Made by a program: the position numbers and the translations under genes | DNA from: a virus | Taxonomy: Duplodnaviria; Heunggongvirae; Uroviricota; Caudoviricetes | Strand: one strand, 5' to 3' | Length of the DNA: 27,269 nucleotides | Virus record (IMG/VR): IMGVR_UViG_2617270980_000004 | Coordinates: 1 to 27,269 of that record | Shown: positions 1-27,269 of the stretch, piece after piece | How positions within the stretch are numbered: the stretch's first letter is position 1 | How the letters are laid out: each line of letters opens with the position of its first letter | Notes under the pieces: generated by a model | Databases searched by the model: none | The model's input: the letters and a program-made list of their open reading frames with translations, nothing else | What the model was told of the DNA's origin: nothing

Positions 1-792
1 CAGCGACATCATCCGGATAAACGCAGTGCCCGTGCGCAGCACGACGACTGGCTGAAGAGAGAGATACAGCGCGTATACGATGAAAATCATCAGGTGTACG
101 GTGTGCGTAAAGTCTGGCGTCAGTTGTTACGGGAAGGAATCAGGGTGGCCAGATGTACAGTGGCACGTCTCATGGCGGTTATGGGACTTGCCGGTGTTCT
201 CCGGGGTAAAAAGGTCCGTACGACCATCAGCCGGAAAGCCGTTGCCGCAGGCGACCGCGTAAACCGTCAGTTCGTGGCAGAACGACCTGACCAGCTGTGG
301 GTGGCTGATTTTACTTACGTCAGCACATGGCAGGGCTTCGTCTATGTGGCGTTTATCATTGATGTGTTTGCCGGATACATCGTGGGGTGGCGGGTCTCAT
401 CGTCTATGGAAACGACATTCGTGCTGGATGCGCTGGAGCAGGCGTTGTGGGCCCGTCGTCCGTCTGGCACCATCCATCACAGCGATAAAGGCTCTCAGTA
501 TGTGTCACTGGCCTATACGGAGCGACTAAAAGAAGCCGGATTACTGGCATCAACAGGGAGTACAGGCGACTCGTATGACAACGCGATGGCTGAGAGCATC
601 AATGGTCTTTACAAAGCGGAGGTAATACACCGTAAGAGCTGGAAAAACCGTGCAGAAGTGGAACTGGCCACACTAACGTGGGTGGACTGGTATAACAATC
701 GACGATTGCTGGGAAGGCTGGGCCATACTCCTCCGGCAGAAGCAGAAAAAGCTTATTATGCTTCCATCGGAAACGATGATCTGGCAGCCTGA
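1..792 (+). CDS. IS3-family transposase OrfB (DDE integrase core), 5' partial
   Basis: Frame 1 is uninterrupted from the window start. Translation contains rve-type integrase core features (VADFTYV..., HSDKGSQY..., DNAMAESINGLYK) typical of IS3-family OrfB. Confidence 0.85.
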   Translation, partial: QRHHPDKRSARAQHDDWLKREIQRVYDENHQVYGVRKVWRQLLREGIRVARCTVARLMAVMGLAGVLRGKKVRTTISRKAVAAGDRVNRQFVAERPDQLWVADFTYVSTWQGFVYVAFIIDVFAGYIVGWRVSSSMETTFVLDALEQALWARRPSGTIHHSDKGSQYVSLAYTERLKEAGLLASTGSTGDSYDNAMAESINGLYKAEVIHRKSWKNRAEVELATLTWVDWYNNRRLLGRLGHTPPAEAEKAYYASIGNDDLAA

Positions 793-834
793 GTTCACAG
801 ATAAAACACTCTCCAGGAAACCCGGGGCGGTTCA
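1..834 (+). mobile_element. IS3-family insertion sequence, right-hand portion (IS629/IS1203-like by recall); left part lies outside the window
   Basis: Transposase OrfB frame is open from base 1 to a TGA at 790-792. Sequence CTCCAGGAAACCCGGGGCGGTTCA ending at 834 matches my recollection of an IS629-type terminal inverted repeat. Exact IS identity not verified. Confidence 0.75.
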
Positions 835-847
835 CGTTGGTTAGCTA

Positions 848-1066
848 TTAACGCGGGTATGTAATCATTCTGGCAATGCTTAATGCCGCTGCTTTTTCCA
901 GATTAGTGATATCCTGCTCCAGAGCGGACAGATTTTCAGCCTGCTTAGCCCTGGCTTCATTGGCCCATTTCAGATCCTGCGCTGCATTAATTTTCTGGTG
1001 CATCCACTCATAAAGTTCATCATCGGTATAGTCTGGCGCGATGATGACGGGTTCTCGTTTCTGCAT
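848..1066 (-). CDS. hypothetical small phage protein (early-left region), 72 aa
   Basis: ORF with GAGGAA Shine-Dalgarno upstream of ATG at 1066; same strand and tight spacing with the two upstream small genes. Stop lies 13 bp from the IS end. Confidence 0.55.
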   Translation of the reverse strand: MQKREPVIIAPDYTDDELYEWMHQKINAAQDLKWANEARAKQAENLSALEQDITNLEKAAALSIARMITYPR

Positions 1067-1095
1067 ACTGATTCCTCGCGGTGCTGTTTCGCTTA

Positions 1096-1224
1096 TCAGC
1101 CGTTAGATTTTGCCGAGCTGGAAAGCGCCTGTTTAAACTCACTGAAGCTGAGAGCTTCTTCGCCTTCGGCAAGGCCTTCGAAGTATTCTTCGTAAGCCTT
1201 TTCCATGATTGTGTCGAAATCCAT
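1096..1224 (-). CDS. hypothetical 42-aa acidic protein (below the 60-aa ORF-track cutoff)
   Basis: Hand translation of the reverse strand gives MDFDTIMEKAYEEYFEGLAEGEEALSFSEFKQALSSSAKSNG. GGTGAG Shine-Dalgarno 4-5 nt upstream; its ATG lies 1 nt after the stop of the upstream gene (TGATATG). Confidence 0.35.
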   Translation of the reverse strand: MDFDTIMEKAYEEYFEGLAEGEEALSFSEFKQALSSSAKSNG

Positions 1225-1225
1225 A

Positions 1226-1468
1226 TCACTCACCTGAGTTTCTTTCCAGCCAGCGACGGGCACCATTTTCGGTTTTAAACGTTTTGCTTTTGGTATACGT
1301 CATCGCGGTGAATGTGCCGTCCTGGTTGGGAAACACGCCGTACACCAGAGATTCATTGTTGCCAAGATCGATAGTATCCATGCTGACCTCATTTCCCCTT
1401 AACGCCGGGGTAGCGGAACTAAAAAACTGCTGCGCTGTTATATAAAGTGTTCCCGCCGTCATGTTCAT
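1226..1468 (-). CDS. hypothetical phage protein, 80 aa, first gene of the leftward early operon
   Basis: ORF on the minus strand immediately downstream of the OL-like operator; GAGG upstream of the ATG. No recognisable motif. Confidence 0.55.
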   Translation of the reverse strand: MNMTAGTLYITAQQFFSSATPALRGNEVSMDTIDLGNNESLVYGVFPNQDGTFTAMTYTKSKTFKTENGARRWLERNSGE

Positions 1469-1587
1469 ACGCCTCGGGCTGGCTACTTAACCCCTGACCA
1501 CTGCCGGGTAACTCGAAGTATTGCCTGGCGTTCTGTGGGGCGGGGTGGGTTGATGAATGAACAATACCACTACTATTTAATTATGTA

Positions 1588-1602
1588 AATAGCAGTGCTA
1601 TT
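1588..1602. promoter_or_regulatory. OL-like operator: perfect palindrome AATAGCA-G-TGCTATT
   Basis: 15-bp perfect inverted repeat seen directly; the same motif family recurs twice between the repressor and cro genes. Confidence 0.5.
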
Positions 1603-1611
1603 ATCGTGGCA

Positions 1612-1636
1612 AGAAAAAAACCACCCGAAGGTGGTT
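1612..1636 (-). terminator. rho-independent terminator for leftward transcription, downstream of the toxin gene
   Basis: On the minus strand: stem ACCACC/GGTGGT with CGAA-type loop followed by a run of 7+ T. Confidence 0.55.
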
Positions 1637-1650
1637 GTTGACAGGAAGGA

Positions 1651-1941
1651 TTAACAGGTTTTGTTTGGATACTGTCTTCGTGAGTGAACTACATTTACGA
1701 TCTCGATGTTAGATGCTGTTACTCGGTAAAGTATTATGTAGTTAGGATGAGTCACTATCTCACGAAGACTTGGAACTCTTTCGCTCGGTGGGTACAGATA
1801 AGGGTGTTCAGTAAGTGACAAAACTGATGTTTCAATGCGTATTTTTAGTCTACGTGCAGCGGGAGGGTTTTCCTTAGCAATATAGGCTACGATCTGACGT
1901 AAATCATCACGTGCAGAAGGTAGCCATAAAATGGGCAGCAT
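1651..1941 (-). CDS. parE: ParE/RelE-superfamily type II toxin, 96 aa
   Basis: Size and sequence pattern of ParE/RelE toxins (N-terminal helical hairpin, C-terminal YRV...IVNVVHSRR). Start codon overlaps the stop of the upstream antitoxin (TAATG). Confidence 0.8.
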   Translation of the reverse strand: MLPILWLPSARDDLRQIVAYIAKENPPAARRLKIRIETSVLSLTEHPYLYPPSERVPSLREIVTHPNYIILYRVTASNIEIVNVVHSRRQYPNKTC

Positions 1942-2132
1942 TACTCACTCCTGTTCGTTGCAGCTAATTGAGCAATAAGGTTTTCCATTTCAGCCATTAC
2001 TTCGTCATGTGGAATTGCAGGACGGGGATCTGAGAGGCTTGCTGCCACTTTGGTTCGCAACCATTCGTTATAGCTGTTTTCTTGTTCGACTGTTTCAAAT
2101 TCAGAAATTATCGGGGAAAGGGCTGTACTCAT
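1941..2132 (-). CDS. cognate antitoxin, 63 aa (PaaA-like by recall)
   Basis: Small acidic protein translationally coupled to the toxin; GGAGG Shine-Dalgarno; starts 18 bp after the repressor stop with no intervening terminator. Confidence 0.75.
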   Translation of the reverse strand: MSTALSPIISEFETVEQENSYNEWLRTKVAASLSDPRPAIPHDEVMAEMENLIAQLAATNRSE

Positions 2133-2149
2133 GTTTTTACCTCCTCAGA

Positions 2150-2650
2150 TTAGGCGCGACGACCCTTTTGCGCAGCTAGCCATCGCGCAACGATTTCTTC
2201 AATTGATTCTTTTTTCTCCTTCATTTCCTTAAGCATTTTCTCTTTATCTTCTTTGGGGAAAGCCCTGAACGTCTGGAGCAAATCCCGCTCCATGGGGTCT
2301 ATATTAAACGGAAGTTCGTTTTCCGATTGTTCCATATCTGCAGATATAGTGACAACATTGTCCTCCCCAGATTCTTGGGGATACATCCTTACAATTTGTA
2401 ACAACTCGGCCATATCTGGTCTGATTGACTCGGGAGGAACTTGCAGCAACCCTGCGAACTTGATAACAGCCTCAAGATTTAAAGGTGTCTGACCATTTAG
2501 ATAATGGCTTACAGCTCCCTGTGTCGAAAATCCCAGAATTTCTGCCGCACGCTCTTGGGTTAACCCTAGTTGATTTTTTTTCGCCGTCCAGATTTCTTTC
2601 AGTCTCTGGGCGGCTTGCAGGTCGATCTCTGACAGGGATTTTCTTTTCAT
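2150..2650 (-). CDS. prophage repressor, XRE-family helix-turn-helix, without a LexA/S24-type autocleavage domain (CI/RacR/PaaR-like)
   Basis: HTH segment LGLTQERAAEILGFSTQGAVSHYLNG; C-terminal 90 aa are acidic/lysine-rich with no Ser-Lys peptidase dyad. Divergent from the Cro-like gene across an operator-bearing intergenic region. Confidence 0.85.
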   Translation of the reverse strand: MKRKSLSEIDLQAAQRLKEIWTAKKNQLGLTQERAAEILGFSTQGAVSHYLNGQTPLNLEAVIKFAGLLQVPPESIRPDMAELLQIVRMYPQESGEDNVVTISADMEQSENELPFNIDPMERDLLQTFRAFPKEDKEKMLKEMKEKKESIEEIVARWLAAQKGRRA

Positions 2651-2685
2651 ACCTTCAATTCTAATAAGATTATTAATCTCTTTGA

Positions 2686-2700
2686 AATAGTGATGCTATT
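2686..2700. promoter_or_regulatory. OR-like operator site AATAGTG-A-TGCTATT
   Basis: Near-palindrome matching the OL site at 13 of 15 positions; lies in the repressor/cro intergenic region next to a TTGAAA -35-like hexamer. Confidence 0.5.
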
Positions 2701-2710
2701 TACTTTTAAA

Positions 2711-2725
2711 AATAACAATGCTATT
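2711..2725. promoter_or_regulatory. OR-like operator site AATAACA-A-TGCTATT
   Basis: Second copy of the operator motif, 25 bp from the first. Confidence 0.45.
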
Positions 2726-2732
2726 AATGATC

Positions 2733-2745
2733 GTGATGACATCAC
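2733..2745. promoter_or_regulatory. perfect 13-bp palindrome GTGATGACATCAC just upstream of the cro ribosome binding site
   Basis: Seen directly; sequence is distinct from the AATAGCA/TGCTATT operator family. Confidence 0.35.
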
Positions 2746-2757
2746 ATGAGGTGAACA

Positions 2758-3033
2758 ATGAATCTTGGAGAATATTTGCATCATTCCGGTATAACTCAGA
2801 AGCATTTTGCTGAAATTGTTGGGGTAACCCAAGGGATGGTAAGCCATGTCATTACCGGACGGGCGAAACTTACGGGGAAAAAAATTTTACGCTGGTGCGA
2901 AGCAACAGGCTGGATAGTAACTCCGCACGAGATTGATGGCAGTACTTATCCCAACCCAACCGACGGCTTACCTGTCGAGTATCAGGCTAACACACAACCA
3001 GAGGCGGGGGGGATTCATGAAAATCAAGCATGA
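2758..3033 (+). CDS. Cro-like HTH regulator (YdaS family by recall)
   Basis: HTH ITQKHFAEIVGVTQGMVSHVITG; GAGGTG Shine-Dalgarno; divergent from the repressor. Confidence 0.8.
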   Translation: MNLGEYLHHSGITQKHFAEIVGVTQGMVSHVITGRAKLTGKKILRWCEATGWIVTPHEIDGSTYPNPTDGLPVEYQANTQPEAGGIHENQA

Positions 3034-3442
3034 ACACATCCGCATGGCAATGAATGCCTGGGCGTATCCAGACGGTGAGAAAGTTCCAGCAGCTGAAATA
3101 GCCCGGACTTATTTCGAACTGGGGATGACGTTCCCGGAACTGTACGACGACAGCCATCCGGAAGCCCTGGCCCGTAATACCCAGAAAATTTTCCGCTGGG
3201 TAGAGAAAGACACCCCTGATGCAGTTGAAAAAATTCAGGCGTTGTTACCAGCGATCGAAAAGGCAATGCCACCTTTGCTGGTGGCCAGAATGCGCAGCCA
3301 CAGTTCAGCTTATTTTCGGGAGCTGGTGGAGACGCGGGAGCGACTGGTGAGAGACGCTGATGATTTTGTCGCAGTGGCAATCGCCGGTTTCAATCAGATG
3401 AACCGTGGTGGCCCGGCAGGAAATGCTGTGGCAGTACATTGA
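3017..3442 (+). CDS. YdaT-like protein (CII-position gene of Rac-type immunity regions)
   Basis: Internal ATG at 3017 preceded by a G-rich Shine-Dalgarno. N-terminus MKIKHEHIR matches my recollection of Rac-prophage YdaT. The ORF-track start at 2933 is rejected because it lies inside cro. Confidence 0.7.
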   Translation: MKIKHEHIRMAMNAWAYPDGEKVPAAEIARTYFELGMTFPELYDDSHPEALARNTQKIFRWVEKDTPDAVEKIQALLPAIEKAMPPLLVARMRSHSSAYFRELVETRERLVRDADDFVAVAIAGFNQMNRGGPAGNAVAVH

Positions 3443-3513
3443 CTGACAATAGCCATATCGAATCGCTTCCGGCAACTCGTGAGTAAAAAGATTCGGTATC
3501 AGAAGAGGTGAGT

Positions 3514-4530
3514 ATGGCTAACGCCTGGCTCAGATTATGGCATGACATGCCAAATGACCCTAAGTGGCGAACAATTGCCAGGGTGTCAGGGCAGCCAATT
3601 GCAACAGTGATGGCAGTGTATATCCACCTCCTGGTGAGCGCGTCACGAAATGTCACGCGAGGTCACATTGATGTCACGACAGAAGATTTGGCAAGTGCGC
3701 TCGACGTGACAGAAGAGGTAATTGATTCAATTTTGCAGACGATGCAGGGGCGGGTACTTGATGGTGATTTAATCACTGGATGGGAAAAACGCCAGGTGCT
3801 TAAAGAGGACAACGGCAATATTTCGCAAACCGCAAAATCTCCGGCAGAGCGCAAGAGGGCGCAGCGTGAGAGGGAAAGAAAGCGGGAACAAAATGGCGAT
3901 TGTCACGGCGCGTCACGAAATGTCACGCACATGTCACGACAAGTCACGACAGATAAAGATACAGATACAGAATTAAACCCCACACATAACGCGCGCATGC
4001 GCGAGAGTGCTCCAACCGGTGAGTCGCATGGTGCGCCGTTGCAGACAGCCGAACCTGAATACCTGGACGGCCTGAGCGAACCGATCGGGAAATTTTCGAT
4101 GACTACTGTCTGGCAGCTGTCGTCGGATTTTCGACAACGGGCAGCAGTGTGGGGTATGGCTCTGCCTGAGCCGGAATTTACACCTGCAGAGCTTGCCGCA
4201 TTCCGGGATTACTGGATGGCGGAGGGGAAGGTTTTCACGCAGGTTCAGTGGGAGCAGAAATTTGCCCGCCACGTGCAGCACGTCAGGGCACAGGTAAAAC
4301 CAGTCAGCAAGGGGGTAAGCCATGCAGCATCAGGTGGCACGGCATCACGGGCAGTTCAGGAAATCCGGGCAGCACGCGAACAGTGGGAACGTGACAACGG
4401 ATTTATCAGCAACGGAAACGGCCTGGAAGCTGTGGGAGCTTATGGGGGAGGTGTATTCGAACCGCTGGACACAGAAGAACGGGGCCGCACCTTCGAAGCT
4501 CTGGATTGCCCAGATTGGCGCGATGACTGA
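3514..4530 (+). CDS. replication initiator, O-like/YdaU-like, with internal origin iterons
   Basis: ATG at 3514 with AGAGGTG Shine-Dalgarno; N-terminal winged-helix-like region; two iteron clusters plus an AT-rich tract embedded in the coding sequence, as in lambda O. Confidence 0.7.
   Translation: MANAWLRLWHDMPNDPKWRTIARVSGQPIATVMAVYIHLLVSASRNVTRGHIDVTTEDLASALDVTEEVIDSILQTMQGRVLDGDLITGWEKRQVLKEDNGNISQTAKSPAERKRAQRERERKREQNGDCHGASRNVTHMSRQVTTDKDTDTELNPTHNARMRESAPTGESHGAPLQTAEPEYLDGLSEPIGKFSMTTVWQLSSDFRQRAAVWGMALPEPEFTPAELAAFRDYWMAEGKVFTQVQWEQKFARHVQHVRAQVKPVSKGVSHAASGGTASRAVQEIRAAREQWERDNGFISNGNGLEAVGAYGGGVFEPLDTEERGRTFEALDCPDWRDD
3638..3980. repeat. putative replication origin: two iteron clusters of GTCACG at roughly 10-bp spacing, followed by an AT-rich segment
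   Basis: GTCACG/GTCACA at 3642, 3652, 3662, 3673 and at 3902, 3912, 3922, 3932, 3942; a 19-bp direct repeat GCGTCACGAAATGTCACGC at 3640 and 3910; AT-rich GATAAAGATACAGATACAGAATTAAA from 3952. Confidence 0.5.
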
Positions 4531-4984
4531 ACAGCAAATCCGGCTGGTCTGCCGTCAGTGCATGGACCGCTGCCGGGCGGGTGAAACGTGGCCCCCGGAC
4601 CTGGCTGAGTTTGTTGCACTGATTTCGGAGAGTGGGGCAAATCCATTTGGTCTTACGGTGGATGCAGTGATGGAAGAGTACCGGCGCTGGCGCAATGAAT
4701 CCTGGCGATACGACGGGAGTGATAAATACCCGTGGCCACAGCCTGTGCTGTACCACATCTGCCTCGAAATGCGTACCAGAGGGATTGAGCGCCAGATGAC
4801 GCAGGGTGAGTTAAAACGACTTGCGGAACGGCAACTGACGAAATGGGCAAAGCATGTTGGTAACGGGATGAGTGTTCCGCCAGTGCGACGACAACTGGAA
4901 GGGGCGAAACACCCGCAAGGGCCAACGCCAATTGAACGGCTGAAACAGGAATACGAACGCCGGAAGGCAGCTGGTTTTATTTGA
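4322..4984 (+). CDS. lambda P-like replication protein (helicase loader)
   Basis: C-terminal half aligns by eye with lambda P as I recall it (WPPDLAEFVAL against PSPGQFVAWCRE; YDGSDKYPWPQ against YPDAESYPWKS). AAGGGGG Shine-Dalgarno before ATG 4322. Start uncertain (4322, 4334 or 4443) and overlaps the O-like gene. Confidence 0.65.
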   Translation: MQHQVARHHGQFRKSGQHANSGNVTTDLSATETAWKLWELMGEVYSNRWTQKNGAAPSKLWIAQIGAMTEQQIRLVCRQCMDRCRAGETWPPDLAEFVALISESGANPFGLTVDAVMEEYRRWRNESWRYDGSDKYPWPQPVLYHICLEMRTRGIERQMTQGELKRLAERQLTKWAKHVGNGMSVPPVRRQLEGAKHPQGPTPIERLKQEYERRKAAGFI

Positions 4985-5017
4985 ATCTGAGAAACGATTT
5001 TGTCGGAGGAAATATTA

Positions 5018-5788
5018 ATGGAAACCGTATTTGACGCACTGAAAGCACTGAAAAAAGCCTCTTCACATGTGGTGGCAGCTCGCCTTGGAATCAGTCGTGA
5101 AGAGGCTGTCAACGAGCTGTGGGAACTCAAAAGAAATGGCGTCGTTGATAAAACTGGTCACACCTGGTTTCTGGCTGGCGAAGGTGAATCCCGGGTAACC
5201 GAAGAGCGGCCAGTAAAATCTGAAGCACAGGATATGCTGACCGGGGAGGTCGAACAAAAAGTTACCGCGGACATGATGATTGAGTTTATCTGTCAGGATG
5301 GGGCTAAAACGTGTGAGGAACTGGCGGATAAGTTCGGTGTTAGCATTCGCAAGGTTGCTTCCACGTTGGCGGTCGTAACAGCAACGGGGCGCCTGGCACG
5401 CGTAAATCAGAACGGTAAATTTCGTTACTGCATACCGGGCGCTGATTTACCGGCAGAGCCGGAAGCTGCATCCGTAGCGGAAACGGATGGTAAAGCCATT
5501 CCTCAGCCAGCAGGTATTGCGTTACCTGTCCGGGAAGCGGAAACACAGGAAGAAATAAAAACTGAAAGTGTGGCGGTCACAGTGCAGTCACAGCCGTCGT
5601 TCACCAGAAAACATCCGGATGGTCTGATTTTACCATCGCTGCATGTGGCTAACCGCGAGCTGCGCCGGGCAAAAGGTCAGGTTCAGAAGTGGGAGCGAGT
5701 CTGCGCCGCGCTGCGGGAGCTGTACAAGCACCGGGATATTGTTCGACAGATTGTCGATTCATCCGGTCGTATTGTGTCGGAAAAGTGA
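5018..5788 (+). CDS. hypothetical protein with two winged-helix-like repeats
   Basis: ATG at 5018 preceded by GGAGGA; two internal segments resemble each other and the N-terminus of the next gene. Confidence 0.65.
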   Translation: METVFDALKALKKASSHVVAARLGISREEAVNELWELKRNGVVDKTGHTWFLAGEGESRVTEERPVKSEAQDMLTGEVEQKVTADMMIEFICQDGAKTCEELADKFGVSIRKVASTLAVVTATGRLARVNQNGKFRYCIPGADLPAEPEAASVAETDGKAIPQPAGIALPVREAETQEEIKTESVAVTVQSQPSFTRKHPDGLILPSLHVANRELRRAKGQVQKWERVCAALRELYKHRDIVRQIVDSSGRIVSEK

Positions 5789-5803
5789 TTGCCGGAGGCG
5801 CTT

Positions 5804-6199
5804 ATGGCAAAAGTATTTACACCAGAAGAGCGGGAAGAAGTGAAGGCGCGCATTGTGGAATTCGTGCGCCTGAGCGGACGAGAAACTTTTCGACAACTGG
5901 CAGATAAAACGGGTGTCAGTAAGACCGCTATTCGTCGTTTATCTGGTGCGCTTGCGGCCAGTGGTGATGTCTGGCTCTGTGATTGCGGGGTATTTCCATC
6001 AGAGCAGGCGTATCGCGTATGGCGTAAGACACCGGAGAAGGCTGCTGACCCGACACTGATTCGAAAGTTACCAGACGGAGAAATACGCCGCTACGACAGG
6101 CGCCTGAATATAATCTGTCGCGAGTGCCGGAAGAGCGAAGCTATGCAGCGTGTACTGACATTTTATCAAGGAAATGTTAGGTATTTTAGACGTTACTAG
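5804..6199 (+). CDS. hypothetical winged-helix protein, paralogous to the N-terminus of the upstream gene
   Basis: ATG at 5804 with GGAGG Shine-Dalgarno; N-terminal segment similar to the repeats in 5018-5788. Confidence 0.65.
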   Translation: MAKVFTPEEREEVKARIVEFVRLSGRETFRQLADKTGVSKTAIRRLSGALAASGDVWLCDCGVFPSEQAYRVWRKTPEKAADPTLIRKLPDGEIRRYDRRLNIICRECRKSEAMQRVLTFYQGNVRYFRRY

Positions 6200-6352
6200 A
6201 TTAAAGAGCATTAGTTCAGATGTGAATTGACATTTTCATGGCGCAGGGTAGAGCCAGCGTGGTTGTCCGCTTTGCGTCAAAACCAGATATTACCAGATTT
6301 AGACATATATTCCCGATAGCCCTGCTCTGATGCTACACTCTGTGCTATTTTC

Positions 6353-7039
6353 ATGACCCCAATAAAAATATTTATGACTATTGCTGATTTCAAACGGCCT
6401 AAATTGGAACTCCCAAACGGGGCAAACAAACTACTACTGCACTCTTGCTGTGCTCCATGTTCCGGTGAAGTGATGGAGGCGCTTCAGGCCTCGGGAATCG
6501 ACTACACCATCTTTTTCTACAACCCGAACATTCATCCTCAGAAAGAGTATTTAATTCGTAAGGATGAAAATATTCGCTTTGCTGAACAACACGGCGTGCC
6601 GTTTATCGATGCTGATTACGACACCGACAACTGGTTTGAACGTGCCAAAGGAATGGAATGGGAGCCTGAGAGGGGGATCCGTTGTACCATGTGTTTTGAC
6701 ATGCGTTTTGAGCGGACAGCGTTGTACGCTGCTGAAAATGGTTTCAGTGTGATCAGCAGTTCACTGGGCATTTCACGCTGGAAAAATATGCAGCAGGTTA
6801 ACGAGTGTGGGCGGCGAGCTGTTGCGCATTATCCGGGTATGGTGTACTGGGATTATAACTGGCGCAAGCAGGGCGGCTCGTCCCGTATGATTGAAATCAG
6901 CAAGCGCGAAAAATTCTATCAGCAGGAATATTGTGGCTGTGTGTATTCTCTGCGCGATACCAATCTACACCGCAAATCTCAGGGACGCCCTCTTATCAAA
7001 ATTGGCCAACTCCACTACGGAAAAGAAGAGAAGGAGTGA
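6353..7039 (+). CDS. QueH-like (DUF208) Fe-S protein, epoxyqueuosine reductase family (assignment from recalled motifs)
   Basis: Conserved cysteine clusters [20 protein letters not shown] and QEYCGCVYS. No clear Shine-Dalgarno; alternative start at 6374. Extended -10-like TGcTACACT upstream. Confidence 0.55.
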
Positions 7040-7217
7040 TTTTATGGATCACCTTTCTGATTGATTTCATATTGGCGAGGTGACGTGAGTTAAGTAGAAT
7101 TGCTGCGGGTGCCTGAGGCTGTCTGCCTCAGGCATGAACACCAAAAGGCAGATAGAGAAAGCCCCAGTTAACATTACGCGTCCTGTAAGACGCTCAACAT
7201 TAATCTGAGGCATATGG

Positions 7218-8342
7218 ATGCGGATGAAAGAATTAAATAAATTCAGAGTGATAGACCTCTTTTGTGGGGCAGGTGGATTATCTTATGGTTTTCTTCATGG
7301 AGAGATGTCTGACTACTTTGAAAGTATCCTTGCTATTGATAATAATGCTGCAGCTATAAATACCTACAATGCCAATTTTGGTTTGCATGGAGTTCAGGCA
7401 AATATTGAGGAGTGGGCATCCAGCAATACTGTTCCTGAGGCTGATGTGGTCATAGGTGGCCCCCCGTGTCAGGGATTCAGTTTATTAAATAAGAATCGTT
7501 ATGGTGATCACCGAAGAGCATTGTGGGAGCCTTATATGGATGTCATTGAGCGTTCAAGGGCTTGTATGTTCGTCATGGAAAATGTCCCCGGATTGCTGAT
7601 AAGCGATGAGTTTGCGGACATTACGTTTAGAGCGAAATCCATGGGCTTTATTCTGCTTAATCCAATGGTGTTGAATACTGCTGACTATGGAGTACCTCAG
7701 ACAAGAAAACGAACGATAGCAATCGGTATCAAACGAGAACTCTTCGATGTGCATAGTATTCCGGCGTTCCCGCCAGCACCAACGCATCGTTCCCCTGATA
7801 AGGATGTCGCTTTGCCTGAATGGGTCTGTACGCGTGATGCAATTGGTGACTTACCTGCTCCTGTTGGAACTGATATTCGTAATGAACTTCCTCCGCTGAA
7901 CTTACATTTTGGGCGTAATCCCACACCTGTTTCTTTGGAGCGATATAAAGCGGTTCCACCAGGAGGTAACCGTTTCGATTTACAGAAAAAAAGACCTGAT
8001 ATAACCCCGGCGTGCTGGCTAAAAAAGAAATCTGGAGGGACCGATTTGTTTGGACGTCTGTGGTGGGACAGACCTTCAGTAACGATTCGTACTGAGTTTT
8101 TCAAACCGGAGAAAGGGCGATATTTACATCCGGAAGAGGATCGGCCAATAACTCATCGTGAGGCAGCGAGATTAATGTCTTTTCCTGATAATTTCATTTT
8201 TACCGGTTCAAAAACTGAGATTGCAAAGCAGATCGGGAATGCTGTTCCACCGCTATTTGCGGCAAAAATCGCACAATATGTGTATGGAGTTTTGCAGGGA
8301 CGGTATAAGAATAACATCAGTAAGAATAGTCAAGCAGCCTGA
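7218..8342 (+). CDS. DNA (cytosine-5)-methyltransferase
   Basis: Canonical m5C motifs: I FCGAGGLSYGF, IV GGPPCQGFS, VI ENV, VIII QTRKR, X GNAVPP. Confidence 0.9.
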   Translation: MRMKELNKFRVIDLFCGAGGLSYGFLHGEMSDYFESILAIDNNAAAINTYNANFGLHGVQANIEEWASSNTVPEADVVIGGPPCQGFSLLNKNRYGDHRRALWEPYMDVIERSRACMFVMENVPGLLISDEFADITFRAKSMGFILLNPMVLNTADYGVPQTRKRTIAIGIKRELFDVHSIPAFPPAPTHRSPDKDVALPEWVCTRDAIGDLPAPVGTDIRNELPPLNLHFGRNPTPVSLERYKAVPPGGNRFDLQKKRPDITPACWLKKKSGGTDLFGRLWWDRPSVTIRTEFFKPEKGRYLHPEEDRPITHREAARLMSFPDNFIFTGSKTEIAKQIGNAVPPLFAAKIAQYVYGVLQGRYKNNISKNSQAA

Positions 8343-8355
8343 AGGAAATCCAGAA

Positions 8356-9234
8356 ATGAATGGAGATTTGGTTGACAGCATAGTTGGTTTTGCTGAAGCC
8401 AGAAAGGAGTTTCATGCCCAATTGTTACTGAATACGCTCACAATTAATACTGCCGGAGTTGTTAGTAACGCAGATAGCAGTAACAAAAACAGTAAAGCTA
8501 TAGCAAGAGAAATTGCTCGCTTCTTGCAGGCTGAAACGATTGGTGAACGTGTTGCAGGGCAAACATCTGGTAATCAGTTTGAGAGTATCTGCGCAGAGTT
8601 TATAGAAAAAACCTTTTTTAAACTCAGCCACTTACGCCCTGGAAAATGGAATGTACATCAGGTTTCTGGTAGAAACAGATTAGAGATAGCTAAATATGAA
8701 CAATATGCCCATCTTATAGCATTGGATAGTGCTGCAAAAAGTAATCCTCAGCTAGCTGCTGCACTGGGGAGTGATTATACGATTTCACCAGATATTATTG
8801 TTGAAAGAGAACCTGAATGTGATCAAGTTATCAACAGTCCTGAATTACTGGTGGATGATTCTGTTACCCGCATGTCAGCTCTCAGGAGTTCGAATGGTGG
8901 GAAACCAATATTACACGCAAGTATTTCCTGCAAATGGACAATAAGAAGCGACCGGGCCCAGAATGCTCGTTCTGAGGCATTAAATCTTATTCGCAACCGT
9001 AAGGGAAATCTCCCTCATGTAATGGTTGTTACTGCTGAGCCTACTCCAAGTCGTCTGGCGTCTATTGCTCTTGGTACTGGTGATATAGATTGCGTGTATC
9101 ATTTTGCGCTTTATGAACTTATATCAGCAGTTGAAATACTGGGGCTCAGCGATGCAGCTGACATGCTTTCCGTGATGGTTAATGGTAAAAGATTAAAGGA
9201 TATTTCTGATCTTCCCTTGGATCTTGCAGTCTGA
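8356..9234 (+). CDS. type II restriction endonuclease, NgoMIV/Cfr10I-like (inferred from catalytic-motif spacing)
   Basis: Immediately downstream of the m5C methyltransferase; AAGGAAA Shine-Dalgarno. PD at residues 145-146, S-C-K at 191-193, E at 207; the D-to-K (47) and K-to-E (14) spacings match what I recall for NgoMIV (D140, K187, E201). Family assignment unverified. Confidence 0.55.
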   Translation: MNGDLVDSIVGFAEARKEFHAQLLLNTLTINTAGVVSNADSSNKNSKAIAREIARFLQAETIGERVAGQTSGNQFESICAEFIEKTFFKLSHLRPGKWNVHQVSGRNRLEIAKYEQYAHLIALDSAAKSNPQLAAALGSDYTISPDIIVEREPECDQVINSPELLVDDSVTRMSALRSSNGGKPILHASISCKWTIRSDRAQNARSEALNLIRNRKGNLPHVMVVTAEPTPSRLASIALGTGDIDCVYHFALYELISAVEILGLSDAADMLSVMVNGKRLKDISDLPLDLAV

Positions 9235-9306
9235 CATCTCTACGTAAATAGAGTCTGTCATATTTTAACTGTGATGGCACGTCATTGACTTCAGTACATT
9301 TTTACT

Positions 9307-9333
9307 AACCCGCTTCGCGGGTTTTGTTTTTTC
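9307..9333 (+). terminator. rho-independent terminator after the restriction-modification genes
   Basis: Stem AACCCGC/GCGGGTT with TTC loop, followed by TTTTGTTTTTT. Confidence 0.6.
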
Positions 9334-9404
9334 CTGGCATTCTGGTTTACAATCCACACGCCAGCCTGAACAACTGGCACCTGCTGCGCCAGCAGAGACA
9401 ACCG

Positions 9405-9683
9405 ATGGCGCACGATACCAAATTACACAATTCTGATGATTCTGCCGTCTTTGCCAGCAGGCACGGGCGGCGTTCCCGCACTTTCAAATCTGACTGGTTC
9501 CAGCATCCCCCATGCACTGAAGAACAGGCCGAATGGCTGATTCATAACTACCGCAGACGTGGATATGAGTTTAGGAAAGCCCTCACCCTCGATTATCGTC
9601 ACTGGATAATCTACGTCAGACTCCCTTATTCCGAACGCCCACCGCGTCCGTCCCGCACATTCCAGCAACGCATCTGGAGGTAA
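9405..9683 (+). CDS. hypothetical nin-region protein, 93 aa
   Basis: First ATG downstream of the terminator; stop overlaps the Shine-Dalgarno of the next gene. The ORF-track start at 9324 is rejected because it lies inside the terminator hairpin. Confidence 0.45.
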   Translation: MAHDTKLHNSDDSAVFASRHGRRSRTFKSDWFQHPPCTEEQAEWLIHNYRRRGYEFRKALTLDYRHWIIYVRLPYSERPPRPSRTFQQRIWR

Positions 9684-9684
9684 C

Positions 9685-10731
9685 GTGCGGGTATTACTTC
9701 GACCTGTTCTGGTACCGGAACTCGGGCTGGTGATCGTTAAGCCGGGCCGTGAATCCATGCCGGTATTCCACAATACCCGGGTACTGGTGGAGCCGGAACC
9801 GAAAAGCATGCGTAATCTGCCGTCCGGGGTCGTTCCTGTCGTTCGCCAGCCGCTGGCGGAGGATAAATCATTACTGCCATTTTTCAGCGACGAACGAGTG
9901 ATTCGTGCTGCTGGTGGCGCTGGCGCATTGTCTGACTGGTTACTGCGCCATGTTAAATCCTGCCAGTGGCCACACGGCGATTATCACCACAGTGAAACCG
10001 TCATTCACCGTTATGGTACCGGCGCAATGGTGTTGTGCTGGCACTGCGACAACCAGCTGCGCGACCAGACCTCCGAATCACTCGGGCAACTTGCTCACCA
10101 AAACCTGTCTGCATGGATGATTGACGTCATACGCCATGCAATGAATGGCTCGCAGGAACGGGAATTATCGCTGGCTGAATTATCCTGGTGGGCGGTCCGC
10201 AATCAGGTGGCGGACGCGCTACCGGAAGCGGTATTACGTCGTTCGCTGGGGTTGCGTGCGGAAAAAATCCGCTCAATGTACCGTGAAAGCGACATCGTAC
10301 CGGGAGAGCAGACCGCCACCAGCATACTGAAGCAGCGCACAAAAAATCTTGCGCCGCTGCCTCCCGCCCACCAGCAAACCCCGCCACAGGAAGAGACGGT
10401 GGTCAGCATTGCCGTTGATCCTGAGTCTCCGGAATCTTTCATGAAACGACCTAAACGTCGCCGCTGGGTTAACGAGAAATACACACGCTGGGTGAAGACA
10501 CAGCCGTGTGCGTGTTGTGGTAAGCCAGCCGACGATCCCCATCACCTGATTGGTCATGGTCAGGGCGGAATGGGGACAAAATCTCACGATATTTTCACGC
10601 TACCGCTGTGTCGGGAGCATCACAACGAGCTTCATGCGGATCCTCTGGCGTTCGAAGAAAAGCATGGTTCTCAGGTTGATTTAATTTTTCGTTTTCTTGA
10701 TCACGCCTTTGCAACTGGCGTGCTTGGGTAA
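9685..10731 (+). CDS. DUF968/YdfU-like phage protein with a C-terminal Cys/His-rich HNH-like zinc-binding module
   Basis: GTG start 5 nt after GGAGG; C-terminus CACCGKPADDPHHL...HDIFTLPLCREHHNELH. Confidence 0.7.
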   Translation: MRVLLRPVLVPELGLVIVKPGRESMPVFHNTRVLVEPEPKSMRNLPSGVVPVVRQPLAEDKSLLPFFSDERVIRAAGGAGALSDWLLRHVKSCQWPHGDYHHSETVIHRYGTGAMVLCWHCDNQLRDQTSESLGQLAHQNLSAWMIDVIRHAMNGSQERELSLAELSWWAVRNQVADALPEAVLRRSLGLRAEKIRSMYRESDIVPGEQTATSILKQRTKNLAPLPPAHQQTPPQEETVVSIAVDPESPESFMKRPKRRRWVNEKYTRWVKTQPCACCGKPADDPHHLIGHGQGGMGTKSHDIFTLPLCREHHNELHADPLAFEEKHGSQVDLIFRFLDHAFATGVLG

Positions 10732-10743
10732 AAGAGGTGACTG

Positions 10744-11118
10744 ATGCTCATAGATTTGGTTTTACCTTACCCGCCGACGGTGAACACTTACTGGCGACGC
10801 CGTGGCAGCACATATTTTATCTCGGAGGAGGGAAAGCGTTATCGCCGGGCTGTGGCGCTTATTGTTCGCCAGCAGCGGCTGAAATTAAGCCTGTCCGGAA
10901 GGCTGGCGATAAAGGTGATTGCAGAGCCACCGGATAAGCGTCGTCGCGACCTGGACAATATCCTGAAAGCACCGCTGGATGCGCTGACGCATGCGGGAGT
11001 GTTAATGGACGATGAGCAGTTTGATGAAATCAATATCGTTCGTGGTCAGCCAGTATCTGGTGGACGTATGGGGGTGAAGATTTACCCCATAATGCATGAA
11101 GAGCAGGTCAAAAAATGA
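10744..11118 (+). CDS. rusA: RusA-family Holliday junction resolvase
   Basis: RusA signature: N-terminal YPPTVNTYWRRRG and PDKRRRDLDNILKAPLDALTHAGV; AAGAGGTG Shine-Dalgarno. Confidence 0.85.
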   Translation: MLIDLVLPYPPTVNTYWRRRGSTYFISEEGKRYRRAVALIVRQQRLKLSLSGRLAIKVIAEPPDKRRRDLDNILKAPLDALTHAGVLMDDEQFDEINIVRGQPVSGGRMGVKIYPIMHEEQVKK

Positions 11119-11936
11119 AACTGGAAGATTTACCGAAATACTACTCCCCAAAATCCCCTGGCCTGACCGATGCATCGGCCTCAACGTCAAAAGATGCGCT
11201 GAGTATCACTGATGTGATGGCCGCGCAGGGCATGACACAGAATCGGGCTGAGATGGGGTTTTCTGCGTTCCTGGGGAAAATGGGCATCAGTATGAATGAC
11301 AGGGCGCGGGCAACAGAATTACTGGCAGATTATGCACTCAGTCGGTGCGATCGTGTGGCGGCGTTGAGAAAACTTCCGGCAGAAATAAAACCGGTAGTGA
11401 TGCGCATTATGGCTTCGTATGCGTTTGAAGATTATGCCCGTAGCGCGGCGAGCAAAAAACAGTGCCCCTGCTGTCACGGAAAAAAATTTATTGAAAGCGA
11501 GGTTTTTACAAACAAGATCCAGTATCCGGATGGTAAGCCACCAGTGTGGGCAAAGTGCACAAAAGGCGTGTATCCGTCTTACTGGGAAGAATGGAAAAAA
11601 GTCAGGGAGGTGGTAAAAGTTGCCTGTCCGGAGTGTGGCGGAAAGGGTGAGGTTTCCACCGCCTGTAAGGATTGCCGTGGGCGTGGTGTCGCCATTCATC
11701 GTGAAGAGTCGGTAAAACGTGGTATGCCTGTTATCAGAGATTGCCAGCGTTGTGGTGGTCGTGGCTGTGAAAGGCTGCCATCAACGGAGGCATTTAATGC
11801 CATATGCAAAGTGACGAGTGCTATCACGCTTGATACGTGGAAAAAATCAGTGAAACGCTTTTACGATACGTTGGTGGTTCGGTTTGACATTGAAGAGGCA
11901 TGGGCGGAGCGGCAGTTAAAGAGGGTAACGCGATAG
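11115..11936 (+). CDS. late-gene antiterminator Q (Cys-rich zinc-finger type)
   Basis: Start overlaps the rusA stop (ATGA); multiple CxxC pairs (CPCCHGKK, CPECGGKG, CKDCRGRG, CQRCGGRG); immediately upstream of a promoter plus terminator pair. Confidence 0.8.
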   Translation: MKLEDLPKYYSPKSPGLTDASASTSKDALSITDVMAAQGMTQNRAEMGFSAFLGKMGISMNDRARATELLADYALSRCDRVAALRKLPAEIKPVVMRIMASYAFEDYARSAASKKQCPCCHGKKFIESEVFTNKIQYPDGKPPVWAKCTKGVYPSYWEEWKKVREVVKVACPECGGKGEVSTACKDCRGRGVAIHREESVKRGMPVIRDCQRCGGRGCERLPSTEAFNAICKVTSAITLDTWKKSVKRFYDTLVVRFDIEEAWAERQLKRVTR

Positions 11937-11941
11937 TGTTG

Positions 11942-11970
11942 TTGATTTTTCCCGAATCTGTGGTAAATTT
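11942..11970 (+). promoter_or_regulatory. candidate late promoter PR' (-35 TTGATT, -10 TAAATT)
   Basis: Hexamers seen with about 16-17 bp spacing directly downstream of Q; not verified. Confidence 0.35.
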
Positions 11971-12018
11971 GCCCTAACGATGGGCGTTTTATGCCTGACG
12001 TTAGAAGATTTTTTACAC

Positions 12019-12040
12019 CCCGCCGCCTGGCGGGTTTTTT
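12019..12040 (+). terminator. tR'-like rho-independent terminator downstream of Q
   Basis: Stem CCCGCC/GGCGGG with GCCT loop, followed by TTTTTT. Confidence 0.65.
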
Positions 12041-12162
12041 ATGACTGAAATCGCGTCAGTACAGTAAACGCGCTGGTGGCGGTGAATACCTGTCTTTCAG
12101 CTTGCTGGCTTTTTCGACAAGAGTTATTGGTGTGTCACGTTAACCGGAAAAGGGAAAAAGAC

Positions 12163-12360
12163 ATGCTAAAACAGCAGGATATGACAGAAACCGCCAGAGT
12201 GGTGTTTAATGAATTAAGCGTTACCGAACCGGCGACAGTCGGGGAGATAGCGCAGAATACTTACCTTTCACGCGAACGCTGCCAGTTAATACTGACCCAG
12301 CTGGTTATGGCGGGTCTGGCAGACTATCAGTTCGGTTGTTACAGACGCCTTCCGCAGTGA
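12163..12360 (+). CDS. hypothetical small winged-helix-like protein, 65 aa
   Basis: Internal ATG with AGGGA Shine-Dalgarno; followed by hairpin GCCTTC...GAAGGC and a T-run at about 12338-12372. Confidence 0.5.
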   Translation: MLKQQDMTETARVVFNELSVTEPATVGEIAQNTYLSRERCQLILTQLVMAGLADYQFGCYRRLPQ

Positions 12361-12510
12361 AGGCTTTTTTATTTGTGGTAAATGGGCGGCTGGTGGGTGT
12401 TAGGGGCACCCACCAGCCATCTGCTCATGCGTTGGGTTCACAAGCAAACCTCAGGCCCACTGCTTTGCGCAAAAGCAGAATGAGCCTATCAGAGACAGGC
12501 TTAATGATCC

Positions 12511-13560
12511 ATGCTTAATACTGTAAAAATATCCAGTTGTGAGTTAATCAACGCCGACTGCCTGGAATTTATCCGGTCGTTACCCGAAAATTCTGTTGAC
12601 CTGATAGTCACGGACCCGCCGTACTTTAAAGTGAAGCCTGAAGGCTGGGATAACCAGTGGAAGGGCGACGATGATTACCTGAAGTGGCTGGACCAGTGTC
12701 TGGCGCAGTTCTGGCGGGTGCTGAAACCTGCCGGAAGTCTTTACCTGTTCTGTGGTCATCGCCTGGCATCTGATATCGAAATCATGATGCGTGAACGCTT
12801 CAGTGTGCTGAACCATATTATCTGGGCGAAGCCGTCCGGACGCTGGAACGGATGCAACAAGGAAAGCCTGCGGGCGTATTTCCCCGCCACAGAGCGCATT
12901 CTGTTCGCGGAACATTATCAGGGGCCGTATCGTCCGAAAGATGCCGGGTATGCGGCGAAGGGCAGTGCACTGAAACAGCATGTGATGGCCCCGCTGATTT
13001 CTTACTTTCGTGATGCGCGCGCGGCCCTGGGGATAACGGCAAAACAGATTGCAGATGTCACAGGAAAGAAAAACATGGTGTCGCACTGGTTCAGTGCCAG
13101 TCAGTGGCAGCTACCGAACGAAAGCGATTATCTGAAATTACAGTCGCTGTTTGCCCGGGTGGCAGAAGAGAAACATCAGCGCGGTGAACTGGAAAAGCCC
13201 CACCACCAGCTGGTGGATACGTATACGTCACTGAACCGGCAGTATGTGGAGCTGCAGAGTGAATATAAGCATCTGCGGCGGTATTTTGGTGTGACGGCGC
13301 AGGTGCCGTACACGGATGTGTGGACACATAAACCGGTGCAGTTCTATCCCGGGAAACATCCGTGCGAAAAACCGGCAGAAATGCTGCAGCAGATAATCAG
13401 CGCAAGCAGTCGTCCGGGTGACCTGGTTGCAGATTTTTTCATGGGGTCGGGTTCAACGGTAAAAGCGGCGATGGCACTGGGGCGTCGTGCGATTGGCGTT
13501 GAACTGGAGACCGGACGTTTTGAGCAGACAGTCAGGGAAGTTCAGGATTTAATCGTTTGA
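12511..13560 (+). CDS. DNA amino-methyltransferase (N6-adenine or N4-cytosine), DPPY family
   Basis: Motif IV DPPY near the N-terminus (LIVTDPPYF) and AdoMet-binding FMGSGST near the C-terminus, the beta-class order. Confidence 0.85.
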   Translation: MLNTVKISSCELINADCLEFIRSLPENSVDLIVTDPPYFKVKPEGWDNQWKGDDDYLKWLDQCLAQFWRVLKPAGSLYLFCGHRLASDIEIMMRERFSVLNHIIWAKPSGRWNGCNKESLRAYFPATERILFAEHYQGPYRPKDAGYAAKGSALKQHVMAPLISYFRDARAALGITAKQIADVTGKKNMVSHWFSASQWQLPNESDYLKLQSLFARVAEEKHQRGELEKPHHQLVDTYTSLNRQYVELQSEYKHLRRYFGVTAQVPYTDVWTHKPVQFYPGKHPCEKPAEMLQQIISASSRPGDLVADFFMGSGSTVKAAMALGRRAIGVELETGRFEQTVREVQDLIV

Positions 13561-13609
13561 AACGGATGAGATTGCAGAATTAATTACGCACCATTATTAT
13601 TCTGCTTCC

Positions 13610-13685
13610 GGCCCTTTAGCTCAGTGGTGAGAGCGAGCGACTCATAATCGCCAGGTCGCTGGTTCAAATCCAGCAAGGGCCACCA
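13610..13685 (+). tRNA. tRNA with CAU anticodon (resembles E. coli minor Ile tRNA ileX/ileZ by recall; Met not excluded)
   Basis: Cloverleaf folds by hand: acceptor GGCCCTT/AAGGGCC, D arm GCTC...GAGC, anticodon loop CTCATAA, T arm GCTGG TTCAAAT CCAGC, 3' CCA encoded. Confidence 0.85.
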
Positions 13686-13785
13686 TCACAAACCGCCATT
13701 AGCTTATCAGGAAGAGCAGACGACACGATAACAGGGTTGTTGGTGCGGGGGCGGGTCCCCGATGGCGGTCCATTATCGGTATTCA

Positions 13786-13862
13786 GCGTTGTTAGCTCAG
13801 CCGGACAGAGCAATTGCCTTCTAAGCAATCGGTCACTGGTTCGAATCCAGTACAGCGCGCCA
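13786..13862 (+). tRNA. tRNA-Arg (anticodon UCU)
   Basis: Cloverleaf folds by hand: acceptor GCGTTGT/ACAGCGC, anticodon stem ATTGC/GCAAT with loop CTTCTAA, T arm ACTGG TTCGAAT CCAGT, 3' CCA encoded. Confidence 0.85.
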
Positions 13863-13996
13863 TATTCATTCTTCCAGATTCCTTTCGGCAGAGCCTTATA
13901 CTGAAATATACCTGGCTCAGGATATTGTTGAAAATATTATATGTTTGTCAAAAATAAAAGTTCTGTTAAGTGTTGATTGAGTGTTTGTTATACGGT

Positions 13997-14326
13997 CTAA
14001 TGGTTTTTTCAGCATTAAATATTTATCATTCATATGGTGTGGGTAGAGTGAATATTGATGAGGCGTCGGGGTGTTTCATCCTTAGGCAGCGTATTGATAT
14101 AGTCAATGCAGAACGAGCAAAGGCCTTCAGCCGTTTGACAGTTTTGTTCTGTACTCCTGATCGTCTTTCGGGAAGAGACGTTATTATTCTGAATAGTGAT
14201 GCTATACAGAGGGTTTGCGATGAGTTCATGGTGGCTAATTCAGAATTATTTGCTCTTGTTCAGGAGTACAACAGAATAGCCAGGACCTGTGGTATGGATG
14301 AACTTCGGATTACTCATCTGGGGTAG
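13997..14326 (+). CDS. hypothetical orphan protein in the AT-rich cargo island (start uncertain: 13970 TTG, 13997 ATG or 14048 GTG)
   Basis: Open frame without a convincing Shine-Dalgarno; contains a near-exact copy of the OR-type operator. Confidence 0.35.
   Translation, partial: LMVFSALNIYHSYGVGRVNIDEASGCFILRQRIDIVNAERAKAFSRLTVLFCTPDRLSGRDVIILNSDAIQRVCDEFMVANSELFALVQEYNRIARTCGMDELRITHLG
14192..14206. promoter_or_regulatory. distal copy of the immunity operator motif, AATAGTGATGCTATA
   Basis: Matches the OR site at 2686-2700 at 14 of 15 positions. Confidence 0.35.
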
Positions 14327-14717
14327 ATACATATCTGGATTATCACCGGTTACGGTAAAAAGTGATTGCTTACTGTTTTTGTGAATGGCATTGCAGCAGC
14401 CGGATAATGTCAGTGCTGGCTGACGGTGTGCTGGTGGCGGGGGTGGTGGTTGCTGCTTTCCCGTTGCTGAAAAAGAAAACGCCAGACTGTTAGCCGGGTA
14501 TCAGTTAGCGGGAGAAATTTTTAAATACTTCACAATTCAGGCGGTTGACTGTTGTCTGGTTTGCGGGGAGTTTGTTAAAAGAAACTGGCATGGTGAATCC
14601 CCCTGTGCGGAGGGGCAATCAGCGAGTAGGTATATGGGATAATCGCGGATTCAGGTGCTGGTACTGAATTCACCGGGAGGCACCCGGCACCATGCAATGG
14701 CACATAGCGCCACTCTC

Positions 14718-14754
14718 CAGCCCCTCTCCGGAGGGGCTGTTTATATTGATTTTG
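14718..14754 (+). terminator. strong rho-independent terminator in the cargo island
   Basis: Perfect 9-bp stem CAGCCCCTC/GAGGGGCTG with TCCG loop, followed by TTTATATTGATTTT. Confidence 0.6.
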
Positions 14755-14773
14755 TCAGATGTGAGTAAACTCC

Positions 14774-15109
14774 TTATGGACTTTGTTGTTTTAGCCCATA
14801 AGGACATATTTGCAGAGTGCAACGGTTATTAAAGCATTCATTCAATACGTTATCTGTATTTGTAGGGCATTCCTGGCTGTTTTTGATTAAATTCCAGAAT
14901 GTTTTATTGAATGGTACTACGTTGTAAATGGTTACAGGCAGCACTTTGTTATTGAGCATGATGCCTGTGTGAGTCAGTGTAAATATACTTTCAGGAGGTA
15001 AGAAAGCATCCGATTGATACCAGATTATTAATTTTATTTTACTCCATATGACTGAAAAAGATATTCCGCATGATGGCTGGATAACTGTATCAATCACAAT
15101 CCACTTCAT
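14774..15109 (-). CDS. hypothetical orphan protein, 111 aa, Trp/Cys-rich, AT-rich codon usage
   Basis: AAGGAAA Shine-Dalgarno 5-6 nt upstream of ATG at 15109; AT-rich promoter-like region upstream; opposite in orientation to late transcription. Confidence 0.55.
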
Positions 15110-15369
15110 TTAGTTTCCTTGTTTATGCCTTGCTGGTGATGTTCTGAAAAGTATAAATGATATTTTTGATTGTAAACCATAGAGCAGAATTATTTTTCTG
15201 ATGTTGTTTATTGTTTATTTAAATGCAGGGTGGTTTATATCTCGTCTTGTAGTTTATCCATGCATATCTGCTTGATGATGAGGTTTTTAATTAAGGTATG
15301 GTTTTGTGTTTTTTCTGTATTACATGTCAGGTATTTTAAAGAATCATTTTTCAGATGGTGGAAAGAACC

Positions 15370-17226
15370 ATGGCATTTAAACACTATGATGTTGTCAGGG
15401 CGGCGTCGCCGTCAGATCTTGCGGAAAAGCTGACACATAAACTGAAAGAGGGCTGGCAGCCGTTTGGTAGTCCGGTGGCCATAACCCCTTATACCCTGAT
15501 GCAGGCGATTGCAGCAGAAGGTGATGTGGTCGTCAGTGGTGCAACTGAGCCGGAGTGGTACTACGTCATCGTACTGGCCGGGCAATCCAATGCCATGGCT
15601 TACGGTGAAGGGCTTCCGCTTCCGGATTCTTACGATGCGCCCCACCCACGCATTAAGCAACTGGCCCGTCGCAACACAGTGACTCCCGGTGGTAAAGCAT
15701 GCGCATTTAACGACATCATTCCGGCAGACCACTGCCTGCATGATGTTCAGGATATGAGCGCACTGAATCATCCGAAGGCAGACCTGAGCAAAGGGCAGTA
15801 CGGCTGTGTCGGCCAGGGCTTACATATTGCCAAAAAACTGCTTCCGTATATCCCGAATAACGCGGGGATCCTGCTGGTACCATGCTGTCGTGGTGGTTCG
15901 GCATTCACCCAGGGCGCGGAGGGGACATTCAGTGCGGACACGGGGGCCAGCCAGGATTCGGCACGCTGGGGTGTGGGTAAACCGTTATATCAGGACCTGA
16001 TCGCACGCACCAAAGCGGCATTACAGAAGAACCCGAAAAATGTGTTGCTGGCGGTGTGCTGGATGCAGGGCGAATTTGACATGAGCGCTGCCACCTACGC
16101 ACAGCAACCGGACCTGTTCACGGCCATGCTGAAGCAGTTCCGTACTGACCTTTCCGGATTTAACGCGCAGTGCCATGGCGGCAGTGCTGCAGTTGTACCG
16201 TGGATTTGTGGCGACACGACGTATTACTGGAAAAACACATACGGCACACAGTATGACTCCGTCTACGGCGCGTACAAAAACAGGGAGAGCGACAACGTTT
16301 TCTTTGTGCCGTTCATGACCGACGGTAACGGCAACAACACGCCCACCAACTTACCGGCAGAAGACCCGGATATTGCTGATGCAGGTTATTACGGCGCGCA
16401 ATCCCGTAGTAATGGTAATTGGGTATCGTCAAATCGTCCGACACATTTCAGTTCATGGGCGCGCAGGGGCATTATTTCGGATCGCCTGGCAACCGCTATT
16501 CTGAACGCAGTTGGTCGAACCAGCGCCTTCATCAGCGGTACCGCACCGGAGATTAAACCCTCGCCCGGCGGCGACACGCCATCGGGGCCGTCTGATGGTG
16601 ACACATCCGTTCGTACAGTCTCCCTGCTGCCGACAGCCGGAGAGGCTGCTGCGCAGGGCTGGACCATCACCGGCGGCAGTGTTGCGCTGGAAGATGGTGT
16701 GTTTAAGGTTACCAAGCAGAGCAATAAAACCTGGTCCCTGATGCATCCGGTGGATGACGCGGTCTCCCTGCTGACACGGGGTGGCAGACTGAGCTGTAAG
16801 TTTCGACTGTCAGGCGCACTGACCAACAACCAGTTCGGTCTGGGAATTTATCTGTATACCGATGTAGCGTTACCTGACGTCGTGGCGATGACCGGGACTG
16901 GTAACCCGTTCCTGATGTCGTTCTTCACCCAGACCACAGACGGCAAACTGAATCTGATGCATCACAAGAAAGCCGGAAACACAAAGTTGGGCGAGTTCGG
17001 GAATTACAGTAACGACTGGCAGACGCTGGAGCTGGTGTTCACCGCCGGCAGTGCCACGGTTACTCCGAAACTGAATGGAGTGGCTGGCCCGGCATTCCAG
17101 GTCATAAAAGACAGTCTGACACTGGGGCTGAATGCGCTGACGCTGACGGATATTACCAAAAATGCAGCGTATGGCGTTGAGATAGAAAGTCTGGTGCTGG
17201 AGATAAATGCACCGGCATCATCATAA
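15370..17226 (+). CDS. NanS-p-like sialate O-acetylesterase (N-terminal DUF1737-like segment, SASA/SGNH esterase domain, C-terminal extension)
   Basis: GQSN esterase motif in VLAGQSNAMAYGEG; size and position (between the tRNA/cargo locus and the holin) match the nanS-p gene of Stx phages as I recall it. Confidence 0.8.
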   Translation: MAFKHYDVVRAASPSDLAEKLTHKLKEGWQPFGSPVAITPYTLMQAIAAEGDVVVSGATEPEWYYVIVLAGQSNAMAYGEGLPLPDSYDAPHPRIKQLARRNTVTPGGKACAFNDIIPADHCLHDVQDMSALNHPKADLSKGQYGCVGQGLHIAKKLLPYIPNNAGILLVPCCRGGSAFTQGAEGTFSADTGASQDSARWGVGKPLYQDLIARTKAALQKNPKNVLLAVCWMQGEFDMSAATYAQQPDLFTAMLKQFRTDLSGFNAQCHGGSAAVVPWICGDTTYYWKNTYGTQYDSVYGAYKNRESDNVFFVPFMTDGNGNNTPTNLPAEDPDIADAGYYGAQSRSNGNWVSSNRPTHFSSWARRGIISDRLATAILNAVGRTSAFISGTAPEIKPSPGGDTPSGPSDGDTSVRTVSLLPTAGEAAAQGWTITGGSVALEDGVFKVTKQSNKTWSLMHPVDDAVSLLTRGGRLSCKFRLSGALTNNQFGLGIYLYTDVALPDVVAMTGTGNPFLMSFFTQTTDGKLNLMHHKKAGNTKLGEFGNYSNDWQTLELVFTAGSATVTPKLNGVAGPAFQVIKDSLTLGLNALTLTDITKNAAYGVEIESLVLEINAPASS

Positions 17227-17311
17227 AAAGTGAGCCAGTCAAATGGAAGGTATCGTTAAACTCACCGGTAGTGTCAGTGGGTCGTCTGAGATGCCTGCAT
17301 GAGTTATCAGA

Positions 17312-17341
17312 GCCATCAGTACTTAACTGGTGGCTTTTTTT
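17312..17341 (+). terminator. terminator-like hairpin between the esterase gene and the holin
   Basis: Stem GCCATCAG/CTGGTGGC (one G-U pair) followed by TTTTTTT. Confidence 0.5.
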
Positions 17342-17376
17342 ATTGTTGTCAGCTTCCGGATAACGGGAGACGGGGT

Positions 17377-17592
17377 ATGTACCAGATGGAAAAAATCACA
17401 ACAGGTGTGTCATACACCACGTCAGCGGTGGGAACGGGCTACTGGTTCCTGCAGTTGCTGGACAGGGTTTCCCCGTCTCAGTGGGCGGCAATAGGCGTGC
17501 TGGGGAGTCTGCTGTTTGGGCTGCTGACATATCTGACTAACCTGTATTTCAAAATCAGAGAGGACCGTCGTAAGGCTGCACGGGGAGAGTAA
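17377..17592 (+). CDS. S: pinholin, phage 21 S-type, 71 aa, with dual-start motif MYQM
   Basis: C-terminal [40 protein letters not shown] matches S21-type pinholins by recall; GGGAGACGGGG Shine-Dalgarno; paired with a SAR endolysin downstream. Confidence 0.85.
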
Positions 17593-17596
17593 TTCA

Positions 17597-17941
17597 ATGA
17601 CTCAAAACTATGAACTGATTGTGAAAGGGATCCGCAATTTTGAGAATAAAGTTACGATAACTTTAGCGTTACGGGACAAAAAACGCTTTGACGGTGAAAT
17701 TTTTGACCTGGACATCTCGCTGGACCGTGTTGAAGGTGCCGCGCTGGAGTTTTATGAGGCAGCAGCCAGAAGGAGCATCAGACAGGTCTTCCTGGATGTT
17801 GCTGCCGGGTTATGTGAAGGGGATGAGCAGTCGCCGGAAAAGCGCCCCGTAATTTTAGAGGCGCAGGATGTGTTGATAACCTACAGAGGAAAACTACCGG
17901 GAATAATTACGGGTTCTCTGAAGAGTCCGCCGAAATGGTAA
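17597..17941 (+). CDS. YdfR-like (DUF826) protein located between holin and endolysin
   Basis: N-terminus MTQNYELIVKGIRNFENKVTITLAL resembles Qin-prophage YdfR as I recall it; starts 4 nt after the holin stop. Confidence 0.7.
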   Translation: MTQNYELIVKGIRNFENKVTITLALRDKKRFDGEIFDLDISLDRVEGAALEFYEAAARRSIRQVFLDVAAGLCEGDEQSPEKRPVILEAQDVLITYRGKLPGIITGSLKSPPKW

Positions 17942-18179
17942 TTTTACCAGCATATTTTTCATCCAGTAATACAGCAAGCCGCCTGAAAGAGTCTTGTTGT
18001 TCCTGAGACCATTTGGGATTGCATGATTCAAACTGGATTGATGCCAGCGTTGATTGCATCTGTTCCCTTGGAATTGAGAATGCCAGATATGAGAAGGCGA
18101 CGGTAAGGGTATTCACGTCTTCCCGAAGCCTGGAAATGCTGTCGAGCAACTCCTGTAGAGAAATGGTGTTATTGTCCAT
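17907..18179 (-). CDS. hypothetical 90-aa protein encoded antisense to the lysis operon
   Basis: GAGGA Shine-Dalgarno 6 nt upstream of ATG at 18179; its 3' end overlaps the 3' end of the YdfR-like gene by 35 nt. Confidence 0.45.
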   Translation of the reverse strand: MDNNTISLQELLDSISRLREDVNTLTVAFSYLAFSIPREQMQSTLASIQFESCNPKWSQEQQDSFRRLAVLLDEKYAGKITISADSSENP

Positions 18180-18284
18180 AAATAATCCTCATGATTGTAT
18201 TGACCTGTTAGCAGCCTGAGGCAACAGGCTGGAACTGATAAACATATCCAGGGCTCAGAAACCGATAAATCCTGATAAATATCC

Positions 18285-18818
18285 ATGAACGCAAAAATCA
18301 GATACGGCCTGTCGGCTGCCGTTCTGGCGCTGATTGCCGCTGGTGCGCCTGCGCCTGACATTCTCGACCAGTTTCTGGATGAAAAGGAAGGTAACCACAC
18401 CACGGCATACCGTGATGGCGCGGGTATCTGGACCATCTGCCGCGGTGCCATCCTGGTGGATGGCAAACCTGTCGTTCCGGGCATGAAGTTGTCGAAGGAA
18501 AAATGCGACCGGGTTAACGCCATTGAGCGTGATAAGGCGCTGGCATGGGTGGAGAAAAACATCAAAGTGCCATTGAGCGAACCCCAGAAAGCGGGGATCG
18601 CGTCATTCTGTCCGTACAACATTGGTCCCGGTAAGTGTTTCCCGTCGACGTTTTATAAACGAATTAATGCAGGTGATCGCAGGGGAGCGTGTGAGGCGAT
18701 TCGCTGGTGGATTAAGGACGGTGGCAGAGACTGCCGTATTCGTTCAAACAACTGCTACGGTCAGGTATCCCGTCGTGACCAGGAGAGCGCGCTGGCGTGC
18801 TGGGGTATCGACAGATAA
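18285..18818 (+). CDS. R: SAR endolysin (lysozyme R with N-terminal signal-anchor-release domain)
   Basis: N-terminal SAR-like hydrophobic segment YGLSAAVLALIAAGAPAP followed by a lysozyme core (EGNHTTAYRDGAGIWTICRG); close to phage 21/Stx-phage R by recall. Confidence 0.9.
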   Translation: MNAKIRYGLSAAVLALIAAGAPAPDILDQFLDEKEGNHTTAYRDGAGIWTICRGAILVDGKPVVPGMKLSKEKCDRVNAIERDKALAWVEKNIKVPLSEPQKAGIASFCPYNIGPGKCFPSTFYKRINAGDRRGACEAIRWWIKDGGRDCRIRSNNCYGQVSRRDQESALACWGIDR

Positions 18819-18911
18819 GCAGAATATTTTGCTGAAAAATGCGGTTTGCTTACACGGACGGATAACACGAAATCCTGCGAACTGACAAAAACTAAGTGAA
18901 TAAAAGTAAAA

Positions 18912-18947
18912 ACCCCGTTTGTTGGCAGCAAGCGGGGTTTTGTTTTT
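18912..18947 (+). terminator. rho-independent terminator immediately after the endolysin
   Basis: 10-bp stem ACCCCGTTTG/CAAGCGGGGT (one G-U pair), loop TTGGCAG, then TTTGTTTTT. Confidence 0.6.
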
Positions 18948-19012
18948 ATGGCAGTAAGCTATGGGAGGCTGCCTTGATTGATTTTAGCAAACTGATTAGG
19001 GAGTTGCGACTC

Positions 19013-19108
19013 ATGATTAGTCAATTACCAAACTGGAAATTTTTGCTGGTCTGGAGCATCCCTTTTTTATGGGTAGTATCCCAGTTAATTGTGGCAATTA
19101 AGGGGTAG
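19013..19108 (+). CDS. candidate small hydrophobic peptide A, 31 aa
   Basis: MISQLPNWKFLLVWSIPFLWVVSQLIVAIKG; GGGAG about 9 nt upstream; found by hand translation. Confidence 0.3.
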   Translation: MISQLPNWKFLLVWSIPFLWVVSQLIVAIKG

Positions 19109-19110
19109 CT

Positions 19111-19242
19111 ATGTCAGACAAACTCATAACGCCGGCAAAGGTCCTGTGTGTGATTGTCGGTATTTCATTTTCACTAATGCTGGTTGCTCTTTTTCTGTCC
19201 CTCGCCTGGGTGATGTTGTCTTCGTCGGGGCTGCTGGGGTGA
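19111..19242 (+). CDS. candidate small membrane peptide B, 43 aa
   Basis: AAGGGG Shine-Dalgarno 5 nt upstream; single predicted transmembrane helix (VLCVIVGISFSLMLVALFLSLAWVML). Confidence 0.35.
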   Translation: MSDKLITPAKVLCVIVGISFSLMLVALFLSLAWVMLSSSGLLG

Positions 19243-19361
19243 CAGTGACTGATGACATCAGCAGAGCGCTGGCTTTTGCTATTAAGTGGGTGGCTGTTGG
19301 TATTGCTGTGTCTCCGATGCTGTATGGGCTGGCAAAACTGGTCATTGCGCTGAAATCGTGA
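19239..19361 (+). CDS. candidate small membrane peptide C, 41 aa, GTG start overlapping the stop of B (GTGA)
   Basis: Hydrophobic RALAFAIKWVAVGIAV... resembles peptide D; start and stop are coupled with B. Confidence 0.3.
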   Translation: MTVTDDISRALAFAIKWVAVGIAVSPMLYGLAKLVIALKS

Positions 19362-19372
19362 ACTTTAAAAAG

Positions 19373-19459
19373 ATGAGTGCTGAACTTATTCGGGCAATGG
19401 CATTTGCCATTCGTATTGTGGCCATTGCTGTTCTGGTCTGGGCAATCCGTTGGTGGTGA
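19373..19459 (+). CDS. candidate small membrane peptide D, 28 aa, paralogous to C
   Basis: [28 protein letters not shown]; ends 1 nt before the Rz start codon. Confidence 0.3.
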
Positions 19460-19460
19460 T

Positions 19461-19955
19461 ATGAACCGTGTTCTGTGTGTGGTGATTATTGTCATGCTGG
19501 TAGCCTGTGGTGTGCTTAGTCTGGGGCTGAATCATTACCGCGATAACGCCATCACCTACAAAGCGCAGCGCGATAAAAAAGTCAGTGAGCTGAAACTGGC
19601 GAATGCCACTATTACTGACATGCAGCAGCGCCAGCGAGATGTCGCTGCGCTTGATGCCAGATACACGAAGGAATTAGCCGATGCGAGAGCTGAAAATGAA
19701 ACTCTGCGCGCTGATGTTGCCGCTGGTCGTAAGCGCCTGCGGGTCAACGCCACCTGCCCCGGTACCGTGCGTGAAGCCACCGGCACCTCCAGCGTGGATA
19801 ATGCAACCGGCCCCCGACTGGCAGACACCGCTGAACGGGATTATTTCATCCTCAGAGAACGGTTGATGACAATGCAGAAGCAGCTGGAAGGGGCGCAGGA
19901 ATATATCCGCACTCAGTGCACTAAGCTGGCTTTTTATTATCCGGAGGATACATGA
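19461..19955 (+). CDS. Rz: Rz i-spanin
   Basis: N-terminal transmembrane helix followed by coiled coil; [16 protein letters not shown]... and [23 protein letters not shown] resemble Stx-phage/lambda Rz by recall; embedded Rz1 in the +1 frame. Confidence 0.85.
19681..19866 (+). CDS. Rz1: Rz1 o-spanin lipoprotein, embedded within Rz
   Basis: Lipobox LVVSAC and proline-rich [27 protein letters not shown], very close to lambda Rz1 as recalled. Confidence 0.8.
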
Positions 19956-20176
19956 AGAAATTACGGGTAACCGTAGAACCTTTTCAGGGAACAATTCCGT
20001 TCCGTATTTTGCAGCGTGGTCGTGTTCTTGTTGAAGGTTCGTTCAGTGGTAAATGTACGCAATTACACTCCCGGACCTTTCAGGTGAATGCCACGAATGA
20101 AGAGCTAACCGTGGAGTGTACGATGAATGCCGCTAAATGCCGCATGGTATCCGCTGCATTACAACCAGTGTGTTGA
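19952..20176 (+). CDS. hypothetical 74-aa protein translationally coupled to Rz (ATGA overlap)
   Basis: Start overlaps the Rz stop; no recognisable motif; occupies the position where bor-type morons sit in other lambdoids. Confidence 0.4.
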
Positions 20177-20374
20177 GCGACCTTATTATCCATGCGCGGT
20201 ATTGTCGCCGTATTCCTGCATTAACAGAGACCGCAGCCCGACAGGGAGACTCCTCTGCGCGAGTGTGCGGGGATAATCAAAAACGATACACACCGGGGTT
20301 TACCGCGTTAACGGAGCGCGGCGTTGTCCCCTCATAGTCGCCTGTCCGGTGCGATGGTGGAAGAAACCGAACGT

Positions 20375-20575
20375 TCATTTCTCGTTATTTGTCATGCTGG
20401 CCGGGCGCAGATGCGTTGCATCTGTTGCCAGCCTTCTCCTGCAGGCTTCAATAACCCACGCTGAAAAGTTACCGGACCCTTTATGCTCAAGGGCGATGTT
20501 GATCTGTTCAATTATGTGATTGGGGAAACGGATATTGCGGGTTGTGGTTCTGCGGGTCCGGTTTTTCGATGACAT
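20375..20575 (-). CDS. ribbon-helix-helix-like small DNA-binding protein, 66 aa
   Basis: AAAGGAA Shine-Dalgarno upstream of internal ATG at 20575; basic N-terminus then a predicted strand-helix-helix (RNIRFPNHIIEQINIALEHKGSGNFSAWVIEACRRRL). Confidence 0.5.
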   Translation of the reverse strand: MSSKNRTRRTTTRNIRFPNHIIEQINIALEHKGSGNFSAWVIEACRRRLATDATHLRPASMTNNEK

Positions 20576-20616
20576 ATTTATTTCCTTTACTGATTGCCAT
20601 ATGACGGGGATTTTAC

Positions 20617-20982
20617 ATGGCTGAGCTTCGTACACTCCAGAGCAGAATCAAAACACTGAATACCCGACGGGTGAATATTCTGAAGGGGGAGCAGCGTCGT
20701 GTCAGTGGCAGTGCACGTGTTTCCCTCAAGCGTCATATCTGGCTGAGGGACGCCGGGCAGTGCTGTATCTGTGGTCGTGTGGTTGACCTCTGTGACAGTG
20801 AACTCGATCACCGAATTGCACTTCAGTTCGGTGGTGGTAATGAGGAGACGAATCTTTGGACGCTCTGTGCCGAATGCCATCGACAAAAGTCTGCTCGTGA
20901 AGCGGCGAGTGGTATGCCGGACCCGACGCTGCCGGAGGTGTCCGGAGGTAGTGGCAGAGAGGACGACATCATCGGACTGTAA
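20617..20982 (+). CDS. HNH endonuclease (packaging-associated, upstream of the small terminase)
   Basis: HNH motif CCICGRVVDLCDSELDHRIALQFGG...NLWTLCAECHRQK; the HNH-TerS-TerL arrangement is typical of HK97-like cos phages. Confidence 0.8.
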   Translation: MAELRTLQSRIKTLNTRRVNILKGEQRRVSGSARVSLKRHIWLRDAGQCCICGRVVDLCDSELDHRIALQFGGGNEETNLWTLCAECHRQKSAREAASGMPDPTLPEVSGGSGREDDIIGL

Positions 20983-21071
20983 CCCAACCCGGGGGGGTAT
21001 CATCCGGCGTAAAAAACGATCGCTTTGGACACCGCGCCCCCTCTCACGCAGAGAAAAAATTCCCGTTTCAG

Positions 21072-21201
21072 GCCAGTTAACATGTTAACTGGCTGCCCAG
21101 GCATTTTTGCGGTTTTTATCTTTATTATTCAGTTTGTTGTGCGAAAAAAATGTTAACTGGCTTTTTCAGAAAATGTTAACCAGGCAGCAGTTAACATTTG
21201 C
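21072..21201. repeat. cos/packaging-recognition region: 22-bp perfect palindrome GCCAGTTAACATGTTAACTGGC plus three more ATGTTAAC copies in both orientations
   Basis: Palindrome at 21072-21093; further copies at about 21150, 21173 and 21189 (inverted); AT-rich tract between; lies between the HNH and TerS genes. Confidence 0.5.
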
Positions 21202-21271
21202 GGCATGAGACGCCGGGAAAAATGGGCTGAACCATACCCGGCTGAGTGCGTTCTGGACCCGGGAGGAGGCT

Positions 21272-21835
21272 GTGCTGACAACGCAAAAACGAAAATTTGC
21301 GCTGGCGCTCATGTCCGGGAAAAACAAAACAGCGTCAGCCATTGCCGCCGGTTATTCGGCGAAGACCGCCAGGGTTAAAGGCTCGCAGCTGGCAAAAGAT
21401 CCGGAGGTGCTCGCGTTTATAGCCCGTAAACAGTGCGAAACGGTGGAGGTGGATGAGGTTCCTGTTTACCGGCAGAAAAAATCAGAGCAGGAGGATAAAC
21501 CCCGTCGCCGTGAGGCGGCTGCAATACCACAGCCGGACGAAAACAATCCGGAGATGCCACCGCCTGCGGTGATGTCTCATGGTATTGAATATATGGAGGA
21601 TGGTCTTCCCGATCCGGTGAAAGCTATGGGGCAGATCCTGGTGGAAAACCTCAGCATTGATCCGAAACTGGCACTGGATGCGGCCTGGCGACTGGCGCAG
21701 TTCACACACCATAAAAAAGGCGATGCCGGTAAAAAATCGGCAAAAGGTGATGCCGCGAAAAAAGCGGCTAACCGTTTTGCGGTACCACCACCACCACGAC
21801 TGGTGGTGAATAACGATAATGAGGGCAACGGATGA
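21272..21835 (+). CDS. terminase small subunit
   Basis: GTG start after GGAGG; N-terminal HTH-like region; lysine-rich C-terminus; stop overlaps the TerL start (ATGA). Confidence 0.75.
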   Translation: MLTTQKRKFALALMSGKNKTASAIAAGYSAKTARVKGSQLAKDPEVLAFIARKQCETVEVDEVPVYRQKKSEQEDKPRRREAAAIPQPDENNPEMPPPAVMSHGIEYMEDGLPDPVKAMGQILVENLSIDPKLALDAAWRLAQFTHHKKGDAGKKSAKGDAAKKAANRFAVPPPPRLVVNNDNEGNG

Positions 21836-23493
21836 TACCTGTATGGAGCACGGCCTGCCCGGACTGGGCAGAGCGCCTGAAAAAGGGGCTGTCGATTATT
21901 CCGGCTCCGATTTATCCGGACCAGGCCGCACATGCCCTGGCGATTTTTAAACAACTGCGGATTGTGGATGCACCGGGTAGCCCGACGTTCGGGGAGTCCT
22001 GTGCACAGTGGGTGTTTGACCTGGTGGCGGCTCTGTTTGGCTCCTACGATGCGCAGACCGGTGTCCGCCATATCAAGGAAGTGTTCATTCTGATACCCAA
22101 AAAAAACAGCAAGTCCACACTGGCCGCCGGGATCATGATGACGGCGCTGTTACTGAACTGGCGGCAGGCGGCGGGTTACACGATTCTGGCCCCGACTGTG
22201 GAGGTGGCAGCCAACGCCTTCAATCCTGCCAGGGATATGGTACGACGGGACGATGATCTGGATGACCTCTGTCAGGTGCAGACACATATCCGGACCATCA
22301 CCCACCGGGTGACGGACACCACCCTGAAGGTGGTGGCAGCCGATCCGAATACGGTGTCCGGTATCAAGTCCGTGGGGACGCTGATTGATGAGTTGTGGCT
22401 GTTTGGCAAGCAGTACAAGGCGGAGGACATGTTACGTGAAGCCATCGGCGGGCTTGCCTCCCGCCCGGAAGGGTTTGTGGTGTATACGACCACCCAGTCG
22501 AATGAACCGCCAGCCGGGGTGTTCAGACAGAAACTGCAGTATGCCCGGGATGTGCGCGACGGCAAAATTCATGATCCGCACTTTCTGCCGGTGATATTTG
22601 AACACCCTCCTGAAATGGTGGAAAGCGGGGCTCACCTGCTGATGGAAAACCTCGCCATGGTCAATCCGAATCTCGGCTATTCAGTGGATGAGGCCTTTCT
22701 GTACCGGGAGTACCGTAAAGCCCGGGAGGCTGGTGAGGAAGCATTTCGTGGCTTCATGTCAAAACATGCCAATGTGGAAATTGGTCTTGCCCTGCGTTCT
22801 GACCGCTGGGCGGGTGCGGATTTCTGGGAGCAGCAGGGCAGGCGCGTCAGCCTGGACGATATCCTGCAGCGCGCTGATGTGGTGACGGTGGGGATTGACG
22901 GCGGGGGCCTGGATGATCTGCTGGGAATGTACGTGATTGGCCGTGACAGGGAAACCCGCGAATGGCTGGGCTGGGGCCATGCCTGGGCGCATGAAACCGC
23001 GGTGGTCAGACGGAAGAGTGAGGCATCCCGTTTTCAGGATTTTGTGGCCTGTGGAGACATGACGATTGTCCGTCGGGTCGGGGATGACACGGCGGAAGTG
23101 GCGGAGTATGTGCGTCGTATTCATGAGGCTGAGTTACTGGAGCATATCGGTATTGACCCGTCAGGTGTGGGGCAGATTCTGGATTCACTGGCGGAAGCCG
23201 GGATCCCCGACGGAATTGTGGTGGGGATAAGCCAGGGCTGGAAACTGGGCGGGGCCATTAAAACCACCGAGCGCAAACTGGCTGAAGGGGTGCTGGTGCA
23301 TGGTGACCAGCCCCTGATGGCCTGGTGTGTCGGCAATGCCCGGGTGGAGCCTAAAGGTAACGCCATTCTTATCACCAAACAGGCCAGTGGACGGGGAAAA
23401 ATTGACCCGCTGATGGCGCTGTTCAATGCGGTCTCCCTGATGTCCCTTAACCCGGAACCGAAAAAGAAAGAATATGCGGTTTTTTTCATATAA
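21832..23493 (+). CDS. terminase large subunit (HK97-like Terminase_1 type)
   Basis: Size 553 aa; Walker-A-like LIPKKNSKST; nuclease-domain acidic residues; coupled to TerS. Confidence 0.85.
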   Translation: MIPVWSTACPDWAERLKKGLSIIPAPIYPDQAAHALAIFKQLRIVDAPGSPTFGESCAQWVFDLVAALFGSYDAQTGVRHIKEVFILIPKKNSKSTLAAGIMMTALLLNWRQAAGYTILAPTVEVAANAFNPARDMVRRDDDLDDLCQVQTHIRTITHRVTDTTLKVVAADPNTVSGIKSVGTLIDELWLFGKQYKAEDMLREAIGGLASRPEGFVVYTTTQSNEPPAGVFRQKLQYARDVRDGKIHDPHFLPVIFEHPPEMVESGAHLLMENLAMVNPNLGYSVDEAFLYREYRKAREAGEEAFRGFMSKHANVEIGLALRSDRWAGADFWEQQGRRVSLDDILQRADVVTVGIDGGGLDDLLGMYVIGRDRETREWLGWGHAWAHETAVVRRKSEASRFQDFVACGDMTIVRRVGDDTAEVAEYVRRIHEAELLEHIGIDPSGVGQILDSLAEAGIPDGIVVGISQGWKLGGAIKTTERKLAEGVLVHGDQPLMAWCVGNARVEPKGNAILITKQASGRGKIDPLMALFNAVSLMSLNPEPKKKEYAVFFI

Positions 23494-23518
23494 CCCTGTT
23501 CACACTGTAACCATCACG

Positions 23519-23539
23519 AACCGCTCCGGCGGTTTTTTT
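23519..23539 (+). terminator. terminator-like hairpin between TerL and the head gene (possible attenuator)
   Basis: Stem AACCGC/GCGGTT with TCCG loop followed by TTTTTTT, directly upstream of an AGGAGG Shine-Dalgarno. Confidence 0.4.
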
Positions 23540-23556
23540 ATTTTCAGGAGGCTGAT

Positions 23557-25494
23557 GTGACTCTTAAACGGGCCTGTTCCCTGCTGACGGTGAAATCCTT
23601 CAGTGAGGATGAACGGGTGATCACCGGGATTGCGTCAACGCCTTCTCCGGATCGGGATGGTGACATCCTGGAGCCGGAGGGCGCGGAGTTTGGCAGTGCG
23701 ATCCCGTTTCTCTGGCAGCATGACCATTCCCGCCCGGTGGGGCAGTGTACGGTGCGTCGGGTCAGCGAAGGGCTGGAAATCACGGCAACACTGGTGAAGC
23801 CCGTACCGGATATGCCGTCGCAACTGGCTGCCCGGCTGGATGAGGTCTGGGCGGCCATTAAGACCGGGCTGGTCAGGGGGCTGTCCGTGGGCTTCCGTCC
23901 CCATGAATACACCTTTCTGGACGGAGGCGGACTGCATTTTCTGCGCTGGGAACTGATGGAGGTGTCTGCCGTCACCGTGCCCGCGAATGCGGAATGCACC
24001 ATCCGGACCATTAAATCTTACGACCGCCCGTTTTCTGCCGCGTCCGGCAACCGGAAACCGGTGGTGAAAATCGCATCTTCTGCCGGCGCTGCGGCACAGT
24101 CAACAACCGTTTTTCATAAGGAAAAGACCATAATGAATATTGGCGAACAGATTAAAAGTTTTGAAAACAAGCGTGCAGCGCTGGCAGCCTCCCTTGAGGA
24201 GGTCATGACCAAAGCCGCAGAGGAAGGGCGCACGCTGGATGTGGAGGAGGAAGAGCATTACGACAACACCGCAGCGGAAATCCGTCAGGTGGATGCGCAC
24301 CTGAAGCGCCTGCGTGAACTGGAAGCCGGTAAGGCCGCCACGGCGCAGCCGGTGAAACAGGCCGGTAACGGGAATGTGGCCGCGGTGGCTTCTGCGCCGG
24401 TGATCCGTGTGGAGCAGAAACTGGATAAGGGGATTGGCTTCGCCCGCTTTGCCAAATCGCTGGCTGCGGCTAAAGGCGTCCGATCTGAAGCCCTGGAAGT
24501 GGCCCGTCGTCAGTATCCGGATGACAGTCGTCTGCATCATGTCCTGAAATCGGCAGTGGGCGCGGGGACCACCACGGATCCGCAGTGGGCAGGCAGCCTG
24601 TCTGAATATCAGGAATACGCACAGGACTTTATTGATTACCTGCGTCCGCAGACCATTATCGGGCGATTTGGTCAGGGCGGGATCCCTGCACTTCGTCAGG
24701 TGCCATTCAATATCCGTGTGCACGCCCAGGTGTCCGGCGGTGCTGCCGGCTGGGTGGGTGAGGGTAAGGCAAAACCCCTGACGAAGTTTGATTTTGAATC
24801 CATCACCTTCAGTCATGCGAAGGTGTCGGCCATTGCGGTACTGACGGAAGAATTGATCCGTTTTTCCAGTCCGGCTGCTGATGCACTGGTCCGTAATGCG
24901 CTGGCGGAAGCGGTGGTGGCGCGTCTGGATACAGACTTTGTGGACCCGAAAAAAGCCGCAGTGGCAGATGTCTCCCCGGCGTCCATCACCCATGATGTGA
25001 AGGGCACGGCATCAACCGGTAACCCGGATGCGGATGCAGAGGCTGCGTTTGGACAGTTTGTGGCAGCAAACCTGCAGCCCACCGGTGCGGTCTGGCTGAT
25101 GTCCAGCACCAATGCCCTGGCACTGTCCATGCGTAAAAATGCGCTGGGTCAGAAGGAATACCCGGACATGACCCTGCTGGGTGGCTCCTTCCAGGGGCTG
25201 CCGGTGATTGTCTCCCAGTACGTGGGTGACCAGCTGGTGCTGGTGAATGCCCCGGATATTTATCTGGCGGATGACGGCGGCGTGGCAGTGGATATGTCCC
25301 GCGAGGCATCACTGGAAATGCAGTCTGAGCCGGGCGGCGACAGTACCACGCCGTCCCCGGTGGAGCTGGTTTCCATGTTCCAGACAGGCAGCGTGGCCAT
25401 CCGTGCGGAGCGCTGGATCAACTGGCGTCGTCGCCGTACCGCGGCGGTGGCGGTGATCACCGGAGTGAACTACGGCAGTGCGTCCGGCGGCTGA
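23557..25494 (+). CDS. fused prohead protease (S78/U35-like) and major capsid protein (HK97 fold), with a central coiled-coil scaffold-like linker
   Basis: GTG start 5 nt after AGGAGG; N-terminal protease-like segment (ERVITGIASTPSPDRDGDILEPEGAEF...WQHDHSRPVG), coiled-coil middle, C-terminal capsid-like 300 aa. Confidence 0.75.
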   Translation: MTLKRACSLLTVKSFSEDERVITGIASTPSPDRDGDILEPEGAEFGSAIPFLWQHDHSRPVGQCTVRRVSEGLEITATLVKPVPDMPSQLAARLDEVWAAIKTGLVRGLSVGFRPHEYTFLDGGGLHFLRWELMEVSAVTVPANAECTIRTIKSYDRPFSAASGNRKPVVKIASSAGAAAQSTTVFHKEKTIMNIGEQIKSFENKRAALAASLEEVMTKAAEEGRTLDVEEEEHYDNTAAEIRQVDAHLKRLRELEAGKAATAQPVKQAGNGNVAAVASAPVIRVEQKLDKGIGFARFAKSLAAAKGVRSEALEVARRQYPDDSRLHHVLKSAVGAGTTTDPQWAGSLSEYQEYAQDFIDYLRPQTIIGRFGQGGIPALRQVPFNIRVHAQVSGGAAGWVGEGKAKPLTKFDFESITFSHAKVSAIAVLTEELIRFSSPAADALVRNALAEAVVARLDTDFVDPKKAAVADVSPASITHDVKGTASTGNPDADAEAAFGQFVAANLQPTGAVWLMSSTNALALSMRKNALGQKEYPDMTLLGGSFQGLPVIVSQYVGDQLVLVNAPDIYLADDGGVAVDMSREASLEMQSEPGGDSTTPSPVELVSMFQTGSVAIRAERWINWRRRRTAAVAVITGVNYGSASGG

Positions 25495-25538
25495 GTCTGA
25501 TAAGGAGGACGGGAGGCGTGCGCCTCCCGTAACAGGTT

Positions 25539-25760
25539 ATGGCAAAGATCCGATATCTGCAGGGCACGCATGATGCCCGGGCCGGGGATATCCGTGATGT
25601 GGCACAGCCGTGTGCGGAGGTGCTGGTTCGCCTGGGAAAGGCGGAGTACATCACGGTGCGACGTCCGGCAGGTCAGAAAAAGAAACGTGATGCGGAGCAT
25701 GGCGAATGTGGAACCTTTTACGGCGAACCCGAAAAAACCAGAAATCAGGACGTGACGTAA
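25539..25760 (+). CDS. hypothetical small head-module protein, 73 aa
   Basis: ORF between the capsid and portal genes; its 3' end overlaps the portal start by 55 nt. Confidence 0.4.
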   Translation: MAKIRYLQGTHDARAGDIRDVAQPCAEVLVRLGKAEYITVRRPAGQKKKRDAEHGECGTFYGEPEKTRNQDVT

Positions 25761-27269
25761 GAGAGGCGGGCTGGACCAGCCTGTTTCAGGCGGTGGCTGA
25801 GCCCTTTTCCGGCGCCTGGCAGCAGGGCGTGAAAGCCGATCCTGAAGCCGTCCTCTCCTTTCATGCGGTGTTTGCATGTATTTCGCTGATATCCCAGGAT
25901 ATCGCCAAAATGCGGCTGCGTCTTATGCAGACGGATGCGCATGGGATACGCAGGGAAACGCGCCGGGGGGATATTGCCCGCCTCTGTCGTCGTCCCAACG
26001 CCCAGCAGAACCGCATCCAGTTTTTTGAACTGTGGCTGAACGCCAAACTGCGTCACGGCAATACGGTGGTGCTGAAAATCCGTAATGCCCGGGGGCAGAT
26101 CAAAGAACTGCGTATTCTGGACTGGAGCCGGGTTGAACCTCTGGTGGCGGATGACGGCGAGGTGTTCTACCGCATCACGCCGGACCGGAACTGCGGGATC
26201 ACGGAGGCGGTGACGGTGCCTGCCCGGGAAGTGATCCACGACCGGTTTAACTGTTTTTTTCATCCGCTTATAGGATTGCCGCCGGTGTATGCCGCCGGGC
26301 TGGCGGCCACGCAGGGGCATCATATTCAGGAAAATTCGACGTCTTTTTTCAGAAATGGTGGCAGGCCGTCCGGGGTGATTGAGATCCCCGGCAGTATTAC
26401 GGAAGAAAATGCGAAAAAACTGAAGAGCAACTGGGACAGCGGGTATACAGGCGAAAATGCGGGGAAAACGGCCATTCTGAGCAACGGGGCAAAATACAAC
26501 CCCACGACGTTTTCACCTGTGGATGCGCAGACGGTGGAACAACTGAAGATGACCGCTGAAATTGTCTGTTCGGTGTTCCGTGTCCCGGCCTACAAGATTG
26601 GCGTGGGACAACCGCCTTCCAGTGACAACGTGGAGGCGCTGGAGCAGCAGTATTATTCCCAGTGCCTGCAGACGCTGATTGAGTCCATTGAACTGTTACT
26701 GGATGAGGCGCTGGAAACGGGGGAAAACGAGAGTACAGAATTTGATGTCACCACGCTGCTGAGAATGGACAGTGAGCGGCGCATGAAAACGCTGGGGGAT
26801 GCGGTGAAAAATACGCTTCTCACGCCCAATGAGGCCCGTAAACGGGAGAACCTGCCGCCCCTGGCCGGCGGTGATGCACTGTATCTTCAGCAGCAGAACT
26901 ACAGTCTGGAGGCGCTGTCCCGTCGTGATGCCCGTGAGGATCCGTTCTCGTCTGCCGGGAAAACAGTTTCATCACAGCTGCCTGACGGCGCATCTGACGG
27001 TAATAAGGCAATCAGTGAAACAGAGCATGATGCGGTGAAAGCGATGTTCAGGGGGGATACTGAGAAAATGACGGAACGGGAACTGTCCATTATTCGTGCA
27101 CTGGGAGAAGAATTCTCCACAGTGCTGGCGGATTTACAGCGCACATTTGAGGGGAAGATGGCCTCGCAGGCACAAGCGTTTGAAGAGAAACTGACTTCCC
27201 TGTCGGCGGTATTACAGAAGCATGTGACGGTGGATGAGGTGCGTCCGGTTCTGCAGGCGATGGTGGATG
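25706..27269 (+). CDS. portal protein (HK97-family), 3' partial: runs off the window end
   Basis: Hand translation of the frame opening at ATG 25706 shows portal hallmarks (SFHAVFACISLISQDIAKMRL; FFRNGGRPSGVIEIPGSITEENAKKLKSNWDSGYTGENAGKTAILSNGAKYNP...PVDAQ); no stop before 27269. Absent from the ORF track because it is incomplete. Confidence 0.8.
   Translation, partial: MWNLLRRTRKNQKSGRDVREAGWTSLFQAVAEPFSGAWQQGVKADPEAVLSFHAVFACISLISQDIAKMRLRLMQTDAHGIRRETRRGDIARLCRRPNAQQNRIQFFELWLNAKLRHGNTVVLKIRNARGQIKELRILDWSRVEPLVADDGEVFYRITPDRNCGITEAVTVPAREVIHDRFNCFFHPLIGLPPVYAAGLAATQGHHIQENSTSFFRNGGRPSGVIEIPGSITEENAKKLKSNWDSGYTGENAGKTAILSNGAKYNPTTFSPVDAQTVEQLKMTAEIVCSVFRVPAYKIGVGQPPSSDNVEALEQQYYSQCLQTLIESIELLLDEALETGENESTEFDVTTLLRMDSERRMKTLGDAVKNTLLTPNEARKRENLPPLAGGDALYLQQQNYSLEALSRRDAREDPFSSAGKTVSSQLPDGASDGNKAISETEHDAVKAMFRGDTEKMTERELSIIRALGEEFSTVLADLQRTFEGKMASQAQAFEEKLTSLSAVLQKHVTVDEVRPVLQAMVD

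Follow-up and report, generated by a model that had tools for sequence, protein, structure and literature searches.

The window, meaning the whole 27,269-nt stretch of DNA analyzed here, contains a repressor gene and a divergent cro gene, which are accompanied by a toxin-antitoxin pair, by ydaT, and by a putative YdaT operator, as follows.

1651-1941, minus strand: ParE-family toxin gene (Pfam PF05016, E = 6.6e-18)
1941-2132, minus strand: PaaA2-family antitoxin gene (Pfam PF21217 [PaaA2], E = 1e-21)
2150-2650, minus strand: repressor gene, 166 aa, with a lambda-CI-like N-terminal HTH and a PaaR2/DicA-type C-terminal helical module
2758-3033, plus strand: cro (YdaS-like) gene, 91 aa (Pfam HTH_3; PHROG 35)
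3010-3027, no strand: OM-like site of YdaT (putative operator) at the cro/ydaT junction, GGGATTCATGAAAATCAA, with 2 mismatches to TTGATT-N6-AATCAA
3017-3442, plus strand: ydaT (CII-like activator) gene (Pfam PF06254; PHROG 163, CII-like)

The repressor, PaaA2, and ParE genes are adjacent on one strand, with the antitoxin and toxin downstream of the regulator and a terminator after parE. HTH_3 is the sole Pfam match of the repressor, and the Pfam search did not find an S24 peptidase domain in its 166 aa. Compared with lambda CI N-terminal-domain structures, the repressor gave a phmmer E value of ~1e-9. Over its last 44 aa, the repressor shares 55% identity with the PaaR2-type regulator of phage Evi, and the alignment with that regulator is confined to these residues. 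The N-terminal domain of the Evi regulator matches PDB 7nkv/8c3k, whereas the N-terminal domain of the repressor matches lambda CI and not these structures.

For YdaT, phmmer returned E = 2e-89 to PDB 3c4r and 1e-78 to 8bt1, and the predicted protein is essentially the crystallized YdaT. In CP-933P, the YdaT site TTGATT-N6-AATCAA is located at the cro/ydaT junction (Prolic-Kalinsek et al. 2023, PMC9986795), and YdaT is without effect on PR, PRM, or PL (PMC8630535). The position corresponding to 3010-3027 begins with TTGATT in Evi and with GTGATT in most related loci.

Promoters and terminator

Transcription of the region can be assigned to three predicted promoters and one intrinsic terminator.

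1561-1589, minus strand: PL-like promoter of a leftward ydfA-like (DUF1391) operon (promoter scan 9/12, with TG)
1611-1636, minus strand: intrinsic terminator of the repressor-paaA-parE operon, immediately ahead of OL (terminator scan; AACCACCTTCGGGTGGTT and then a run of T)
2658-2686, minus strand: PRM-like promoter (promoter scan 9/12 plus geometry)
2699-2727, plus strand: PR-like promoter driving cro-ydaT (read from the sequence and from alignment with PL, Rac-SA53, and Lyz12581Vzw)

The PL-like promoter consists of a -35 TTTACA (1589-1584), a 17-nt spacer, and a TG-extended -10 TGgTATTGT (1569-1561), with a predicted start at approximately 1554. Its -35 (TGTAAATAG on the plus strand) is invariant in 29 OL haplotypes, and the terminator at 1611-1636 is kept in all OL haplotypes. 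The PR-like promoter has the same spacer length, with a -35 TTTACT (2699-2704) and a TG-extended -10 TGcTATTAA (2719-2727), which places the predicted start at approximately 2733-2736. The promoter scan did not call this promoter because its -10, TATTAA, is without the usual T6. In the PRM-like promoter, a 17-nt spacer separates the -35 TTCAAA (2686-2681) from the -10 TAGAAT (2663-2658). Because only 7 nt lie between this -10 and the repressor ATG, the repressor mRNA from the PRM-like promoter is predicted to be leaderless, starting at approximately 2650. The hexamers of all three predicted promoters are weak matches.

Putative operators at OL and OR

The first-pass annotation had described a family of operators, AATAGCA-N-TGCTATT, based on a perfect 15-bp palindrome at OL and two near-palindromic copies between the repressor and cro genes. 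Direct reading and a script confirmed the palindrome at 1588-1602, and the copies at 2686-2700 and 2711-2725 are present between the two genes as described. The family itself is real and exceeds what shuffled sequences yield; however, the proposed consensus was overspecified, given that its central bases are unconserved, and a fourth copy at 1563-1577 had been missed. The sites are listed below with their weight-matrix scores.

1563-1577, no strand: OL1, promoter-proximal putative operator overlapping the PL -10, AATACCACTACTATT (23.1 bits)
1588-1602, no strand: OL2, distal putative operator, a perfect 7+1+7 palindrome, AATAGCAGTGCTATT (27.4 bits)
2663-2677, no strand: OR3, weak candidate in the PRM spacer and -10, 23 bp from the OR2 center, AATAAGATTATTAAT
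2686-2700, no strand: OR2, putative operator with 2 mismatches to AATAGCAGTGCTATT, AATAGTGATGCTATT (25.5 bits)
2711-2725, no strand: OR1, putative operator with 1 mismatch to AATAGCAGTGCTATT, covering the PR spacer and -10, AATAACAATGCTATT (26.1 bits)

Allowing up to three mismatches, we detected 6 matches to AATAGCANTGCTATT compared to 1.0 expected, and none of 100 shuffles reached 6. The refined motif AATAG-N5-CTATT, with at most one mismatch, has 5 matches compared to 0.48 expected (0 of 100 shuffles); four of these fall in the PL and PR promoter regions, where their 25-bp spacing is identical. A better form of the motif is AATA-g-y-r-N-y-r-c-TATT, in which the outer arms are invariant and the center is free. 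Over 27 kb, a weight matrix derived from the same sites that it ranks at the top gave the four operators 23 to 27 bits, compared to 7.9 bits for the best nonoperator site. A 15-mer at 14192-14206 that is identical to OR2 at 14 of 15 positions was considered as a distal operator and rejected. It is without the terminal T, and we treat it as a chance match because it scores 3.6 bits and lies inside a coding sequence.

The strong sites and the promoters are tightly interleaved. OL1 and OL2 are separated by 25 bp, center to center, and OL2 overlaps the PL -35 by 2 nt. OR2 shares 2 nt with the PR -35 and abuts the PRM -35, with its center approximately 42 to 43 bp upstream of the predicted PRM start. 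PL and PR align base for base, sharing a 15+10+15 layout with the promoter hexamers in register; in both, the final bases of the distal site form the start of the -35, and the right arm of the proximal site contains the TG-extended -10. The predicted PL and PR regions are paralogous.

Overall, there are two strong sites at OL and two at OR, plus one weak OR candidate. A third site with the operator motif was not found in the OL region. The OR3 candidate at 2663-2677 has a weak weight-matrix score (rank 33 of 27,251). In a lineage of 78% identity, the same position holds AATAAGATTGCTAAT, a better match than AATAAGATTATTAAT, and the counterpart in phage Lyz12581Vzw is ATTAGCAACACAAAT, at the same 23-bp offset. 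We regard OR3 in the window as a weak candidate.

We compared the region with 50 related loci, which provided 25 OR and 29 OL haplotypes. Because these loci are mostly close relatives, conservation among them partly reflects shared ancestry. The AATA/TATT arms are invariant in the OR and OL haplotypes, with variation in the centers and in the spacer between sites; across the 50 loci, the 77 remaining intergenic positions show almost no variation. OR2 is represented by 12 alleles among the 50 loci, which differ at positions 6 to 10 only and have invariant arms, and the left arm and TATT of OR1 are invariant in the 25 haplotypes. The arms of both OL1 and OL2 are kept across OL haplotypes, with variation in the OL1 center; in a few contigs with T-runs, the OL spacing shifts by 2 to 3 nt. 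These results support the assignment of the AATAG...CTATT sites as the putative OL and OR operators of a prophage immunity region.

Related immunity regions and distribution

The N-terminal domains of two independently diverged repressors, Lyz12581Vzw CI and Rac-SA53 'DicA', are 52 to 55% identical to that of the repressor, and their near-identical recognition helices are TQGAVSQ (Lyz12581Vzw) and SQGTVSQ (Rac-SA53), compared to TQGAVSH here. At the OR2 position, Rac-SA53 has GATAGTCTGACTATT and the Stx2a phage Lyz12581Vzw has AATAGCTAGACTATT. In both, the -35 has its first bases in the terminal TT, and a second dyad follows at a distance of 24 to 25 bp downstream. This recurrence of motif and geometry also supports the operator assignment. 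The proximal site differs, being ATTAG/ATCAG-N5-CTAAT in these two relatives and AATAA-N5-CTATT here. The Lyz12581Vzw (Oslovirus) protein is also a true CI with an S24 peptidase domain, unlike the repressor in the window. Our literature search found no published operator mapping for Lyz12581Vzw CI or Rac-SA53 'DicA'. In contrast to these relatives, another one combines the same C-terminal module as the repressor with a 434-like HTH and has different, ACAAC..GTTG-like repeats, and the intergenic region of phage Evi, with its PaaR2-type regulator, has GTTTAGTAA-like repeats. In these comparisons, the sequence of the putative operators changes with the DNA-binding domain of the repressor.

This immunity specificity is present in approximately 72 of 5,426 complete E. 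coli genomes, including those of STEC strains. A scan of species-representative genomes for the repressor found no relatives, so the immunity type seems to be confined to E. coli prophages that are absent from the representative genome. In a phage DNA search, the immunity region was shared with no deposited phage, and only the flanks (ydaT, DUF1391) had matches. Literature searches on PaaR1 and on further PaaR2 operators yielded nothing on the AATAG-N5-CTATT immunity type.

The palindrome beside cro

The remaining feature of the repressor-cro intergenic region is a palindrome of a different sequence.

2733-2745, no strand: 13-bp perfect palindrome, GTGATGACATCAC (6+1+6), at approximately +1 to +13 of PR; judged incidental

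The palindrome is located 13 nt upstream of the cro ATG (2758), and both direct reading and a script confirmed it as a separate, perfect dyad. From its presence, the first-pass annotation had argued that a second operator class, and with it a second regulator, acts at PR. We did not find this to hold: the palindrome occurs at chance level, is unconserved, and does not match the operator matrix, and the YdaT site lies elsewhere. In the window, there are 16 perfect 6+1+6 palindromes, and 48 palindromes have arms of at least 6 nt and a spacer of 0 to 3 nt. Such a palindrome is found in 13.5% of 107-nt windows and in 22% of composition-matched shuffles of the repressor-cro intergenic region, and the region contains another perfect 13-bp palindrome, AGATTATTAATCT, at 2667-2679. 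With a weight-matrix score of -36.6 (rank 4,714), GTGATGACATCAC is no match to the AATAG operator family.

Among the 50 related loci, GTGATGACATCAC is kept in 20 and broken or replaced in 30; the 20 loci in which it is perfect are among the 28 of group A, the closest lineage. Eight loci whose repressor is 99 to 100% identical have GTAATGACATCAC at this position, which is a single G-to-A break, and other loci have ATGGTCACATAAC or GGTAACACATCAC. In loci without GTGATGACATCAC, the recognition helices of the repressor and Cro are unchanged and YdaT is nearly unchanged. The segment containing the palindrome, between the PR -10 and the SD, is the least constrained stretch of the intergenic region, and in two of the three lineages its variation is similar to an approximate rate for synonymous sites. 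We also considered hypervariability (diversification) of this segment and rejected it; a rate close to that of synonymous sites reads as unconstrained. GTGATGACATCAC is most likely a chance feature rather than a second operator.

Several functions for the palindrome can be weighed against this interpretation. If GTGATGACATCAC were a second, distinct PR operator, recognized not by the repressor but by Cro, YdaT, or some further phage protein, cro transcription would come under an additional control, with initiation or promoter escape blocked at approximately +1 to +13. The perfect dyad is right at the predicted PR start, each arm is like a common YdaT half-site variant (GTGATG compared to GTGATT), and most loci of the closest lineage have the perfect form. 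In addition, the fourth repeat of CP-933P, IR4, is situated close to the ydaS RBS, on the downstream side of PR (PMC8630535), therefore an operator at this place would not be unprecedented. We nevertheless consider such an operator quite unlikely, given a palindrome that is not above chance, its loss or replacement in the majority of loci while its potential binders stay the same or nearly so, and a segment that evolves roughly like synonymous sites. Rac-SA53 and Lyz12581Vzw, unlike the window, have no dyad between the -10 and the cro RBS. The HTH of Cro aligns with that of the repressor, with recognition helices TQGMVSH and TQGAVSH, respectively; proteins with such near-identical helices (TQGxVSH) should share an operator set, and one class suffices. 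YdaT was rejected as the binder because its inverted repeat has half-sites spaced N6, which GTGATG-N1-CATCAC does not fit, because its real site is at 3010-3027, and because published reporter data show no effect on the CP-933P PR. It is highly improbable that GTGATGACATCAC is a recent, lineage-specific operator at the PR start that serves a regulator distinct from the repressor, for example one bound by YdaT on two GTGAT-type half-sites with noncanonical spacing. If YdaT did act on GTGATGACATCAC, it would be a direct CII-analogue brake on cro transcription, without counterpart in lambda or CP-933P, and the common G2735A variants, as natural alleles that have lost the site, would move the set-point between lysis and lysogeny.

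The palindrome might instead function as RNA, forming a 5'-terminal stem-loop (GUGAU-GAC-AUCAC) that shields the cro-ydaT transcript from 5'-end-dependent decay. With a start at 2733-2736, as predicted, the transcript would begin with the dyad, a 5-bp hairpin is present in the minimum-free-energy fold, and the variant GTGGTG would retain pairing via a G-U pair. However, the 40-nt fold has an energy of -5.3 kcal/mol (z = 0.37), an equal or better fold was obtained for 120 of 200 shuffles, and the hairpin is missing from the folds of three other common haplotypes. Because the PR start is a prediction, the left arm may also be partly untranscribed. Nothing was found in Rfam, with a permissive scan of 800-3600 giving one meaningless match. 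We rejected an RNA hairpin at the cro 5' end as no better in energy than shuffles and unconserved, and consider it very unlikely. Even less credible is the binding of a host global regulator to the palindrome as a CRP/FNR-family or Fur-like box, which would couple cro expression to host physiology. By eye, GTGA...TCAC and GAT...ATC resemble CRP and FNR half-sites. CRP half-sites are arranged as TGTGA-N6-TCACA and FNR half-sites as TTGAT-N4-ATCAA, and the corresponding spacings in the palindrome, GTGA-N5-TCAC and GAT-N3-ATC, are wrong. CRP, FNR, and Fur boxes were rejected on half-site spacing (by eye), and the palindrome is unconserved among related prophages of the same host species.

Discussion

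We conclude that the region is probably the immunity switch of a lambdoid E. coli prophage, in which one operator class serves both the repressor and Cro, YdaT acts elsewhere, and the palindrome is incidental. The repressor, with its lambda-CI-type HTH and PaaR2/DicA-type oligomerization module, and Cro would both bind the 15-bp dyad, which has invariant AATA/TATT ends, an adjoining semiconserved G-Y-R, and a free center. Because the -35 and -10 hexamers of PL and PR are embedded in the site pairs, bound repressor would occlude RNA polymerase. At OR2, the repressor could activate its own leaderless repressor-PaaA-ParE transcript, as lambda CI does, and the OR3 candidate in the PRM spacer would provide negative autoregulation or repression of PRM by Cro. 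The 1.1-kb separation of the four strong sites would be compatible with an OL-OR loop formed through an octamer; octamerization and looping are extrapolated from the 55% identity over 44 residues. YdaT would act at 3010-3027, and the palindrome would be incidental, belonging to the unconstrained initial transcribed region of a single lineage.

The result is a sequence-level model of an uncharacterized immunity specificity that includes operators, promoters, a probable leaderless transcript, and the YdaT site. The second operator class, which was the source of the apparent unusualness of this locus, is not supported, and the AATAG-N5-CTATT system leaves the understanding of lambdoid switches unchanged. 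The motif should predict heteroimmunity among such prophages and perhaps cross talk with the related Stx2a-phage CI.

In lambda, cI and cro are divergent, dyad operators lie over PR, PRM, and PL, and the repressor mRNA is leaderless. The region analyzed here is similar in its divergent repressor and cro genes, in the dyad operators over PR and PRM, and in the copies over PL past the terminator of the repressor operon. Further similarities are the adjacent sites 23 to 25 bp apart, the position of OR2 abutting the PRM -35 at approximately -42, the predicted leaderless repressor mRNA, and a repressor N-terminal domain homologous to that of lambda CI. The differences are a 15-bp AATA...TATT dyad in place of the 17-bp TATCACCGC-type sites of lambda, only two clear sites at OL and two strong sites plus one weak site at OR, and a repressor without the S24 autocleavage domain. 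The ParE/PaaA2 toxin-antitoxin pair takes the place of rexAB, and the CII analogue is YdaT.

In phage 434, the repressor and Cro share sites, and noncontacted central bases tune affinity. The region resembles 434 in the near-identical recognition helices of its repressor and Cro and in operators whose arms are conserved and whose central bases vary between sites and strains, although the 434 operator is ACAA-N6-TTGT rather than AATAG-N5-CTATT. By analogy, we hypothesize that the operator center could tune affinity here.

The prophage CP-933P of E. coli O157:H7, which encodes PaaR2-PaaA2-ParE2 together with YdaS and YdaT, has the same gene order and gene families, the same C-terminal module in its repressor, and a near-identical YdaT with the OM site in the same place. 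In CP-933P, the footprints of PaaR2 and YdaS overlap at OR, both proteins repress PL, paaR2 has been shown experimentally to be leaderless, and PaaR2 is reported to octamerize (Jurenas et al. 2021, PMC8630535). Sharing of operators at OR and PL by the repressor and Cro is correspondingly predicted here. The two systems differ in the N-terminal DNA-binding domain, which is lambda-CI-like here and does not have the sequence of the 7nkv/8c3k fold, and in the operators, which are AATAG-N5-CTATT 15-mers 25 bp apart here and, in CP-933P, four 18-bp repeats that are evenly spaced and have GTTTAGTAA half-sites. Given the different N-terminal domain and operators, the prophage would be a heteroimmune relative of CP-933P. 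It would extend the CP-933P paradigm, in that a PaaR2/DicA-type C-terminal module and its toxin-antitoxin cargo pair with different DNA-binding domains, and the operators follow.

Operators and promoters of the immunity region

The genes of the immunity region (Pfam assignments) and the terminator found by a terminator scan are as follows:

1226-1468, − strand: DUF1391 (ydfA-like)
1636-1619 plus T run: intrinsic terminator closing the repressor-paaA-parE operon
1651-1941, − strand: ParE toxin
1941-2132, − strand: PaaA2-family antitoxin
2150-2650, − strand: repressor, 166-aa HTH_3 protein
2758-3033, + strand: Cro-like protein, 91-aa HTH_3
3017-3442, + strand: YdaT

The first-pass annotation described a 15-mer operator family, and direct reading and a script confirmed its three copies at 1588-1602 (OL2, AATAGCAGTGCTATT, a perfect 7+1+7 palindrome at the OL position), 2686-2700 (OR2, AATAGTGATGCTATT), and 2711-2725 (OR1, AATAACAATGCTATT). 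We found a fourth, previously unlisted copy, OL1 (AATACCACTACTATT, 1563-1577), and the OL1-OL2 centre-to-centre distance of 25 bp is exactly the OR1-OR2 spacing. With up to three mismatches allowed, the 15-mer has six matches against 1.0 expected, and none of 100 shuffles reached six; a single family at OL and OR is therefore borne out, far above chance. Another OR2-like 15-mer, AATAGTGATGCTATA (14192-14206, 14 of 15 positions as in OR2), lies within an AT-rich ORF of unknown function (14036-14326, PHROG 2873) directly past the tRNA genes; it is probably a chance match rather than an operator, because the invariant terminal T is missing and its score on the operator matrix is only 3.6 bits.

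PR on the + strand (AATAGTGATGCTATTTACTTTTAAAAATAACAATGCTATTAA) and PL on the − strand (AATAGCACTGCTATTTACATAATTAAATAGTAGTGGTATTGT) align as paralogues. In both, the −35 (PR, TTTACT; PL, TTTACA) starts within the final bases of the distal operator, and the right arm of the proximal operator contains the TG-extended −10 (PR, TGcTATTAA; PL, TGgTATTGT). A promoter scan found PL (9/12 with TG) and made no call at PR because TATTAA lacks the conserved T6; we assigned PR by alignment to PL and to the corresponding regions of phages Rac-SA53 and Lyz12581Vzw. The scan also called a leftward intergenic promoter, the PRM-like promoter (−35 TTCAAA, 2686-2681; −10 TAGAAT, 2663-2658). Only 7 nt separate this −10 from the repressor ATG, therefore transcription should start at or adjoining the A of the ATG, and the transcript should be leaderless. 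The OR2 centre (2693) lies about 42 to 43 bp upstream of this predicted start, and lambda CI at OR2 activates PRM from about 42 to 43 bp upstream of the start.

A weak OR3 candidate, AATAAGATTATTAAT (2663-2677), ranks 33rd of 27,251 by weight matrix and so stays a candidate. Phage Lyz12581Vzw has ATTAGCAACACAAAT 23 bp upstream of OR2, the same offset, and the 78%-identity lineage has AATAAGATTGCTAAT, which is closer to the motif. Two perfect palindromes in the PRM spacer, TAATAAGATTATTA (2662-2675) and AGATTATTAATCT (2667-2679), overlap each other and the OR3 candidate. The latter is kept in the two closer lineages, with single changes in only two loci (L043 and L049); the 78%-identity lineage has AGATTGCTAATCA at that position.

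Conservation of the operators

We gathered 6 E. coli and 46 IMG/VR loci; leaving out phage Evi and two distant loci (L051 and L052) and including the window gave 50 loci with 25 OR and 29 OL haplotypes. The outer AATA and TATT are invariant at each of the four sites; positions 5 to 7 are partly conserved (G, C/T, A/G), and the centre varies freely. OR2 has 12 alleles among the 50 loci, with differences confined to positions 6 to 10, and the 10-nt OL1-OL2 spacer drifts too, except for the −35. With 34 distinct instances as input, a weight matrix gives the four window sites 23 to 27 bits and no other position in 27 kb more than 7.9 bits, a comparison that is partly circular.

None of the six aligned E. 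coli loci has a change in the recognition helix of the repressor (GFSTQGAVSHYLNG) or in that of Cro (TQGMVSHVITG); the residues before the Cro helix vary (V/A and T/S). Phage 434 repressor and Cro, which have alike helices, use one shared operator set. The two proteins of the window can be aligned through the HTH, and the likeness of TQGAVSH in the repressor to TQGMVSH in Cro predicts a similarly shared set.

Of the five positions in the OR2 centre (2691-2695), 3, 3, and 2 are polymorphic in three separate lineages, beside invariant arms and a mostly invariant intergenic region; the corresponding centres of OL1 and OL2 are 1568-1572 and 1593-1597. In a rough comparison (about one-third of coding positions), this variation seems to exceed the synonymous rate in two of the lineages. 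Two explanations are conceivable: bases not contacted by protein may drift freely, or the centre may tune operator affinity, as it does in phage 434.

The 13-bp palindrome beside cro

A perfect 6+1+6 palindrome, GTGATGACATCAC, is present at 2733-2745, as the first-pass annotation stated, and lies 13 nt upstream of the cro ATG (2758). That annotation took it for a second operator class at PR, suggesting two regulators. By script, perfect 6+1+6 palindromes number 16 in the window, and relaxing the spacer to 0 to 3 and the arms to 6 nt or longer brings the count to 48; at least one such palindrome occurs in 13.5% of 107-nt windows and in 22% of composition-matched shuffles of the AT-rich (27% GC) intergenic region, which itself contains another perfect 13-bp palindrome, AGATTATTAATCT. 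The palindrome at 2733-2745 is not above chance, and it is perfect in only 20 of the 50 loci.

Table. Sequences at the 2733-2745 position in 50 loci
Sequence; loci; remark
GTGATGACATCAC; 20/50; perfect palindrome
GTAATGACATCAC; 8/50; repressor 99-100% identical
ATGGTCACATAAC; 10/50
GGTAACACATCAC; 10/50
GTGGTGACATCAC; 1/50
GTGATCACATAAC; 1/50

Across the six aligned E. coli loci, the palindrome is perfect, has a single mismatch, or is replaced, while the recognition helices of repressor and Cro are unchanged and YdaT is nearly so. Intergenic variation clusters at the OR2 centre and at 2729-2738, the left arm of the palindrome plus four preceding bases. The segment from the −10 to the SD has 1/20, 7/20, and 3/20 segregating sites in three lineages, close to an approximate synonymous rate in two of them; for the remaining 77 intergenic positions, the counts are 3, 5, and 1.

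The perfect form in 20 loci might mark a lineage-specific protein site. This is improbable: the palindrome does not resemble the operator weight matrix (score −36.6), and neither Rac-SA53 nor Lyz12581Vzw has a dyad at its position. Cro is a poor candidate for a separate class, since its helix predicts sites in common with the repressor. YdaT of the window is essentially the same protein as the crystallised YdaT (3c4r, E = 2e-89; 8bt1, E = 1e-78), whose site, TTGATT-N6-AATCAA, lies at the end of ydaS (PMC9986795). A site of this type, the putative YdaT operator OM, lies at 3010-3027 (GGGATTCATGAAAATCAA), and in prophage CP-933P, PR, PRM, and PL are all unaffected by YdaT (PMC8630535). The left arm of OM varies: most loci have GTGATT, Evi and the 78%-identity lineage have TTGATT, and the window shares with three other loci GGGATT, the form furthest from the published site. 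A role in RNA or for a host factor is very improbable. The 5-bp hairpin that the palindrome can form folds no better than shuffles do (z = 0.37), folds of the other common haplotypes lack it, and we found no Rfam match. From these comparisons, we conclude that the palindrome is most likely incidental, lying in an initial transcribed region that is under no constraint; the second operator class, the part of the original finding that would have been unusual, is unsupported.

Operator type and DNA-binding domain

The N-terminal domain of the repressor is a homologue of the DNA-binding domain of lambda CI (E about 1e-9); HTH_3 is the sole Pfam match, with no S24 peptidase (autocleavage) domain. 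The closest N-terminal domains in deposited phages are 52 to 55% identical, with recognition helices one to three residues off; they are those of Rac-SA53 "DicA" (SQGTVSQ) and the S24-containing CI of Stx2a phage Lyz12581Vzw (TQGAVSQ). Their repressor-cro intergenic regions have GATAGTCTGACTATT and AATAGCTAGACTATT, respectively, at the OR2 position and a second dyad 24 to 25 bp downstream (ATTAGTGAGGCTAAT and ATCAGGTAAGCTAAT), with the PR −35 (TTGATC and TTGACA) starting in the terminal TT of the distal site and the −10, TAATAT, within the proximal right arm. L051 and L052 have the C-terminal module of the window fused to a 434-like HTH (TQQTIQ), and their repeats differ (ACAAC..GTTG-like). 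Similar helices thus accompany the same motif and the 434-like HTH other repeats, which indicates that operator type tracks the DNA-binding domain.

The module itself (about 44 aa, ..LLQTFxAFPxEDxxxMLKEMKEKKE..ARWLAAQKGRRA) occurs on lambda-CI-like (window, 2150-2650), PaaR2-type (Evi, L002, 1564-1935), and 434-like TQQTIQ (L051, 2438-2842) domains, each with its own operator type. In Rac-SA53, a dyad at the OL position, ATTTAGTAACTAACTAAAT, about 100 to 160 nt past the dicA-like stop, resembles the CP-933P/PaaR2 half-site GTTTAGTAA, although its OR is AATAG-type; it may be a mosaic junction or the site of a heteroimmune repressor.

Features elsewhere in the window

The leftward PL operon (DUF1391 and small ORFs, 848-1468) ends against ORF 94-792, which by eye we take to be an IS3-family transposase OrfB; if so, the prophage left arm seems to have been cut by an IS element. 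The late region contains tRNA-Met (CAT) and tRNA-Arg (TCT) genes in 13610-13862. Stx phages carry tRNAs upstream of stx at this position, whereas in the window AT-rich cargo ORFs without known function follow instead of toxin genes.

Proposed switch and comparison with known systems

In the lysogen, repressor dimers on OR1, OR2, OL1, and OL2 would block both hexamers, −35 and −10, at PR and PL. From OR2, a dimer would contact RNA polymerase at PRM and boost the leaderless repressor-PaaA-ParE transcript, and at high repressor concentration the weak OR3 would close PRM. The PaaR2-like C-terminal module and the reported octamerisation of PaaR2 (PMC8630535) suggest that an octamer may bridge OL and OR; four strong sites 1.1 kb apart fit this. 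Cro, with a recognition helix like that of the repressor, would use the same sites to turn off PRM and later PR and PL, and YdaT at 3010-3027 would drive a PRE-like leftward promoter. Because no autocleavage domain was found, induction presumably does not proceed via RecA-mediated cleavage.

The gene architecture is that described for cryptic prophage CP-933P of E. coli O157:H7, in which PaaR2, YdaS, and YdaT are analogues of CI, Cro, and CII, the intergenic footprints of PaaR2 and YdaS overlap, these two proteins both repress a PL-like promoter, and paaR2 mRNA is leaderless and translated as such (PMC8630535). The operators differ: those of CP-933P are 18-bp repeats with GTTTAGTAA half-sites (PMC8630535), and those in the intergenic region of the window are of the AATAG-N5-CTATT type. 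Phage Evi has repeats of that type and a regulator whose N-terminal domain matches PDB 7nkv/8c3k; the window repressor shares only its last 44 residues with that regulator (55% identity). By DNA-binding domain and operator type, the repressor thus falls outside full PaaR2-family membership, and the region is, on this evidence, a heteroimmune, domain-shuffled relative rather than CP-933P itself. Its immunity region is present in 72 of 5,426 complete E. coli genomes (80 to 100% identity); we found none among deposited phage genomes and no description of these operators in the literature searched. As read from its sequence, the region would work like lambda OR/OL and like CP-933P, and its predicted leaderless repressor mRNA resembles both lambda cI mRNA from PRM and paaR2 mRNA.

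Follow-up and report, generated by a model that had tools for sequence, protein, structure and literature searches.

Does the toxin-antitoxin pair found in the immunity region of a lambdoid E. coli prophage belong to the repressor operon, and what kind of repressor heads that operon? We addressed this question in the window, i.e. the whole stretch of 27,269 nucleotides analysed here, which originates from an E. coli prophage and includes a lambdoid immunity region where repressor, antitoxin and ParE toxin genes had been recognised in a preliminary description made from the sequence alone. The analysis was computational and covered the order and coupling of the genes, their homologies and domain architecture, the operator repeats with their co-variation, mosaic boundaries and purifying selection. 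Our preferred reading, to which we assign a probability of roughly 0.8, is that the locus is the immunity switch of a lambdoid E. coli prophage of the DicA/Rac/CP-933P type, with a PaaA-ParE type II cassette riding in the repressor transcript.

Gene order and coupling

The repressor, antitoxin and toxin ORFs, with coordinates matching those of the preliminary description, all lie on the minus strand (Table 1). The leftward trio spans positions 2650 to 1651 and is tightly coupled: the repressor stop codon (TAA, 2152-2150) is separated by 17 nt from the antitoxin ATG at 2132, and the antitoxin stop overlaps the toxin start in a TAATG at 1941. A single intrinsic terminator follows the toxin gene, with a predicted folding energy of -10.4 kcal/mol; its hairpin and T-run are kept in position, with differing stem sequences, in loci L002, L003 and L004. 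The sole further terminator-like match within the operon (2325-2309) is weak (5 bp, -6.6 kcal/mol). Another match, at 1597-1568, was rejected as a terminator, as it is the AT-rich inverted repeat of OL.

All three ORFs have Pfam matches (Table 1) and, compared with homologous loci, show dN/dS ratios of about 0.1 or saturated synonymous sites (antitoxin dN/dS 0.07-0.22; toxin dN 0.10 with synonymous sites saturated), and they are therefore real genes and not chance ORFs. ORFs, 17-nt gap, TAATG and single terminator all agree with the earlier proposal of one tightly coupled leftward operon in the immunity region. Thus, repressor, antitoxin and toxin look like one leftward operon, the co-transcription of which would be expected by analogy with paaR2-paaA2-parE2.

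Divergent from the repressor gene lies a ydaS-like gene, at the same position as ydaS in CP-933P, followed by a ydaT-like gene whose relatives are annotated as YdaT family. On the far side of the operon, downstream of the proposed PL, are the DUF1391-ydfB-ydfC genes. The left arm of the prophage is interrupted by an IS element at ~835, and the prophage may therefore be defective.

Table 1 Features of the immunity region, with positions in the window.
Feature	Position	Strand	Details
Proposed PL	1561..1589	-	-35 TTTACA 1589-1584, 17-nt spacer, -10 TATTGT 1566-1561
OL, two proposed operator palindromes	1563..1602	.	1563-1577 and 1588-1602, centres 25 bp apart
Intrinsic terminator of the three-gene operon	1612..1636	-	AACCACC-UUCG-GGUGGUU + U7, 7-bp stem
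ParE-family toxin gene, 96 aa	1651..1941	-	Pfam ParE_toxin 6.6e-18, profile positions 1-89/89
PaaA-family antitoxin gene, 63 aa	1941..2132	-	Pfam PaaA2 PF21217 1e-21
Shine-Dalgarno of the antitoxin gene	2140..2146	-	GAGGAGG, 7 nt 5' of ATG, within the 17-nt gap; read from sequence
Immunity repressor gene, 166 aa	2150..2650	-	Pfam HTH_3 9.9e-10
Immunity-specific segment: repressor DNA-binding domain and linker, OR, most of ydaS	2281..2942	.	
Proposed PRM	2658..2686	-	-35 TTCAAA 2686-2681, 17-nt spacer, -10 TAGAAT 2663-2658; consensus 9/12
OR, two proposed operator palindromes	2686..2725	.	2686-2700 and 2711-2725, centres 25 bp apart
Proposed PR, driving ydaS-ydaT	2699..2727	+	-35 TTTACT 2699-2704, 17-nt spacer ending TGC, -10 TATTAA 2722-2727
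ydaS-like HTH gene, Cro analogue, divergent from repressor	2758..3033	+	Pfam HTH_3 9e-6; phrog_35 4e-20
ydaT-like gene, CII analogue	3017..3442	+	Pfam YdaT_toxin 1.1e-9; phrog_163 'CII-like transcriptional activator' 1.2e-44

The toxin-antitoxin pair

By sequence homology, the pair is a true PaaA/ParE homologue. The antitoxin matches NCBIfam NF050103 (1e-26) and the PaaA2 chain of PDB 3zbe (2e-22), and the toxin matches the ParE2 chain of PDB 5cw7 (5e-36). Reference PaaR2, PaaA2 and ParE2 sequences were taken from locus L005, the regulator of which begins MQKKE as published and the toxin-antitoxin pair of which has no mismatch to the PDB chains in the aligned stretches. Identity is 70% to PaaA2 for the antitoxin and 65% to ParE2 for the toxin, rising to 84% and 88%, respectively, for the second O157:H7 copy, L002. 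PaaA2 (PF21217) is the antitoxin's only Pfam match, and no DNA-binding domain is found in it. The locus thus has the three components of a PaaR-PaaA-ParE system, namely a ParE2-homologous toxin, just upstream of it a small PaaA2-family antitoxin devoid of a DNA-binding domain, and further upstream an HTH_3 regulator, with a Shine-Dalgarno in the 17-nt gap and one terminator after the toxin. The resemblance to the E. coli O157 arrangement pointed out earlier is therefore well founded as far as the pair is concerned. Toxicity, neutralisation and repression of the operon would be expected of the window's genes from the work on paaR2-paaA2-parE2, with purifying selection as the supporting evidence from the window itself. 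PaaA/ParE-like DNA is present in 842 of 5426 complete E. coli genomes.

Repressor architecture, possibly a natural hybrid

The preliminary description had attributed to the repressor an HTH but no LexA-type Ser-Lys peptidase domain, and Pfam, AlphaFold and Foldseek all bear this out. Residues 1-89 (nt 2650-2384) make up a lambda-CI-like arm and five-helix HTH domain, residues 90-112 a linker that is disordered in the AlphaFold model (pLDDT <50), and residues 119-165 (nt 2296-2156) a C-terminal helical hairpin of the PaaR/DicA type. The model is all helical, devoid of beta strands, with tail helices at 119-130 and 133-165. Chains of the lambda CI N-terminal domain are matched at 1e-9 by phmmer and, by Foldseek, with TM scores of 0.81-0.93 (the 0.93 being target-normalised) and an E-value of 1.5e-5; arm and five-helix domain are 34-39% identical to those of lambda CI. 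Glu33 and Glu37 of the window's repressor align with lambda Glu34 and Asp38, and the acidic character is thus kept at positions that we take to be the sigma-70 contact patch of lambda CI.

The C-terminal tail has other relatives. The last 44 residues are 55% identical to PaaR2 and are the only part aligning with it, while the PaaR1-like regulator of L002 is 47% identical over 87 aa and 70% over the last 44 codons. Full-length homology to PaaR2 or PaaR1 is absent, the alignment being limited to the C-terminal ~44-50 residues. Thus, of the alignment to PaaR2/PaaA2/ParE2 that had been suggested as a check, the antitoxin and toxin parts hold along with the repressor tail and the remainder of the repressor does not; the suggested comparison with RacR detected no similarity to the repressor. 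A sequence search with the window's repressor found no PaaR2 chain in the PDB. The tail is also related to DicA (NF007257 positions 75-130, 1.5e-7; BLASTP 2e-5, 27% over 51 aa) and to phrog_5736 (positions 85-132/133), and contains the DicA/PaaR-type tail motif (LL..F..LP.ED ... ARWLAAQK-like). With a CI-type DNA-binding domain joined to a tail of the DicA/PaaR kind, the repressor resembles a natural hybrid. Relatives of 244 aa have two unlike HTH domains in a row and might act as immunity repressors of dual specificity; at one such two-HTH repressor locus (L008), the regulatory regions showed no PaaR1-type operator (ACTGTT...ACAGT, as in L002).

An S24 peptidase domain is absent: PF00717 gave no match at E-values up to 0.01, and the protein has only 77 residues beyond its HTH domain. 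The search was able to detect such a domain, since P0031, a distant homologue of the repressor's N-terminal domain, scored for PF00717. Neither AG nor CG dipeptides occur in residues 90-118 (PQESGEDNVVTISADMEQSENELPFNIDP), so that an Ala-Gly or Cys-Gly cleavage site is absent. With neither S24 domain nor Ala-Gly site, RecA-stimulated self-cleavage is not expected.

Proposed operators and promoters

The proposed operator is a 15-bp palindrome, AATAGCAnTGCTATT, present in two copies at OR and two at OL. The window contains six matches to it with at most 3 mismatches where 1.0 is expected, a number reached in 0 of 100 shuffles, and the four matches with at most 2 mismatches are every one located at OL or OR. 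A third operator at 2663-2677 was considered and rejected, with only 9/14 consensus positions. In L001, L007 and L008-L010, the paired motif flanks the repressor operon and recurs between repressor gene and ydaS; it is absent from PaaR1/PaaR2-type loci. From locus to locus, the motif co-varies with the CI-like DNA-binding domain. The OL patch, ~70 bp long, is immunity-specific, while the DNA flanking it is conserved in PaaR1-type loci. We propose these repeats as sites to which the repressor may bind.

The first OR site abuts the -35 element of the proposed PRM, and the OR pair covers the proposed PR. No Shine-Dalgarno is found at a usable distance from the repressor ATG, and the PRM -10 element ends 7 nt 5' of this ATG, which implies a leaderless mRNA; for paaR2, experiments have shown leaderless expression, a property also known of lambda cI (PMC8630535), and by analogy the repressor mRNA is probably leaderless as well. 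The putative PR is missing from the promoter scan list because its -10 lacks a T at position 6; L008, a 66%-identical relative, has the same TTTAC(A/T)-17-TATTAA geometry. The candidate PL, with 9/12 matches in the consensus scan and a TG before its -10, faces DUF1391-ydfB-ydfC and is overlapped by both OL operators, in the same geometry as at PR. Overall, the promoter scan is at shuffle level (4 found versus 3.4 expected).

A search for the YdaT box (TTGATT-N6-AATCAA) returned one site with 2 mismatches at 3010-3027, which we do not claim since matches in the window are at chance level (12 versus 13.8 expected). This site lies at the ydaS/ydaT junction, where CP-933P has PRE.

Mosaic boundaries and immunity type

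At the DNA level, the immunity-specific segment (Table 1) shares no homology with PaaR1-type loci or with those of PaaR2. By blastn, homology to L002 is limited to 1098-2280 and 2943-3440, and that to L008 is found at 2391-3300. By sequence, repressor DNA-binding domain, ydaS and operators together are a distinct immunity type, which was found in 72 of 5426 E. coli genomes; strains 2013C-4991 and O104:H4 2009EL-2071 are examples of its lysogens. No deposited phage genome carries the window's repressor, and phage Evi is the only one with a paaR2-type cassette.

These boundaries also bear on whether PaaA-ParE could be an autonomous two-gene unit, transcribed from its own promoter within the 3' part of the repressor gene and next to the repressor only incidentally. 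A sigma-70-like match (TTGTCA-18-AACAAT, 2355-2326) does lie inside the repressor gene, and the pair follows regulators whose DNA-binding domains are of at least three different kinds. However, this promoter match is at the chance level given above, and PaaA has no DNA-binding domain with which to regulate itself (Pfam; PMC8630535). Moreover, every E. coli locus examined has the pair right after a regulator with the same C-terminal tail, homology to PaaR1-type loci continues unbroken from the toxin-antitoxin genes into the regulator 3' end, and the homologous operon was shown to be co-transcribed (PMC8630535). We thus consider autonomy highly improbable, and retain the reading of a cassette within the repressor transcript.

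Relation to known systems

The combination of a repressor with PaaA/ParE has already been published for paaR2-paaA2-parE2 of the cryptic prophage CP-933P in E. coli O157:H7 (Hallez 2010; Jurenas 2021, PMC8630535). There, co-transcription of the operon was shown, PaaA lacks a DNA-binding domain, and PaaR2 is the CI analogue of its own prophage, leaderless and without a peptidase motif (PMC8630535). The statement in the preliminary description that a phage repressor occupies the regulator position is therefore true, but it describes the known system and not a departure from it. The window and CP-933P/Sp12 share the leftward order of regulator, PaaA without DNA-binding domain, and ParE, the setting divergent from ydaS-ydaT and upstream of the replication genes, a regulator lacking a peptidase domain, a leaderless-type promoter geometry and operator sets on both sides of the operon. 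In contrast, the DNA-binding domains are unrelated in sequence, that of the window being CI-like (E 1e-9) whereas PaaR2 is, according to its authors, without sequence similarity to CI (PMC8630535). The window's repressor has 166 aa with a disordered linker of ~25 residues, versus 123 aa for PaaR2; its operators are AATAGCAnTGCTATT instead of the GTTTAGTAA-type repeats reported for CP-933P (PMC8630535); and the two ydaS genes have no homology at the DNA level. Since DNA-binding domain, operators and ydaS all differ, the window is a heteroimmune member relative to CP-933P, and only the DNA-binding half of the repressor sets this locus apart from the published layout.

Leaving aside loci of the window's own type, L002 has the closest toxin-antitoxin pair. 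The position of this locus fits CP-933M/Sp4, and from strain and map position we presume it to be paaR1-paaA1-parE1. DNA homology with it runs without a break from the genes of the left arm, across the toxin-antitoxin pair, into the last ~130 nt of the regulator gene, and the terminator is at the same place, but the L002 regulator (133 aa) has a different HTH domain and the OL and OR sequences are unlike.

With the lambda cI-rexA-rexB operon transcribed from PRM, the window has in common an operator abutting the PRM -35, a leaderless mRNA, here predicted, and accessory genes downstream of the repressor. It differs in having a repressor without the S24 peptidase/oligomerisation C-terminal domain and Ala-Gly site of lambda CI, in the recognition helix and operator sequence, and in its cargo, a toxin-antitoxin pair instead of RexAB. 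Finally, Qin of K-12 (dicC-dicA-ydfA-ydfB-ydfC) has the same flanks, with a cro-like gene, the repressor and ydfA (DUF1391)-ydfB-ydfC, but lacks a toxin-antitoxin cassette between dicA and ydfA. In pairwise comparison, the HTH domain of DicA has no significant similarity to the window's repressor, whereas the helical tails are alike and neither protein has a peptidase domain. The tail is the sole part of the repressor common to both PaaR2 and DicA.

SOS induction

From the lack of a peptidase domain it had been concluded that SOS induction must use another route than self-cleavage. This claim presupposes that the prophage is SOS-inducible and finds no support in the window, where no LexA box was found and, among the ORFs of 90 aa or more scanned, no antirepressor gene. 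LexA-controlled antirepressors have precedents in Tum of coliphage 186 and in the antirepressors of Gifsy and N15. The corresponding explanation here would be that such a protein inactivates the non-self-cleaving repressor, and it is in line with the absent peptidase domain, with the missing left arm, where an antirepressor gene could have sat, and with a possible candidate, the Rha-family gene found beside dicB or kil in the PL operon in the left arm of some relatives (L003, L007). On the other hand, no CTGT-N8-ACAG box was found in the window or in L001, the closest relative with an intact left arm, and L001 has no annotated Rha or Ant gene. Two LexA-box matches in other loci were unrelated to the repressor-PaaA-ParE module. 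The window's ORFs of at least 90 aa between 3.4 and 21 kb include no recognisable antirepressor gene (Ant, KilAC, BRO, Tum or Rha), the left arm being cut by the IS element. Furthermore, mitomycin C gave no induction of Sp6, Sp9 and Sp10, lambdoid prophages of O157 Sakai with repressors lacking the peptidase motif (PMC2669165), and PaaR2 is described by its authors as not reactive to mitomycin C (PMC8630535). We thus judge the antirepressor route quite improbable, and a bistable, SOS-insensitive switch more likely than an SOS-induced one.

A possible cargo slot downstream of the repressor

In relatives, the slot just 3' of homologous repressor genes has varied contents. In the metagenome relatives L008-L010 it contains HipA_2 and DUF3037, which match the PADLOC candidate defence system PDC-M66A/B, in Salmonella L011 HigB/HigA, and downstream of dicA in K-12 Qin it is empty. 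In lambda, the equivalent slot downstream of cI is occupied by rexAB. Could PaaA-ParE then be mainly anti-phage or abortive-infection cargo of the lysogen, with a function resembling that of rexAB, instead of an addiction module? The differing slot contents would fit an exchangeable bay of lysogen-expressed accessory genes. However, no PADLOC model is matched by repressor, antitoxin or toxin, and no defence phenotype is reported in the cited literature. In the published system, plasmid stabilisation (addiction) was shown, and ParE2 activity was undetected in either state of the switch (PMC8630535). We consider such a primary anti-phage role unlikely. Speculative, and in our view unlikely, is the general form of the idea, namely that the stretch between the repressor gene and OL/PL is an exchangeable cargo bay under the repressor's own promoter and PaaA-ParE a lysogen-expressed defence or exclusion device. 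If true, PaaA-ParE would fire upon collapse of transcription from the repressor promoter, for example if the immunity region is replaced or silenced by a heteroimmune phage entering the cell, and would be more than a passive addiction module.

A model of the switch

We favour the immunity switch with a co-transcribed addiction cassette, and its proposed workings rest on homology and sequence logic. The repressor would bind the palindromes at OR and OL and thereby turn off both the rightward promoter of ydaS (cro-like) and ydaT (cII-like) and the leftward PL, with its helical C-terminal tail probably driving the formation of higher-order oligomers. Its leaderless mRNA would start at the PRM-like promoter and read on through paaA and parE to the terminator. 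PaaA, having no DNA-binding domain, would only neutralise ParE, presumably a gyrase-directed toxin. Upon loss or replacement of the immunity region, ParE would be freed, the antitoxin being presumably labile, and the cassette would thus act as an addiction module stabilising the immunity region and the prophage. Co-transcription, leaderless translation, repression logic, oligomerisation, antitoxin lability, toxicity and addiction are modelled here on the paaR2-paaA2-parE2 work.

The locus is an ordinary new instance of a published architecture, in which the type of regulator is what differs, and its importance beyond annotation is small. It shows that a toxin-antitoxin pair within a lambdoid immunity switch, as in CP-933P, is not an O157 oddity. 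The repressor gene, now annotated merely as 'helix-turn-helix domain-containing protein', can be named as a prophage CI analogue, and we propose a concrete operator sequence for it. That its relatives have other toxin or defence-like genes in the slot provides a modest lead for research on prophage defence and stabilisation.

Operon organisation and gene content

Repressor, antitoxin and toxin had been described as one leftward operon, and this holds. The repressor stop codon (TAA, 2152-2150) and the antitoxin ATG are 17 nt apart, the antitoxin stop and toxin start overlap in TAATG, and an intrinsic terminator follows. A hairpin with a T-run, differing in stem sequence, is found at the matching position in three homologous loci. 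The sole further terminator-like match within the operon is a weak 5-bp stem at 2325-2309 (-6.6 kcal/mol). All three ORFs match Pfam families (repressor HTH_3, 9.9e-10; antitoxin PaaA2, 1e-21; toxin ParE_toxin, 6.6e-18, full-length). Comparison with homologous loci gives the antitoxin a dN/dS of 0.07-0.22, and dN is 0.10-0.36 for the toxin and repressor tail, where synonymous sites are mostly saturated. The three are thus real genes.

Features of the immunity region and of other genes in the window
Feature	Position	Strand	Remarks
HTH repressor ORF	2650-2150	minus	166 aa
GAGGAGG	2146-2140	minus	between repressor stop and antitoxin ATG
Antitoxin ORF	2132-1941	minus	63 aa
Toxin ORF	1941-1651	minus	96 aa
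Terminator AACCACC-UUCG-GGUGGUU + U7	1636-1612	minus	10 bases past toxin stop; -10.4 kcal/mol
OR palindromes AATAGCAnTGCTATT, 15 bp	2686-2700, 2711-2725		centres 25 bp apart
OL palindromes AATAGCAnTGCTATT, 15 bp	1563-1577, 1588-1602		centres 25 bp apart
Proposed PRM TTCAAA-17-TAGAAT	2686-2658	minus	ends 7 nt ahead of repressor ATG
Proposed PR TTTACT-17-TATTAA	2699-2727	plus	overlapped by OR sites; read by eye
Proposed PL TTTACA-17-TATTGT	1589-1561	minus	overlapped by both OL sites
13-bp palindrome GTGATGACATCAC	2733-2745		perfect; between PR -10 and ydaS Shine-Dalgarno
ydaS-like HTH gene	2758-3033	plus	divergent from repressor; Pfam/PHROG profile match
YdaT-box-like GGGATTCATGAAAATCAA	3010-3027		2 mismatches to TTGATT-N6-AATCAA
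ydaT-like gene	3017-3442	plus	phrog_163 'CII-like transcriptional activator', 1e-44
IS3-family transposase fragment	94-792	plus	left end
QueH (epoxyqueuosine reductase) homologue	6353-7039	plus	nin region; Pfam 1e-65
Type II restriction-modification pair	7218-9234	plus	C-5 cytosine DNA methylase (4e-54), then NgoMIV-family restriction enzyme (1e-126)
Two tRNA genes	13610-13685, 13786-13862	plus	downstream of Q antiterminator and N6/N4 methylase

The window represents a lambdoid prophage of E. coli; 72 complete E. coli genomes have chromosomal prophages that match a 1.7-kb region of it at 99.7-99.9% identity. DUF1391/ydfA, ydfB and ydfC lie to the left of the operon; DnaT-like and lambda-P-like replication genes come after the ydaT-like gene. 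K-12 Qin has the equal order dicC-dicA-ydfA-ydfB-ydfC, but its dicA-ydfA interval is empty; the toxin-antitoxin cassette and its terminator therefore fill a slot between the repressor and OL/PL. Taken together, the operon's surroundings read as a complete immunity switch. Relatives hold other small genes at the QueH position, and the two phage-borne tRNA genes encode a tRNA with anticodon CAT (relatives annotate tRNA-Ile at the corresponding position) and tRNA-Arg(TCT).

A PaaA-ParE cassette behind a chimeric regulator

The antitoxin matches the solved PaaA2 structure (3zbe, 2e-22) and the toxin matches ParE2 (5cw7, 5e-36). The reference paaR2-paaA2-parE2 locus was recovered from an O111:NM genome; its regulator begins MQKKE, in agreement with N-terminal sequencing of PaaR2 (PMC8630535), and its toxin-antitoxin pair matches the PDB chains wherever the two align. 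The window antitoxin and toxin are 70% and 65% identical to this pair, bearing out the suggested likeness to the O157 prophage systems. A second O157:H7 copy, which from its CP-933M/Sp4 map position is presumably paaR1-paaA1-parE1, is closer (84% and 88%, respectively).

The regulator aligns with PaaR2 over its last 44 residues only (55% identity), and with the PaaR1-like regulator in its C-terminal part only (47% over 87 aa, or 70% across the last 44 codons). Over its first ~90 residues it is similar in sequence to the lambda CI N-terminal domain (1e-9). The AlphaFold model (mean pLDDT 75) is all-helical: residues 8-89 make up five helices, 90-112 are disordered and 119-165 fold into a helical hairpin. 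Its top Foldseek matches are CI N-terminal-domain structures (target-relative TM 0.81-0.93). The tail also resembles the DicA C-terminus (NCBIfam NF007257 positions 75-130, 1.5e-7; BLASTP 2e-5); pairwise comparison with RacR, which the preliminary description had proposed, found no similarity. Neither an S24 peptidase domain nor an Ala-Gly site was found by Pfam, in the sequence or in the model, in line with the claim of an HTH repressor devoid of a LexA-like Ser-Lys peptidase. The window regulator is a CI-type DNA-binding domain joined to a PaaR/DicA tail, and its locus is a heteroimmune member that adds to the published systems.

Predicted operators and promoters

With up to 3 mismatches, the predicted operator motif occurs 6 times in the window against 1.0 expected (0 of 100 shuffles reach 6), and the four best matches are the two OR and two OL sites. 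The paired motif flanks the operon in both loci carrying the window's repressor (L001, L007) and in three metagenome loci (L008-L010) with a 63-67% identical CI-like domain and other cargo, and is absent from every PaaR1-like or PaaR2 locus compared. The operator sequence predicted for this repressor is new.

The proposed PRM ends close to the repressor ATG and no usable Shine-Dalgarno was read ahead of that ATG, which implies a leaderless mRNA. The proposed PR, which the OR sites overlap as the OL sites do PL, is missing from the promoter scan output; its geometry recurs in a 66%-identical relative. Lambda CI Glu34 and Asp38, the sigma-70 contact patch, align with Glu33 and Glu37 of the window repressor, with acidic character conserved. 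One OR operator lies directly against the PRM -35 as well; together these features make positive autoregulation plausible.

The GTGATGACATCAC palindrome differs from the operator motif; it may bind another regulator or form a hairpin in the 5' UTR. The GGGATTCATGAAAATCAA match lies exactly at the ydaS/ydaT junction, as does the YdaT-activated PRE of CP-933P; such matches are about as numerous in the window as chance predicts.

Immunity substitution and cargo in relatives

Relative to a PaaR1-type locus, DNA homology covers 1098-2280 and 2943-3440, and the gap at 2281-2942 takes in OR and ydaS together with the part of the repressor gene that encodes the DNA-binding domain and linker. Relative to L008, the homologous segment is 2391-3300. 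A ~70-bp OL/PL patch is immunity-specific, with conserved flanks. This pattern is the classical lambdoid immunity substitution, one junction falling, by these alignments, within the repressor gene between DNA-binding domain and tail.

In L008 (4001-6360), L009 and L010, the repressors are 244-aa tandem HTH proteins, a CI-like domain plus a complete PaaR1-like protein, followed by HipA_2 and DUF3037 (PADLOC PDC-M66A/B) in place of paaA-parE. In Salmonella diarizonae (L011, 4001-5339), a 154-aa, 50% identical repressor relative precedes HigB/HigA in the equivalent slot, and a TumE-family gene lies ~2.5 kb off on the opposite side. That the slot is a cargo bay and the cassette a defence device we consider unlikely.

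Prophage induction

The preliminary description stands as to operon, family and missing peptidase domain; its claim that SOS induction must use another route does not follow. Scanning for CTGT-N8-ACAG found no LexA box in the window or in L001, its closest complete relative, and the proposed search for an antirepressor found no such family among ORFs of at least 90 aa (window 3.4-21 kb). The Sakai lambdoid prophages Sp6, Sp9 and Sp10, whose repressors lack the peptidase motif, gave no induction with mitomycin C (PMC2669165), and PaaR2 is said to be non-reactive to it (PMC8630535). Homology to other E. coli prophages starts at 835, just past the IS3-family fragment; the PL arm is therefore interrupted or missing in the window. 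In relatives this arm holds dicB or kil, Rha, exonuclease, xis and int, the Rha-family gene in some of them, and an antirepressor gene may lie outside the window. The nin region of L007 (E. coli fS10a prophage), the closest overall relative, carries at 21344-22182 an HTH and ImmA/IrrE metallopeptidase pair, absent from the window, with a CTGT-N8-ACAG box just downstream.

Proposed mechanism

The biology is already described for a close homologue: three-gene architecture, immunity-region placement, CI analogy, leaderless expression and the missing peptidase motif are published (Jurenas 2021, PMC8630535; Hallez 2010, as far as cited). By direct analogy with the CP-933P experiments (PMC8630535), the repressor would bind OR and OL, repressing PR and PL, and would control its own leaderless PRM transcript, which would also code for PaaA and ParE. 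YdaS would be the Cro analogue competing at OR, and YdaT the CII analogue. The repressor tail would mediate oligomerisation; PaaR2 is an octamer in solution (PMC8630535). PaaA would be a labile antitoxin, lacking a DNA-binding domain, that wraps ParE. Loss of the immunity region would free ParE, and the cassette would therefore stabilise the region.

Follow-up and report, generated by a model that had tools for sequence, protein, structure and literature searches.

A candidate vegetative replication origin within the initiator gene of a lambdoid Escherichia coli prophage

In the window analysed here (the whole 27,269-nt stretch of DNA), early genes lie in the order cI, cro, a gene at the cII position, initiator and P-like loader. 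The cI-like repressor (2150–2650, − strand), the cro-like gene (2758–3033, + strand) and a YdaT-family gene at the cII position (3017–3442, + strand) were assigned from Pfam matches (HTH_3 and YdaT_toxin) and from the PGAP annotation of an identical prophage. Region 2150–3442 comprises the immunity and early regulators and would drive rightward transcription through the candidate origin described below. The initiator gene (3514–4530, + strand; 338 aa) was recognized from its open reading frame, translation and domain matches. Its end is overlapped by the start of a lambda-P-like helicase loader gene (4523–4984, + strand), which matched PF06992 (Phage_lambda_P) at 1.3e-15 with 58 bits against a cut-off of 26, and phrog_109, ‘P-like helicase loader’, at 1e-62. 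At the equivalent coordinates of the identical prophage, PGAP lists ‘replication protein P’.

An AlphaFold2 model and profile searches divide the initiator into a winged-helix domain (aa 1–95), a basic helix (aa 110–130), a disordered linker and a DnaT-like domain (aa 194–260). The last is well supported: the DnaT-like ssDNA-binding domain at window positions 4093–4293 matched PF17948 at 8e-15 (54.8 bits, cut-off 25), the PDB DnaT chains 6aep, 4ou6 and 9zbt matched the protein at 1e-18 to 1e-19, and identical E. coli copies are named ‘DnaT-like ssDNA-binding domain-containing protein’ by PGAP. The N-terminal domain is of the winged-helix ‘phage replisome organizer’-like type. Members of its cluster are named ‘phage replisome organizer’ by NCBI, and the NCBI and PHROG family names are ‘phage replisome organizer’ or ‘replication initiation protein’. 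Its profile matches were below threshold: PF09681 aligned over model positions 1–119 of 121 with 16.6 bits (cut-off 23.3, E = 0.008), and TIGR01714 scored 18.5 against a cut-off of 49.8. The DNA-binding role of this domain therefore rests on the predicted fold and on the co-variation described below, and the domain is regarded as a putative DNA-binding module. A profile search of PDB sequences with the N-domain returned nothing at E ≤ 1, and the winged-helix regulators matched by Foldseek of the AlphaFold2 model against the PDB were non-significant (E ≥ 0.2). Homology to lambda O was rejected. PF04492 (Phage_rep_O) gave no match to the initiator even at E ≤ 10, compared with 5.7e-36 for lambda O itself, and hhalign of the N-domain alignment (A3) gave a probability of 0.09%. 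Homology of the N-domain to SPP1 G38P was likewise rejected, as hhalign found no match.

Direct counting on the + strand bore out the initial annotation that nine GTCACG/GTCACA copies lie in two clusters with 10–11 bp spacing. Cluster 1 (3642–3678) has four GTCACR cores, starting at 3642, 3652, 3662 (GTCACA) and 3673, with spacings of 10, 10 and 11 bp. Cluster 2 (3902–3948) has five GTCACG cores, at 3902, 3912, 3922, 3933 and 3943, spaced by 10, 10, 11 and 10 bp; Tandem Repeats Finder independently reported a period-10 array at 3901–3951 with the consensus TGTCACGACA. The clusters are 260 bp apart, or about 25 helical turns. A tenth GTCACR copy, missed earlier, is inverted at 3705–3710 (− strand; CGTGAC on the + strand, encoding D64-V65-T66) and is kept in relatives. 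The whole window holds 26 GTCACR copies against 27 expected, which is the chance level. The clustering is non-random, with 10 copies in 310 bp against a maximum of five in 1000 dinucleotide shuffles and a Poisson probability of about 1e-12. A direct repeat described before as 19 bp long does exist and is exact, but it reads as 21 bp in the sequence (GCGCGTCACGAAATGTCACGC; 3638–3658 and 3908–3928, + strand; repeat family D1). The repeated peptides reported with it, SRNVTRGHIDVTT (aa 44–56) and SRNVTHMSRQVTT (aa 134–146), are both present in the translation.

Each unit, 10–11 bp long, has a 6-bp core that is asymmetric and lies between weakly conserved bases; 18–19-bp iterons with internal dyad symmetry, as in lambda proper, were not found. 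Mapped onto the AlphaFold2 model, cluster 1 encodes the last part of helix 3 and the loop at aa 43–55 of the winged-helix domain, and the inverted core encodes the turn of the helix-turn-helix. Cluster 2 encodes the inter-domain linker predicted to be disordered (pLDDT < 50 for aa 129–151). The scan of 3400–4600 showed no phased repeat array besides these two. A DnaA-assisted origin of the plasmid or chromosomal iteron type was rejected, since 3400–4600 has no TTATNCACA at up to one mismatch; window-wide, this DnaA box occurs at chance level. A known RNA element was also rejected, as no Rfam family reached its gathering score within 3400–4600. Simple scans gave a weak minus-strand promoter-like site at 3926–3899 and minus-strand hairpins at 3978–4006, with promoter and terminator counts close to shuffle expectation.

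Cluster 2 abuts an A-rich tract of ACAGAT/AAAGAT units (3949–3978, + strand), which encodes DKDTDTEL. The downstream AT-rich tract noted before is present, at 73% A+T, but is short, at about 30 bp. It comprises about four ACAGAT units in a period-6 array, with a strong excess of A on the + strand. Of all 30-mers in 3400–4600 it is the least stable, and it lies at the 99th percentile within the window, where several intergenic stretches are less stable. The tract is invariant in an alignment of E. coli, Pseudomonas and Aeromonas phages, and its GAT and AAA codons are frozen at synonymous sites. Among 116 viral contigs with the exact A-tract 15-mer, phased repeats were found upstream in 37 and downstream in none. 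The tract alone is not diagnostic because the other 79 lack upstream phased repeats and are probably chance matches. The tract is a probable DNA-unwinding element and cluster 2 is the probable core origin array. It is very likely that the segment as a whole serves a lambdoid E. coli prophage as its vegetative replication origin, inside the gene of the prophage's own initiator. For the GTCACR repeats we infer origin function, that is, binding, unwinding and autonomous replication.

Conservation was assessed in homologous loci. The cluster 1 cores at gene positions 129, 139, 149 and 160 occur also in about 25 of them, the inverted core is kept at gene position 192 (− strand) in most GTCACG-type loci, and the equivalent of cluster 2 has three to five copies. 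Intervals within clusters are 10 or 11 bp in 133 of 137 cases in these relatives, and the distance between clusters varies from 250 to 350 bp, with no conserved helical phase apparent between the two. The iteron positions are common to Shigella, E. albertii, Serratia, Rahnella, Bordetella, Pseudomonas, Acidovorax, Chromobacterium and others. In E. albertii, a 21-bp insertion brings two more in-phase cores. This parallels the O protein of Stx phages, with two additional iterons and 13 additional residues (PMC7466680), in that the change is made in whole units.

A repeated DNA word inside a gene could be the by-product of a needed peptide motif, here SRNVT…VTT, with the DNA periodicity being incidental. 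The encoded residues are indeed highly conserved: A43, S44, N46, V47, T48, R49, G50, H51, V54 and T55 show little or no variation within the subfamily, so part of the conservation could be at the protein level. Nevertheless, the frame and synonymous-site results argue otherwise. Four copies of the hexamer fall in frame 0, two in frame 1 and three in frame 2, so it is not a peptide repeat. In 23 homologues that span different genera and average 66% nucleotide identity, the 14 codons with their third base in a core had a major-codon fraction of 0.95, compared with 0.56 for 78 conserved-residue codons outside (Mann–Whitney p = 4e-8). Inside the cores, Val GTC, Thr ACG, Gly GGT and His CAC were each found in 23/23 sequences, and Val65, within the inverted core, was GTG in 21/21. 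Synonymous positions are frozen only inside the cores. Moreover, disorder is predicted for the linker that cluster 2 encodes, and other subfamilies change the peptide completely yet keep the 10-bp phasing of the DNA. The peptide explanation is rejected on the reading frames and synonymous sites, and its probability is considered very low.

An unsupervised search for phased hexamers recovered GTAACG, CGAACG(C), ACTACG or AACGCC in distant N-domain subfamilies, at the same two places and with the same phasing. No phased hexamer was obvious in the distant relatives L035, L038, L049, L052 and L053. Together with the reading frames and the frozen synonymous sites, the subfamily-specific hexamers point to a constraint acting on DNA rather than on protein. 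Across 24 GTCACG-type loci, the N-domains group in one cluster, as against nine unrelated clusters for the C-terminal part, 15 for the downstream gene and 16 for the upstream gene. As read from these sequences, the GTCACG motif travels solely with the N-domain while C-domains and neighbouring genes vary. The loop peptide encoded by cluster 1 also differs with the iteron type: SRNVTRGH goes with GTCACG, SNATERGRTQ with CGAACG and CNAVKRGETQCNA with GTAACG. It is conceivable, though unlikely, that this loop helps to recognize its own coding sequence, so that site and reader change in one mutational step, and that the clusters build a looped or wrapped complex unlike the single array of lambda.

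The initiator gene is mosaic. Two sets of megablast matches overlap at 3951–3971 (+ strand), inside the A-rich tract. The left side shares 99% identity with phages Evi, Tritos and 640R1 (query 1–572). To the right, the C-terminal half of the initiator and the loader show 86–88% DNA identity to ydaU–ydaV of Rac-SA53 and PPompW (query 552/558/575–1201). Rac ydaU differs in its N-domain, DUF1376, and in its repeats, which are unrelated to GTCACG, but carries an A-rich tract of the same type at the equivalent place. In K-12 and SA53, TGTTCAAAC directly precedes a GATAMAGAT tract; the tract is of the GATACAGATAAAGAT type, at the same place, and follows ydaU’s own repeats, (A/G)TGTTCAAACA. PPompW, with an HTH_36 N-domain, has ACCCAAA six times at the equivalent place, and the GATAMAGAT tract was not found there. 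Where other N-domain types are joined to a DnaT-like or another C-terminal half, different repeats lie shortly before the junction. An active origin, oriJ, has been reported for Rac (PMC3945230). No literature source mapping oriJ onto ydaU was found; by comparison with the present gene, we infer that oriJ may be equivalent to the repeat and tract region of ydaU.

These junctions suggest another explanation, in which the tract and repeats serve mainly as a recombination linker for swapping N- and C-terminal initiator modules and have no direct role in initiation. The breakpoint within the tract agrees with this, as does the occurrence of the same tract after unrelated N-domains. Hybrid junctions adjoin the origin in lambda as well, where the lambda record puts them just right of the iterons. 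Nevertheless, a linker leaves unexplained the helical phasing, the strict conservation of the cores and the co-variation of iteron and N-domain. A functional element that is shared would be expected to become a junction, and the origin model accommodates this. A linker without a role in initiation is therefore judged very unlikely.

The layout of an origin within an initiator gene appears to be the one already well known from lambda, P22, L and SPP1. The lambda origin sits within the initiator gene O (PMC7466680). As in lambda, the candidate origin occupies a central part of the initiator gene, which encodes the linker joining the DNA-binding N-domain to the loader-contacting C-domain (the lambda iterons at gene nucleotides 349–433 in the lambda record, cluster 2 at 389–435). 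In both, an array of direct repeats leads into an AT-rich tract for unwinding (roughly 40 bp in lambda), a P-family loader gene (PF06992) comes immediately downstream, and the gene order from cI to the loader is identical. The initial annotation had called this ori-lambda architecture. That description holds for the iterons in the initiator gene, for the adjoining A-rich tract, which should melt easily, and for the P-like loader downstream. It fails for the initiator, which is without a PF04492 or hhalign match to lambda O (about 0.1% probability) and has a DnaT-like C-domain, and for the iterons, which are not the 19-bp (18–19-bp) dyad-symmetric units of lambda. Moreover, nine direct copies and one inverted copy are arranged here in two clusters, one of them within the coding sequence of the DNA-binding domain, where lambda has none.

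SPP1 oriL lies in gene 38, the gene of its own initiator G38P, with AB-box iterons and an AT-rich unwinding element; the loader and helicase genes come after it (PMC5737612, PMC6316719). Some members of the present N-domain family bear a Phg_2220_C C-terminal domain, as G38P does. Even so, no relationship to G38P could be detected in the sequence of the present initiator; the two systems also differ in host, iteron sequence and type of loader, and the second G38P-bound site of SPP1, oriR, is far off in the genome, whereas both clusters here are in one gene. In the Salmonella phages P22 and L, gene 18 holds origin iterons that are distinct in each, and in phage L six imprecise copies of an 11-bp unit, TGTCCAACGGA, were read from sequence as the origin (PMC8022706). 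These lambdoid initiator genes thus have their own repeats, as here, and phage L matches the present case in unit length and in the sequence-based kind of evidence. They differ in the repeat sequence, and a DnaB-type helicase of the phage itself (gp12) takes the place of a P-like loader as partner of the initiator.

In the proposed mechanism, monomers of the N-terminal winged-helix domain would bind the 6-bp GTCACG cores. As the cores recur once per helical turn, the bound proteins would align on one face of the DNA. The five copies at 3902–3948 would form the main array, and the four direct copies and one inverted copy upstream an auxiliary array. An O-some-like nucleoprotein complex, aided by rightward transcription from a cro-side promoter, would then melt the tract at 3949–3978. 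The DnaT-like C-domain may hold the single strand, dock the lambda-P-like loader, or both, and the loader would deliver host DnaB. Helicase loading and the role assigned to cluster 1 are presumed from the same sequence comparisons.

Alternatively, the repeats might be sites through which the initiator or another regulator exerts control, by autoregulation, titration or handcuffing, or a transcription roadblock in the early operon, with the true origin elsewhere. Cluster 1 and the inverted copy, 230–260 bp from the A-rich tract and without an unwinding element of their own, would suit such a role, and plasmid and lambda iterons are known to titrate initiators and give exclusion phenotypes (PMC3349717). 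Nevertheless, cluster 2 abuts the conserved least-stable tract, this pairing is kept when the iteron sequence changes, and 3400–4600 offers no phased array beyond these clusters. Nor do control and firing exclude each other. Control sites with an origin elsewhere are distinctly unlikely.

For the present initiator family, no description of an origin was found in the literature. None of the publications found on ydaU, on oriJ, on DnaT with iterons or on replisome organizers with iterons describes GTCACG iterons, papers on the Eru replication types of Stx phages mention neither origins nor DnaT, and the E. coli, phage and plasmid records inspected have no origin annotation at the locus. Once located, the origin would provide a precise point at which to study or block the induction of prophages, Shiga-toxin-related lambdoid phages among them. 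Co-resident prophages that share iterons would be expected to show incompatibility or initiator titration, and the breaks of short-read assemblies and the mosaic junctions at this place would be explained. The family offers a natural series of initiator–iteron pairs (GTCACG, GTAACG, CGAACG, ACTACG) on a conserved scaffold, and matched pairs could serve work on the recognition code or orthogonal replicons. Here, too, a DNA element would clearly determine part of what a protein's sequence can be, a point of importance for annotation and for analyses of evolutionary rate.

Among 5426 complete E. coli genomes, 658 contain the full module and 2564 a partial one, at up to six places per genome, and relatives occur in prophages of many Proteobacteria. 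As circumstantial evidence for autonomous replication, two circular 50.9-kb elements of P. aeruginosa, neither with a typed plasmid replicon, were deposited as plasmids and carry the module.

The initiator ORF that contains the repeats (3514-4530, + strand) encodes 338 aa. Its C-terminal part was identified as a DnaT-type ssDNA-binding domain (PF17948 at 8e-15; DnaT chains in the PDB at 1e-18 to 1e-19). For the first 95 residues AlphaFold2 predicts a helical, winged-helix-like fold, followed by a predicted basic helix at aa 110-130 and a disordered linker at aa 129-151. This N-domain gave full-length but sub-threshold matches to the replisome-organizer models PF09681 and TIGR01714; it gave no match to the lambda O model PF04492, and the protein is not a member of the O family. 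PHROG families name the protein a replication initiation protein, and members of its NCBI cluster are named "phage replisome organizer". The next gene downstream (4523-4984, + strand) codes for a helicase loader; its membership in the lambda P family was confirmed, as was that of the initiator C-domain in the DnaT family. Upstream of the initiator gene are a cI-like repressor, a cro-like gene and, in the cII position, a YdaT-family gene. The whole window is a lambdoid prophage, which adjoins potC in E. coli strain C7, and the full module was present in 658 of 5426 complete E. coli genomes.

Sequence reading and pattern search both confirmed the nine + strand GTCACR copies, 10-11 bp apart in two clusters, that the initial annotation had described. 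Cluster 1 has cores at 3642, 3652, 3662 and 3673 (spacings of 10, 10 and 11 bp) and cluster 2 at 3902, 3912, 3922, 3933 and 3943 (10, 10, 11 and 10 bp); the core at 3662 is the only GTCACA among the nine. An inverted tenth core at 3705-3710 (- strand) had been overlooked. The direct repeat reported previously is exact, with a length of 21 bp (GCGCGTCACGAAATGTCACGC, 3638-3658 and 3908-3928) rather than 19 bp. Independently of the pattern search, Tandem Repeats Finder detected a period-10 array at 3901-3951. GTCACR is not over-represented across the window (26 copies vs 27 expected). Its clustering is extreme, with 10 copies in 310 bp (Poisson probability of about 1e-12); the maximum across 1000 dinucleotide-preserving shuffles was 5 copies per 310 bp.

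The cores are read in frames 0, 1 and 2 (4, 2 and 3 copies, respectively). Codons were aligned for 23 homologues that come from different genera and share, on average, 66% pairwise nucleotide identity. The major-codon fraction was 0.95 for the 14 codons whose third base lies in a core vs 0.56 for 78 conserved-residue codons elsewhere (Mann-Whitney p=4e-8). The core codons Val47 GTC, Thr48 ACG, Gly50 GGT and His51 CAC were each found in 23/23 homologues, and GAT and AAA codons within the A-rich tract were likewise frozen. Outside the cores, 4-6 synonyms were in use for Leu, Arg, Pro and Val. Aligning the window with Tritos, two Pseudomonas phages and one Aeromonas phage (about 70% DNA identity) showed the cores, the inverted copy and AGATAAAGATA(C/A)AGA to be invariant, while spacers and surrounding codons drift. 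Because three frames are used and the synonymous sites of the cores and the codons of the A-rich tract are frozen, the constraint can be said to act on the DNA rather than on the protein.

A scan of one genome per species yielded 50 loci coding for relatives of the N-domain, about 25 of which, plus phage relatives, are of the GTCACG type. These carry GTCACR at gene positions 129, 139, 149 and 160 (+), 192 (-) and about 387-430 (+), as in the window, and 133 of 137 within-cluster intervals (188 sites) are 10 or 11 bp. More distant N-domains that lack GTCACG have GTAACG, CGAACG(C), ACTACG or AACGCC in the same two places with the same phasing; these hexamers emerged when the best phased hexamer was sought in an unsupervised way, with no prior knowledge. 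The peptide of the cluster-1 loop varies with the hexamer type (SRNVTRGH, SNATERGRTQ, CNAVKRGETQCNA) and the remaining domain is conserved. The N-domains of 24 GTCACG-type loci fall into a single similarity cluster, against nine unrelated clusters for the C-terminal part, 15 for the downstream gene and 16 for the gene upstream; in Pseudomonas phage phita81A the same N-domain and iterons are paired with a Toprim-DnaB primase-helicase. Conversely, the DnaT-type C-terminal half of the window's initiator, when joined to other N-domains, is accompanied by other repeats at the equivalent place, namely (A/G)TGTTCAAACA in Rac-SA53 ydaU (DUF1376 N-domain) and ACCCAAA x6 in PPompW (HTH_36 N-domain). K-12 ydaU, with a DUF1376 N-domain and a different C-terminal half, has TGTTCAAAC repeats, as in Rac-SA53 ydaU. 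The repeat sequence therefore follows the N-domain and nothing else, as is expected for an initiator and its iterons.

Two distant N-domain relatives, from a Serratia MAG (L050) and Pantoea sp. (L057; gene nucleotides of about 320-700 in both), lack cluster 1 and carry ACTACG repeats. Their protein runs on into the segment YVYYVA...GISRNPWAR, which may resemble a GIY-YIG-type nuclease motif.

Copy-number changes occur in whole iterons. In E. albertii NBRC 107761 (L010, 2625-2700), cluster 1 has gained 21 bp by insertion, and with them two further in-phase cores (six in all, one being GTCACT) and seven residues (TCHGVSL) in the winged-helix loop. This mirrors the iteron gain of Stx-phage O proteins, which have two extra iterons and 13 extra residues (PMC7466680). 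Cluster 2 has 3, 4 or 5 copies in relatives and 6 in some viral contigs.

The AT-rich tract claimed downstream of the iterons does exist, at 3949-3978 (73% A+T), but its extent is short. Its + strand is strongly A-rich, no other 30-mer within 3400-4600 is as unstable (99th percentile of the window), and it includes a period-6 array (ACAGAT) at 3949-3971, as detected by Tandem Repeats Finder. By megablast, phages Evi, Tritos and vB_EcoS-640R1 match 3400-3971 at 99% identity, and ydaU-ydaV of Rac-SA53 and PPompW match 3951/3974-4600 at 86-88%. The initiator gene is a mosaic, and its left and right match sets overlap in the (GATAMA)n tract. This tract also lies 3' of unrelated iterons in K-12 and SA53 ydaU and is found in many subfamily members, with up to nine AGATAA units in one locus (L049). 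Among 116 viral contigs with the exact A-tract 15-mer, 37 had at least three phased hexamers no more than 130 nt upstream and none had them downstream. The overlap, the recurrence after unrelated iterons and the contig counts therefore argue that the tract is a conserved functional element as well as the site of exchange between N- and C-modules. Likewise, the lambda record marks hybrid junctions just right of the lambda iterons. A 12-bp GC-rich perfect palindrome, CGCGCATGCGCG, lies at 3992-4003, about 15 bp right of the tract; it is part of the Rac-type C-module, is imperfect in Rac-SA53 and recalls the inverted repeat right of lambda's AT-rich region.

The initial proposal of origin-like iterons in the initiator gene was correct and is well supported by the comparative evidence; judged from sequence, the repeats are probably a phage origin of replication whose architecture is of a well-known kind. 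The same layout occurs in lambda, with its origin in gene O (PMC7466680), in SPP1, with oriL in gene 38 (PMC5737612, PMC6316719), and in P22 and L, with repeats in gene 18. In phage L, six copies of an 11-bp unit were read as an origin from sequence alone (PMC8022706). Unlike the 19-bp dyads of lambda, the units here are short and asymmetric; there are two clusters, one within the coding sequence of the DNA-binding domain, and the C-domain is DnaT-like. N-domain monomers would bind successive cores on one helix face, and this complex, with transcription from the cro side, would open the A-rich tract. The DnaT-like domain would then hold the single strand, the P-like loader or both, and the loader would bring host DnaB. 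The anatomy, DNA-level selection, co-variation and low tract stability are what the analysis showed. Cluster 1 and the inverted copy may form an auxiliary array for looping, cooperativity or autoregulation. No paper on GTCACG iterons, or placing Rac oriJ in ydaU, was found in the incomplete literature collection searched, and the origin of this initiator family seems not to have been described before. Among the by-products, those that lend themselves best to reuse are the series of matched initiators and iterons and the loop that the iterons encode.

In Rac ydaU of K-12 (NC_000913.3, about 1,421,267-1,421,640; L001 4268-4640), (A/G)TGTTCAAACA occurs in three direct copies and one inverted copy, followed by a GATACAGATAAAGAT tract at gene nucleotide 487. 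Repeats and tract look like the sequence-level site of the Rac origin oriJ, which has no annotation in that record. The replication gene of Stx2a phage/PPompW (L007, 2514-3554), whose product joins an HTH_36-type N-domain to the DnaT-like C-domain also present in the window's initiator, has its six ACCCAAA repeats at gene nucleotides 292-483, just 5' of the junction; they are probably this initiator's own iteron set. Two circular 50.9-kb lambdoid phage genomes of P. aeruginosa, CP124671.1 (L264) and CP137943.1, were deposited as plasmids; in both, a DnaB-like helicase gene comes after the GTCACG-type N-domain module, and typing assigned neither a plasmid replicon. Very many database copies of the initiator (hit list P0001-P0035) are 'partial' and come from short contigs, and one protein cluster of 1121 members is on a 683-bp contig. 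Assemblies of short reads thus seem to break routinely within the initiator gene, probably because several co-resident prophages share one mosaic half.

Elsewhere in the window, a RelE/ParE-family toxin and RelB antitoxin pair (1651-2132, - strand), assigned from how PGAP annotates the identical prophage of strain C7, lies between the early-left genes and the cI-like repressor. A sok antitoxin RNA match (Rfam, 61 bits, just over the gathering score) at 7107-7287 (+) adjoins a hokD-type toxin gene in the nin-like region. The stretches 13610-13862 (+) and 14559-14748 (+) were noted for two phage-borne tRNA genes, with anticodon CAT (tRNA-Ile by PGAP) and TCT (tRNA-Arg), and for a strong match (132 bits) to STnc100, an sRNA family, which lies upstream of the lysis region.

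Follow-up and report, generated by a model that had tools for sequence, protein, structure and literature searches.

Why should a prophage of Escherichia coli carry a gene for a tRNA-maturation enzyme whose reaction the host can already perform? The last step of queuosine (Q) synthesis reduces epoxyqueuosine (oQ) to Q at wobble position 34 of tRNA-Asp, -Asn, -His and -Tyr. As Frey et al. reportedly described in 1988, E. coli does not synthesize cobalamin de novo and accumulates oQ when cobalamin is absent. The Q pathway of E. coli is known in full (PMC5372724); in this species the step is normally carried out by QueG, a cobalamin/[4Fe-4S] enzyme (PMC5175355; PMC4646009). QueH is a cobamide-independent alternative to QueG (PMC6461909); the two are non-orthologous enzymes for the same step, and either completes Q synthesis (PMC5372724). 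The reliance of E. coli on QueG, which the initial annotation of this DNA had pointed out, is borne out by the presence of queG in all 5426 complete E. coli genomes, so that a prophage queH is always a second, non-orthologous reductase. We analysed a 27,269-nucleotide stretch of viral DNA (IMG/VR record IMGVR_UViG_2617270980_000004; hereafter, the window) that contains such a gene. We propose that it is probably lysogenic-conversion cargo that would give lysogens a B12-independent route from oQ to Q.

A QueH-family gene in a prophage

The plus strand of the window contains an open reading frame at 6353-7039 that encodes 228 amino acids, with the HSCCAPC, CTMC and YCGC motifs all present, exactly as the initial annotation had read it when it proposed a member of the DUF208/QueH family. 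In a profile search, Pfam PF02677 (QueH) matched this frame with an E-value of 1.1e-65 and 221.5 bits over profile positions 1-174 of 175, the curated cutoff of PF02677 being 23.5 bits. A sequence search of the PDB returned QueH entries of Thermotoga maritima exclusively, and the match to 7lc5 (E 8e-22) covered the whole domain. These matches lie far past chance and confirm that the frame is real and that its product belongs to the QueH family. Both checks that had been suggested for the family assignment, an HMM search against DUF208 and a structure prediction compared with solved QueH, gave positive results. RefSeq already labels the gene QueH, and neither the enzyme family nor its reaction is new. 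The product contains no Pfam domain other than PF02677 and matches no NCBIfam model. In PHROGs it is assigned to phrog_3217, which is labelled 'unknown function'. The profile of this group has 188 positions and aligns only from residue 41 of the 228-residue frame; it seems to have been built on N-terminally truncated gene calls that miss the CCAPC motif, and this omission may be a cause of the label.

Although the frame opens at ATG 6353, the real start of queH is most likely ATG 6374, which yields a coding sequence of 221 amino acids plus stop at 6374..7039 on the plus strand. This placement follows from the choice made by PGAP, the alignment of homologues, the divergence of the seven intervening codons and the lack of conservation of ATG 6353. 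The E. coli B-1109 genome is 100% identical to the window over 6200-7217, and PGAP starts its 100%-identical copy of the gene (WP_000150294.1) at 6374. The methionine at 6374 is also where the alignment of chromosomal homologues begins, and an alignment of upstream regions showed that ATG 6353 is not kept in chromosomal queH copies. Furthermore, across codons 6353-6373 the window and the isolated lambda-like phage HannyBb differ at four of seven residues in a protein that is 95% identical over its entire length. The in-frame extension at 6353..6373 (plus strand) is thus probably 5' untranslated, non-coding sequence. The coding sequence itself is supported by the PF02677 and 7lc5 matches, by the PGAP call, and by the cysteine set, predicted fold and dN/dS ratio described below.

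QueH uses iron-sulfur chemistry and does not depend on cobalamin. According to Li et al. (2021), cysteine ligands are said to be assigned to a [4Fe-4S] cluster and an adjacent metal site through the motifs CCxP[C/D], CxxC and CxC. The prophage protein retains all of the family cysteines, namely C25, C26, C29, C104, C107, C187 and C189 in the 221-residue numbering (add seven for the 228-residue scheme). We aligned the product with 85 diverse representatives (50% clusters) and the T. maritima sequence; each of the seven cysteines was conserved in 62-84 of the 87 aligned sequences, gaps being scored as non-conserved. The third cysteine of CCAPC occupies the alignment column of Asp13 in T. maritima QueH. 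We considered whether a cysteine opposite Asp13 marks a divergent active site and rejected this reading: cysteine, found in 71 of 77 representatives, is what the family normally has there, and T. maritima is the outlier. Mutants of the T. maritima enzyme altered at the aligned positions (C9S and D13N) are present in the PDB. Judged from these residues, the sequence gives no reason to doubt a working enzyme.

An AlphaFold2 model built from 27 homologues was of moderate quality (pLDDT 70, pTM 0.72), and the loop preceding the CGC motif was left unmodelled. In a Foldseek search of the PDB with this model, the top five matches were all T. maritima QueH (E 2e-8; TM-score 0.77 on the target), followed by PP-loop enzymes of the TtuA/LarE family. 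The predicted fold is that of QueH, with an adenine-nucleotide-alpha-hydrolase-like Rossmann core.

Setting, spread and origin of the queH cassette

The window represents the early-to-late region of a lambdoid prophage, and queH lies within the early region, in keeping with the original description of the gene as prophage-borne. From the left edge, an IS3-family transposase fragment (rve integrase core; 94-792, plus strand) is followed by a cI-like helix-turn-helix repressor gene on the minus strand, a YdaT-like gene, a DnaT-like O gene, P, genes for DUF1627 and DUF977 proteins, and queH. On the 3' side of queH are genes for a Dcm-type C5 methyltransferase (7224-8342), an NgoMIV-family endonuclease (8356-9234), a DUF968 protein, RusA, the phage Q antiterminator and an N6 methyltransferase. 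The right part carries two tRNA genes, a small RNA, a NanS-like esterase gene, lysis genes and terminase. The small RNA, STnc100 (RF02076), lies between the tRNAs and the esterase gene at 14559-14748 on the plus strand and scored 132 bits, compared with a gathering score of 47. No single place in any complete E. coli genome accounts for 80% or more of the window (the maximum is 77%), and the window therefore looks mosaic.

Comparison with HannyBb, in which queH is also present, delimits a cassette. Homology between the two phages starts near 6256 despite a different upstream gene and extends just beyond the queH stop codon, so that the upstream non-coding part of the cassette (6256..6373, plus strand) moves with the gene between prophage backbones. 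In HannyBb a 375-bp insert follows the stop codon, after which homology picks up again at 7045-7211. This shared segment (7045..7211, plus strand) is a hok/sok-type leader, a neighbour that lies outside queH and forms the right border of the cassette; Rfam family RF01794 matches at 7107-7287 with 61 bits. A sigma-70-like promoter can be seen 5' of this match, at 7072-7100. HannyBb continues from the leader into mokW/hokW, whereas from about 7212 onward the window has the restriction-modification pair in place of the toxin gene. It appears that, beneath the hok promoter and leader, one addiction-type module was swapped for another (the Dcm-type methyltransferase with the NgoMIV-family endonuclease). 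PADLOC matched only these two neighbours, the methyltransferase and the endonuclease, as a type II restriction-modification system, and QueH matched none of its families.

An operon or functional link between queH and the restriction-modification pair was considered and rejected. The pair adjoins queH in just 57 of 942 queH-positive genomes, HannyBb has hokW in that place, and the right breakpoint falls at about 7210 in 57 of 80 IMG/VR loci; for these reasons queH does not form an operon with the restriction-modification genes. The distribution is that of a moron, a gene present or absent at a module border: among complete E. coli genomes, queH occurs in 942 and the hok-leader element in 3947, and the breakpoints, as judged against HannyBb and the IMG/VR loci, lie near 6256 and near 7044/7211.

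The cassette is widespread. Counted at a coverage of at least 80%, it is present in 942 of the 5426 complete E. coli genomes (about 17%), and the hosts include O157:H7, O111, O103, O2:K1:H5 and O18:H1 strains. At least 190 viral contigs in IMG/VR encode relatives; the best 80 of these copies are full-length and intact, with a protein 100% identical to that of the window, and RefSeq annotates the listed E. coli copies as intact QueH. Between the window and HannyBb, queH shows a dN of 0.013 and a dS of 0.30, a dN/dS ratio of 0.045. This ratio, together with the wide occurrence of intact copies, indicates that queH is under strong purifying selection and argues against a decaying passenger.

Where, then, did the gene come from? 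The closest relatives outside Escherichia are chromosomal copies in Scandinavium (92% amino acid identity), Kluyvera (91%) and Enterobacter (88-90%). At the DNA level, the match between these genomes and the window is confined to the gene and at most 50 nt upstream, the Scandinavium homology beginning at 6324, and the flanks are unrelated. Where flanks were scanned (Scandinavium and one Enterobacter), they encode an SDR protein, a metallo-beta-lactamase, chorismate mutase, a GGDEF protein and a pseudouridine synthase. E. albertii carries the prophage version of queH. The simplest history would be that a lambdoid phage captured a housekeeping queH from an Enterobacteriaceae chromosome.

The chromosomal position of queH varies among genera of the Enterobacterales. 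In Providencia the gene lies beside the tRNA acetyltransferase gene tmcA, a few kb from purC; in Erwinia its neighbours are a two-component sensor kinase gene and a purL-like gene (FGAR amidotransferase), one on either side; and in Photorhabdus it lies beside benE. These more distant copies, too, have housekeeping surroundings. The E. coli prophage copy also belongs to a QueH clade in which it shares 75-80% amino acid identity with proteins of Sphingomonas, Paracoccus, Neisseria, Stenotrophomonas and Pseudomonas. Such conservation combined with varied positions hints at either frequent horizontal movement or very strong constraint.

The region upstream of queH

In an alignment of prophage and chromosomal upstream regions, nearly all of the invariant non-coding columns fall within TGCTA-A-T at 6331-6339. 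On the plus strand of the window this segment reads TGcTACACT (6331..6339), a putative extended -10 element whose TACACT hexamer occupies 6334-6339 and from which transcription is predicted to start near 6346. The form TGCTACA(A/C)T recurs about 43 nt upstream of the ATG in E. albertii, Scandinavium, Kluyvera, Enterobacter and Symbiopectobacterium, and Erwinia and Pantoea have TACACT at the same place. The segment resembles an extended -10 promoter (TGnTAnnnT) that came along with the gene, and not a phage operator. A scan for two-hexamer consensus promoters found no sigma-70 promoter on the plus strand upstream of queH and did not pick up TGcTACACT. No Rfam family or riboswitch was found in the leader, even at E-values up to 1, and upstream of queH there is no recognisable Shine-Dalgarno sequence. 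After the queH stop codon we found no intrinsic terminator, just a modest hairpin lacking a U-tract (z -1.95). Given that scans revealed neither promoter, riboswitch nor terminator, promoter function is proposed on the strength of conservation; that no consensus promoter, Shine-Dalgarno sequence or terminator was found counts against autonomous expression of queH.

The initial annotation had drawn attention to two short motifs in this region, at 6328 and 6341, and had read them as half-operators overlapping a promoter. Their positions are correct. Their interpretation as sites for the prophage repressor was rejected: the pattern TGNTGCTA occurs three times in the window compared with 2.87 expected by chance, the two motifs form no dyad, and the queH cassette accompanies differently annotated immunity regions in different prophages. 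The first motif is best taken as part of the gene's native promoter, and not as a phage repressor site, because it overlaps the putative -10 element conserved in non-phage, chromosomal queH copies. The second is conserved only inside the prophage lineage and can itself be read as TGcTATTTT.

Similar repeats are found elsewhere in the window. TGATGCTA recurs at 2691, in the cI/cro-like intergenic region (2651-2757). This region contains the palindrome AATAGtgatgCTATT at 2686-2700 and two copies of a similar 8-mer, ATGCTATT, at 2693 and 2718, which are candidate operators of the prophage's own repressor. Their likeness to the motifs upstream of queH appears to be coincidental. Additionally, a tandem direct repeat, ACCAGATATT / ACCAGATTT, is located at 6282-6300, 5' of the putative queH -10 element; its first copy has diverged in HannyBb.

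Possible roles of queH and its known counterparts

Our preferred reading is that queH encodes a functional QueH that would act on E. coli tRNA. Under this reading, queH, along with some 50-120 nt of the sequence natively upstream of it, would have passed from an Enterobacteriaceae relative's chromosome into a lambdoid phage and would have become cargo (a 'moron') between the replication module (O/P, DUF1627 and DUF977) and the hok/sok-type locus. In the lysogen, queH would probably be transcribed constitutively at a low level from its own extended -10 promoter, and upon induction it may also be read through from the early operon. The enzyme would reduce oQ to Q at position 34 without cobalamin, so that in lysogens Q synthesis would run to completion, and not stop at oQ, under B12 shortage or with an impaired QueG. 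The host would supply the substrate through its tgt and queA pathway. Conversion of oQ-tRNA to Q-tRNA by this protein has indirect support only, from its 88-92% identity to chromosomal QueH and from the lack of any other Pfam domain. Because queG is universal and its product depends on cobalamin, B12-independent completion of Q is the most economical mechanism; a B12-sparing effect is likely, since QueG needs cobalamin and E. coli makes none de novo. The gut is often B12-replete, which counts against such a benefit. The sequence comparisons establish the family, the intact cofactor ligands, the fold, the chromosomal origin, the conservation of the promoter element, the purifying selection, the prevalence and the redundancy with queG; enzymatic activity on E. 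coli tRNA, expression in the lysogen and the B12-sparing benefit are steps that we infer. In the literature we found no experiment on this protein and no paper on prophage queH in E. coli.

Alternatively, queH may serve the phage during the lytic cycle, as an early, antiterminated gene that converts host tRNA from oQ to Q and thereby aids translation of late genes in concert with the phage tRNAs. We regard this as unlikely. The gene is indeed co-oriented with the replication genes, lies between them and the Q antiterminator, and is separated from the upstream genes by no terminator. Both tRNA genes that the initial annotation had linked to queH exist, on the plus strand 3' of the Q antiterminator and the N6 DNA methylase: ARAGORN predicts a tRNA-'Met'(CAT) at 13610-13685, which is possibly an ileZ-like tRNA-Ile2 as in Stx-type phages, and a tRNA-Arg(TCT) lies at 13786-13862. 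The link fails, however, at the anticodons, as CAT and TCT are not GUN queuosine acceptors and the phage tRNAs are not substrates for Q. Nor does codon usage favour such tuning: the NAU fractions in prophage genes (Asp 0.61, Asn 0.52, His 0.61 and Tyr 0.53) are near ordinary E. coli usage and reveal no NAU bias. Retention of the native housekeeping -10 element also speaks against a purely lytic role, and where B12 is available QueG would already perform the conversion. The earlier suggestion that the phage tunes host translation is therefore tenable only in the general sense that the enzyme may act on host tRNA; phage-specific codon tuning is not supported, NAU/NAC usage being unremarkable.

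It is also conceivable that queH contributes to 7-deazaguanine modification of DNA, or to the supply of free precursors, and so to evasion of restriction. Phages are known to place 7-deazaguanines derived from this pathway in their DNA (PMC6884629), and in the window queH adjoins a restriction-modification pair. This idea, already ranked as less likely in the initial annotation, is largely refuted and scarcely probable: no DpdA/TGT, QueC/D/E or FolE was found among the 20 window ORFs scanned against Pfam, and none is annotated in HannyBb over bases 1-40,694 of 45,272. Moreover, the pair stands beside queH in no more than 57 of the 942 genomes; housekeeping QueH proteins encoded on chromosomes share 88-92% identity with the prophage protein; and QueA, QueG and QueH were all missing from the deazaguanine-modifying viruses surveyed by Hutinet et al. 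(PMC6884629). A captured gene of no use to phage or lysogen, neutral and heading for decay, might be suspected from its full redundancy with queG in every genome, from the absence of a defence-system match and from the 'unknown function' label of PHROG 3217. Such a fate seems very unlikely given the dN/dS ratio of 0.045 over a dS of 0.30 between phage-borne copies, the intact and protein-identical state of the best 80 IMG/VR copies, the intact RefSeq copies and the retention of every cofactor ligand. A moonlighting or counter-defence role, in which the wobble change alters sensitivity to anticodon nucleases that target Q-tRNAs or in which another epoxide is the substrate, strikes us as equally improbable. 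It may be entertained, as speculation only, on the ground that, in the window and its relatives, a hok/sok-type locus and a restriction-modification pair share the early-region cargo slot with queH; against it stand the lack of a PADLOC match, a sequence nearly identical to those of housekeeping enzymes, and the fact that no gene co-varies with queH as a partner would.

The reading of queH as B12-sparing lysogenic-conversion cargo extends known biology and adds no new mechanism or category, because the enzyme family and reaction are known and RefSeq already labels the gene. If queH is active in lysogens, a common prophage would chemically alter four host tRNAs and lift a vitamin B12 dependency, and editing of the tRNA epitranscriptome would join the traits of lysogenic conversion. 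We are more tentative about the broader claim that a temperate phage spreads a Q-specific tRNA-maturation enzyme as a lysogenic-conversion trait that measurably alters decoding or stress physiology under B12 limitation, to which we give somewhat less than even weight. If it is true, the strains behind about one-sixth of the complete E. coli genomes, with O157:H7, O111, O103 and extraintestinal lineages among them, would finish Q without B12; at limiting B12, wobble decoding or stress physiology would be changed, and possibly also the supply of queuine to the animal host. It would also be the first enzyme of the Q-specific tRNA pathway shown to act from a phage. The presence or absence of queH further provides a natural difference among strains for gauging the value of the oQ-to-Q step to the cell.

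Among known systems, the structurally characterized relative is QueH of T. maritima (7lc5, 7lc7 and 9deu), to which the prophage protein is similar over the full-length domain (about 30% identity; TM-score 0.77), with the same CC, CxxC and CxC ligands. The prophage enzyme differs in having cysteine (CCAPC) where T. maritima has Asp13 (CCAPD), in about 20 extra N-terminal and 25 extra C-terminal residues that are common to other proteobacterial QueH proteins, and in being carried by a phage. Chromosomal queH genes of Enterobacteriaceae are closer: they share 88-92% amino acid identity, the start codon and the -10 element about 43 nt upstream. In contrast to these copies, which have metabolic genes on their flanks where scanned (Scandinavium and one Enterobacter), the prophage gene is flanked by phage replication genes and a hok/sok-type locus and moves among lambdoid backbones.

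The host's own QueG catalyses the same reaction on the same tRNA substrates (PMC5372724) and resides in the same cells, but it is non-orthologous and differs in fold and cofactor, requiring the cobalamin (PMC5175355) that QueH does not (PMC6461909). The phage 7-deazaguanine clusters (DpdA with FolE/QueD/QueE/QueC; Hutinet et al. 2019) likewise consist of phage-borne genes of the queuosine/archaeosine pathway. However, what these clusters modify is phage DNA, and Q-specific tRNA enzymes are not among their products: in the viruses analysed, the 2019 survey of deazaguanine genes recorded no QueA, QueG or QueH homologues (PMC6884629). In the queH prophage, by contrast, the only pathway gene among the ORFs scanned is that of the Q-specific last step, with no DpdA. 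Finally, Streptococcus pyogenes and S. suis resemble queH-positive E. coli in having both QueG and QueH in one genome (PMC12632869); in E. coli the second reductase is delivered by a prophage and is found in only about 17% of complete genomes.

Follow-up and report, generated by a model that had tools for sequence, protein, structure and literature searches.

The restriction endonucleases related to NgoMIV share an active-site motif, PD-X46-53-K-X13-E, and an RXDR element that reads CCGG (PMC3413111, PMC5389614), with Gln63 as a further feature (PMC3413111). In NgoMIV itself D34 and R227 read the outer G:C pair, and E201 is catalytic (PMC5389614, PMC4652773). The NgoMIV system of Neisseria gonorrhoeae is chromosomal: the gene for a 312-aa methyltransferase, M.NgoMIV (M.NgoAIV), comes first and the endonuclease gene starts directly after its stop codon, on the same strand. 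The GTCGGC/GCCGGC Vsr substrate suggests that M.NgoAIV modifies the first C (PMC6116569). Cfr10I, Bse634I and SgrAI, which are CCGG-family Type IIF enzymes, belong to the same fold family and have the permuted active site and the RXDR reader (PMC3413111), but accept degenerate or longer sites and lack the web of contacts by which NgoMIV engages the outer base pair.

A system of a different kind provides the second point of reference. The hokW-sokW locus of the Stx2 prophage Sp5 (PMC8621323), of the hok/sok kind (Rfam RF01794), lies upstream of a 92-aa ORF, DUF968, RusA and Q, and comprises mok, hok, the sok promoter and fbi in addition to a promoter, a leader that runs to the mok Shine-Dalgarno (SD) sequence, and a terminator.

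The locus described here lies in a 27,269-nt stretch of E. coli lambdoid prophage DNA (the window) and combines elements of both. It occupies the hokW-sokW slot in the nin region, with replication genes on one side and DUF968, RusA and Q on the other, and reads as a moron consisting of an intact two-gene Type II restriction-modification (R-M) operon. As in the gonococcal system the methyltransferase gene (M) precedes the endonuclease gene (R); the two are adjacent, co-oriented and inherited together, the hallmark of a Type II system, but they are separated by 13 bp (the M stop codon ends at 8342, the next ATG is at 8356) and the gene pair resides in a prophage and in a hok locus. The cassette that carries them (7212-9303) is not of the C-protein-controlled kind and has no small helix-turn-helix controller gene: according to the ORF list it is made up of no more than M, R, the 13 bp between them and some 70 nt on the 3′ side, with no further ORF free of overlap by M or R.

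A preliminary description of this DNA had proposed a Type II R-M module in the nin region. Profile searches, PDB matches, PADLOC and RefSeq annotation concur in this, and all of the elements then listed, including the 13-bp gap and the 292-aa ORF beyond it, were found in place, none of them a chance pattern. The core identification was right but already known: RefSeq names an identical pair. The dual role in defence and addiction put forward at the same time is plausible. Our best explanation of the locus as a whole, to which we give a probability of roughly 0.78, is that an NgoMIV-type R-M operon has replaced the core of a hok locus and is expressed from the hok promoter (Table 1).

Table 1. 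Features of the R-M locus and of the hok remnant around it (positions in the window).
Feature	Position	Strand	Evidence
hok-type sigma-70 promoter, TTGGCG, 17-nt spacer, TAGAAT; putative M-R promoter	7072..7100	+	scan 9/12
hok mRNA 5′ leader remnant	7107..7211	+	RF01794; 90-96% nt identity to hok loci
5′ leader hairpin, 11-bp stem, 5-nt loop	7109..7135	+	-22.3 kcal/mol, z = -5.3
mok Shine-Dalgarno GAGG, at the leader's end	7207-7210	+	
Imported R-M cassette, about 2.09 kb	7212..~9303	+	junction alignments, composition
m5C DNA methyltransferase gene (M)	7218..8342	+	PF00145 4e-54, TIGR00675, PADLOC MTase_II
Shine-Dalgarno AGGA of the R gene	8344-8347	+	
NgoMIV-family Type II restriction endonuclease gene (R), 292 aa	8356..9234	+	PF09015, PDB 1FIU, PADLOC REase_II
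Intrinsic terminator, stem AACCCGC/GCGGGTT and T-run; phage backbone/hok locus	9307..9333	+	terminator scan

The endonuclease and its predicted site

R matches the Pfam family NgoMIV_restric (PF09015) end to end, over profile positions 1-275 of 275 (E = 6e-127; 423 bits against a cut-off of 23.2), and the PADLOC profile REase_II at 8e-126. The NgoMIV structures 1FIU and 4ABT are matched at E = 1e-118, and BLASTP identity to R.NgoMIV, a protein of the same length class, is 66% over 282 residues. An NgoMIV/Cfr10I-family nuclease had been surmised from the arrangement of active-site residues, and the surmise holds; a lack of structural homology to restriction endonucleases, named at the time among the findings that would count against it, is contradicted by the PDB match. 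The spacing is as first read: P145-D146, 46 residues, S191-C-K193, 13 residues and E207, in alignment with D140, S185, K187 and E201 of NgoMIV. The CCGG reader R197-S-D-R200 aligns with R191-S-D-R194, and the readers of the outer G:C pair are kept as D40, Q69 and R233, equivalent to NgoMIV D34, Q63 and R227.

Because R combines the NgoMIV match with conserved catalytic, RSDR and outer G:C residues, it is predicted to cut G/CCGGC. A PDB search with R at E values up to 1 returned no sequence match to Cfr10I, Bse634I or SgrAI, and R is specifically NgoMIV-like, not Cfr10I-like. Solely from its identity to a crystallised tetramer we infer that R would be a Mg2+-dependent homotetramer (Type IIF) that needs two sites, binding two copies of GCCGGC. 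The frequency of GCCGGC in the window is uninformative, the site being only mildly under-represented, with 5 occurrences against 7.5 (mononucleotide) or 12.5 (Markov) expected.

The methyltransferase and its lineage

M is a complete ORF of 374 aa that matches the Pfam family DNA_methylase (PF00145) over residues 9-353 and the TIGR00675 dcm model at E = 5e-45. It had been called a canonical m5C methyltransferase, and so it proves: motifs I (FxGxG), IV (PCQ), VI (ENV), VIII (QxRxR), IX and X are all readable, in the segments DLFCGAGG, GGPPCQGFS, MENVPGL, VPQTRKR, REAARLMSFPD and GNAVPP. The mok SD precedes the ATG at 7218 by 7 nt; RefSeq starts the protein two codons downstream, at 7224 (WP_001427299.1, 372 aa), and a Klebsiella homologue supports 7224 as the ancestral start.

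The lineage of M is another matter. Its identity to M.NgoMIV is 22% and confined to the shared motifs, the variable region being without similarity, and M does not qualify as an orthologue of the M.NgoMIV type. In most of 80 species-representative R loci, R has an m5C methyltransferase gene nearby in the same orientation; these methyltransferases score only about 76-87 bits against M, whereas the Klebsiella orthologue reaches 699 bits. Relatives of M with 66-81% identity, the entire variable region included, occur in Enterobacterales and other Gammaproteobacteria, and in Yersinia and Edwardsiella the partners of this lineage are HNH nucleases, recognised by a match to the generic HNH domain only. 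On this evidence M is not the NgoMIV-type partner: the pair is a hybrid, with a nuclease and a methylase of different lineages.

With M only 22% identical to M.NgoMIV, its variable region unrelated and its close relatives paired with HNH nucleases, the exact target of M does not follow from homology. Among the 120 best matches, which carry generic names alone, none allows the target to be named, and the nearest PDB entries (3G7U, M.HaeIII and M.HhaI) are distant. We expect that M would methylate a cytosine within or overlapping GCCGGC, a modification that would be needed to keep the lysogen alive.

It is conceivable that the pair is real but that recognition is not confined to GCCGGC, one or other enzyme acting at a related sequence, for instance RCCGGY or CCGG. 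The unrelated target-recognition region of M and the different class of nuclease that partners it elsewhere would fit, as would the recognition of RCCGGY by Cfr10I and Bse634I, enzymes that share the fold (PMC3413111). R, however, is 66% identical to NgoMIV and keeps the equivalents of D34, Q63 and R227, to which NgoMIV owes its strict reading of the outer G:C pair and which are lacking in Bse634I, and a methylase of broader specificity would still be compatible with a nuclease specific for GCCGGC. We regard a departure from GCCGGC as unlikely.

A hokW/sokW-type core replaced by the R-M cassette

Homology to hok loci breaks off at 7211 and is picked up again at about 9303-9306. Upstream of the first junction the leader is 90-96% identical to the sequence that immediately precedes mok/hok in the phages HannyBb and Rac-SA53 and in two E. 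coli strains, E2348/69 and O157 PV15-279, the promoter and terminator being shared at the same level with the hokW-sokW family; the same leader lies upstream of mok/hok in about 95% of related loci. It contains the 5′ tac-equivalent end that pairs with fbi, the long stem CUGUCUGCC/GGCAGAUAG and part of the Sok target. RF01794 scores 61 bits here (gathering score 59) as against 117 bits at an intact hok locus, and is truly matched at model positions 1 to about 88 only. A complete hok leader or a Sok gene was considered and rejected: the nominal Rfam 'sok' match at 7107-7287 is real only as far as 7211, and its 3′ part is a low-quality forced alignment.

Between the junctions the G+C content is 40-47%, compared with 50-57% in the flanks, and the distance from the leader's end to the terminator is 2,095 nt in R-M loci as against 287-292 nt in hok loci. 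About 280 bp with mok/hok, the sok promoter and fbi are replaced by the cassette. The fbi sequence CCTCAACGCACCCGCA of hok loci is missing from the whole window, and the ORF list holds no Hok-like ORF on either strand; a minus-strand ORF of 48 aa (7067-7213) and a plus-strand ORF of 24 codons, taken up as candidate Hok peptides, were discarded as being without Hok features. Primers YO-421 and YO-422 put the sokW -10 element (TAACCT, minus strand) about 20 nt inside mok (PMC8621323), and the sok promoter therefore falls in the replaced DNA; a promoter scan of 7212-7400 returned no promoter-like site on the minus strand. [quoted passage not shown] We conclude from the junctions that the cassette has taken the place of the coding core of a hokW/sokW-type locus. 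Both ORFs of that core, mok and hok, are gone, as are the sok promoter and, at the 3′ end, fbi. On the upstream side the hok promoter, some 105 nt of leader including the 5′ hairpin and the ribosome-binding site of mok survive, and on the downstream side the terminator: a remnant that would serve as an expression platform.

In a survey of about 120 IMG/VR stretches and fetched loci, 116 had hok and four IMG/VR contigs had R-M, in each case the same R-M with an identical junction. No other cargo fused at the SD was seen in this set, and the idea that the hok leader is a general docking site was dropped, only hok or this one R-M system following the SD. Two longer spacings between leader and terminator come from hok loci enlarged by an IS with relBE or by additional ORFs.

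The terminator that was said to end the pair is present, as a 7-bp stem (9307-9323) followed by TTTTGTTTTTT, but it belongs to the phage backbone/hok locus and lies outside the imported cassette. Of 5,426 E. coli genomes, 1,811 contain the 41-nt segment in which it lies (9306-9346), with an identity of about 97.6%. In both hok loci inspected, those of E2348/69 and PV15-279, the terminator stands about 66 nt past the hok stop codon, directly after the fbi-like element. A similar revision applies to the upstream hairpin proposed as a regulator of the pair. It exists, with arms GCCTGAGGC (7111-7119) and GCCTCAGGC (7125-7133) around the loop at 7120-7124, and it is far more stable than shuffled sequence; it is, though, the conserved 5′ hairpin of hok-family leaders (RF01794) and not a dedicated R-M regulator. 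Among hok leaders it is conserved with wobble-compatible variation, and a U-to-C change at 7113, private to the R-M lineage, makes the stem perfect.

Expression of the pair

The most likely consequence of the swap is that the captured hok promoter drives constitutive transcription of M and R in the lysogen, with M translated from the captured mok SD and no Sok antisense RNA made in cis. The promoter hexamers are invariant in aligned hok loci while their surroundings diverge, and are kept in many, though not all, of 72 leader variants; position 1 of the Rfam model, the +1 of hok mRNA, falls at 7107, 7 nt after the -10 element. The promoter scan as a whole is at chance level (6 sites found, 6.7 expected in shuffled sequence), so that the promoter call rests on conservation and hok homology. 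For the same reason no reliance was placed on an internal promoter-like site at 7318-7346 (10/12), which lies in AT-rich coding sequence.

These scan results could also be read as a sign that the operon is silent in the lysogen, the hok promoter and leader being inert, and that M and R are made only in lytic growth by antiterminated read-through from the early-right operon, with a role such as marking progeny DNA or degrading the DNA of the host or of competitors. That the cassette follows the replication genes in the nin region, and is oriented as they are, suits this reading. So does the minimum-energy fold of the mRNA, in which the SD and the start region are predicted to be paired, and on which translation from the mok SD could be inefficient. 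Yet the invariant hexamers are intact here, hokW mRNA is detected before induction in Sp5 lysogens (PMC8621323), and an R-M system made only late would at once cut unmethylated host and phage DNA. We consider silence in the lysogen distinctly unlikely, and infer that transcription of M and R starts at the hok promoter, that M modifies the target suggested above and that the pair restricts. In many E. coli strains m5C-containing DNA may be attacked by McrBC or McrA.

It is also possible, if rather improbable, that the retained leader still controls the M-R mRNA. Sok RNAs from sibling hokW-type loci in the same polylysogen might act on it in trans, or the strengthened 5′ hairpin might determine how early or how strongly M is made relative to R. 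Carrier genomes contain up to 6-7 places that match the query, mostly through the leader segment. Were this so, an R-M system would be under the control of a type I antitoxin RNA or of hok-style mRNA folding instead of a C protein.

Distribution, relatives and significance

Both ORFs occur in 60 of the 5,426 complete E. coli genomes, in 59 of them at an identity of at least 99%, under the PGAP names 'DNA cytosine methyltransferase' and 'NgoMIV family type II restriction endonuclease'. Bovine or human O157:H7 isolates make up many of the carriers listed; E. coli strain 9000 (NZ_CP018252) and B-1109 (NZ_CP117971) are two carriers. Among the isolated phages of INPHARED none has the pair, and plasmid-borne relatives of R reach at most 79% identity. 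The prophage as a whole is a mosaic: the best match to the window among complete E. coli genomes covers 77% of it at 97% identity, and none extends end to end.

Lambdoid prophages of Klebsiella michiganensis have an orthologous pair (M at 79.5% and R at 79% aa identity), again with M first, with 9 bp between the genes, and at the corresponding nin-region position ahead of DUF968. The Klebsiella pair, in contrast to that of E. coli, has no hok leader upstream (no Rfam hit and no BLAST match); instead, a dinI-like gene and then an AT-rich region of its own precede it. Nucleotide identity between the two pairs is 72%, M and R being equally diverged; for R, dN is 0.15 and dS is saturated, with dN/dS at about 0.05. 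The M-R pair has co-diverged under purifying selection in the Klebsiella prophages. This comparison bears on whether the nuclease might be inactive or the system decaying, so that the locus would amount to an orphan methylase. The 60 E. coli copies, at 99-100% identity, are too recent to show selection alone and would be compatible with decay, but neither ORF is truncated, no catalytic or recognition residue has been lost, and the strong purifying selection on R in the Klebsiella pair points the other way. Decay of the system is very improbable.

As an R-M system the pair is routine: the family is structurally characterised and the exact proteins had already been named by the NCBI pipeline. 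The pair nevertheless has practical relevance for the approximately 1% of complete E. coli genomes that carry it. Their DNA should bear an additional m5C mark, and transformation, plasmids and phages should meet a GCCGGC barrier, with possible effects on strain engineering, on phage susceptibility and on how methylomes are interpreted. The evolutionary point is a modest one. In a single phage slot one selfish stabilisation module, hok/sok, has been cleanly swapped for another, an R-M system that would act as an addiction module while also restricting incoming unmethylated DNA, and the swap would have re-used the resident promoter, leader, ribosome-binding site and terminator.

Identity of the methyltransferase and the nuclease

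The arrangement reported in the preliminary description, an m5C methyltransferase gene (M) followed 13 bp later by a nuclease gene (R), is borne out by the frames and the spacer (see table), and its overall reading as a restriction-modification (R-M) pair is supported; what need correcting are the roles given to the hairpin and the terminator. RefSeq starts M at ATG 7224, not at 7218, both ATGs being in frame. In profile searches M matches Pfam PF00145 (E 4e-54, residues 9–353) and TIGR00675 (5e-45), and six of six diagnostic m5C motifs are readable in its sequence: M is a complete C5-cytosine DNA methyltransferase. R covers all 275 positions of the Pfam NgoMIV_restric profile (E 6e-127), matches the PADLOC REase_II model (8e-126) and, in a PDB search, has a structural homologue among restriction endonucleases in the crystallised NgoMIV chain (1FIU/4ABT; E 1e-118).

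Features of the window and of two comparison loci
Feature	Position	Strand	Remarks
QueH-type epoxyqueuosine reductase gene	6353–7039	+	Pfam PF02677, E 1e-65; directly upstream of hok leader
hok-type promoter	7072–7100	+	TTGGCG, 17-nt spacer, TAGAAT; alignments and promoter scan
Transcript start	7107	+	Rfam model position 1
Hairpin GCCTGAGGC/GCCTCAGGC	7111–7133		extends to 11 bp; −22.3 kcal/mol, z = −5.3
M	7218–8342	+	374 codons; ORF listing and direct sequence reading
M–R spacer	8343–8355		13 bp
R	8356–9234	+	292 codons; ORF listing and direct sequence reading
Intrinsic-terminator-like hairpin and T-run	9307–9333	+	terminator scan
92-aa conserved hypothetical protein	9405–9683	+	no family match
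DUF968 protein	9685–10731	+	weak HNHc_6 match
Q antiterminator gene	11115–11936
Second DNA methyltransferase, N6-adenine/N4 type	12511–13560	+	349 aa; after Q; partial matches to NCBIfam PRK11524 and CcrM
tRNA-Met (CAT)	13610–13685	+	downstream of Q
tRNA-Arg (TCT)	13786–13862	+	downstream of Q
sRNA STnc100	14559–14748	+	Rfam, 132 bits; downstream of Q
M-HNH pair, Yersinia kristensenii (L210)	4001–6092		methylase 72–75% identical to M
M-HNH pair, Edwardsiella tarda (L211/L212)	4001–6068		methylase 72–75% identical to M

In the NgoMIV family the active site is permuted (PD-X46-53-K-X13-E), the CCGG core is read by an RXDR stretch and Q63 makes a minor-groove contact; in NgoMIV specifically, D34 and R227 add contacts to the outer G:C pair (PMC3413111, PMC5389614, PMC4652773). 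R shares 66% identity with R.NgoMIV across 282 residues, and every one of these residues has an aligned equivalent: P145-D146, 46 residues, S191-x-K193, 13 residues and E207 form the active site, accompanied by R197-S-D-R200, D40, Q69 and R233. The PD...S-x-K...E arrangement given in the preliminary description was therefore accurate. R matched no other member of the nuclease family in the PDB at E values up to 1, which makes it NgoMIV-like rather than Cfr10I-like. From homology, we predict that R cleaves G/CCGGC as a two-site tetramer. The Neisseria gonorrhoeae NgoMIV locus used for comparison came from a plasmid-collection record; its sources, NZ_CP119142.1 and NZ_CP119140.1, are filed as 'plasmids' in PLSDB, and their length of 2.17 Mb suggests that they are chromosomes.

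Identical proteins (WP_001427299.1 and WP_001012717.1) are already labelled by PGAP in 60 complete genomes. Full-text searches returned no paper on the prophage R-M system or on hok replacement, an absence that is weak evidence. As an R-M system, the pair adds a new and uncharacterised member to a family that is well known.

Replacement of mok/hok

The sequence 5′ of M belongs to a different kind of locus. Many lambdoid and Rac-like phages, along with ∼3,900 E. coli genomes, contain sequence 90–96% identical to positions 7042–7211 and, where annotated, these homologues sit directly 5′ of mok/hok: before 'MokW-like' in phage HannyBb, before mok and hok in phage Rac-SA53, and before a gene annotated 'hokD' in E2348/69 and O157 PV15-279. 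In the alignments, homology covers the promoter, the start and the whole leader through the mok Shine-Dalgarno (SD) sequence CTGAGGC, and ends abruptly at 7211; the GAGG is followed, 7 nt on, by the methylase ATG at 7218. Consistent with a partial locus, the Rfam hok/sok leader family (RF01794) scores 61 bits at 7107–7287, barely over the gathering score, as it does in another R-M-bearing contig, versus 117 bits for an intact hok locus. The upstream hairpin, proposed earlier as a possible regulator of the pair, is real and stable, but belongs to the hok leader.

Homology with hok loci restarts at ∼9303–9306, immediately ahead of the terminator stem. A terminator does close the pair, as had been described, but it is not the cassette's own: its 41-nt segment occurs in 1,811 of 5,426 genomes, versus 60 for the cassette. 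In aligned hok loci, CCTCAACGCACCCGCA sits immediately before the terminator, and its complementarity to TGCGGGTGCTTGAGG at the 5′ end identifies it as the fold-back inhibition (fbi) element of hok mRNAs; the alignment finds no such element in the window. The primers tabulated in the hokW-sokW study (PMC8621323) show that sokW RNA spans the start and SD of mok, and they put the sokW −10 (TAACCT, minus strand) ∼20 nt inside mok. That position falls within the replaced DNA, and the promoter scan, which overall performed at chance level, found no minus-strand promoter-like site at 7212–7400. G+C content is 40–47% in the cassette versus 50–57% in the flanks.

Together, the two junctions indicate that a ∼2.09 kb cassette (7212–9303) has replaced ∼280 bp comprising mok, hok, the sok promoter and fbi, while leaving the hok promoter, leader, mok SD and terminator in place. 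Lacking toxin, antitoxin promoter and fbi, the locus falls outside the hok/sok family.

All R-M-bearing loci have one leader variant in common, which departs from the nearest hok-associated leader by five substitutions of its own (in the window at 7113, 7121 and about 7160–7196). The U-to-C change at 7113 perfects the 5′ hairpin; in hok mRNAs this position would pair with fbi, and the change would break the pairing. Among hok leaders, CU[A/G]UCUGCC covaries with GGCAGA[U/C]AG.

To gauge how far the swap has spread, IMG/VR was scanned for the exact 16-mer at the leader 3′ end and the downstream content classified. hok follows in 116 instances; four viral contigs (L122, L144, L156, L183) carry the same R-M with an identical junction; no instance has another cargo fused at the SD. 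Leader and terminator are 287–292 nt apart with hok versus 2,095 nt with R-M, and two longer spacings are hok plus extra genes. Of these two viral contigs (L142, 9228–12832; L149, minus strand), one has a large ORF, presumably an IS transposase, and relB/relE-like genes before hok, in a Qin-like relBEF arrangement; the other has hok followed by additional membrane-protein-like ORFs. Cassette prophages occupy different chromosomal sites, adjoining tRNA-Ser and mtfA in E. coli B-1109 and another neighbourhood in strain 9000. The pattern looks like a single replacement event, later spread through phage recombination. In Klebsiella the pair also lies in the slot ahead of DUF968, but no hok leader precedes it.

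Further genes lie around the pair in the prophage. The QueH-type gene, cargo that encodes a tRNA-modification enzyme, is annotated likewise by RefSeq in the genomes that carry it, and HannyBb has a homologous ORF. The 92-aa ORF and DUF968 follow the hok or R-M slot in E. coli loci and HannyBb; Klebsiella loci have a 130-aa LexA_DNA_bind protein in place of the 92-aa ORF. With the second methyltransferase, whose homologue in strain 9000 is annotated 'DNA-methyltransferase', the prophage carries two methylases.

Two lineages in one pair

In the NgoMIV system, the gene for M.NgoMIV (312 aa) immediately precedes that for R.NgoMIV. The nuclease of that system is orthologous to R, whereas M is not orthologous to M.NgoMIV: identity is only 22%, with similarity limited to the common catalytic motifs. 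This lowers the case that the pair is the NgoMIV system, not the case that it works like one. With each species represented by one genome, a scan returned more than 512 R relatives, the closest (77–78% identical) in Halopseudomonas, Pseudomonas and Pigmentiphaga. Most of the best 80 loci have an m5C methyltransferase near the nuclease on the same strand, scoring only ∼76–87 bits against M.

M has its own large family (66–81% identity) in Enterobacterales and other Gammaproteobacteria, conserved across the entire variable (target-recognition) region. Judged by genomic neighbours, the downstream partner of this lineage is an NgoMIV-family nuclease in Klebsiella michiganensis prophages and an unrelated HNH nuclease in Y. 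kristensenii and E. tarda, which suggests that one methylase specificity is served by two unrelated nucleases. Given these partners and the distance from M.NgoMIV, the window pair is a hybrid of two lineages. In the Yersinia and Edwardsiella loci, identity to M extends to the variable region, and an overlapping HNH nuclease of 326–330 aa replaces the NgoMIV type.

Nucleotide divergence between the E. coli and Klebsiella pairs is 28% across both genes; the proteins remain 79.5% (M) and 79% (R) identical, and for R dN is 0.15, dS saturated and dN/dS ∼0.05. Protein identity kept despite such divergence marks the partnership as old and, by this measure, functional. Viability requires that GCCGGC be protected; M would methylate a cytosine in that site or in a target overlapping it.

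Proposed expression and function

The hokW mRNA gives a signal before mitomycin C (PMC8621323), which points to a hok promoter active in uninduced lysogens. By analogy, the captured promoter would transcribe the M-R operon; the captured mok SD would drive translation of M from 7218, or the ancestral ATG at 7224 may be used, and R would be translated from its own AGGA (8344–8347). With the sok promoter and fbi both absent, the hok-style post-transcriptional lock would be disabled in cis. This expression model has to be set against the chance-level outcome of the promoter scan as a whole and against the minimum-energy fold, in which the SD and the start region are base-paired with leader sequence lying upstream. 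Residual control of the R-M mRNA by the hok leader, or by Sok in trans, is improbable. The ORF listing leaves no room for a controller-protein gene within the module, which sets the pair apart from C-controlled R-M systems; safe establishment would depend on the M-first gene order and on the need of NgoMIV-type enzymes to act as tetramers on two sites.

The expected outcomes would be that DNA with unmethylated GCCGGC sites is restricted and that loss of the prophage leads to post-segregational killing, the latter being the same selfish, stabilising role as that of the displaced hok/sok. In some hosts, McrBC or McrA may act against the m5C products.

The R-M pair is in itself routine. Its interest is that of an evolutionary footnote in two parts: an apparent swap of addiction modules that captured promoter, leader, SD and terminator, and the hybrid origin of M and R.

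Follow-up and report, generated by a model that had tools for sequence, protein, structure and literature searches.

An AT-rich island in the late region of an stx-negative lambdoid prophage of Escherichia coli: very probably a mosaic of known accessory modules

Introduction

In the late region of a lambdoid E. coli prophage without stx, an AT-rich segment separates the phage tRNAs from nanS-p. This segment is very probably a mosaic of known accessory modules, and it belongs to the pR' late (moron) region. It lies in a window of 27,269 nucleotides, by which we mean the whole stretch of DNA that was analyzed. The original prediction treated the segment as a single unit of unknown cargo. Instead, it consists of at least three modules that have separate distributions. 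Its cargo is largely known already. Published work already covers the anti-adaptor gene iraL, the small RNA STnc100 and the layout of the moron region downstream of pR', and for discovery the island matters little. It is more useful for what it says about the naming and prevalence of iraL, about a small conserved gene that RefSeq annotation has missed, and about a convergent slot that is shared by different prophages.

The island and its flanks

The features of the island and its surroundings are as follows.

11115-11936, Q (Pfam Antiterm)
11970-12034, terminator-like hairpins directly after Q (terminator scan)
12076-12360, ORF matching phrog_331, between Q/tR' and the tRNAs
12511-13560, N6/N4 DNA methyltransferase of 349 aa, between Q/tR' and the tRNAs
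13610-13685, plus strand, tRNA-CAU, left flank of the island (ARAGORN; Rfam tRNA, 72.5 bits)
13692-13772, plus strand, degenerate tRNA-Arg(UCG), argN (aligned to the intact arrays of three tRNAs in O104:H4 and CFT073)
13786-13862, plus strand, tRNA-Arg(UCU), argO (ARAGORN, Rfam)
14048-14326, plus strand, ORF92, 92 aa from its probable start, phrog_2873 (profile match of 235 bits; conservation)
14362-14493, plus strand, DUF3927 small hydrophobic protein of 43 aa, "TciB-like" (Pfam PF13064, 92.7 bits, cut-off 25)
14559-14748, plus strand, STnc100 sRNA gene, RF02076 (Rfam, 132.4 bits, cut-off 47)
14718-14739, plus strand, intrinsic terminator hairpin within STnc100, with a T-rich tail (terminator scan)
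14774-15109, minus strand, iraL, 111 aa, RssB anti-adaptor of the IraM/IraL/RssC family (identity and NCBIfam)
15110-15369, minus strand, 5'UTR of iraL with its promoter and an AT-rich regulatory region (published 5'RACE; identity to CFT073)
15370-17226, plus strand, SASA sialate O-acetylesterase of the nanS-p type, flanking the island on its right (Pfam; DUF1737 and DUF6645 domains)

The tRNA-CAU is named tRNA-Ile in the O104:H4, CFT073 and 933W records (ileZ in 933W and RefSeq relatives). The argN remnant keeps its acceptor stem and CCA end while its anticodon and variable region are scrambled, and it is detected by neither ARAGORN nor Rfam. The two tRNAs first described, CAU and UCU, are both present, and this degenerate third one between them had been overlooked. 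The predicted order of Q, tRNAs, cargo, nanS-p, holin and endolysin holds overall, except that it left out the phrog_331 ORF and the methyltransferase. Downstream of nanS-p is a P21-type holin followed by a lysozyme.

Homology to 933W stops at 13870, about 8 bases past argO. The right edge had been placed at 15354. Homology to Stx phages resumes at about 15369-15370 (the 933W esterase matches from 15369), which is also where RefSeq starts nanS-p (15370), and the real edge therefore lies about 15 bases further on. The island has a GC content of 39.9% against 51.3% for the window, in agreement with the AT-richness noted at first, and the iraL module is at 33%. The predicted absence of stx was also confirmed. 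A tblastn search of the whole window with the A and B subunits of Stx1 and Stx2 found only chance matches (best E 0.62).

Two slots in the moron region

Alignment with Stx phages divides the island into two slots. Slot 1 reads as the interval from the tRNAs to STnc100. Stx-converting phages carry stxA and stxB there, and the window carries ORF92 and DUF3927. Slot 2 reads as the interval from STnc100 to nanS-p on the minus strand, with the anti-sRNA AsxR or AgvB as its occupant in Stx phages and iraL here. In 933W, AsxR lies between STnc100 and the esterase gene and is encoded on the minus strand, as is AgvB in Shigella phage 75/02, and the convergent arrangement of STnc100/EcOnc27 with the anti-sRNA has been described for 933W and Sp5 (Tree et al., 2014, PMC4104026). 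No remnants of AsxR or AgvB were found in the island, even at E values up to 1. The left part of the island is exactly at the stxAB position of 933W and 75/02, which supports the proposal of a moron region downstream of pR'. The further claim that the whole island fills the stx slot is correct for ORF92 and DUF3927 but not for iraL, which is in the adjacent minus-strand slot. Because iraL occupies the position of AsxR and AgvB, the slot is shared across prophages, and one convergent slot retunes the global regulators RpoS, GcvB and FnrS.

IraL and its promoter

The 111-aa minus-strand gene at 14774-15109 was predicted to be real and to encode uncharacterized cargo. It is a real gene, preceded by an AAGGAAA Shine-Dalgarno sequence at 15120-15114, but its product is the characterized anti-adaptor IraL. 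The protein is identical at 111 of 111 residues to CFT073 IraL (WP_000871291.1), which is encoded by the potB prophage. NCBIfam NF007393 (IraM) matches residues 1-110 with 162 bits (cut-off 121), and residues 1-78 align to the IraM chain 8twd_A (PDB 8TWD, PmrD-like fold) with an E value of 9e-32, a sequence match that points to a shared fold in this part of the protein. Identity to K-12 IraM is 62% over 107 residues. All E. coli RefSeq records examined label the gene "IraM". This naming misleads, as IraL is a paralogue of IraM with different regulation and RssB binding. IraL contacts only RssB's N-terminal domain whereas IraM contacts both domains, and the regulation of the two also differs (PMC4045071).

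In CFT073, IraL binds the N-terminal receiver domain of RssB, and both the level and the stability of the stress sigma factor RpoS in log phase depend on it (PMC4045071). The gene is transcribed in the lysogen, and the authors suggested a sigma-70 promoter (PMC4045071). Expression in the lysogen from its own promoter, as predicted for the minus-strand gene, has thus been shown experimentally for the identical gene of CFT073 (PMC4045071). Expression of iraL is also increased in a fur mutant (PMC7157518) and after an upshift to 37 C (PMC12890032). The locus was termed a genomic island and its positional correspondence to stx and AsxR was not mentioned (Hryckowian et al., 2014, PMC4045071). A literature search linking iraL to "lambdoid" returned no papers.

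The transcription start of iraL is an A at 15142 (minus strand). At 30 of 30 positions, 15142-15113 of that strand agrees with the 5'RACE sequence in the literature, ACATCACCAGCAAGGCATAAACAAGGAAAC. Identity to CFT073 is 96.5% over the 260 bp upstream of the start codon and 98.5% in the part that begins just before this codon and extends to about -100, and the GC content of the 5' region is 31-35%. Both the promoter and the transcription start are of the iraL type rather than the iraM type. Reading by eye, the likely -10 element is TATACT (15155-15150), and a possible -35 element is TTTACA (15176-15171), with a short spacer of 15 nt. A promoter scan gave a count no higher than that of shuffled sequences (6 against 6.2 expected), so the assignment of the promoter rests on the RACE data.

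STnc100 and its terminator

The ORF-free structured segment of the original prediction is indeed structured, but it is not cargo. It is the known sRNA STnc100, which belongs to the phage backbone. The covariance match is full length (model positions 1-206) and the minimum free energy z-score is -2.26. STnc100 occupies an equivalent position in 933W, phage 75/02 and CFT073 as well as in six further phages, including JLK-2012 and phi296. In Stx phages it follows stxB, and we consider it backbone because it is also present downstream of the toxin genes. It overlaps the Hfq-bound sRNA EcOnc27/sRNA103, which is reported to be expressed and bound by Hfq in O157:H7 (PMC4104026, PMC12711010) and to be present in vesicles by RT-PCR (PMC12370729). 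Within the STnc100 region, RefSeq places a pseudo fragment. The strong terminator was correctly predicted, as the hairpin at 14718-14739 is followed by a T-rich tail. On the minus strand, which is the side of the convergent iraL, this hairpin has no U-tract.

ORF92 and the DUF3927 gene

The plus-strand ORF of uncertain start (13997-14326) is real, although its ATG is at 14000 rather than 13997 and the conserved start is a GTG at 14048. Its substitution pattern argues that ORF92 is a real gene under purifying selection. The in-frame dN/dS against a variant of 68% identity is 0.27, compared with 0.84-1.2 off frame. In the same variant, indels disrupt the frame upstream of 14046. Longer starts at 13970 and 14000 were considered and dropped on account of these indels and because conservation does not extend to the ATG at 14000. 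The GTG at 14048 is probably the start on grounds of conservation, and its Shine-Dalgarno sequence is a weak GGTG.

An exhaustive HMMER search with ORF92 returned 21 representatives. Relatives are of 91-95 aa and share 33-64% identity. Matches to three long repeat proteins (P0025, P0033, P0035) were rejected as repeat artefacts. The 118-aa form of the ORF matched no Pfam or NCBIfam family above cut-off. The AlphaFold2 model (pLDDT 88) has two helices that form a helical hairpin with a conserved TPDR loop. Foldseek searches of the PDB with this model gave generic helical-hairpin or prefoldin-like matches, none at E <= 0.001, so the function of ORF92 cannot be read from the fold. RefSeq has no feature over ORF92 in any record examined.

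The DUF3927 gene at 14362-14493 was absent from the original list. It also matches phrog_1470, labeled TciB-like in PHROGs, and is annotated in RefSeq. In phage JLK-2012 the same slot contains tciA-tciB, and the counterpart of DUF3927 is annotated as tciB. No relevant paper on TciB was found, and the Tci labels are annotation only. A scan of species-representative genomes found three loci only: in E. coli, in Citrobacter braakii, and in a contig labeled as a Bacillota MAG that has an enterobacterial-phage-like module.

Distribution

Across 5426 complete E. coli genomes the module counts are 1183, 1428 and 863, of which 1428 is the iraL module and 863 the whole segment. The modules are separable: mEp460 carries the left half and vB_EcoS-640R1 the right half. 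A phage-borne stabilizer of RpoS is present in about one in four complete E. coli genomes, which bears on differences in stress tolerance between strains. The original prediction would have been undermined by matches of both ORFs to well-characterized proteins, or by the island being a common conserved backbone segment that is expressed neither in the lysogen nor on induction. One of the ORFs, iraL, has such a match, and the island is common, being present in 16-26% of complete E. coli genomes.

A model for the island and its alternatives

On the mosaic reading, ORF92 and DUF3927 would be transcribed within the Q-antiterminated late operon. STnc100 and its terminator come next, and iraL then lies convergent in slot 2. 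As an anti-adaptor, IraL is taken to stop RssB from handing RpoS to the ClpXP protease. Since the identical IraL of CFT073 is expressed, binds RssB and stabilizes RpoS, the prophage would rewire the host stress response during lysogeny. Upon induction, Q-modified RNA polymerase may pass the STnc100 terminator and continue antisense over iraL toward nanS-p and the lysis genes.

A role beyond lysogenic conversion by iraL is conceivable, but the odds are against it. ORF92 and DUF3927 would then be the core of slot 1, a remnant or minimal form of an ORF9x-TerB-like TciA-TciB module upstream of the holin, whose role in the phage life cycle would concern the envelope, the timing of lysis, exclusion or colicin resistance. 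The Citrobacter braakii locus and loci L014-L016 and L020 have ORF95, a 141-aa TerB-like gene, DUF3927 and holin in that order, and homologues of ORF92 (33-64% identity) precede DUF3927 in L014, L020 and L021. The tciA-tciB pair in the same slot of JLK-2012, the dN/dS of ORF92 and the PHROGs label on DUF3927 also fit. Against this, the Tci labels carry no more than annotation, the window has no TerB-like gene, and its DUF3927 protein is missing a hydrophobic segment that the 50-aa form has at its N-terminus. Moreover, tblastn finds no ORF92 in the Stx phages 933W and 75/02, and it is absent from JLK-2012, where the 168 bases between the last tRNA and tciA are too small a gap. Such a module would be dispensable because these three phages do without ORF92.

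We regard as tentative a broader proposal, in which enterobacterial lambdoid phages share a conserved late-operon module of ORF92 and DUF3927/TciB (with or without TciA), together with a dedicated regulon-modifier slot between STnc100 and nanS-p. It is less likely than not. If it is true, the module would have a genuine function in the envelope, lysis timing or exclusion, and the gap between STnc100 and nanS-p would serve modifiers of host regulons that are expressed in the lysogen, with anti-sRNAs (AsxR, AgvB) and a protein anti-adaptor (IraL) as interchangeable occupants. The occupants of slot 2 would possibly be coupled to STnc100 via the shared hairpin.

It is very improbable that the slot carries a novel toxin or virulence cargo in place of Shiga toxin. 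The position is that of stx, the segment is AT-rich and foreign-looking, and ORF92 has no family above cut-off in Pfam or NCBIfam. Yet the best-supported gene encodes IraL, at 100% identity, and the structured RNA is STnc100. ORF92 itself is a cytoplasmic-looking helical hairpin with neither a signal peptide nor a toxin-like fold, and its module is common among commensal and extraintestinal E. coli genomes. The novel-cargo reading is already largely refuted.

Least probable of all is decaying, non-functional DNA made of pseudogenes and remnants in a defective prophage, since the degenerate middle tRNA, the RefSeq annotation (a pseudo fragment in STnc100, nothing at ORF92) and the truncated nanS-p of CFT073 are outweighed by an intact iraL whose promoter is conserved and whose identical counterpart has a demonstrated phenotype, by purifying selection on ORF92, by an STnc100 score far above threshold, and by a conservation of at least 95% for the modules, each in well over a thousand genomes.

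Comparison with known systems

The mosaic reading places the island close to several known systems. The closest is the iraL locus of uropathogenic E. coli CFT073 (c1429, formerly ycgW), which has the same protein and the same mapped mRNA 5' end. The neighbors in CFT073 are also tRNA-Ile/Arg/Arg, DUF3927, STnc100, iraL and a DUF1737 (nanS-p) gene. The window differs in its intact nanS-p of 623 aa, which is truncated in CFT073, in the methyltransferase between Q and the tRNAs, and in its degenerate middle tRNA, while the CFT073 locus has an IS200.

IraM (YcgW/ElbA) of E. coli K-12 is an anti-adaptor for RssB, induced by Mg2+ starvation. The gene in the window belongs to the same family and is a paralogue rather than IraM itself. 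The context of K-12 iraM differs as well: it lies beside the e14 remnant, and Rfam finds no STnc100 match near it (locus L004).

Compared with the modules of JLK-2012 and of the Citrobacter type (ORF9x-TerB-like-DUF3927), DUF3927 has the same late-operon position. The window is without the TerB-like TciA gene of these modules, and its DUF3927 protein is shorter.

The tRNA array, STnc100 and nanS-p/holin/lysozyme of the window have homologues in the moron region of Stx phages, arranged in the same order. Common to both is a minus-strand modifier of host regulons that is convergent with STnc100. In Stx phages this modifier is an anti-sRNA of 51-60 nt, whereas in the window it is the protein regulator IraL, whose gene has an AT-rich promoter region of 260 bp.

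Gene Order of the Prophage

The window is a lambdoid E. coli prophage and shares, over 11005-17300, 95.5% identity with a prophage of O104:H4 strain 2011C-3493. For the island alone (13866-15354), identity to that genome reaches 99.9%. The following gene order was assigned with Pfam, NCBIfam, and PHROGs:

4322-4984, lambda-P-like replication gene
6353-7039, QueH
7218-9234, type II restriction-modification pair
9685-10731, DUF968 gene
10744-11118, RusA
11115-11936, antiterminator Q
11970-12034, terminator-like hairpins
12076-12360, small ORF (phrog_331)
12511-13560, N6/N4 DNA methyltransferase
13610-13685, tRNA-CAU
13786-13862, tRNA-Arg(UCU)
13866-15354, island
15370-17226, nanS-p type SASA esterase
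17299-17592, P21-type holin
18285-18818, lysozyme
from 19377, Rz, terminase, and head genes

The order given in the original prediction is essentially correct. Missing from it are a degenerate tRNA-Arg(UCG), flanked by the detected tRNAs, and the two genes that separate Q from the tRNAs. One missing gene encodes the 349-aa methyltransferase. Its position between Q/tR' and the tRNA array, ahead of the moron slot, places it in the late transcription unit; CFT073 has no methyltransferase in the matching stretch but an IS200 transposase gene. The tRNA-Arg(UCG) at 13692-13772 is the middle member of the phage ileZ-argN-argO array. Its anticodon and variable region are scrambled and neither ARAGORN nor Rfam detects it in the window any longer, whereas it is intact in O104:H4, CFT073, and 933W. 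The early-right region contains QueH, an epoxyqueuosine reductase annotated in the O104:H4 relative too, and the restriction-modification pair, which comprises a C5 cytosine methylase (7218-8342) and a NgoMIV-family endonuclease (8221-9234). A borderline sok match (7107-7287; 61 bits against a gathering score of 59) adjoins this pair, and hokD is found at the corresponding place in the O104:H4 relative.

The Island Is a Mosaic of Known Modules

The island has a GC content of 39.9% against 51.3% for the window. GC content falls to 38% at 13850-14150 and to 31-35% at 14750-15350, and a stretch of 55% GC lies between these two troughs. When all four Stx subunits were searched by tblastn, every match was at chance level. 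The AT-rich slot devoid of stx genes was correctly recognized, as were the 111-aa ORF on the minus strand, the AAGGAAA ribosome binding site in front of it, and the hairpin terminator (14718-14739). The observation stands, and its positional insight is sound. The novelty proposed for the cargo does not survive on the prediction's own terms: the island is a common, largely characterized mosaic of iraL, STnc100, DUF3927, and a small conserved hypothetical gene.

These modules travel separately. The left half of the island occurs alone in phage mEp460 and the right half alone in vB_EcoS-640R1 and its relatives. Among 5426 complete E. coli genomes, coverage of at least 80% is seen for the left module in 1183, for the iraL module in 1428, and for the whole island in 863.

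The Minus-Strand Gene Is iraL

The minus-strand gene, first taken for an unknown, is by sequence identity the already characterized iraL. In the E. coli genomes listed, RefSeq names it "anti-adapter protein IraM," and it passes the NCBIfam IraM subfamily model (162 bits vs. a cut-off of 121). Its product is only 62% identical to K-12 IraM; it is identical at 111/111 residues to a protein of the CFT073 potB prophage. The matching CFT073 gene is the iraL of Hryckowian et al., which raises the level and stability of RpoS in logarithmic phase (PMC4045071). IraL binds RssB, and log-phase RpoS level and stability depend on it (PMC4045071; identical or homologous sequence). As an RssB anti-adaptor, IraL would block delivery of RpoS to ClpXP. 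It aligns to the IraM N-terminal domain (E 9e-32) in 8TWD, a crystal structure of that domain with RssB.

The original prediction that the minus-strand gene is made in the lysogen is correct for iraL, which has its own promoter that is active in the log-phase lysogen (PMC4045071; identical or homologous sequence). Its start was mapped by 5'RACE and the authors suggested a sigma-70 promoter (PMC4045071). The 5' end of the published mRNA agrees with the window at 30/30 positions (15142-15113, minus strand), and the 260 bp 5' of the start codon share 96.5% identity with CFT073. iraL is upregulated in a fur mutant (PMC7157518) and after a shift to 37 C (PMC12890032).

ORF92 and DUF3927

The 118-aa plus-strand frame at 13970-14326 matches phrog_2873 (235 bits). 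No RefSeq feature covers it in two E. coli records examined in full or among the matches listed. ORF92 homologs are present in other genera, and the omission, seen at window 14048-14326 and at the matching place in comparison loci L001 and L005, looks like a gene-calling gap.

Other E. coli prophages carry a second variant (68% nucleotide identity), which usually follows an AraC-like regulator. Alignment of this variant with ORF92 is gap-free between GTG 14048 and the stop. Third codon positions there change twice as often as the others, and dN/dS, 0.27 in frame, rises to 0.84-1.2 when either of the other frames is read. Judged from these substitutions, ORF92 is under purifying selection. Frame-breaking indels occur 5' of 14046, and ATG 14000 is not conserved between the variants. 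An exhaustive profile-free search recovered a small set of related 91-95-aa proteins, the most distant 33% identical, that share the conserved core "ERA-AFS-LTV-[FY]-TPDR." Together, the variant alignment, dN/dS, unconserved ATG, and family length indicate that the real gene is most likely 14048-14326, encoding 92 aa. Its AlphaFold model (pLDDT 88) is a two-helix hairpin whose connecting loop holds the TPDR motif, and a PDB fold search with it returned only generic hairpins.

In comparison loci L011-L013 and L007, which are E. coli prophage contigs, the second variant occupies the same late-region slot, directly 3' of a 241-aa AraC-family (HTH_18) regulator. L007-L010 have an IS3-family insertion immediately upstream of ORF92.

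The DUF3927 gene (14362-14493; 43 aa, Pfam 92.7 bits) follows ORF92. Citrobacter braakii and related loci have the order ORF95, a TerB-like 141-aa gene, DUF3927, and holin, and in phage JLK-2012 the same slot holds tciA-tciB. Of these module genes, the window has only ORF92 and DUF3927. The "Tci" names are annotation only.

STnc100 Is Part of the Backbone

One RNA gene is present between DUF3927 and iraL:

14559-14748, plus strand, STnc100 sRNA (RF02076; Rfam 132 bits vs. a gathering score of 47)

Its 3' hairpin is the terminator of the original prediction. STnc100 lies directly 3' of stxB in 933W and Shigella phage 75/02, and it is found in every other lambdoid late region examined, sometimes as two copies. 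It is backbone and not cargo. It overlaps EcOnc27/sRNA103, an expressed, Hfq-bound sRNA downstream of stx2B (PMC4104026, PMC12711010), and has been detected in STEC vesicles (PMC12370729). In related genomes, RefSeq annotates a partial pseudo "hypothetical protein" at window 14578-14703 on the minus strand; it falls wholly within the STnc100 gene and is probably spurious.

Tandem STnc100 pairs are seen in comparison loci L003 (3561-3754 and 4030-4218), L025 (2064-2257 and 2533-2742), and L012 (5352-5547 and 5612-5718). Module breakpoints between phages fall within STnc100 or at its edges (window 14530 and 14696). The breakpoints and tandem copies suggest that the element is a homology patch for moron exchange.

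ORF92, DUF3927, and STnc100 share the late strand, and Q antitermination would allow their joint transcription from pR'. Late transcripts would cross iraL in antisense. The 14718-14739 hairpin, which lacks a U-tract on the minus strand, may be shared by iraL and STnc100.

Comparison With Stx Phages

The corresponding regions are arranged as follows:

933W: tRNAs, stx2AB, STnc100, AsxR (minus strand), esterase
75/02: stx1AB, STnc100, AgvB (minus strand), esterase; no tRNA array annotated upstream of stx1A
Window: tRNAs, ORF92 and DUF3927, STnc100, iraL (minus strand), esterase

The window is homologous to 933W over 13459-13870 (tRNAs), over 14530-14696 (STnc100), and from 15369 onward. The stxAB position is matched only by 13871 to ~14530, and iraL is in the adjacent minus-strand position and not in that of stxAB. 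This convergent arrangement between the moron coding sequence and the conserved downstream ORF was already described by Tree et al. (PMC4104026). The remaining interest is in the function of ORF92 and DUF3927 and in iraL as an occupant of the AsxR/AgvB slot. Stx phages carry an anti-sRNA in this minus-strand slot, while the window carries a protein-coding regulator, iraL, instead.

Follow-up and report, generated by a model that had tools for sequence, protein, structure and literature searches.

A predicted STnc100-family small RNA in the cargo region of a lambdoid prophage, with a pseudoknotted core and a swappable 3' cassette

An intact STnc100 copy

The DNA analyzed here, a stretch of 27,269 nucleotides from a Caudoviricetes virus (IMG/VR record IMGVR_UViG_2617270980_000004, hereafter the window), carries what its sequence identifies as an ordinary, intact copy of STnc100, a known and widespread family of prophage small RNAs (sRNAs). 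A whole-window scan with curated thresholds matches the Rfam family STnc100 (Rfam ID RF02076) at 14559-14748 on the + strand with 132.4 bits, against a threshold of 47 and with an E value of 3e-29, and the match is untruncated, spanning model positions 1-206 of 206. Even when the E value is relaxed to ≤10, the element matches no second Rfam family, riboswitches included. The published STnc_100 qPCR primers (PMC12370729) are identical to window positions 14590-14609 and 14663-14682. The element is already catalogued, and the additions made here, a pseudoknotted core and swappable 3' cassettes, are of modest, family-wide interest.

The original prediction for this region, made from the letters and open reading frames alone, was a discrete structured noncoding transcript. 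It is borne out by the full-length family match and by the homologues, which are discrete RNAs in EHEC and EPEC, as seen by northern blotting and transcriptome sequencing (RNA-seq).

The STnc100 family is known from Salmonella and Escherichia coli prophages. Strain EDL933 has 11 STnc100 copies, all of which are transcribed, with RPKM values of about 100 to 1900, and STnc100_4 was confirmed by northern blotting (PMC5331693). The copy downstream of stx2, named EcOnc27 or sRNA103, was detected by northern blotting and Hfq-CRAC, and its effects on fimZ and espA are indirect only, as reported (PMC7873438; PMC12711010). STnc_100 is also present in the outer membrane vesicles of STEC (PMC12370729). 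The EPEC RNAs PasD1 and PasD2 (EcOnc13) are abundant, are visible on northern blots, and form Hfq RIL-seq chimeras with many mRNAs (PMC8550237), and a 2026 preprint concluded that PasD and STnc100 have a common ancestor (bioRxiv 10.64898/2026.05.13.724894). Taken as a family, the homologues accumulate in lysogens as discrete, abundant RNAs of about 160 to 210 nt and copurify with Hfq.

The late-region locus

The window is a lambdoid prophage, and the sRNA sits in its late "cargo" region, which is the site where Stx phages carry stx. The location agrees with that of the STnc100 family, with Q, the tRNAs, the SASA esterase, and the holin around it. The genes follow in this order:

11115-11936, Q antiterminator
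12511-13560, DNA methylase
13610-13685, tRNA(CAU)
13786-13862, tRNA-Arg(UCU)
between tRNA-Arg(UCU) and the DUF3927 open reading frame (ORF), an ORF of 118 amino acids without assignment
14362-14493, + strand, small DUF3927 ORF of 43 amino acids (Pfam ID PF13064, 92.7 bits), immediately 5' of the sRNA and outside the RNA
14588-14748, + strand, predicted STnc100-family sRNA (RF02076 match, PasD2 start, and our own covariance model R1)
14774-15109, - strand, iraM homologue, an anti-adaptor of RssB (NCBIfam ID NF007393, 162 bits against a cutoff of 121; also the RefSeq annotation), outside the RNA
15355-17226, SASA/NanS-p-type esterase
17299-17592, holin

The iraM homologue is convergent with the sRNA, and its stop codon lies 35 nt past the sRNA terminator. 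A prophage of E. coli FORC_069 is 99.8% identical to the window and is annotated alike. The window synteny is also found in E2348/69, EDL933, and VT2-Sakai. An EDL933 prophage has a family copy in the same synteny as the window, which is not equated here with STnc100_4, as the published coordinate of the latter refers to another EDL933 record, NC_002655. Among the matches listed, 56 of 133 homologous loci have DUF3927 no more than 450 nt upstream; of 96 such loci, 79 have an esterase no more than 2.3 kb downstream, and 29 have a convergent iraM there. Of 5426 complete E. coli genomes, 2860 contain parts of the flanking 447-bp stretch, with as many as 12 sites in one genome.

The original prediction described about 450 bp free of ORFs. 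It is right that no ORF of at least 60 amino acids occurs over 14327-14773 on either strand, the longest having 50 amino acids, but positions 14362-14493 encode the DUF3927 protein. The first 170 bp of the gap called noncoding are a real small gene, and the DUF3927 ORF is annotated at the equivalent position in FORC_069, E2348/69, and EDL933.

Promoter, start, and end of the RNA

The predicted signals for starting and ending the transcript are as follows:

14552-14581, + strand, sRNA promoter (read from the sequence, its conservation, and the PasD alignment)
14552-14557, + strand, -35 hexamer TTGTCT
14545-14550, + strand, TTGACT overlapping the -35 region
14575-14580, + strand, -10 hexamer TTAAAA, or alternatively TAAAAG at 14576-14581, with an extended -10 TG at 14573-14574
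14718-14747, + strand, intrinsic terminator (terminator scan, fold, and RF02076 positions 166-206)

The spacer between TTGTCT and TTAAAA is 17 nt. Of the 48 cluster representatives among the matches listed, 35 retain the pattern TTGnCT, 16 to 18 nt, T(T/A)AAAA and 33 retain TTGTTA(A/G)AA, even though the spacer and flanks have diverged. In PasD, the promoter reads TTGACT-17-TTAAAA and aligns with TTGTCT/TTAAAA of the window. The hexamers had been offered as weak promoter-like sequences in the original prediction, and this conservation and alignment uphold them, so that the element reads as having a conserved sigma-70-type promoter. A generic promoter scan of the sequence did not list the sRNA promoter. 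In Salmonella LT2, RpoD binds the STnc100 promoters (PMC10794520).

The 5' end is placed by homology. PasD2 is annotated at NC_011601 741157-741328, with the 5' end taken from RNA-seq (PMC8550237). Its first base, position 741157, is the G of GCAUGGUG, which aligns with G14588 of the window. In the extended -10 reading, TGnTAAAAG at 14573-14581 ends 6 nt ahead of G14588. The RF02076 model begins 29 nt upstream of this base and thus takes in promoter sequence, and our own covariance model R1 matches 14588-14697 with 120.6 bits. We infer an RNA of about 160 nt on the + strand, from 14588 to about 14748, with the 3' end in the U-tract.

The terminator consists of a 9-bp stem, CAGCCCCUC-UCCG-GAGGGGCUG, at 14718-14739, followed by UUUAUAUU. 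The hairpin that the original prediction gave as CAGCCCCTC...GAGGGGCTG is present at 14718-14739 and is followed by TTTATATT, but the T-run is interrupted, so the terminator is good yet not the canonical one described. The interrupted U-tract UUUAUAUU is poorer than those of typical Hfq-dependent sRNAs.

Helices of the core

Homologues were collected with the exact pattern CATGGTGAATCCNCC-N60-90-CGGGAGGC across public collections, which yielded 17 loci in species-representative genomes (12 genuine and 5 chance) and at least 119 viral contigs. The five chance matches, in Streptomyces, Lentisphaerae, Rhodobacteraceae, Comamonadaceae, and one MAG, have no similarity outside the pattern and were dropped. 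The genuine genome loci are from Escherichia coli, E. albertii, E. ruysiae, Shigella, Klebsiella spallanzanii, and Enterobacter. Further genuine loci lie on short contigs that bear the labels Xanthomonas, Veillonella, and "Proteobacteria" and are probably contamination. Clustering at 94% identity gave 53 clusters including the 5 chance ones, which leaves 48 genuine clusters among the matches listed. A covariance model was built from 38 variants and run on all loci, and it also recovers copies that lack the pattern.

We show here, by comparison of these homologous sequences, that the 5' part of the RNA would fold into a pseudoknotted core, in which the pseudoknot locks a four-helix junction closed by the helix P1. 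The predicted parts, taken from the minimum-free-energy fold and the pair counts, are as follows:

14588-14695, + strand, four-helix-junction core
14588-14595 with 14688-14695, + strand, P1, the closing helix
14600-14604 with 14611-14615, + strand, P2
about 14624-14646, + strand, P3 region, short or absent
14647-14654 with 14664-14671, + strand, P4
14673-14677 with 14683-14687, + strand, P5
14618-14662, + strand, pseudoknot, pairing AUCAGC at 14618-14623 with GCUGGU at 14657-14662 (6 bp including one U-G pair)
14696-14717, + strand, variable 3' cassette AAUGGCACAUAGCGCCACUCUC, with a possible small hairpin UGGC...GCCA followed by single-stranded C/U-rich CACUCUC(C)

The minimum-free-energy fold of the + strand has -69.5 kcal/mol and a z-score of -2.98 against dinucleotide shuffles. 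It reproduces the helices of the RF02076 model and adds the small cassette hairpin and the terminator. Fold energy was rejected as a strand discriminator, since the minus strand also folds well (z-score of -3.59 versus -2.98). The + strand is assigned because of the T-run, the G-U pairs in covarying helices, and the Rfam match; G-U pairs replace G-C and A-U pairs in the + sense only.

The helices are well supported by the substitutions. Across 61 distinct homologues among the matches listed, 94.8% of cells are paired, compared to 35 to 46% when the partners are slid by 1 to 3 columns. In the same set, changes on both sides are seen in 5 of 8 pairs of P1, 3 of 5 of P2, and 8 of 8 of P4, whereas P5 is invariant (0 of 5); counting the pseudoknot, 22 of 32 pairs have changed on both sides. 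The junction and loop nucleotides AAUC, GNGCGG, UCA, and GGGAGGCA hardly vary across Escherichia, Klebsiella, and Enterobacter. P3 appears as a second variable insert, which is short or absent in the window and forms a hairpin of 5 to 7 bp in other variants.

Two of the hairpins in the original prediction are found again as helices of this core, CCCCT at 14600-14604 with AGGGG at 14611-14615 being P2 and CCGGG at 14673-14677 with CCCGG at 14683-14687 being P5. That prediction thus described three of the six helical elements and missed P1, P4, and the pseudoknot. Folding and covariance analysis of homologues, which it had proposed as a check, come out in favor of a structured RNA, both by the z-score of -2.98 and by the covarying helices.

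The pseudoknot

The pseudoknot partners are the six bases just 3' of P2 and the loop of P4. At least seven alleles occur. They include ATCAGC/GCTGAT, ATCAGT/ACTGAT, AATGAC/GTCATT, and, in PasD, AATGAT/ATCATT, and further ones are CTGGTG with CACCGG, CACCAG, or TACCAG, TGGTGT/ACACCG, and CTGATT/AATCAG. In Enterobacter (CTGGCT/AGCCAG) and Klebsiella (TCCAGC/GCTGGG), the two segments also pair, with the register shifted, and a Shigella-type variant has a nested helix, GAUACC/GGUAUC, instead of the pseudoknot.

Three measures support the pairing. For the pair counts, the alignment came from a model without the pseudoknot pairs. Among the 61 distinct homologues from the matches listed, both sides have changed in 6 of 6 pairs and 87.4% of cells are paired, a value that is an underestimate because the CTGGTG class lies one column out of register in both the MAFFT and the model alignments. 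With the loop 6-mer anchored, a perfect 6-bp match is found in 49 of 59 distinct sequences among the matches listed. Ten of the 18 distinct allele pairs are perfect, compared to 0.2 expected (maximum, 3) on shuffling of the 5' segment, and partners taken from other classes match in 8.9% of cases. The mean duplex energy with a sequence's own partner is -7.95 kcal/mol, versus -3.99 ± 0.79 kcal/mol for permuted partners, and none of 20000 permutations was as good. A looser test, which allowed G-U pairs and wide windows, was too permissive, with 39% of mismatched pairs also reaching 6/6, and was replaced by the permuted duplex energies, the anchored 6-mer test, and the pair counts. A 2026 preprint on PasD and STnc100, which used RNAalifold, does not mention a pseudoknot (bioRxiv 10.64898/2026.05.13.724894).

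The variable 3' cassette

In the homologues, the interval from the 3' strand of P1 to the terminator is occupied by at least 12 different cassettes of 16 to 60 nt, which are unrelated to one another. The window cassette, AAUGGCACAUAGCGCCACUCUC, is the commonest version among the matches listed. In PasD, the equivalent segment holds the proposed seed UGUGAG, which was derived from RIL-seq (PMC8550237), and by analogy we infer that the window cassette is a candidate base-pairing seed. A comparison of the cassette with the translation initiation regions of the window genes gave no significant complementarity, the best z-score against shuffled seeds being -2.4.

Possible function

We consider it fairly probable that the RNA acts in trans, with a stable structured scaffold that displays a variable seed for base pairing. 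This copy would be transcribed in the lysogen from its own promoter and would terminate at 14739-14748, and polymerase modified by Q and coming from pR' would read through the sRNA terminator. With its 5' end base-paired, the structured core may be a nuclease-resistant scaffold that stabilizes the RNA. The single-stranded C/U-rich part of the cassette, CACUCUCC, would pair in trans with mRNAs of the host or the prophage, and one scaffold would be combined with different seeds in different prophages.

Published abundance data from EPEC bear on the scaffold. PasD1 and PasD2 are the most abundant Pas RNAs and are among the most abundant sRNAs. In a Δhfq strain they are not reduced (log2 fold changes of -0.18 for PasD1 and +0.55 for PasD2), whereas PasA, PasB, PasC, McaS, and CpxQ fall 4- to 150-fold. 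As PasD1 and PasD2 are abundant and not reduced in Δhfq, the core seems to be intrinsically stable. As to the features of the Hfq class, a terminator with the tail UUUAUAUU is present and homologues bind Hfq, while the PasD level is unchanged in Δhfq; this independence weakens the claim that the RNA is a classical Hfq-dependent sRNA. The PasD levels in Δhfq also fit poorly with the source paper's general claim of Hfq-dependent stability.

The covarying pseudoknot and the invariant junction and loop bases exceed what stability needs, which hints that the core may have a partner of its own. The conserved pseudoknotted core might thus itself be functional, as a module binding a small ligand or a protein such as CsrA, ProQ, or a nuclease, a reading that we hold possible though rather unlikely. 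It could take the form of a decoy or sponge, of a guide delivering its bound factor to whatever targets the cassette selects, or of a riboswitch-like sensor. A covarying pseudoknot, P1, and P4 next to almost invariant junction and loop bases are typical of a defined tertiary fold with a partner, and the Hfq-independent abundance of PasD points the same way. PasD2 with the yjbJ 3' untranslated region is the most abundant CsrA-associated chimera, with about 20% of chimeric reads (bioRxiv 10.64898/2026.08.12.744399), and loops containing GGA are present in P2 and P5. However, the A of the P2 GGA varies among homologues (A, U, or C; pair 18/25), which does not make a conserved CsrA motif and weakens the P2 loop as a candidate CsrA site, and the core has no match to a riboswitch or to another Rfam family. 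A binding module is compatible with the scaffold-and-seed explanation and does not exclude it. Tentatively, and with the same reserve, the core could be a dedicated tertiary-folded module and the family a phage-borne "programmable" RNA, in which one scaffold for binding an effector or sensor is joined to interchangeable targeting cassettes; if true, such a programmable RNA would be multiplied to up to a dozen copies per genome.

The layout of a promoter, a structured domain, and a terminator is also that of riboswitches and attenuators, and the core with the terminator could act in cis as a leader that controls or insulates the late genes (esterase and lysis cassette), the small RNA being a by-product of termination. 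The esterase found downstream in 79 of 96 loci among the matches listed would fit such a leader, as would the position of PasD2, 86 nt upstream of an esterase gene, and the 3' strand of P2 has the same sequence, GGAGGGGC, as that of the terminator and could in principle compete for the terminator 5' strand. In the window, however, the next gene is the convergent iraM, which lies between the terminator and the esterase and leaves no codirectional gene to control within 600 nt, and no riboswitch family is matched at an E value of ≤10. Terminators differ among variants without matching changes in P2, and the terminated homologue RNAs are abundant, bind Hfq, and form chimeras in trans, all of which makes a cis-acting leader improbable. 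The same accumulation of terminated family members led us to reject a put-like RNA for processive antitermination, as put-type RNAs make polymerase ignore the next terminator.

The gene on the opposite strand suggests a convergent or antisense interplay, with iraM here and with AsxR in Stx2 phages. In VT2-Sakai, the STnc100 terminator is followed immediately by AsxR, which is encoded on the other strand (PMC7873438). In the window, iraM ends 35 nt from the sRNA terminator, and the hairpin has no U-run on the minus strand, so that iraM transcripts may enter the sRNA gene in antisense. Yet the opposite-strand partner varies between AsxR/AgvB-like genes, iraM, and none, while the sRNA core is constant, and neither AsxR nor AgvB was found in the window: searches for AsxR (Rfam ID RF02703) and AgvB (Rfam ID RF02702) gave no match at an E value of ≤0.1 within 11000-19000, and the identical search finds AsxR with 88 bits in VT2-Sakai. 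We regard this interplay as very improbable.

A small protein encoded within the element is the least credible of these readings, and we reject it. Short ORFs of 37 to 50 amino acids overlap the element, one of which starts at the ATG at 14692 with GGGAGG 10 nt 5' of it. Some EDL933 copies have ribosome footprints, with ribosome coverage values of up to 3.2 (PMC5331693), and homologous stretches carry PGAP pseudo-fragments and, in RefSeq, minus-strand "hypothetical protein" fragments. The ATG and the GGGAGG are nevertheless buried in helices P1 and P5, and the compensatory P1 variants CGCCAUAU, CACCACGC, and CACCAGAA lose the ATG. The ORF from 14692 crosses the terminator with no stop codon within the transcript, unrelated cassettes lie downstream of the ATG, and substitutions obey base-pairing constraints and not codon constraints.

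Relation to known systems

The window copy resembles STnc100/EcOnc27/sRNA103 of the O157:H7 Stx2 prophages in its helices, promoter, and terminator and in its late-region site upstream of a SASA/NanS-p esterase. The Stx2-phage copy of VT2-Sakai differs from it by a score of 207.7 bits, a longer P3 insert, a position 75 nt after stx2B, and a convergent AsxR, whereas in the window copy P3 is short, stx is missing, a DUF3927 ORF precedes the gene, and a convergent iraM takes the place of AsxR.

PasD1 and PasD2 of EPEC E2348/69 share the promoter layout, P1, P2, P4, and the pseudoknot (allele AAUGAU/AUCAUU), as well as the synteny of DUF3927, sRNA, and esterase or holin. They differ in scoring only 41 and 38 bits on RF02076, which is under the threshold, in a rearranged 3' side of P5 and P1, in a longer 3' cassette with the seed UGUGAG, and in a different terminator. 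The window cassette AAUGGCACAUAGCGCCACUCUC and the window terminator are unrelated to the UGUGAG cassette and the GGCUGCGCAUGGCGCGGCC terminator of PasD, and for this reason we class the element as an STnc100-type relative of PasD and not as PasD.

AsxR and AgvB likewise lie in the lambdoid cargo region, and the sRNA pairs that they form with STnc100-family genes are called "dyads" (PMC7873438), but they are unrelated in sequence and structure, have a length of about 55 to 60 nt, and lie on the opposite strand.

In EHEC and EPEC, the STnc100 family ranks among the prophage sRNAs that are most abundant and most highly multiplied, and it adjoins stx2 in Stx phages. The pseudoknot, the near-invariant junction, and the at least 12 swappable cassettes offer handles for finding the partners of the scaffold and the targets of the cassettes, and this remaining interest is general to the family and not particular to the window.

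SreA and SreB of Listeria and EutX and Rli55 of Enterococcus and Listeria are trans-acting sRNAs that are derived from, or controlled by, riboswitches. By analogy, they likewise have a conserved structured 5' domain followed by a terminator and give a stable short RNA acting in trans, but the STnc100 core matches no riboswitch family.

In some prophages, two to four family members lie in tandem within about 1 kb. One locus (L024) has four copies, and others (L027, L036, L045, L055, L085, and L094) have two good copies around a degenerate one.

Genes flanking the small RNA gene

The promoter of the STnc100-family small RNA (sRNA) lies directly 3' of a DUF3927 ORF, and in the window the sRNA gene is convergent with an iraM homologue. 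The neighboring genes are as follows.

13970-14326 (+), 118-aa ORF between the tRNA genes and DUF3927
14362-14493 (+), hydrophobic DUF3927 ORF of 43 aa (Pfam, 92.7 bits)
14774-15109 (-), prophage-borne IraM homologue (NCBIfam, 162 bits versus a cut-off of 121)

DUF3927 is likewise found next to an STnc100/PasD gene in E2348/69 (EPEC), in EDL933 (EHEC), and in 56 of the 133 homologous loci listed. The 118-aa ORF does not yield a match in Pfam or NCBIfam and has no counterpart in the annotation of the near-identical E. coli FORC_069 prophage, and 18 of the 133 loci listed have a sequence resembling it on the 5' side of the sRNA.

IraM is an anti-adaptor, which shields RpoS from RssB. In the Stx2 phage VT2-Sakai, the slot filled here by the iraM homologue is instead occupied by the anti-sRNA AsxR. 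The minus-strand hairpin of the iraM homologue lacks a U-run, so that iraM transcripts may read through and extend antisense into the sRNA gene.

For PasD, the EPEC relative of the sRNA, delta-hfq RNA-seq gave log2 fold changes of -0.18 (PasD1) and +0.55 (PasD2), neither being significant, i.e., unchanged levels (PMC8550237, Table S2). These values are at odds with the main text of the same paper, where all Pas sRNAs are described as having Hfq-dependent stability.

Sequence shared by P2 and the terminator

The sequence GGAGGGGC forms the 3' strand of the core helix P2 (14610-14617) and, identically, the 3' strand of the intrinsic terminator (14732-14739), and P2 could therefore in principle compete for the 5' strand of the terminator. 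Among the variants, however, terminators diverge without corresponding changes in P2, suggesting that the identity may be a coincidence or an old duplication.

Tandem copies and copies on contigs with non-enterobacterial labels

Some prophages carry STnc100-family genes in tandem arrays.

L024, 2324-3350 (-), four copies within about 1 kb
L027, 3150-3743, two good copies around a degenerate third (30 bits)

The four copies of L024 differ in their pseudoknot alleles and P1 sequences, and the arrangement of L027, with a degenerate copy (30 bits) between two good ones, is likewise found in L036, L045, L055, L085, and L094. Genuine STnc100/PasD copies (48 to 114 bits) also occur on very short contigs labeled as non-enterobacterial, most likely being E. 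coli prophage DNA that contaminates these assemblies.

L019, Xanthomonas pisi contig, 888 bp
L016, Veillonella MAG contig, 3 kb
L008, Proteobacteria MAG contig, 2.9 kb

Other RNA-related loci of the prophage

Three further loci were noted in the window.

6353-7039 (+), QueH epoxyqueuosine reductase, a tRNA-modification enzyme (Pfam, 221 bits)
7107-7287 (+), type I toxin-antitoxin locus of the hok type with sok antisense RNA (Rfam RF01794, 61 bits versus a threshold of 59)
13686-13785, 100-nt stretch between tRNA(CAU) and tRNA-Arg(UCU), with acceptor-like ends CCGCCAU...AUGGCGG

The FORC_069 prophage has hokD annotated at the site equivalent to 7107-7287. Neither ARAGORN nor Rfam calls a tRNA in the 100-nt stretch; since related prophages have three tRNA genes (Ile, Arg, Arg) side by side at the corresponding site, it may represent a degraded or unusual, argN-like middle tRNA. 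QueH is encoded by the same prophage that has its own tRNA genes.

Follow-up and report, generated by a model that had tools for sequence, protein, structure and literature searches.

Why does a 90-aa gene lie backwards inside the lysis cassette of a lambdoid E. coli prophage, and does it belong together with the forward gene on which it converges? We approached this question in a window of 27,269 nt, that is, the whole stretch of viral DNA analysed (IMG/VR record IMGVR_UViG_2617270980_000004, positions 1 to 27,269). The first-pass annotation had described a YdfR-like plus-strand gene and a minus-strand ORF lying between holin and endolysin, overlapping by 35 nt at their 3′ ends, with the minus ORF opposed to late transcription. 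All of this was found (Table 1). The forward gene encodes a DUF1327 protein (PF07041, E=2e-42, with 143.8 bits where 25 is the gathering score). A P21-type class II holin precedes the pair and a phage lysozyme follows it, and the minus ORF, a genuine gene, runs counter to the Q-dependent late operon. Relatives annotate the equivalent 216-nt CDS upstream as 'class II holin family protein' and the endolysin R counterparts as rrrQ or lysozyme. Read from its sequence, the N-terminus of endolysin R resembles a signal-anchor-release segment. The window holds a second backward accessory gene, iraM-like, at 14774-15109, upstream of nanS-p.

Table 1. Coordinates of the convergent gene pair, its flanking lysis genes and the associated sequence elements in the window.
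Feature	Position	Strand	Evidence or remark
Class II (P21 S-type) holin gene, opens lysis cassette	17378..17592	+	PF04971 E=2.3e-32
ydfR-like gene, 114 aa, DUF1327 N-terminal domain and C-terminal tail	17597..17941	+	PF07041; phrog_406 full length
Region coding for the C-terminal peptide motif of the forward partner, GKLPGIITGSLKSPP	17888..17932	+	
90-aa gene, PHROG 2411 family	17907..18179	-	phrog_2411 E=1e-58; RefSeq CDS
3′-3′ overlap of ydfR-like and 90-aa genes, 35 nt	17907..17941	both strands coding	
Low-GC cassette (indel), 294 nt: bulk of minus gene and its 5′ region	17937..18230		
Shine-Dalgarno GAGGA	18186..18190	-	6 nt 5′ of ATG
TACAAT, -10-like box	18194..18199	-	doubtful promoter element
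TTGACC hexamer	18200..18205	+	reads GGTCAA on minus strand
Inverted repeat CAGCCTG-AGGCAA-CAGGCTG, right cassette junction	18212..18231		
Endolysin R (phage lysozyme), next gene downstream in late operon	18285..18818	+	PF00959 E=5.5e-24; phrog_7

Its pattern of conservation marks the minus ORF as a real gene. Its product matches phrog_2411 over residues 1-90 of 90 (E=1.1e-58) and is identical to the RefSeq protein WP_000369850.1, annotated 'hypothetical protein'. The homologues (n=62) are mostly exactly 90 aa long; this length is kept across 71-99% identity, the indels of more distant members preserve the frame, and the family reaches down to ~30% identity in several genera. The 90-aa frame is the sole frame open throughout among all alleles, and its dN/dS of 0.12-0.39 is well below 1, which places the selection at the level of the protein. 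That the frame is open by chance or is a pseudogene in decay, its annotation being an artefact, would agree with the absence of a Pfam or NCBIfam family, with the lack of a detectable promoter and with the existence of frameshifted or truncated forms (a few per cent of sequence variants), but not with the preserved length, the in-frame indels, the single open frame or the distant homologues; we consider it highly improbable, and the substitution pattern effectively refutes it.

The product is, as modelled, a small acidic, soluble or cytoplasmic helical protein. AlphaFold2 (AF2) predicts three helices (pLDDT 71) followed by a disordered tail at residues 79-90; the protein has a pI of 4.5, a GRAVY of -0.43 and no transmembrane segment (maximum 19-residue Kyte-Doolittle window 0.75). 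Searches of Pfam and NCBIfam returned no significant family for it, Foldseek with the AF2 model gave no match at E<0.5 in the PDB and BFVD, and sequence searches of the PDB with the 90-aa family profile, YdfR and two small partners gave none either. PADLOC reported no defence-system match, and we found no literature on ybl58 or WP_000369850. Two candidate identities were rejected: the anti-silencing protein Mip, a weak match (E=0.037 over 15 residues only), and a type II toxin-antitoxin module, since the genes are convergent rather than co-directional and no TA-family matches appeared in Pfam, NCBIfam or PADLOC.

The borders of the insertion are well defined. Homology to phage vB_EcoS-640R1 stops at ~17936 and restarts at ~18231, with 21 nt between these points in that phage versus 294 nt here, and Stx2 phage 86 has identical junctions with other cargo. 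The GC content of the cassette is 44.2% versus 53.5% for the holin gene and 55.2% for R. Other carriers of the cassette are E. coli B ATCC 11303 (in a Rac remnant), NCTC86 and phages vB_EcoS-783R2 and Chlobot. In E. coli the slot occurs in at least six states, five of which hold mutually unrelated, anti-oriented genes for small acidic proteins; it is vacant in some prophages and occupied by unrelated backward-facing small genes in others. The suggestion that the ORF might accompany every ydfR-like gene was not borne out, as it is absent from K-12 Qin, from O157-type prophages and from the 116-aa empty-slot forms. Two marks of a moron, presence/absence polymorphism in otherwise collinear phages and a distinct base composition, are seen here. 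Together with the orphan copies outside phages described below, they indicate that the 90-aa gene behaves as an accessory ('moron') cassette in a variable slot. It shares presence/absence, lower GC and anti-late orientation with known lambdoid morons (bor/iss after Rz; iraM), and bor/iss lie only two genes away from it in relatives. The difference is that bor and lom encode envelope proteins and have known promoters, whereas the 90-aa protein appears cytoplasmic, and its gene has no recognisable promoter or terminator and a co-conserved forward partner.

The first-pass annotation had stressed that a minus-strand transcript would be antisense to the 3′ end of the ydfR-like message. This emphasis is weakened by the overlap itself, which varies from 35 nt here to 14, 7 or 20 nt, or none, in relatives, and which codes for the disordered, variable and poorly conserved tail of a protein that is under selection. 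An element acting at the RNA level, with convergent or antisense transcription regulating ydfR or the lysis genes that follow it (in the lysogen it might, for instance, shield R/Rz from late transcription that leaks through) and the protein secondary, could account for the conserved orientation and for five unrelated small genes all facing backward in one slot; in phi80, moreover, Q expression lowers TaiEcA, so convergent late transcription can matter. Against it stand the purifying selection on the protein, the inconstant overlap and the orphan copies, which stay intact with nothing to be antisense to. Rfam returned no RNA element match over 17000-19600, and the 3′-end folds were no better than those of shuffled sequence. 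We therefore judge a primarily RNA-level role improbable.

The forward gene offers another clue. AF2 predicts a folded domain of three strands and a helix for residues 1-73 of the YdfR-like protein, with residues 72-114 at pLDDT<50, and it is this tail, predicted to be disordered, that bears a short motif (consensus end G-K-[LI]-x4-I-T-G-S-L-K-x-P-P). Convergent partners end in this motif in E. coli, in Citrobacter and in three metagenomic or Atlantibacter phage contexts. Its codons differ among contexts, as do the N-terminal parts of the partners, and from this comparison the motif is conserved at the protein rather than the DNA level. In the 238-aa Citrobacter partner, DUF1327 was not detectable by Pfam or BLASTP and the match to YdfR is confined to the last ~12 codons. 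A regular expression run over 602 six-frame ORFs matched 11 tails, each belonging to a convergent partner or an empty-slot YdfR; the background in 602-626 six-frame ORFs was zero, and internal matches occurred solely in extended YdfRs. The bulk of motif-bearing YdfRs are the 116-aa forms, which come without the 90-aa gene, a point against tying the two genes together. YdfR of K-12 is reported to bind RNase E at its N-terminal domain (PMC13232886).

Does the pairing hold beyond this prophage? A forward convergent partner was present in all six phage contexts, with the strict motif in five of them and a partial motif in the sixth (L026), and a partner was missing from all seven non-phage contexts. 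These phage contexts are those open to inspection, and wider sampling of genome contigs gave only 2 loci. The phage-borne pairs occupy the E. coli holin-endolysin slot, a site upstream of an unrelated Citrobacter lysis cassette, and sites between tail genes M and L, behind tail gene I and close to the terminase, the tail-operon pair consisting of proteins of 88 and 71 aa; family members in phage contexts still converge on a forward gene at identities down to ~36-40%. In one further context (L024/L025), which may or may not be phage, the convergent neighbour lacks the motif. Scans of viral contigs with distant family members mostly gave no match, the family is found in only 3 GenBank phage records, and the small tail-operon partner is absent from GenBank phages. 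Within the inspected contexts, then, phage-borne copies appear always to face a motif-carrying partner (partial in L026), and copies outside phages do not; this pairing of the 90-aa family with a motif-ending forward gene across phage contexts is, as far as the sequences go, what is new here.

The partner-less copies are intact genes. In E. coli they adjoin iha in 60 genomes, and on an IncF plasmid they adjoin an autotransporter gene. In many Serratia species a chromosomal homologue stands between dinI and bssS; it makes up a unit of its own and, being located after the dinI terminator, falls outside the SOS-controlled dinI transcript. Sodalis/Acerihabitans form an additional stand-alone chromosomal branch. 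The stand-alone Serratia and Sodalis members imply that a protein of this type can work without a partner. All of these copies, and the iraM-like backward gene of the same window, would suit an independent moron untied to ydfR, a modulator of host physiology like IraM, DinI or the BssS-type small regulators, which came from enterobacterial chromosomes or passed into them, is expressed from the prophage to the benefit of the host, and adjoins the motif gene by physical interlocking only. Overlapping 3′ ends are indeed a tight linkage that could alone hold both genes together, a point against reading the pair as a module. However, the motif pairing persists over at least four late-operon positions and through the divergence noted above, and linkage alone fails to account for selection on the partner motif, which counts against independence. 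We hold an independent moron to be possible but rather unlikely.

The layout recalls several known systems. In phi80, taiEcA (orf63) lies on the opposite strand and interrupts the Q operon; its product is present in lysogens and falls when Q is expressed, and the product of the adjacent forward gene atiEcA (orf64) neutralises TaiEcA; binding was shown for the TaiSalB/AtiSalB versions, and ati-like genes occur in prophages only (He et al., 2024; PMC11364771). The pair described here likewise consists of an opposite-strand gene that breaks into a lambdoid prophage's Q-controlled late operon, near lysis and packaging genes, and of a small forward late neighbour (a functional partner in phi80) restricted to prophage copies, while the backward gene also stands alone elsewhere. 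The two pairs differ in protein size (TaiEcA has 204 aa versus 90 aa here) and in geometry, the phi80 pair being divergent with overlapping 5′ ends and ours convergent with overlapping 3′ ends. Homology to TaiEcA/AtiEcA was rejected, as BLASTP and HMM comparison with phi80 orf63-66 gave a best E of 0.02 over short segments only. By analogy, and without sequence homology, the architecture nevertheless appears to match that of Tai/Ati-type non-contiguous operons, in that a backward gene sits in a lytic operon beside a co-conserved forward neighbour.

A second precedent is TERi (TerI with anti-TerI1/2) of Listeria phi10403S, in which a 65-aa opposite-strand gene in the lytic operon overlaps a forward gene; TerI is constitutively transcribed in the lysogen and targets terminase, and once the phage is induced, partners encoded on the forward strand neutralise it (bioRxiv 10.1101/2025.02.27.640495). 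TERi, together with Tha/Ith and Tab, shares with our pair a small backward gene within a lytic operon that overlaps a forward gene (bioRxiv 10.1101/2025.02.27.640495), but TERi belongs to a host of another phylum, sits in an early rather than a late module and has no homology to it. In operons for pore-forming colicins, too, the colicin and lysis genes are separated by an immunity gene that runs the other way (PMC4436062). Common to both layouts are an induced forward gene whose C-terminal end varies, a small backward gene, a lysis gene after it and orphans of the backward gene elsewhere. Colicin immunity proteins are integral membrane proteins, whereas the 90-aa protein is predicted to be soluble; there is no homology, and YdfR has no known toxicity. 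An identity as an opposite-strand colicin immunity gene was rejected on the lack of a hydrophobic segment (maximum 19-residue mean 0.75) and on the GRAVY and pI given above.

Signals for expression of the minus gene were only partly as first proposed. The good ribosome binding site is present (GAGGA, reading 18190-18186 on the minus strand) and is kept in four of five aligned alleles, with a weaker GATGA in the IncF-plasmid copy. The TTGACC hexamer first noted upstream belongs to the plus strand and stands just ~20 nt away from the ATG, and for these two reasons cannot be the -35 box of the minus gene. Of the proposed hairpin, the inverted repeat exists (arms at 18212-18218 and 18225-18231) and is partly kept in other alleles, but its folding is not significant (z = -1.5 to -1.8; 10-19 of 200 shuffles fold as well). 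Scanning for consensus sites gave no sigma-70-like promoter ahead of the minus ORF and no intrinsic terminator behind it; minus-strand terminator-like sites are present in two other slot cargos (L013, L015). TACAAT is the sole conserved -10-like box across alleles (two read ATACAAT, one reads GACAAT, and the iha-island copy reads TATAAT, with 4 extra nt between this box and the Shine-Dalgarno). Its value as a promoter element is doubtful, since it stands too near the Shine-Dalgarno, which a transcript started from it would lose in this allele. Reading of the sequence revealed no acceptable -35 box 16-18 nt from TACAAT and no LexA box upstream of the ORF, and inspection by eye of the conserved right flank (18232-18300, minus strand) gave 7/12-type promoter matches at best. 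By analogy with TaiEcA of phi80 and TerI of phi10403S, which share its layout and are lysogen-expressed, the gene may have a promoter of its own and be expressed in the lysogen.

Based on the architecture of the pair and on the Tai/Ati, Tha/Ith and TERi precedents, we moderately favour a model in which the accessory cassette gene and the forward motif gene form a conserved convergent module. More specifically, a ~300-bp low-GC cassette would have inserted against Q-dependent late transcription, between the ydfR-like 3′ end and the endolysin gene, and the 35-nt overlap would have arisen as the dispensable disordered tail of the 90-aa protein came to be read across the cassette junction into the last ydfR codons. 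Transcribed on its own and independently of Q, the backward gene would supply its product in the lysogen, where the product may act through binding a protein. Upon induction, late antisense read-through would cross the backward gene while the forward partner is made. The C-terminal motif of the partner is the best candidate ligand or neutraliser of the 90-aa protein, so that the two products may bind each other, in an anti-phage or a regulatory role. A more specific proposal is that the 90-aa family and the motif-ending proteins make up a new effector/neutraliser system in the form of a convergent non-contiguous operon: the 90-aa protein, made by lysogens and from orphan copies in islands, plasmids and chromosomes, would stop lambdoid phages that enter the cell at some late function, and on induction the late operon would furnish the partner, whose disordered C-terminal motif binds this effector and lets the resident phage escape. 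This is a tentative proposal that we think unlikely to be correct as it stands.

The 90-aa gene is carried by 1221 of 5426 complete E. coli genomes, about one in five, and is annotated there as hypothetical. It is found in Stx-type prophages and lambdoid prophages related to them, within the lysis cassette and beside YdfR, for which RNase E binding was recently reported. The analysis delimits the cassette and its variable slot, which gathers backward-facing small genes; it points to a probable module of two genes with a short C-terminal peptide motif as its mark, and it shows a clear division between paired phage copies and partner-less copies elsewhere. Should the module reading fail, the 90-aa gene would be one more ordinary moron. 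The paired and partner-less pattern is that of recently discovered prophage defence/counter-defence pairs and, if the reading is true, this slot would be a new place to seek defence/counter-defence systems in lambdoid phages.

The window, oriented along its late operon, is a lambdoid prophage of E. coli; it also encodes RusA, a DNA methylase and two tRNAs, and an HNH gene followed by the terminase lies 3' of the lysis cassette. The first-pass annotation had placed a convergent gene pair between holin and endolysin, and this arrangement holds: a P21-type class II holin lies upstream and a phage lysozyme (R) downstream of a ydfR-like gene and a 90-aa minus-strand ORF, which have 35 nt in common. 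Every late gene is on the plus strand, so the minus-strand gene opposes late transcription, as had been proposed. The iraM-like gene, for which Pfam gives no match in the window, is a second backward accessory gene of the late region.

Features of the window and of comparison loci (L-numbers)
Feature	Position	Strand	Remark
cI-like repressor	2150-2650	-	
Q antiterminator	11115-11936		
iraM-like gene (anti-adaptor)	14774-15109	-	named through annotation of 99.9% identical relatives
NanS-p-type esterase	15355-17226		between iraM-like gene and lysis cassette
ydfR-like ORF	17597-17941	+	114 aa; DUF1327 (PF07041), 143.8 bits
Promoter-like TTATCA-16-TAAAAT (9/12)	17852-17879	-	inside ydfR, past the stop of the 90-aa gene
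Minus ORF	17907-18179	-	90 aa; convergent with ydfR-like ORF
GAGGA	18190-18186	-	6 nt from ATG of the 90-aa gene
TTGACC	18200-18205	+	
Inverted repeat	18212-18231		
R-Rz insert	18819-19376		GC 44.6%
Small hydrophobic ORF in R-Rz insert	18896-19108		phrog_6632
Terminator-like hairpin	18909-18941	+	strong; opens the R-Rz insert
Small hydrophobic ORF in R-Rz insert	19111-19242		phrog_4906
iha-side locus	L006 2946-3349		E. coli F11 chromosome, upstream of virulence gene iha
Citrobacter meridianamericanus prophage	L010 6087-7847		module copy with neighbours
Tail-operon family member	L028 115-420		in-frame TAG after codon 64
Serratia chromosomal homologues	L111 3001-3282; L019 4001-4279		between dinI and bssS

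The minus ORF is almost certainly a real gene. Its product gives a full-length match to PHROG 2411 (E=1e-58), and it is called by PGAP in many RefSeq genomes (WP_000369850.1, 'hypothetical protein'). In a search among 5.8 billion proteins, 62 relatives turned up, most of them exactly 90 aa long and at 71-99% identity; Citrobacter variants are shorter and in frame. Pairwise dN/dS is 0.12-0.39 among five alleles (two of them at ~60% amino-acid identity), and when six frames are compared only that of the 90-aa gene is open in all alleles. Frameshifted or truncated forms are a minority of sequence variants. The product, a soluble acidic protein (pI 4.5), contains no hydrophobic segment. AlphaFold2 (19 homologues, mean pLDDT 71) predicts three helices at residues 8-35, 38-52 and 59-77, with residues 79-90 disordered; this tail is the least conserved portion and exactly the one encoded in the overlap. 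Searches of Pfam, NCBIfam, PADLOC, PDB and BFVD gave no relative by sequence or by fold. In the tail-operon member L028, the third helix continues in frame past the TAG, making it a read-through form or else a pseudogene of recent origin.

Of the control signals proposed earlier, the GAGGA ribosome-binding site is real and kept in four of five aligned alleles, the IncF-plasmid copy having a weaker GATGA. The TTGACC hexamer does not serve as a -35 element for the 90-aa gene, since it lies on the plus strand and its GGTCAA complement abuts a TACAAT box. As for the hairpin, the inverted repeat exists, but its folding does not rise above that of shuffled sequence (z -1.5 to -1.8). Consensus scans gave no promoter upstream and no terminator downstream of the minus ORF. 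RNA from the promoter-like site inside ydfR would be antisense to mid-ydfR; the match is no better than chance expectation.

Relative to phage vB_EcoS-640R1, homology takes in the holin and ydfR, stops at ~17936 and picks up again at ~18231; 21 nt separate the junctions in that phage, versus 294 nt in the window. This cassette has a GC content of 44%, versus 53-55% in holin and R. Its left junction falls within the final ydfR codons, and the backward ORF crosses it to the first stop, which accounts for the 35-nt overlap; antisense-RNA action of that overlap on the YdfR-like message, as first suggested, is in our view a minor alternative. In Stx2 phage 86, which has the same two junctions, YdfR is extended to 268 aa and accompanied by an unrelated gene of 104 aa in backward orientation. 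A two-flank query against all complete E. coli genomes, with states told apart by span length, revealed at least six states of the slot, including empty, the 90-aa cassette, YdfR extended to 148, 183 or 296 aa, and YdfR cut to 104 aa. Four other small backward genes occupy it (phrog_2572, phrog_18136, phrog_21218 and phrog_1853), all acidic and soluble and mutually unrelated by BLASTP. In K-12 Qin the form is compact, with ydfR abutting rrrQ. The slot thus behaves as a moron hot spot, and the 90-aa gene very likely rides on an accessory cassette within it. The cassette is present in 1221 of 5426 complete E. coli genomes, in three allele classes (>=99%, ~85% and ~72% identity), and in only 3 of the 370 GenBank phage records having the same lysis cassette.

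At positions equivalent to 17937-18230 of the window, alternative slot contents were seen in E. coli prophages and in Stx2 phage 86 (L013, L014, L015, L016 and L002); minus-strand terminator-like sites accompany two of these other cargos. PGAP labels the extended YdfRs truncated pseudogenes, yet their ORFs are open. The insert between R and Rz is a second low-GC insert of the lysis cassette; the R-to-Rz gap is shorter or absent in close relatives.

Distant phage-borne family members each converge on a forward, late-oriented gene with a common peptide, G-K-[LI]-x4-I-T-G-S-L-K-x-P-P, at its extreme C-terminus.

Convergent partners of phage-borne family members
Context	Partner	C-terminus, up to the stop
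Window, holin-endolysin slot	YdfR-like, 114 aa	...YRGKLPGIITGSLKSPPKW
Citrobacter, upstream of unrelated holin/CHAP/DUF2514 lysis cassette	238 aa	...IEGKIRNEKITGSLRVPMKL
Atlantibacter-type prophage, between tail genes M and L	71 aa	...IKGNIFSDQIFGDLKKPPSY
Prophage contig, after tail gene I	77 aa	...IQGMVYIEKISGDLIKIPI
Lambdoid contig, near terminase	62 aa	...IKGGQLRYKRLTGDILIPLES
Second M-L context (L026)	60 aa	...REGKLILRDGSLVSF (partial motif)

The motif codons differ throughout, indicating conservation at the protein level in the partner's frame, and the N-terminal portions are unrelated (DUF1327 in one, short coiled coils in others). Among 602 distinct six-frame ORFs from 213 kb of collected loci, 11 matched the motif within the last 28 residues, all of them convergent partners or empty-slot YdfR; internal matches occurred in extended YdfRs only. 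A forward partner was found in 6/6 phage contexts (five with the strict motif) versus 0/7 non-phage contexts (Fisher's exact p ~6e-4, on small, non-random samples), and in one context of unclassified nature the convergent neighbour carries no such motif. In the AlphaFold2 model of YdfR, a folded N-terminal domain is followed by a low-confidence tail (72-114) that includes the motif; the tail is probably disordered, a predicted location expected for a short binding motif. The 90-aa ORF does not, as had been considered, accompany ydfR-like genes wherever they occur: many motif-bearing YdfRs lack the backward gene, and K-12 YdfR lacks both. We think it likely that the 90-aa gene and its motif-bearing partner form a conserved convergent module. 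In the Citrobacter meridianamericanus prophage, a HicA/HicB toxin-antitoxin pair and a pertussis-toxin-S1-like ADP-ribosyltransferase gene adjoin the module copy, forming an accessory-gene cluster upstream of the phage lysis cassette.

Copies also exist outside phages. An intact copy, 57% identical, adjoins iha (adhesin/siderophore receptor) amid IS remnants in 60 complete genomes, SMS-3-5 among them; besides the ORF and the region upstream of it, homology to the window takes in the first 23 nt of R, marking the locus as a fossil of the lysis-cassette slot. The -10-like box there reads TATAAT without a mismatch. A 92-aa copy adjoins an autotransporter gene on IncF plasmid pE21845IncF. Profile searches extended the family to ~30-40% identity, with members that sit between dinI and bssS in the core chromosome of Serratia, Chania, Gibbsiella and Chimaeribacter, where they form a unit of their own past the dinI terminator, and a further branch in Sodalis and Acerihabitans. 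Such partner-less copies mean that the 90-aa protein can function alone in a bacterial cell. The Serratia homologue lies three genes from rne, and the phage partner YdfR is reported to bind RNase E (PMC13232886); this proximity is probably coincidental. In K-12, YdfR residues 1-72 bind the catalytic N-terminal half of RNase E in two-hybrid and pull-down assays, and YdfR possibly binds RNA (PMC13232886).

The layout matches that of non-contiguous-operon pairs, in which a backward gene interrupts the lytic operon and a forward neighbour is co-conserved. In phi80, the backward taiEcA (orf63) is made in the lysogen and lowered by Q, and the product of the adjacent forward atiEcA (orf64) neutralises it; ati-like genes were found in prophages only, whereas Tai alone occurs in satellites (PMC11364771). 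TerI/anti-TerI of Listeria phi10403S works by the same logic, and the family described here, paired in phages and partner-less elsewhere, fits it. The phi80 pair is divergent, whereas ours is convergent, and we detected no similarity of our pair to TaiEcA, AtiEcA or any PADLOC model. With the same layout but no homology, the pair is best filed as one that may work like a Tai/Ati-type defence/counter-defence system, at low-to-moderate confidence, rather than as a member. Looser analogues are found in bor/iss and iraM, which are classical backward morons, and in the colicin immunity genes encoded on the opposite strand (PMC4436062). By analogy, we lean slightly towards expression of the 90-aa gene in the lysogen, from no recognisable promoter; an effector/neutraliser or defence/counter-defence role is a tentative and rather unlikely reading. 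The gene itself is already public, annotated as hypothetical; the new elements are the descriptions of slot, module and motif, which together make a moderately interesting, testable lead rather than a surprise.
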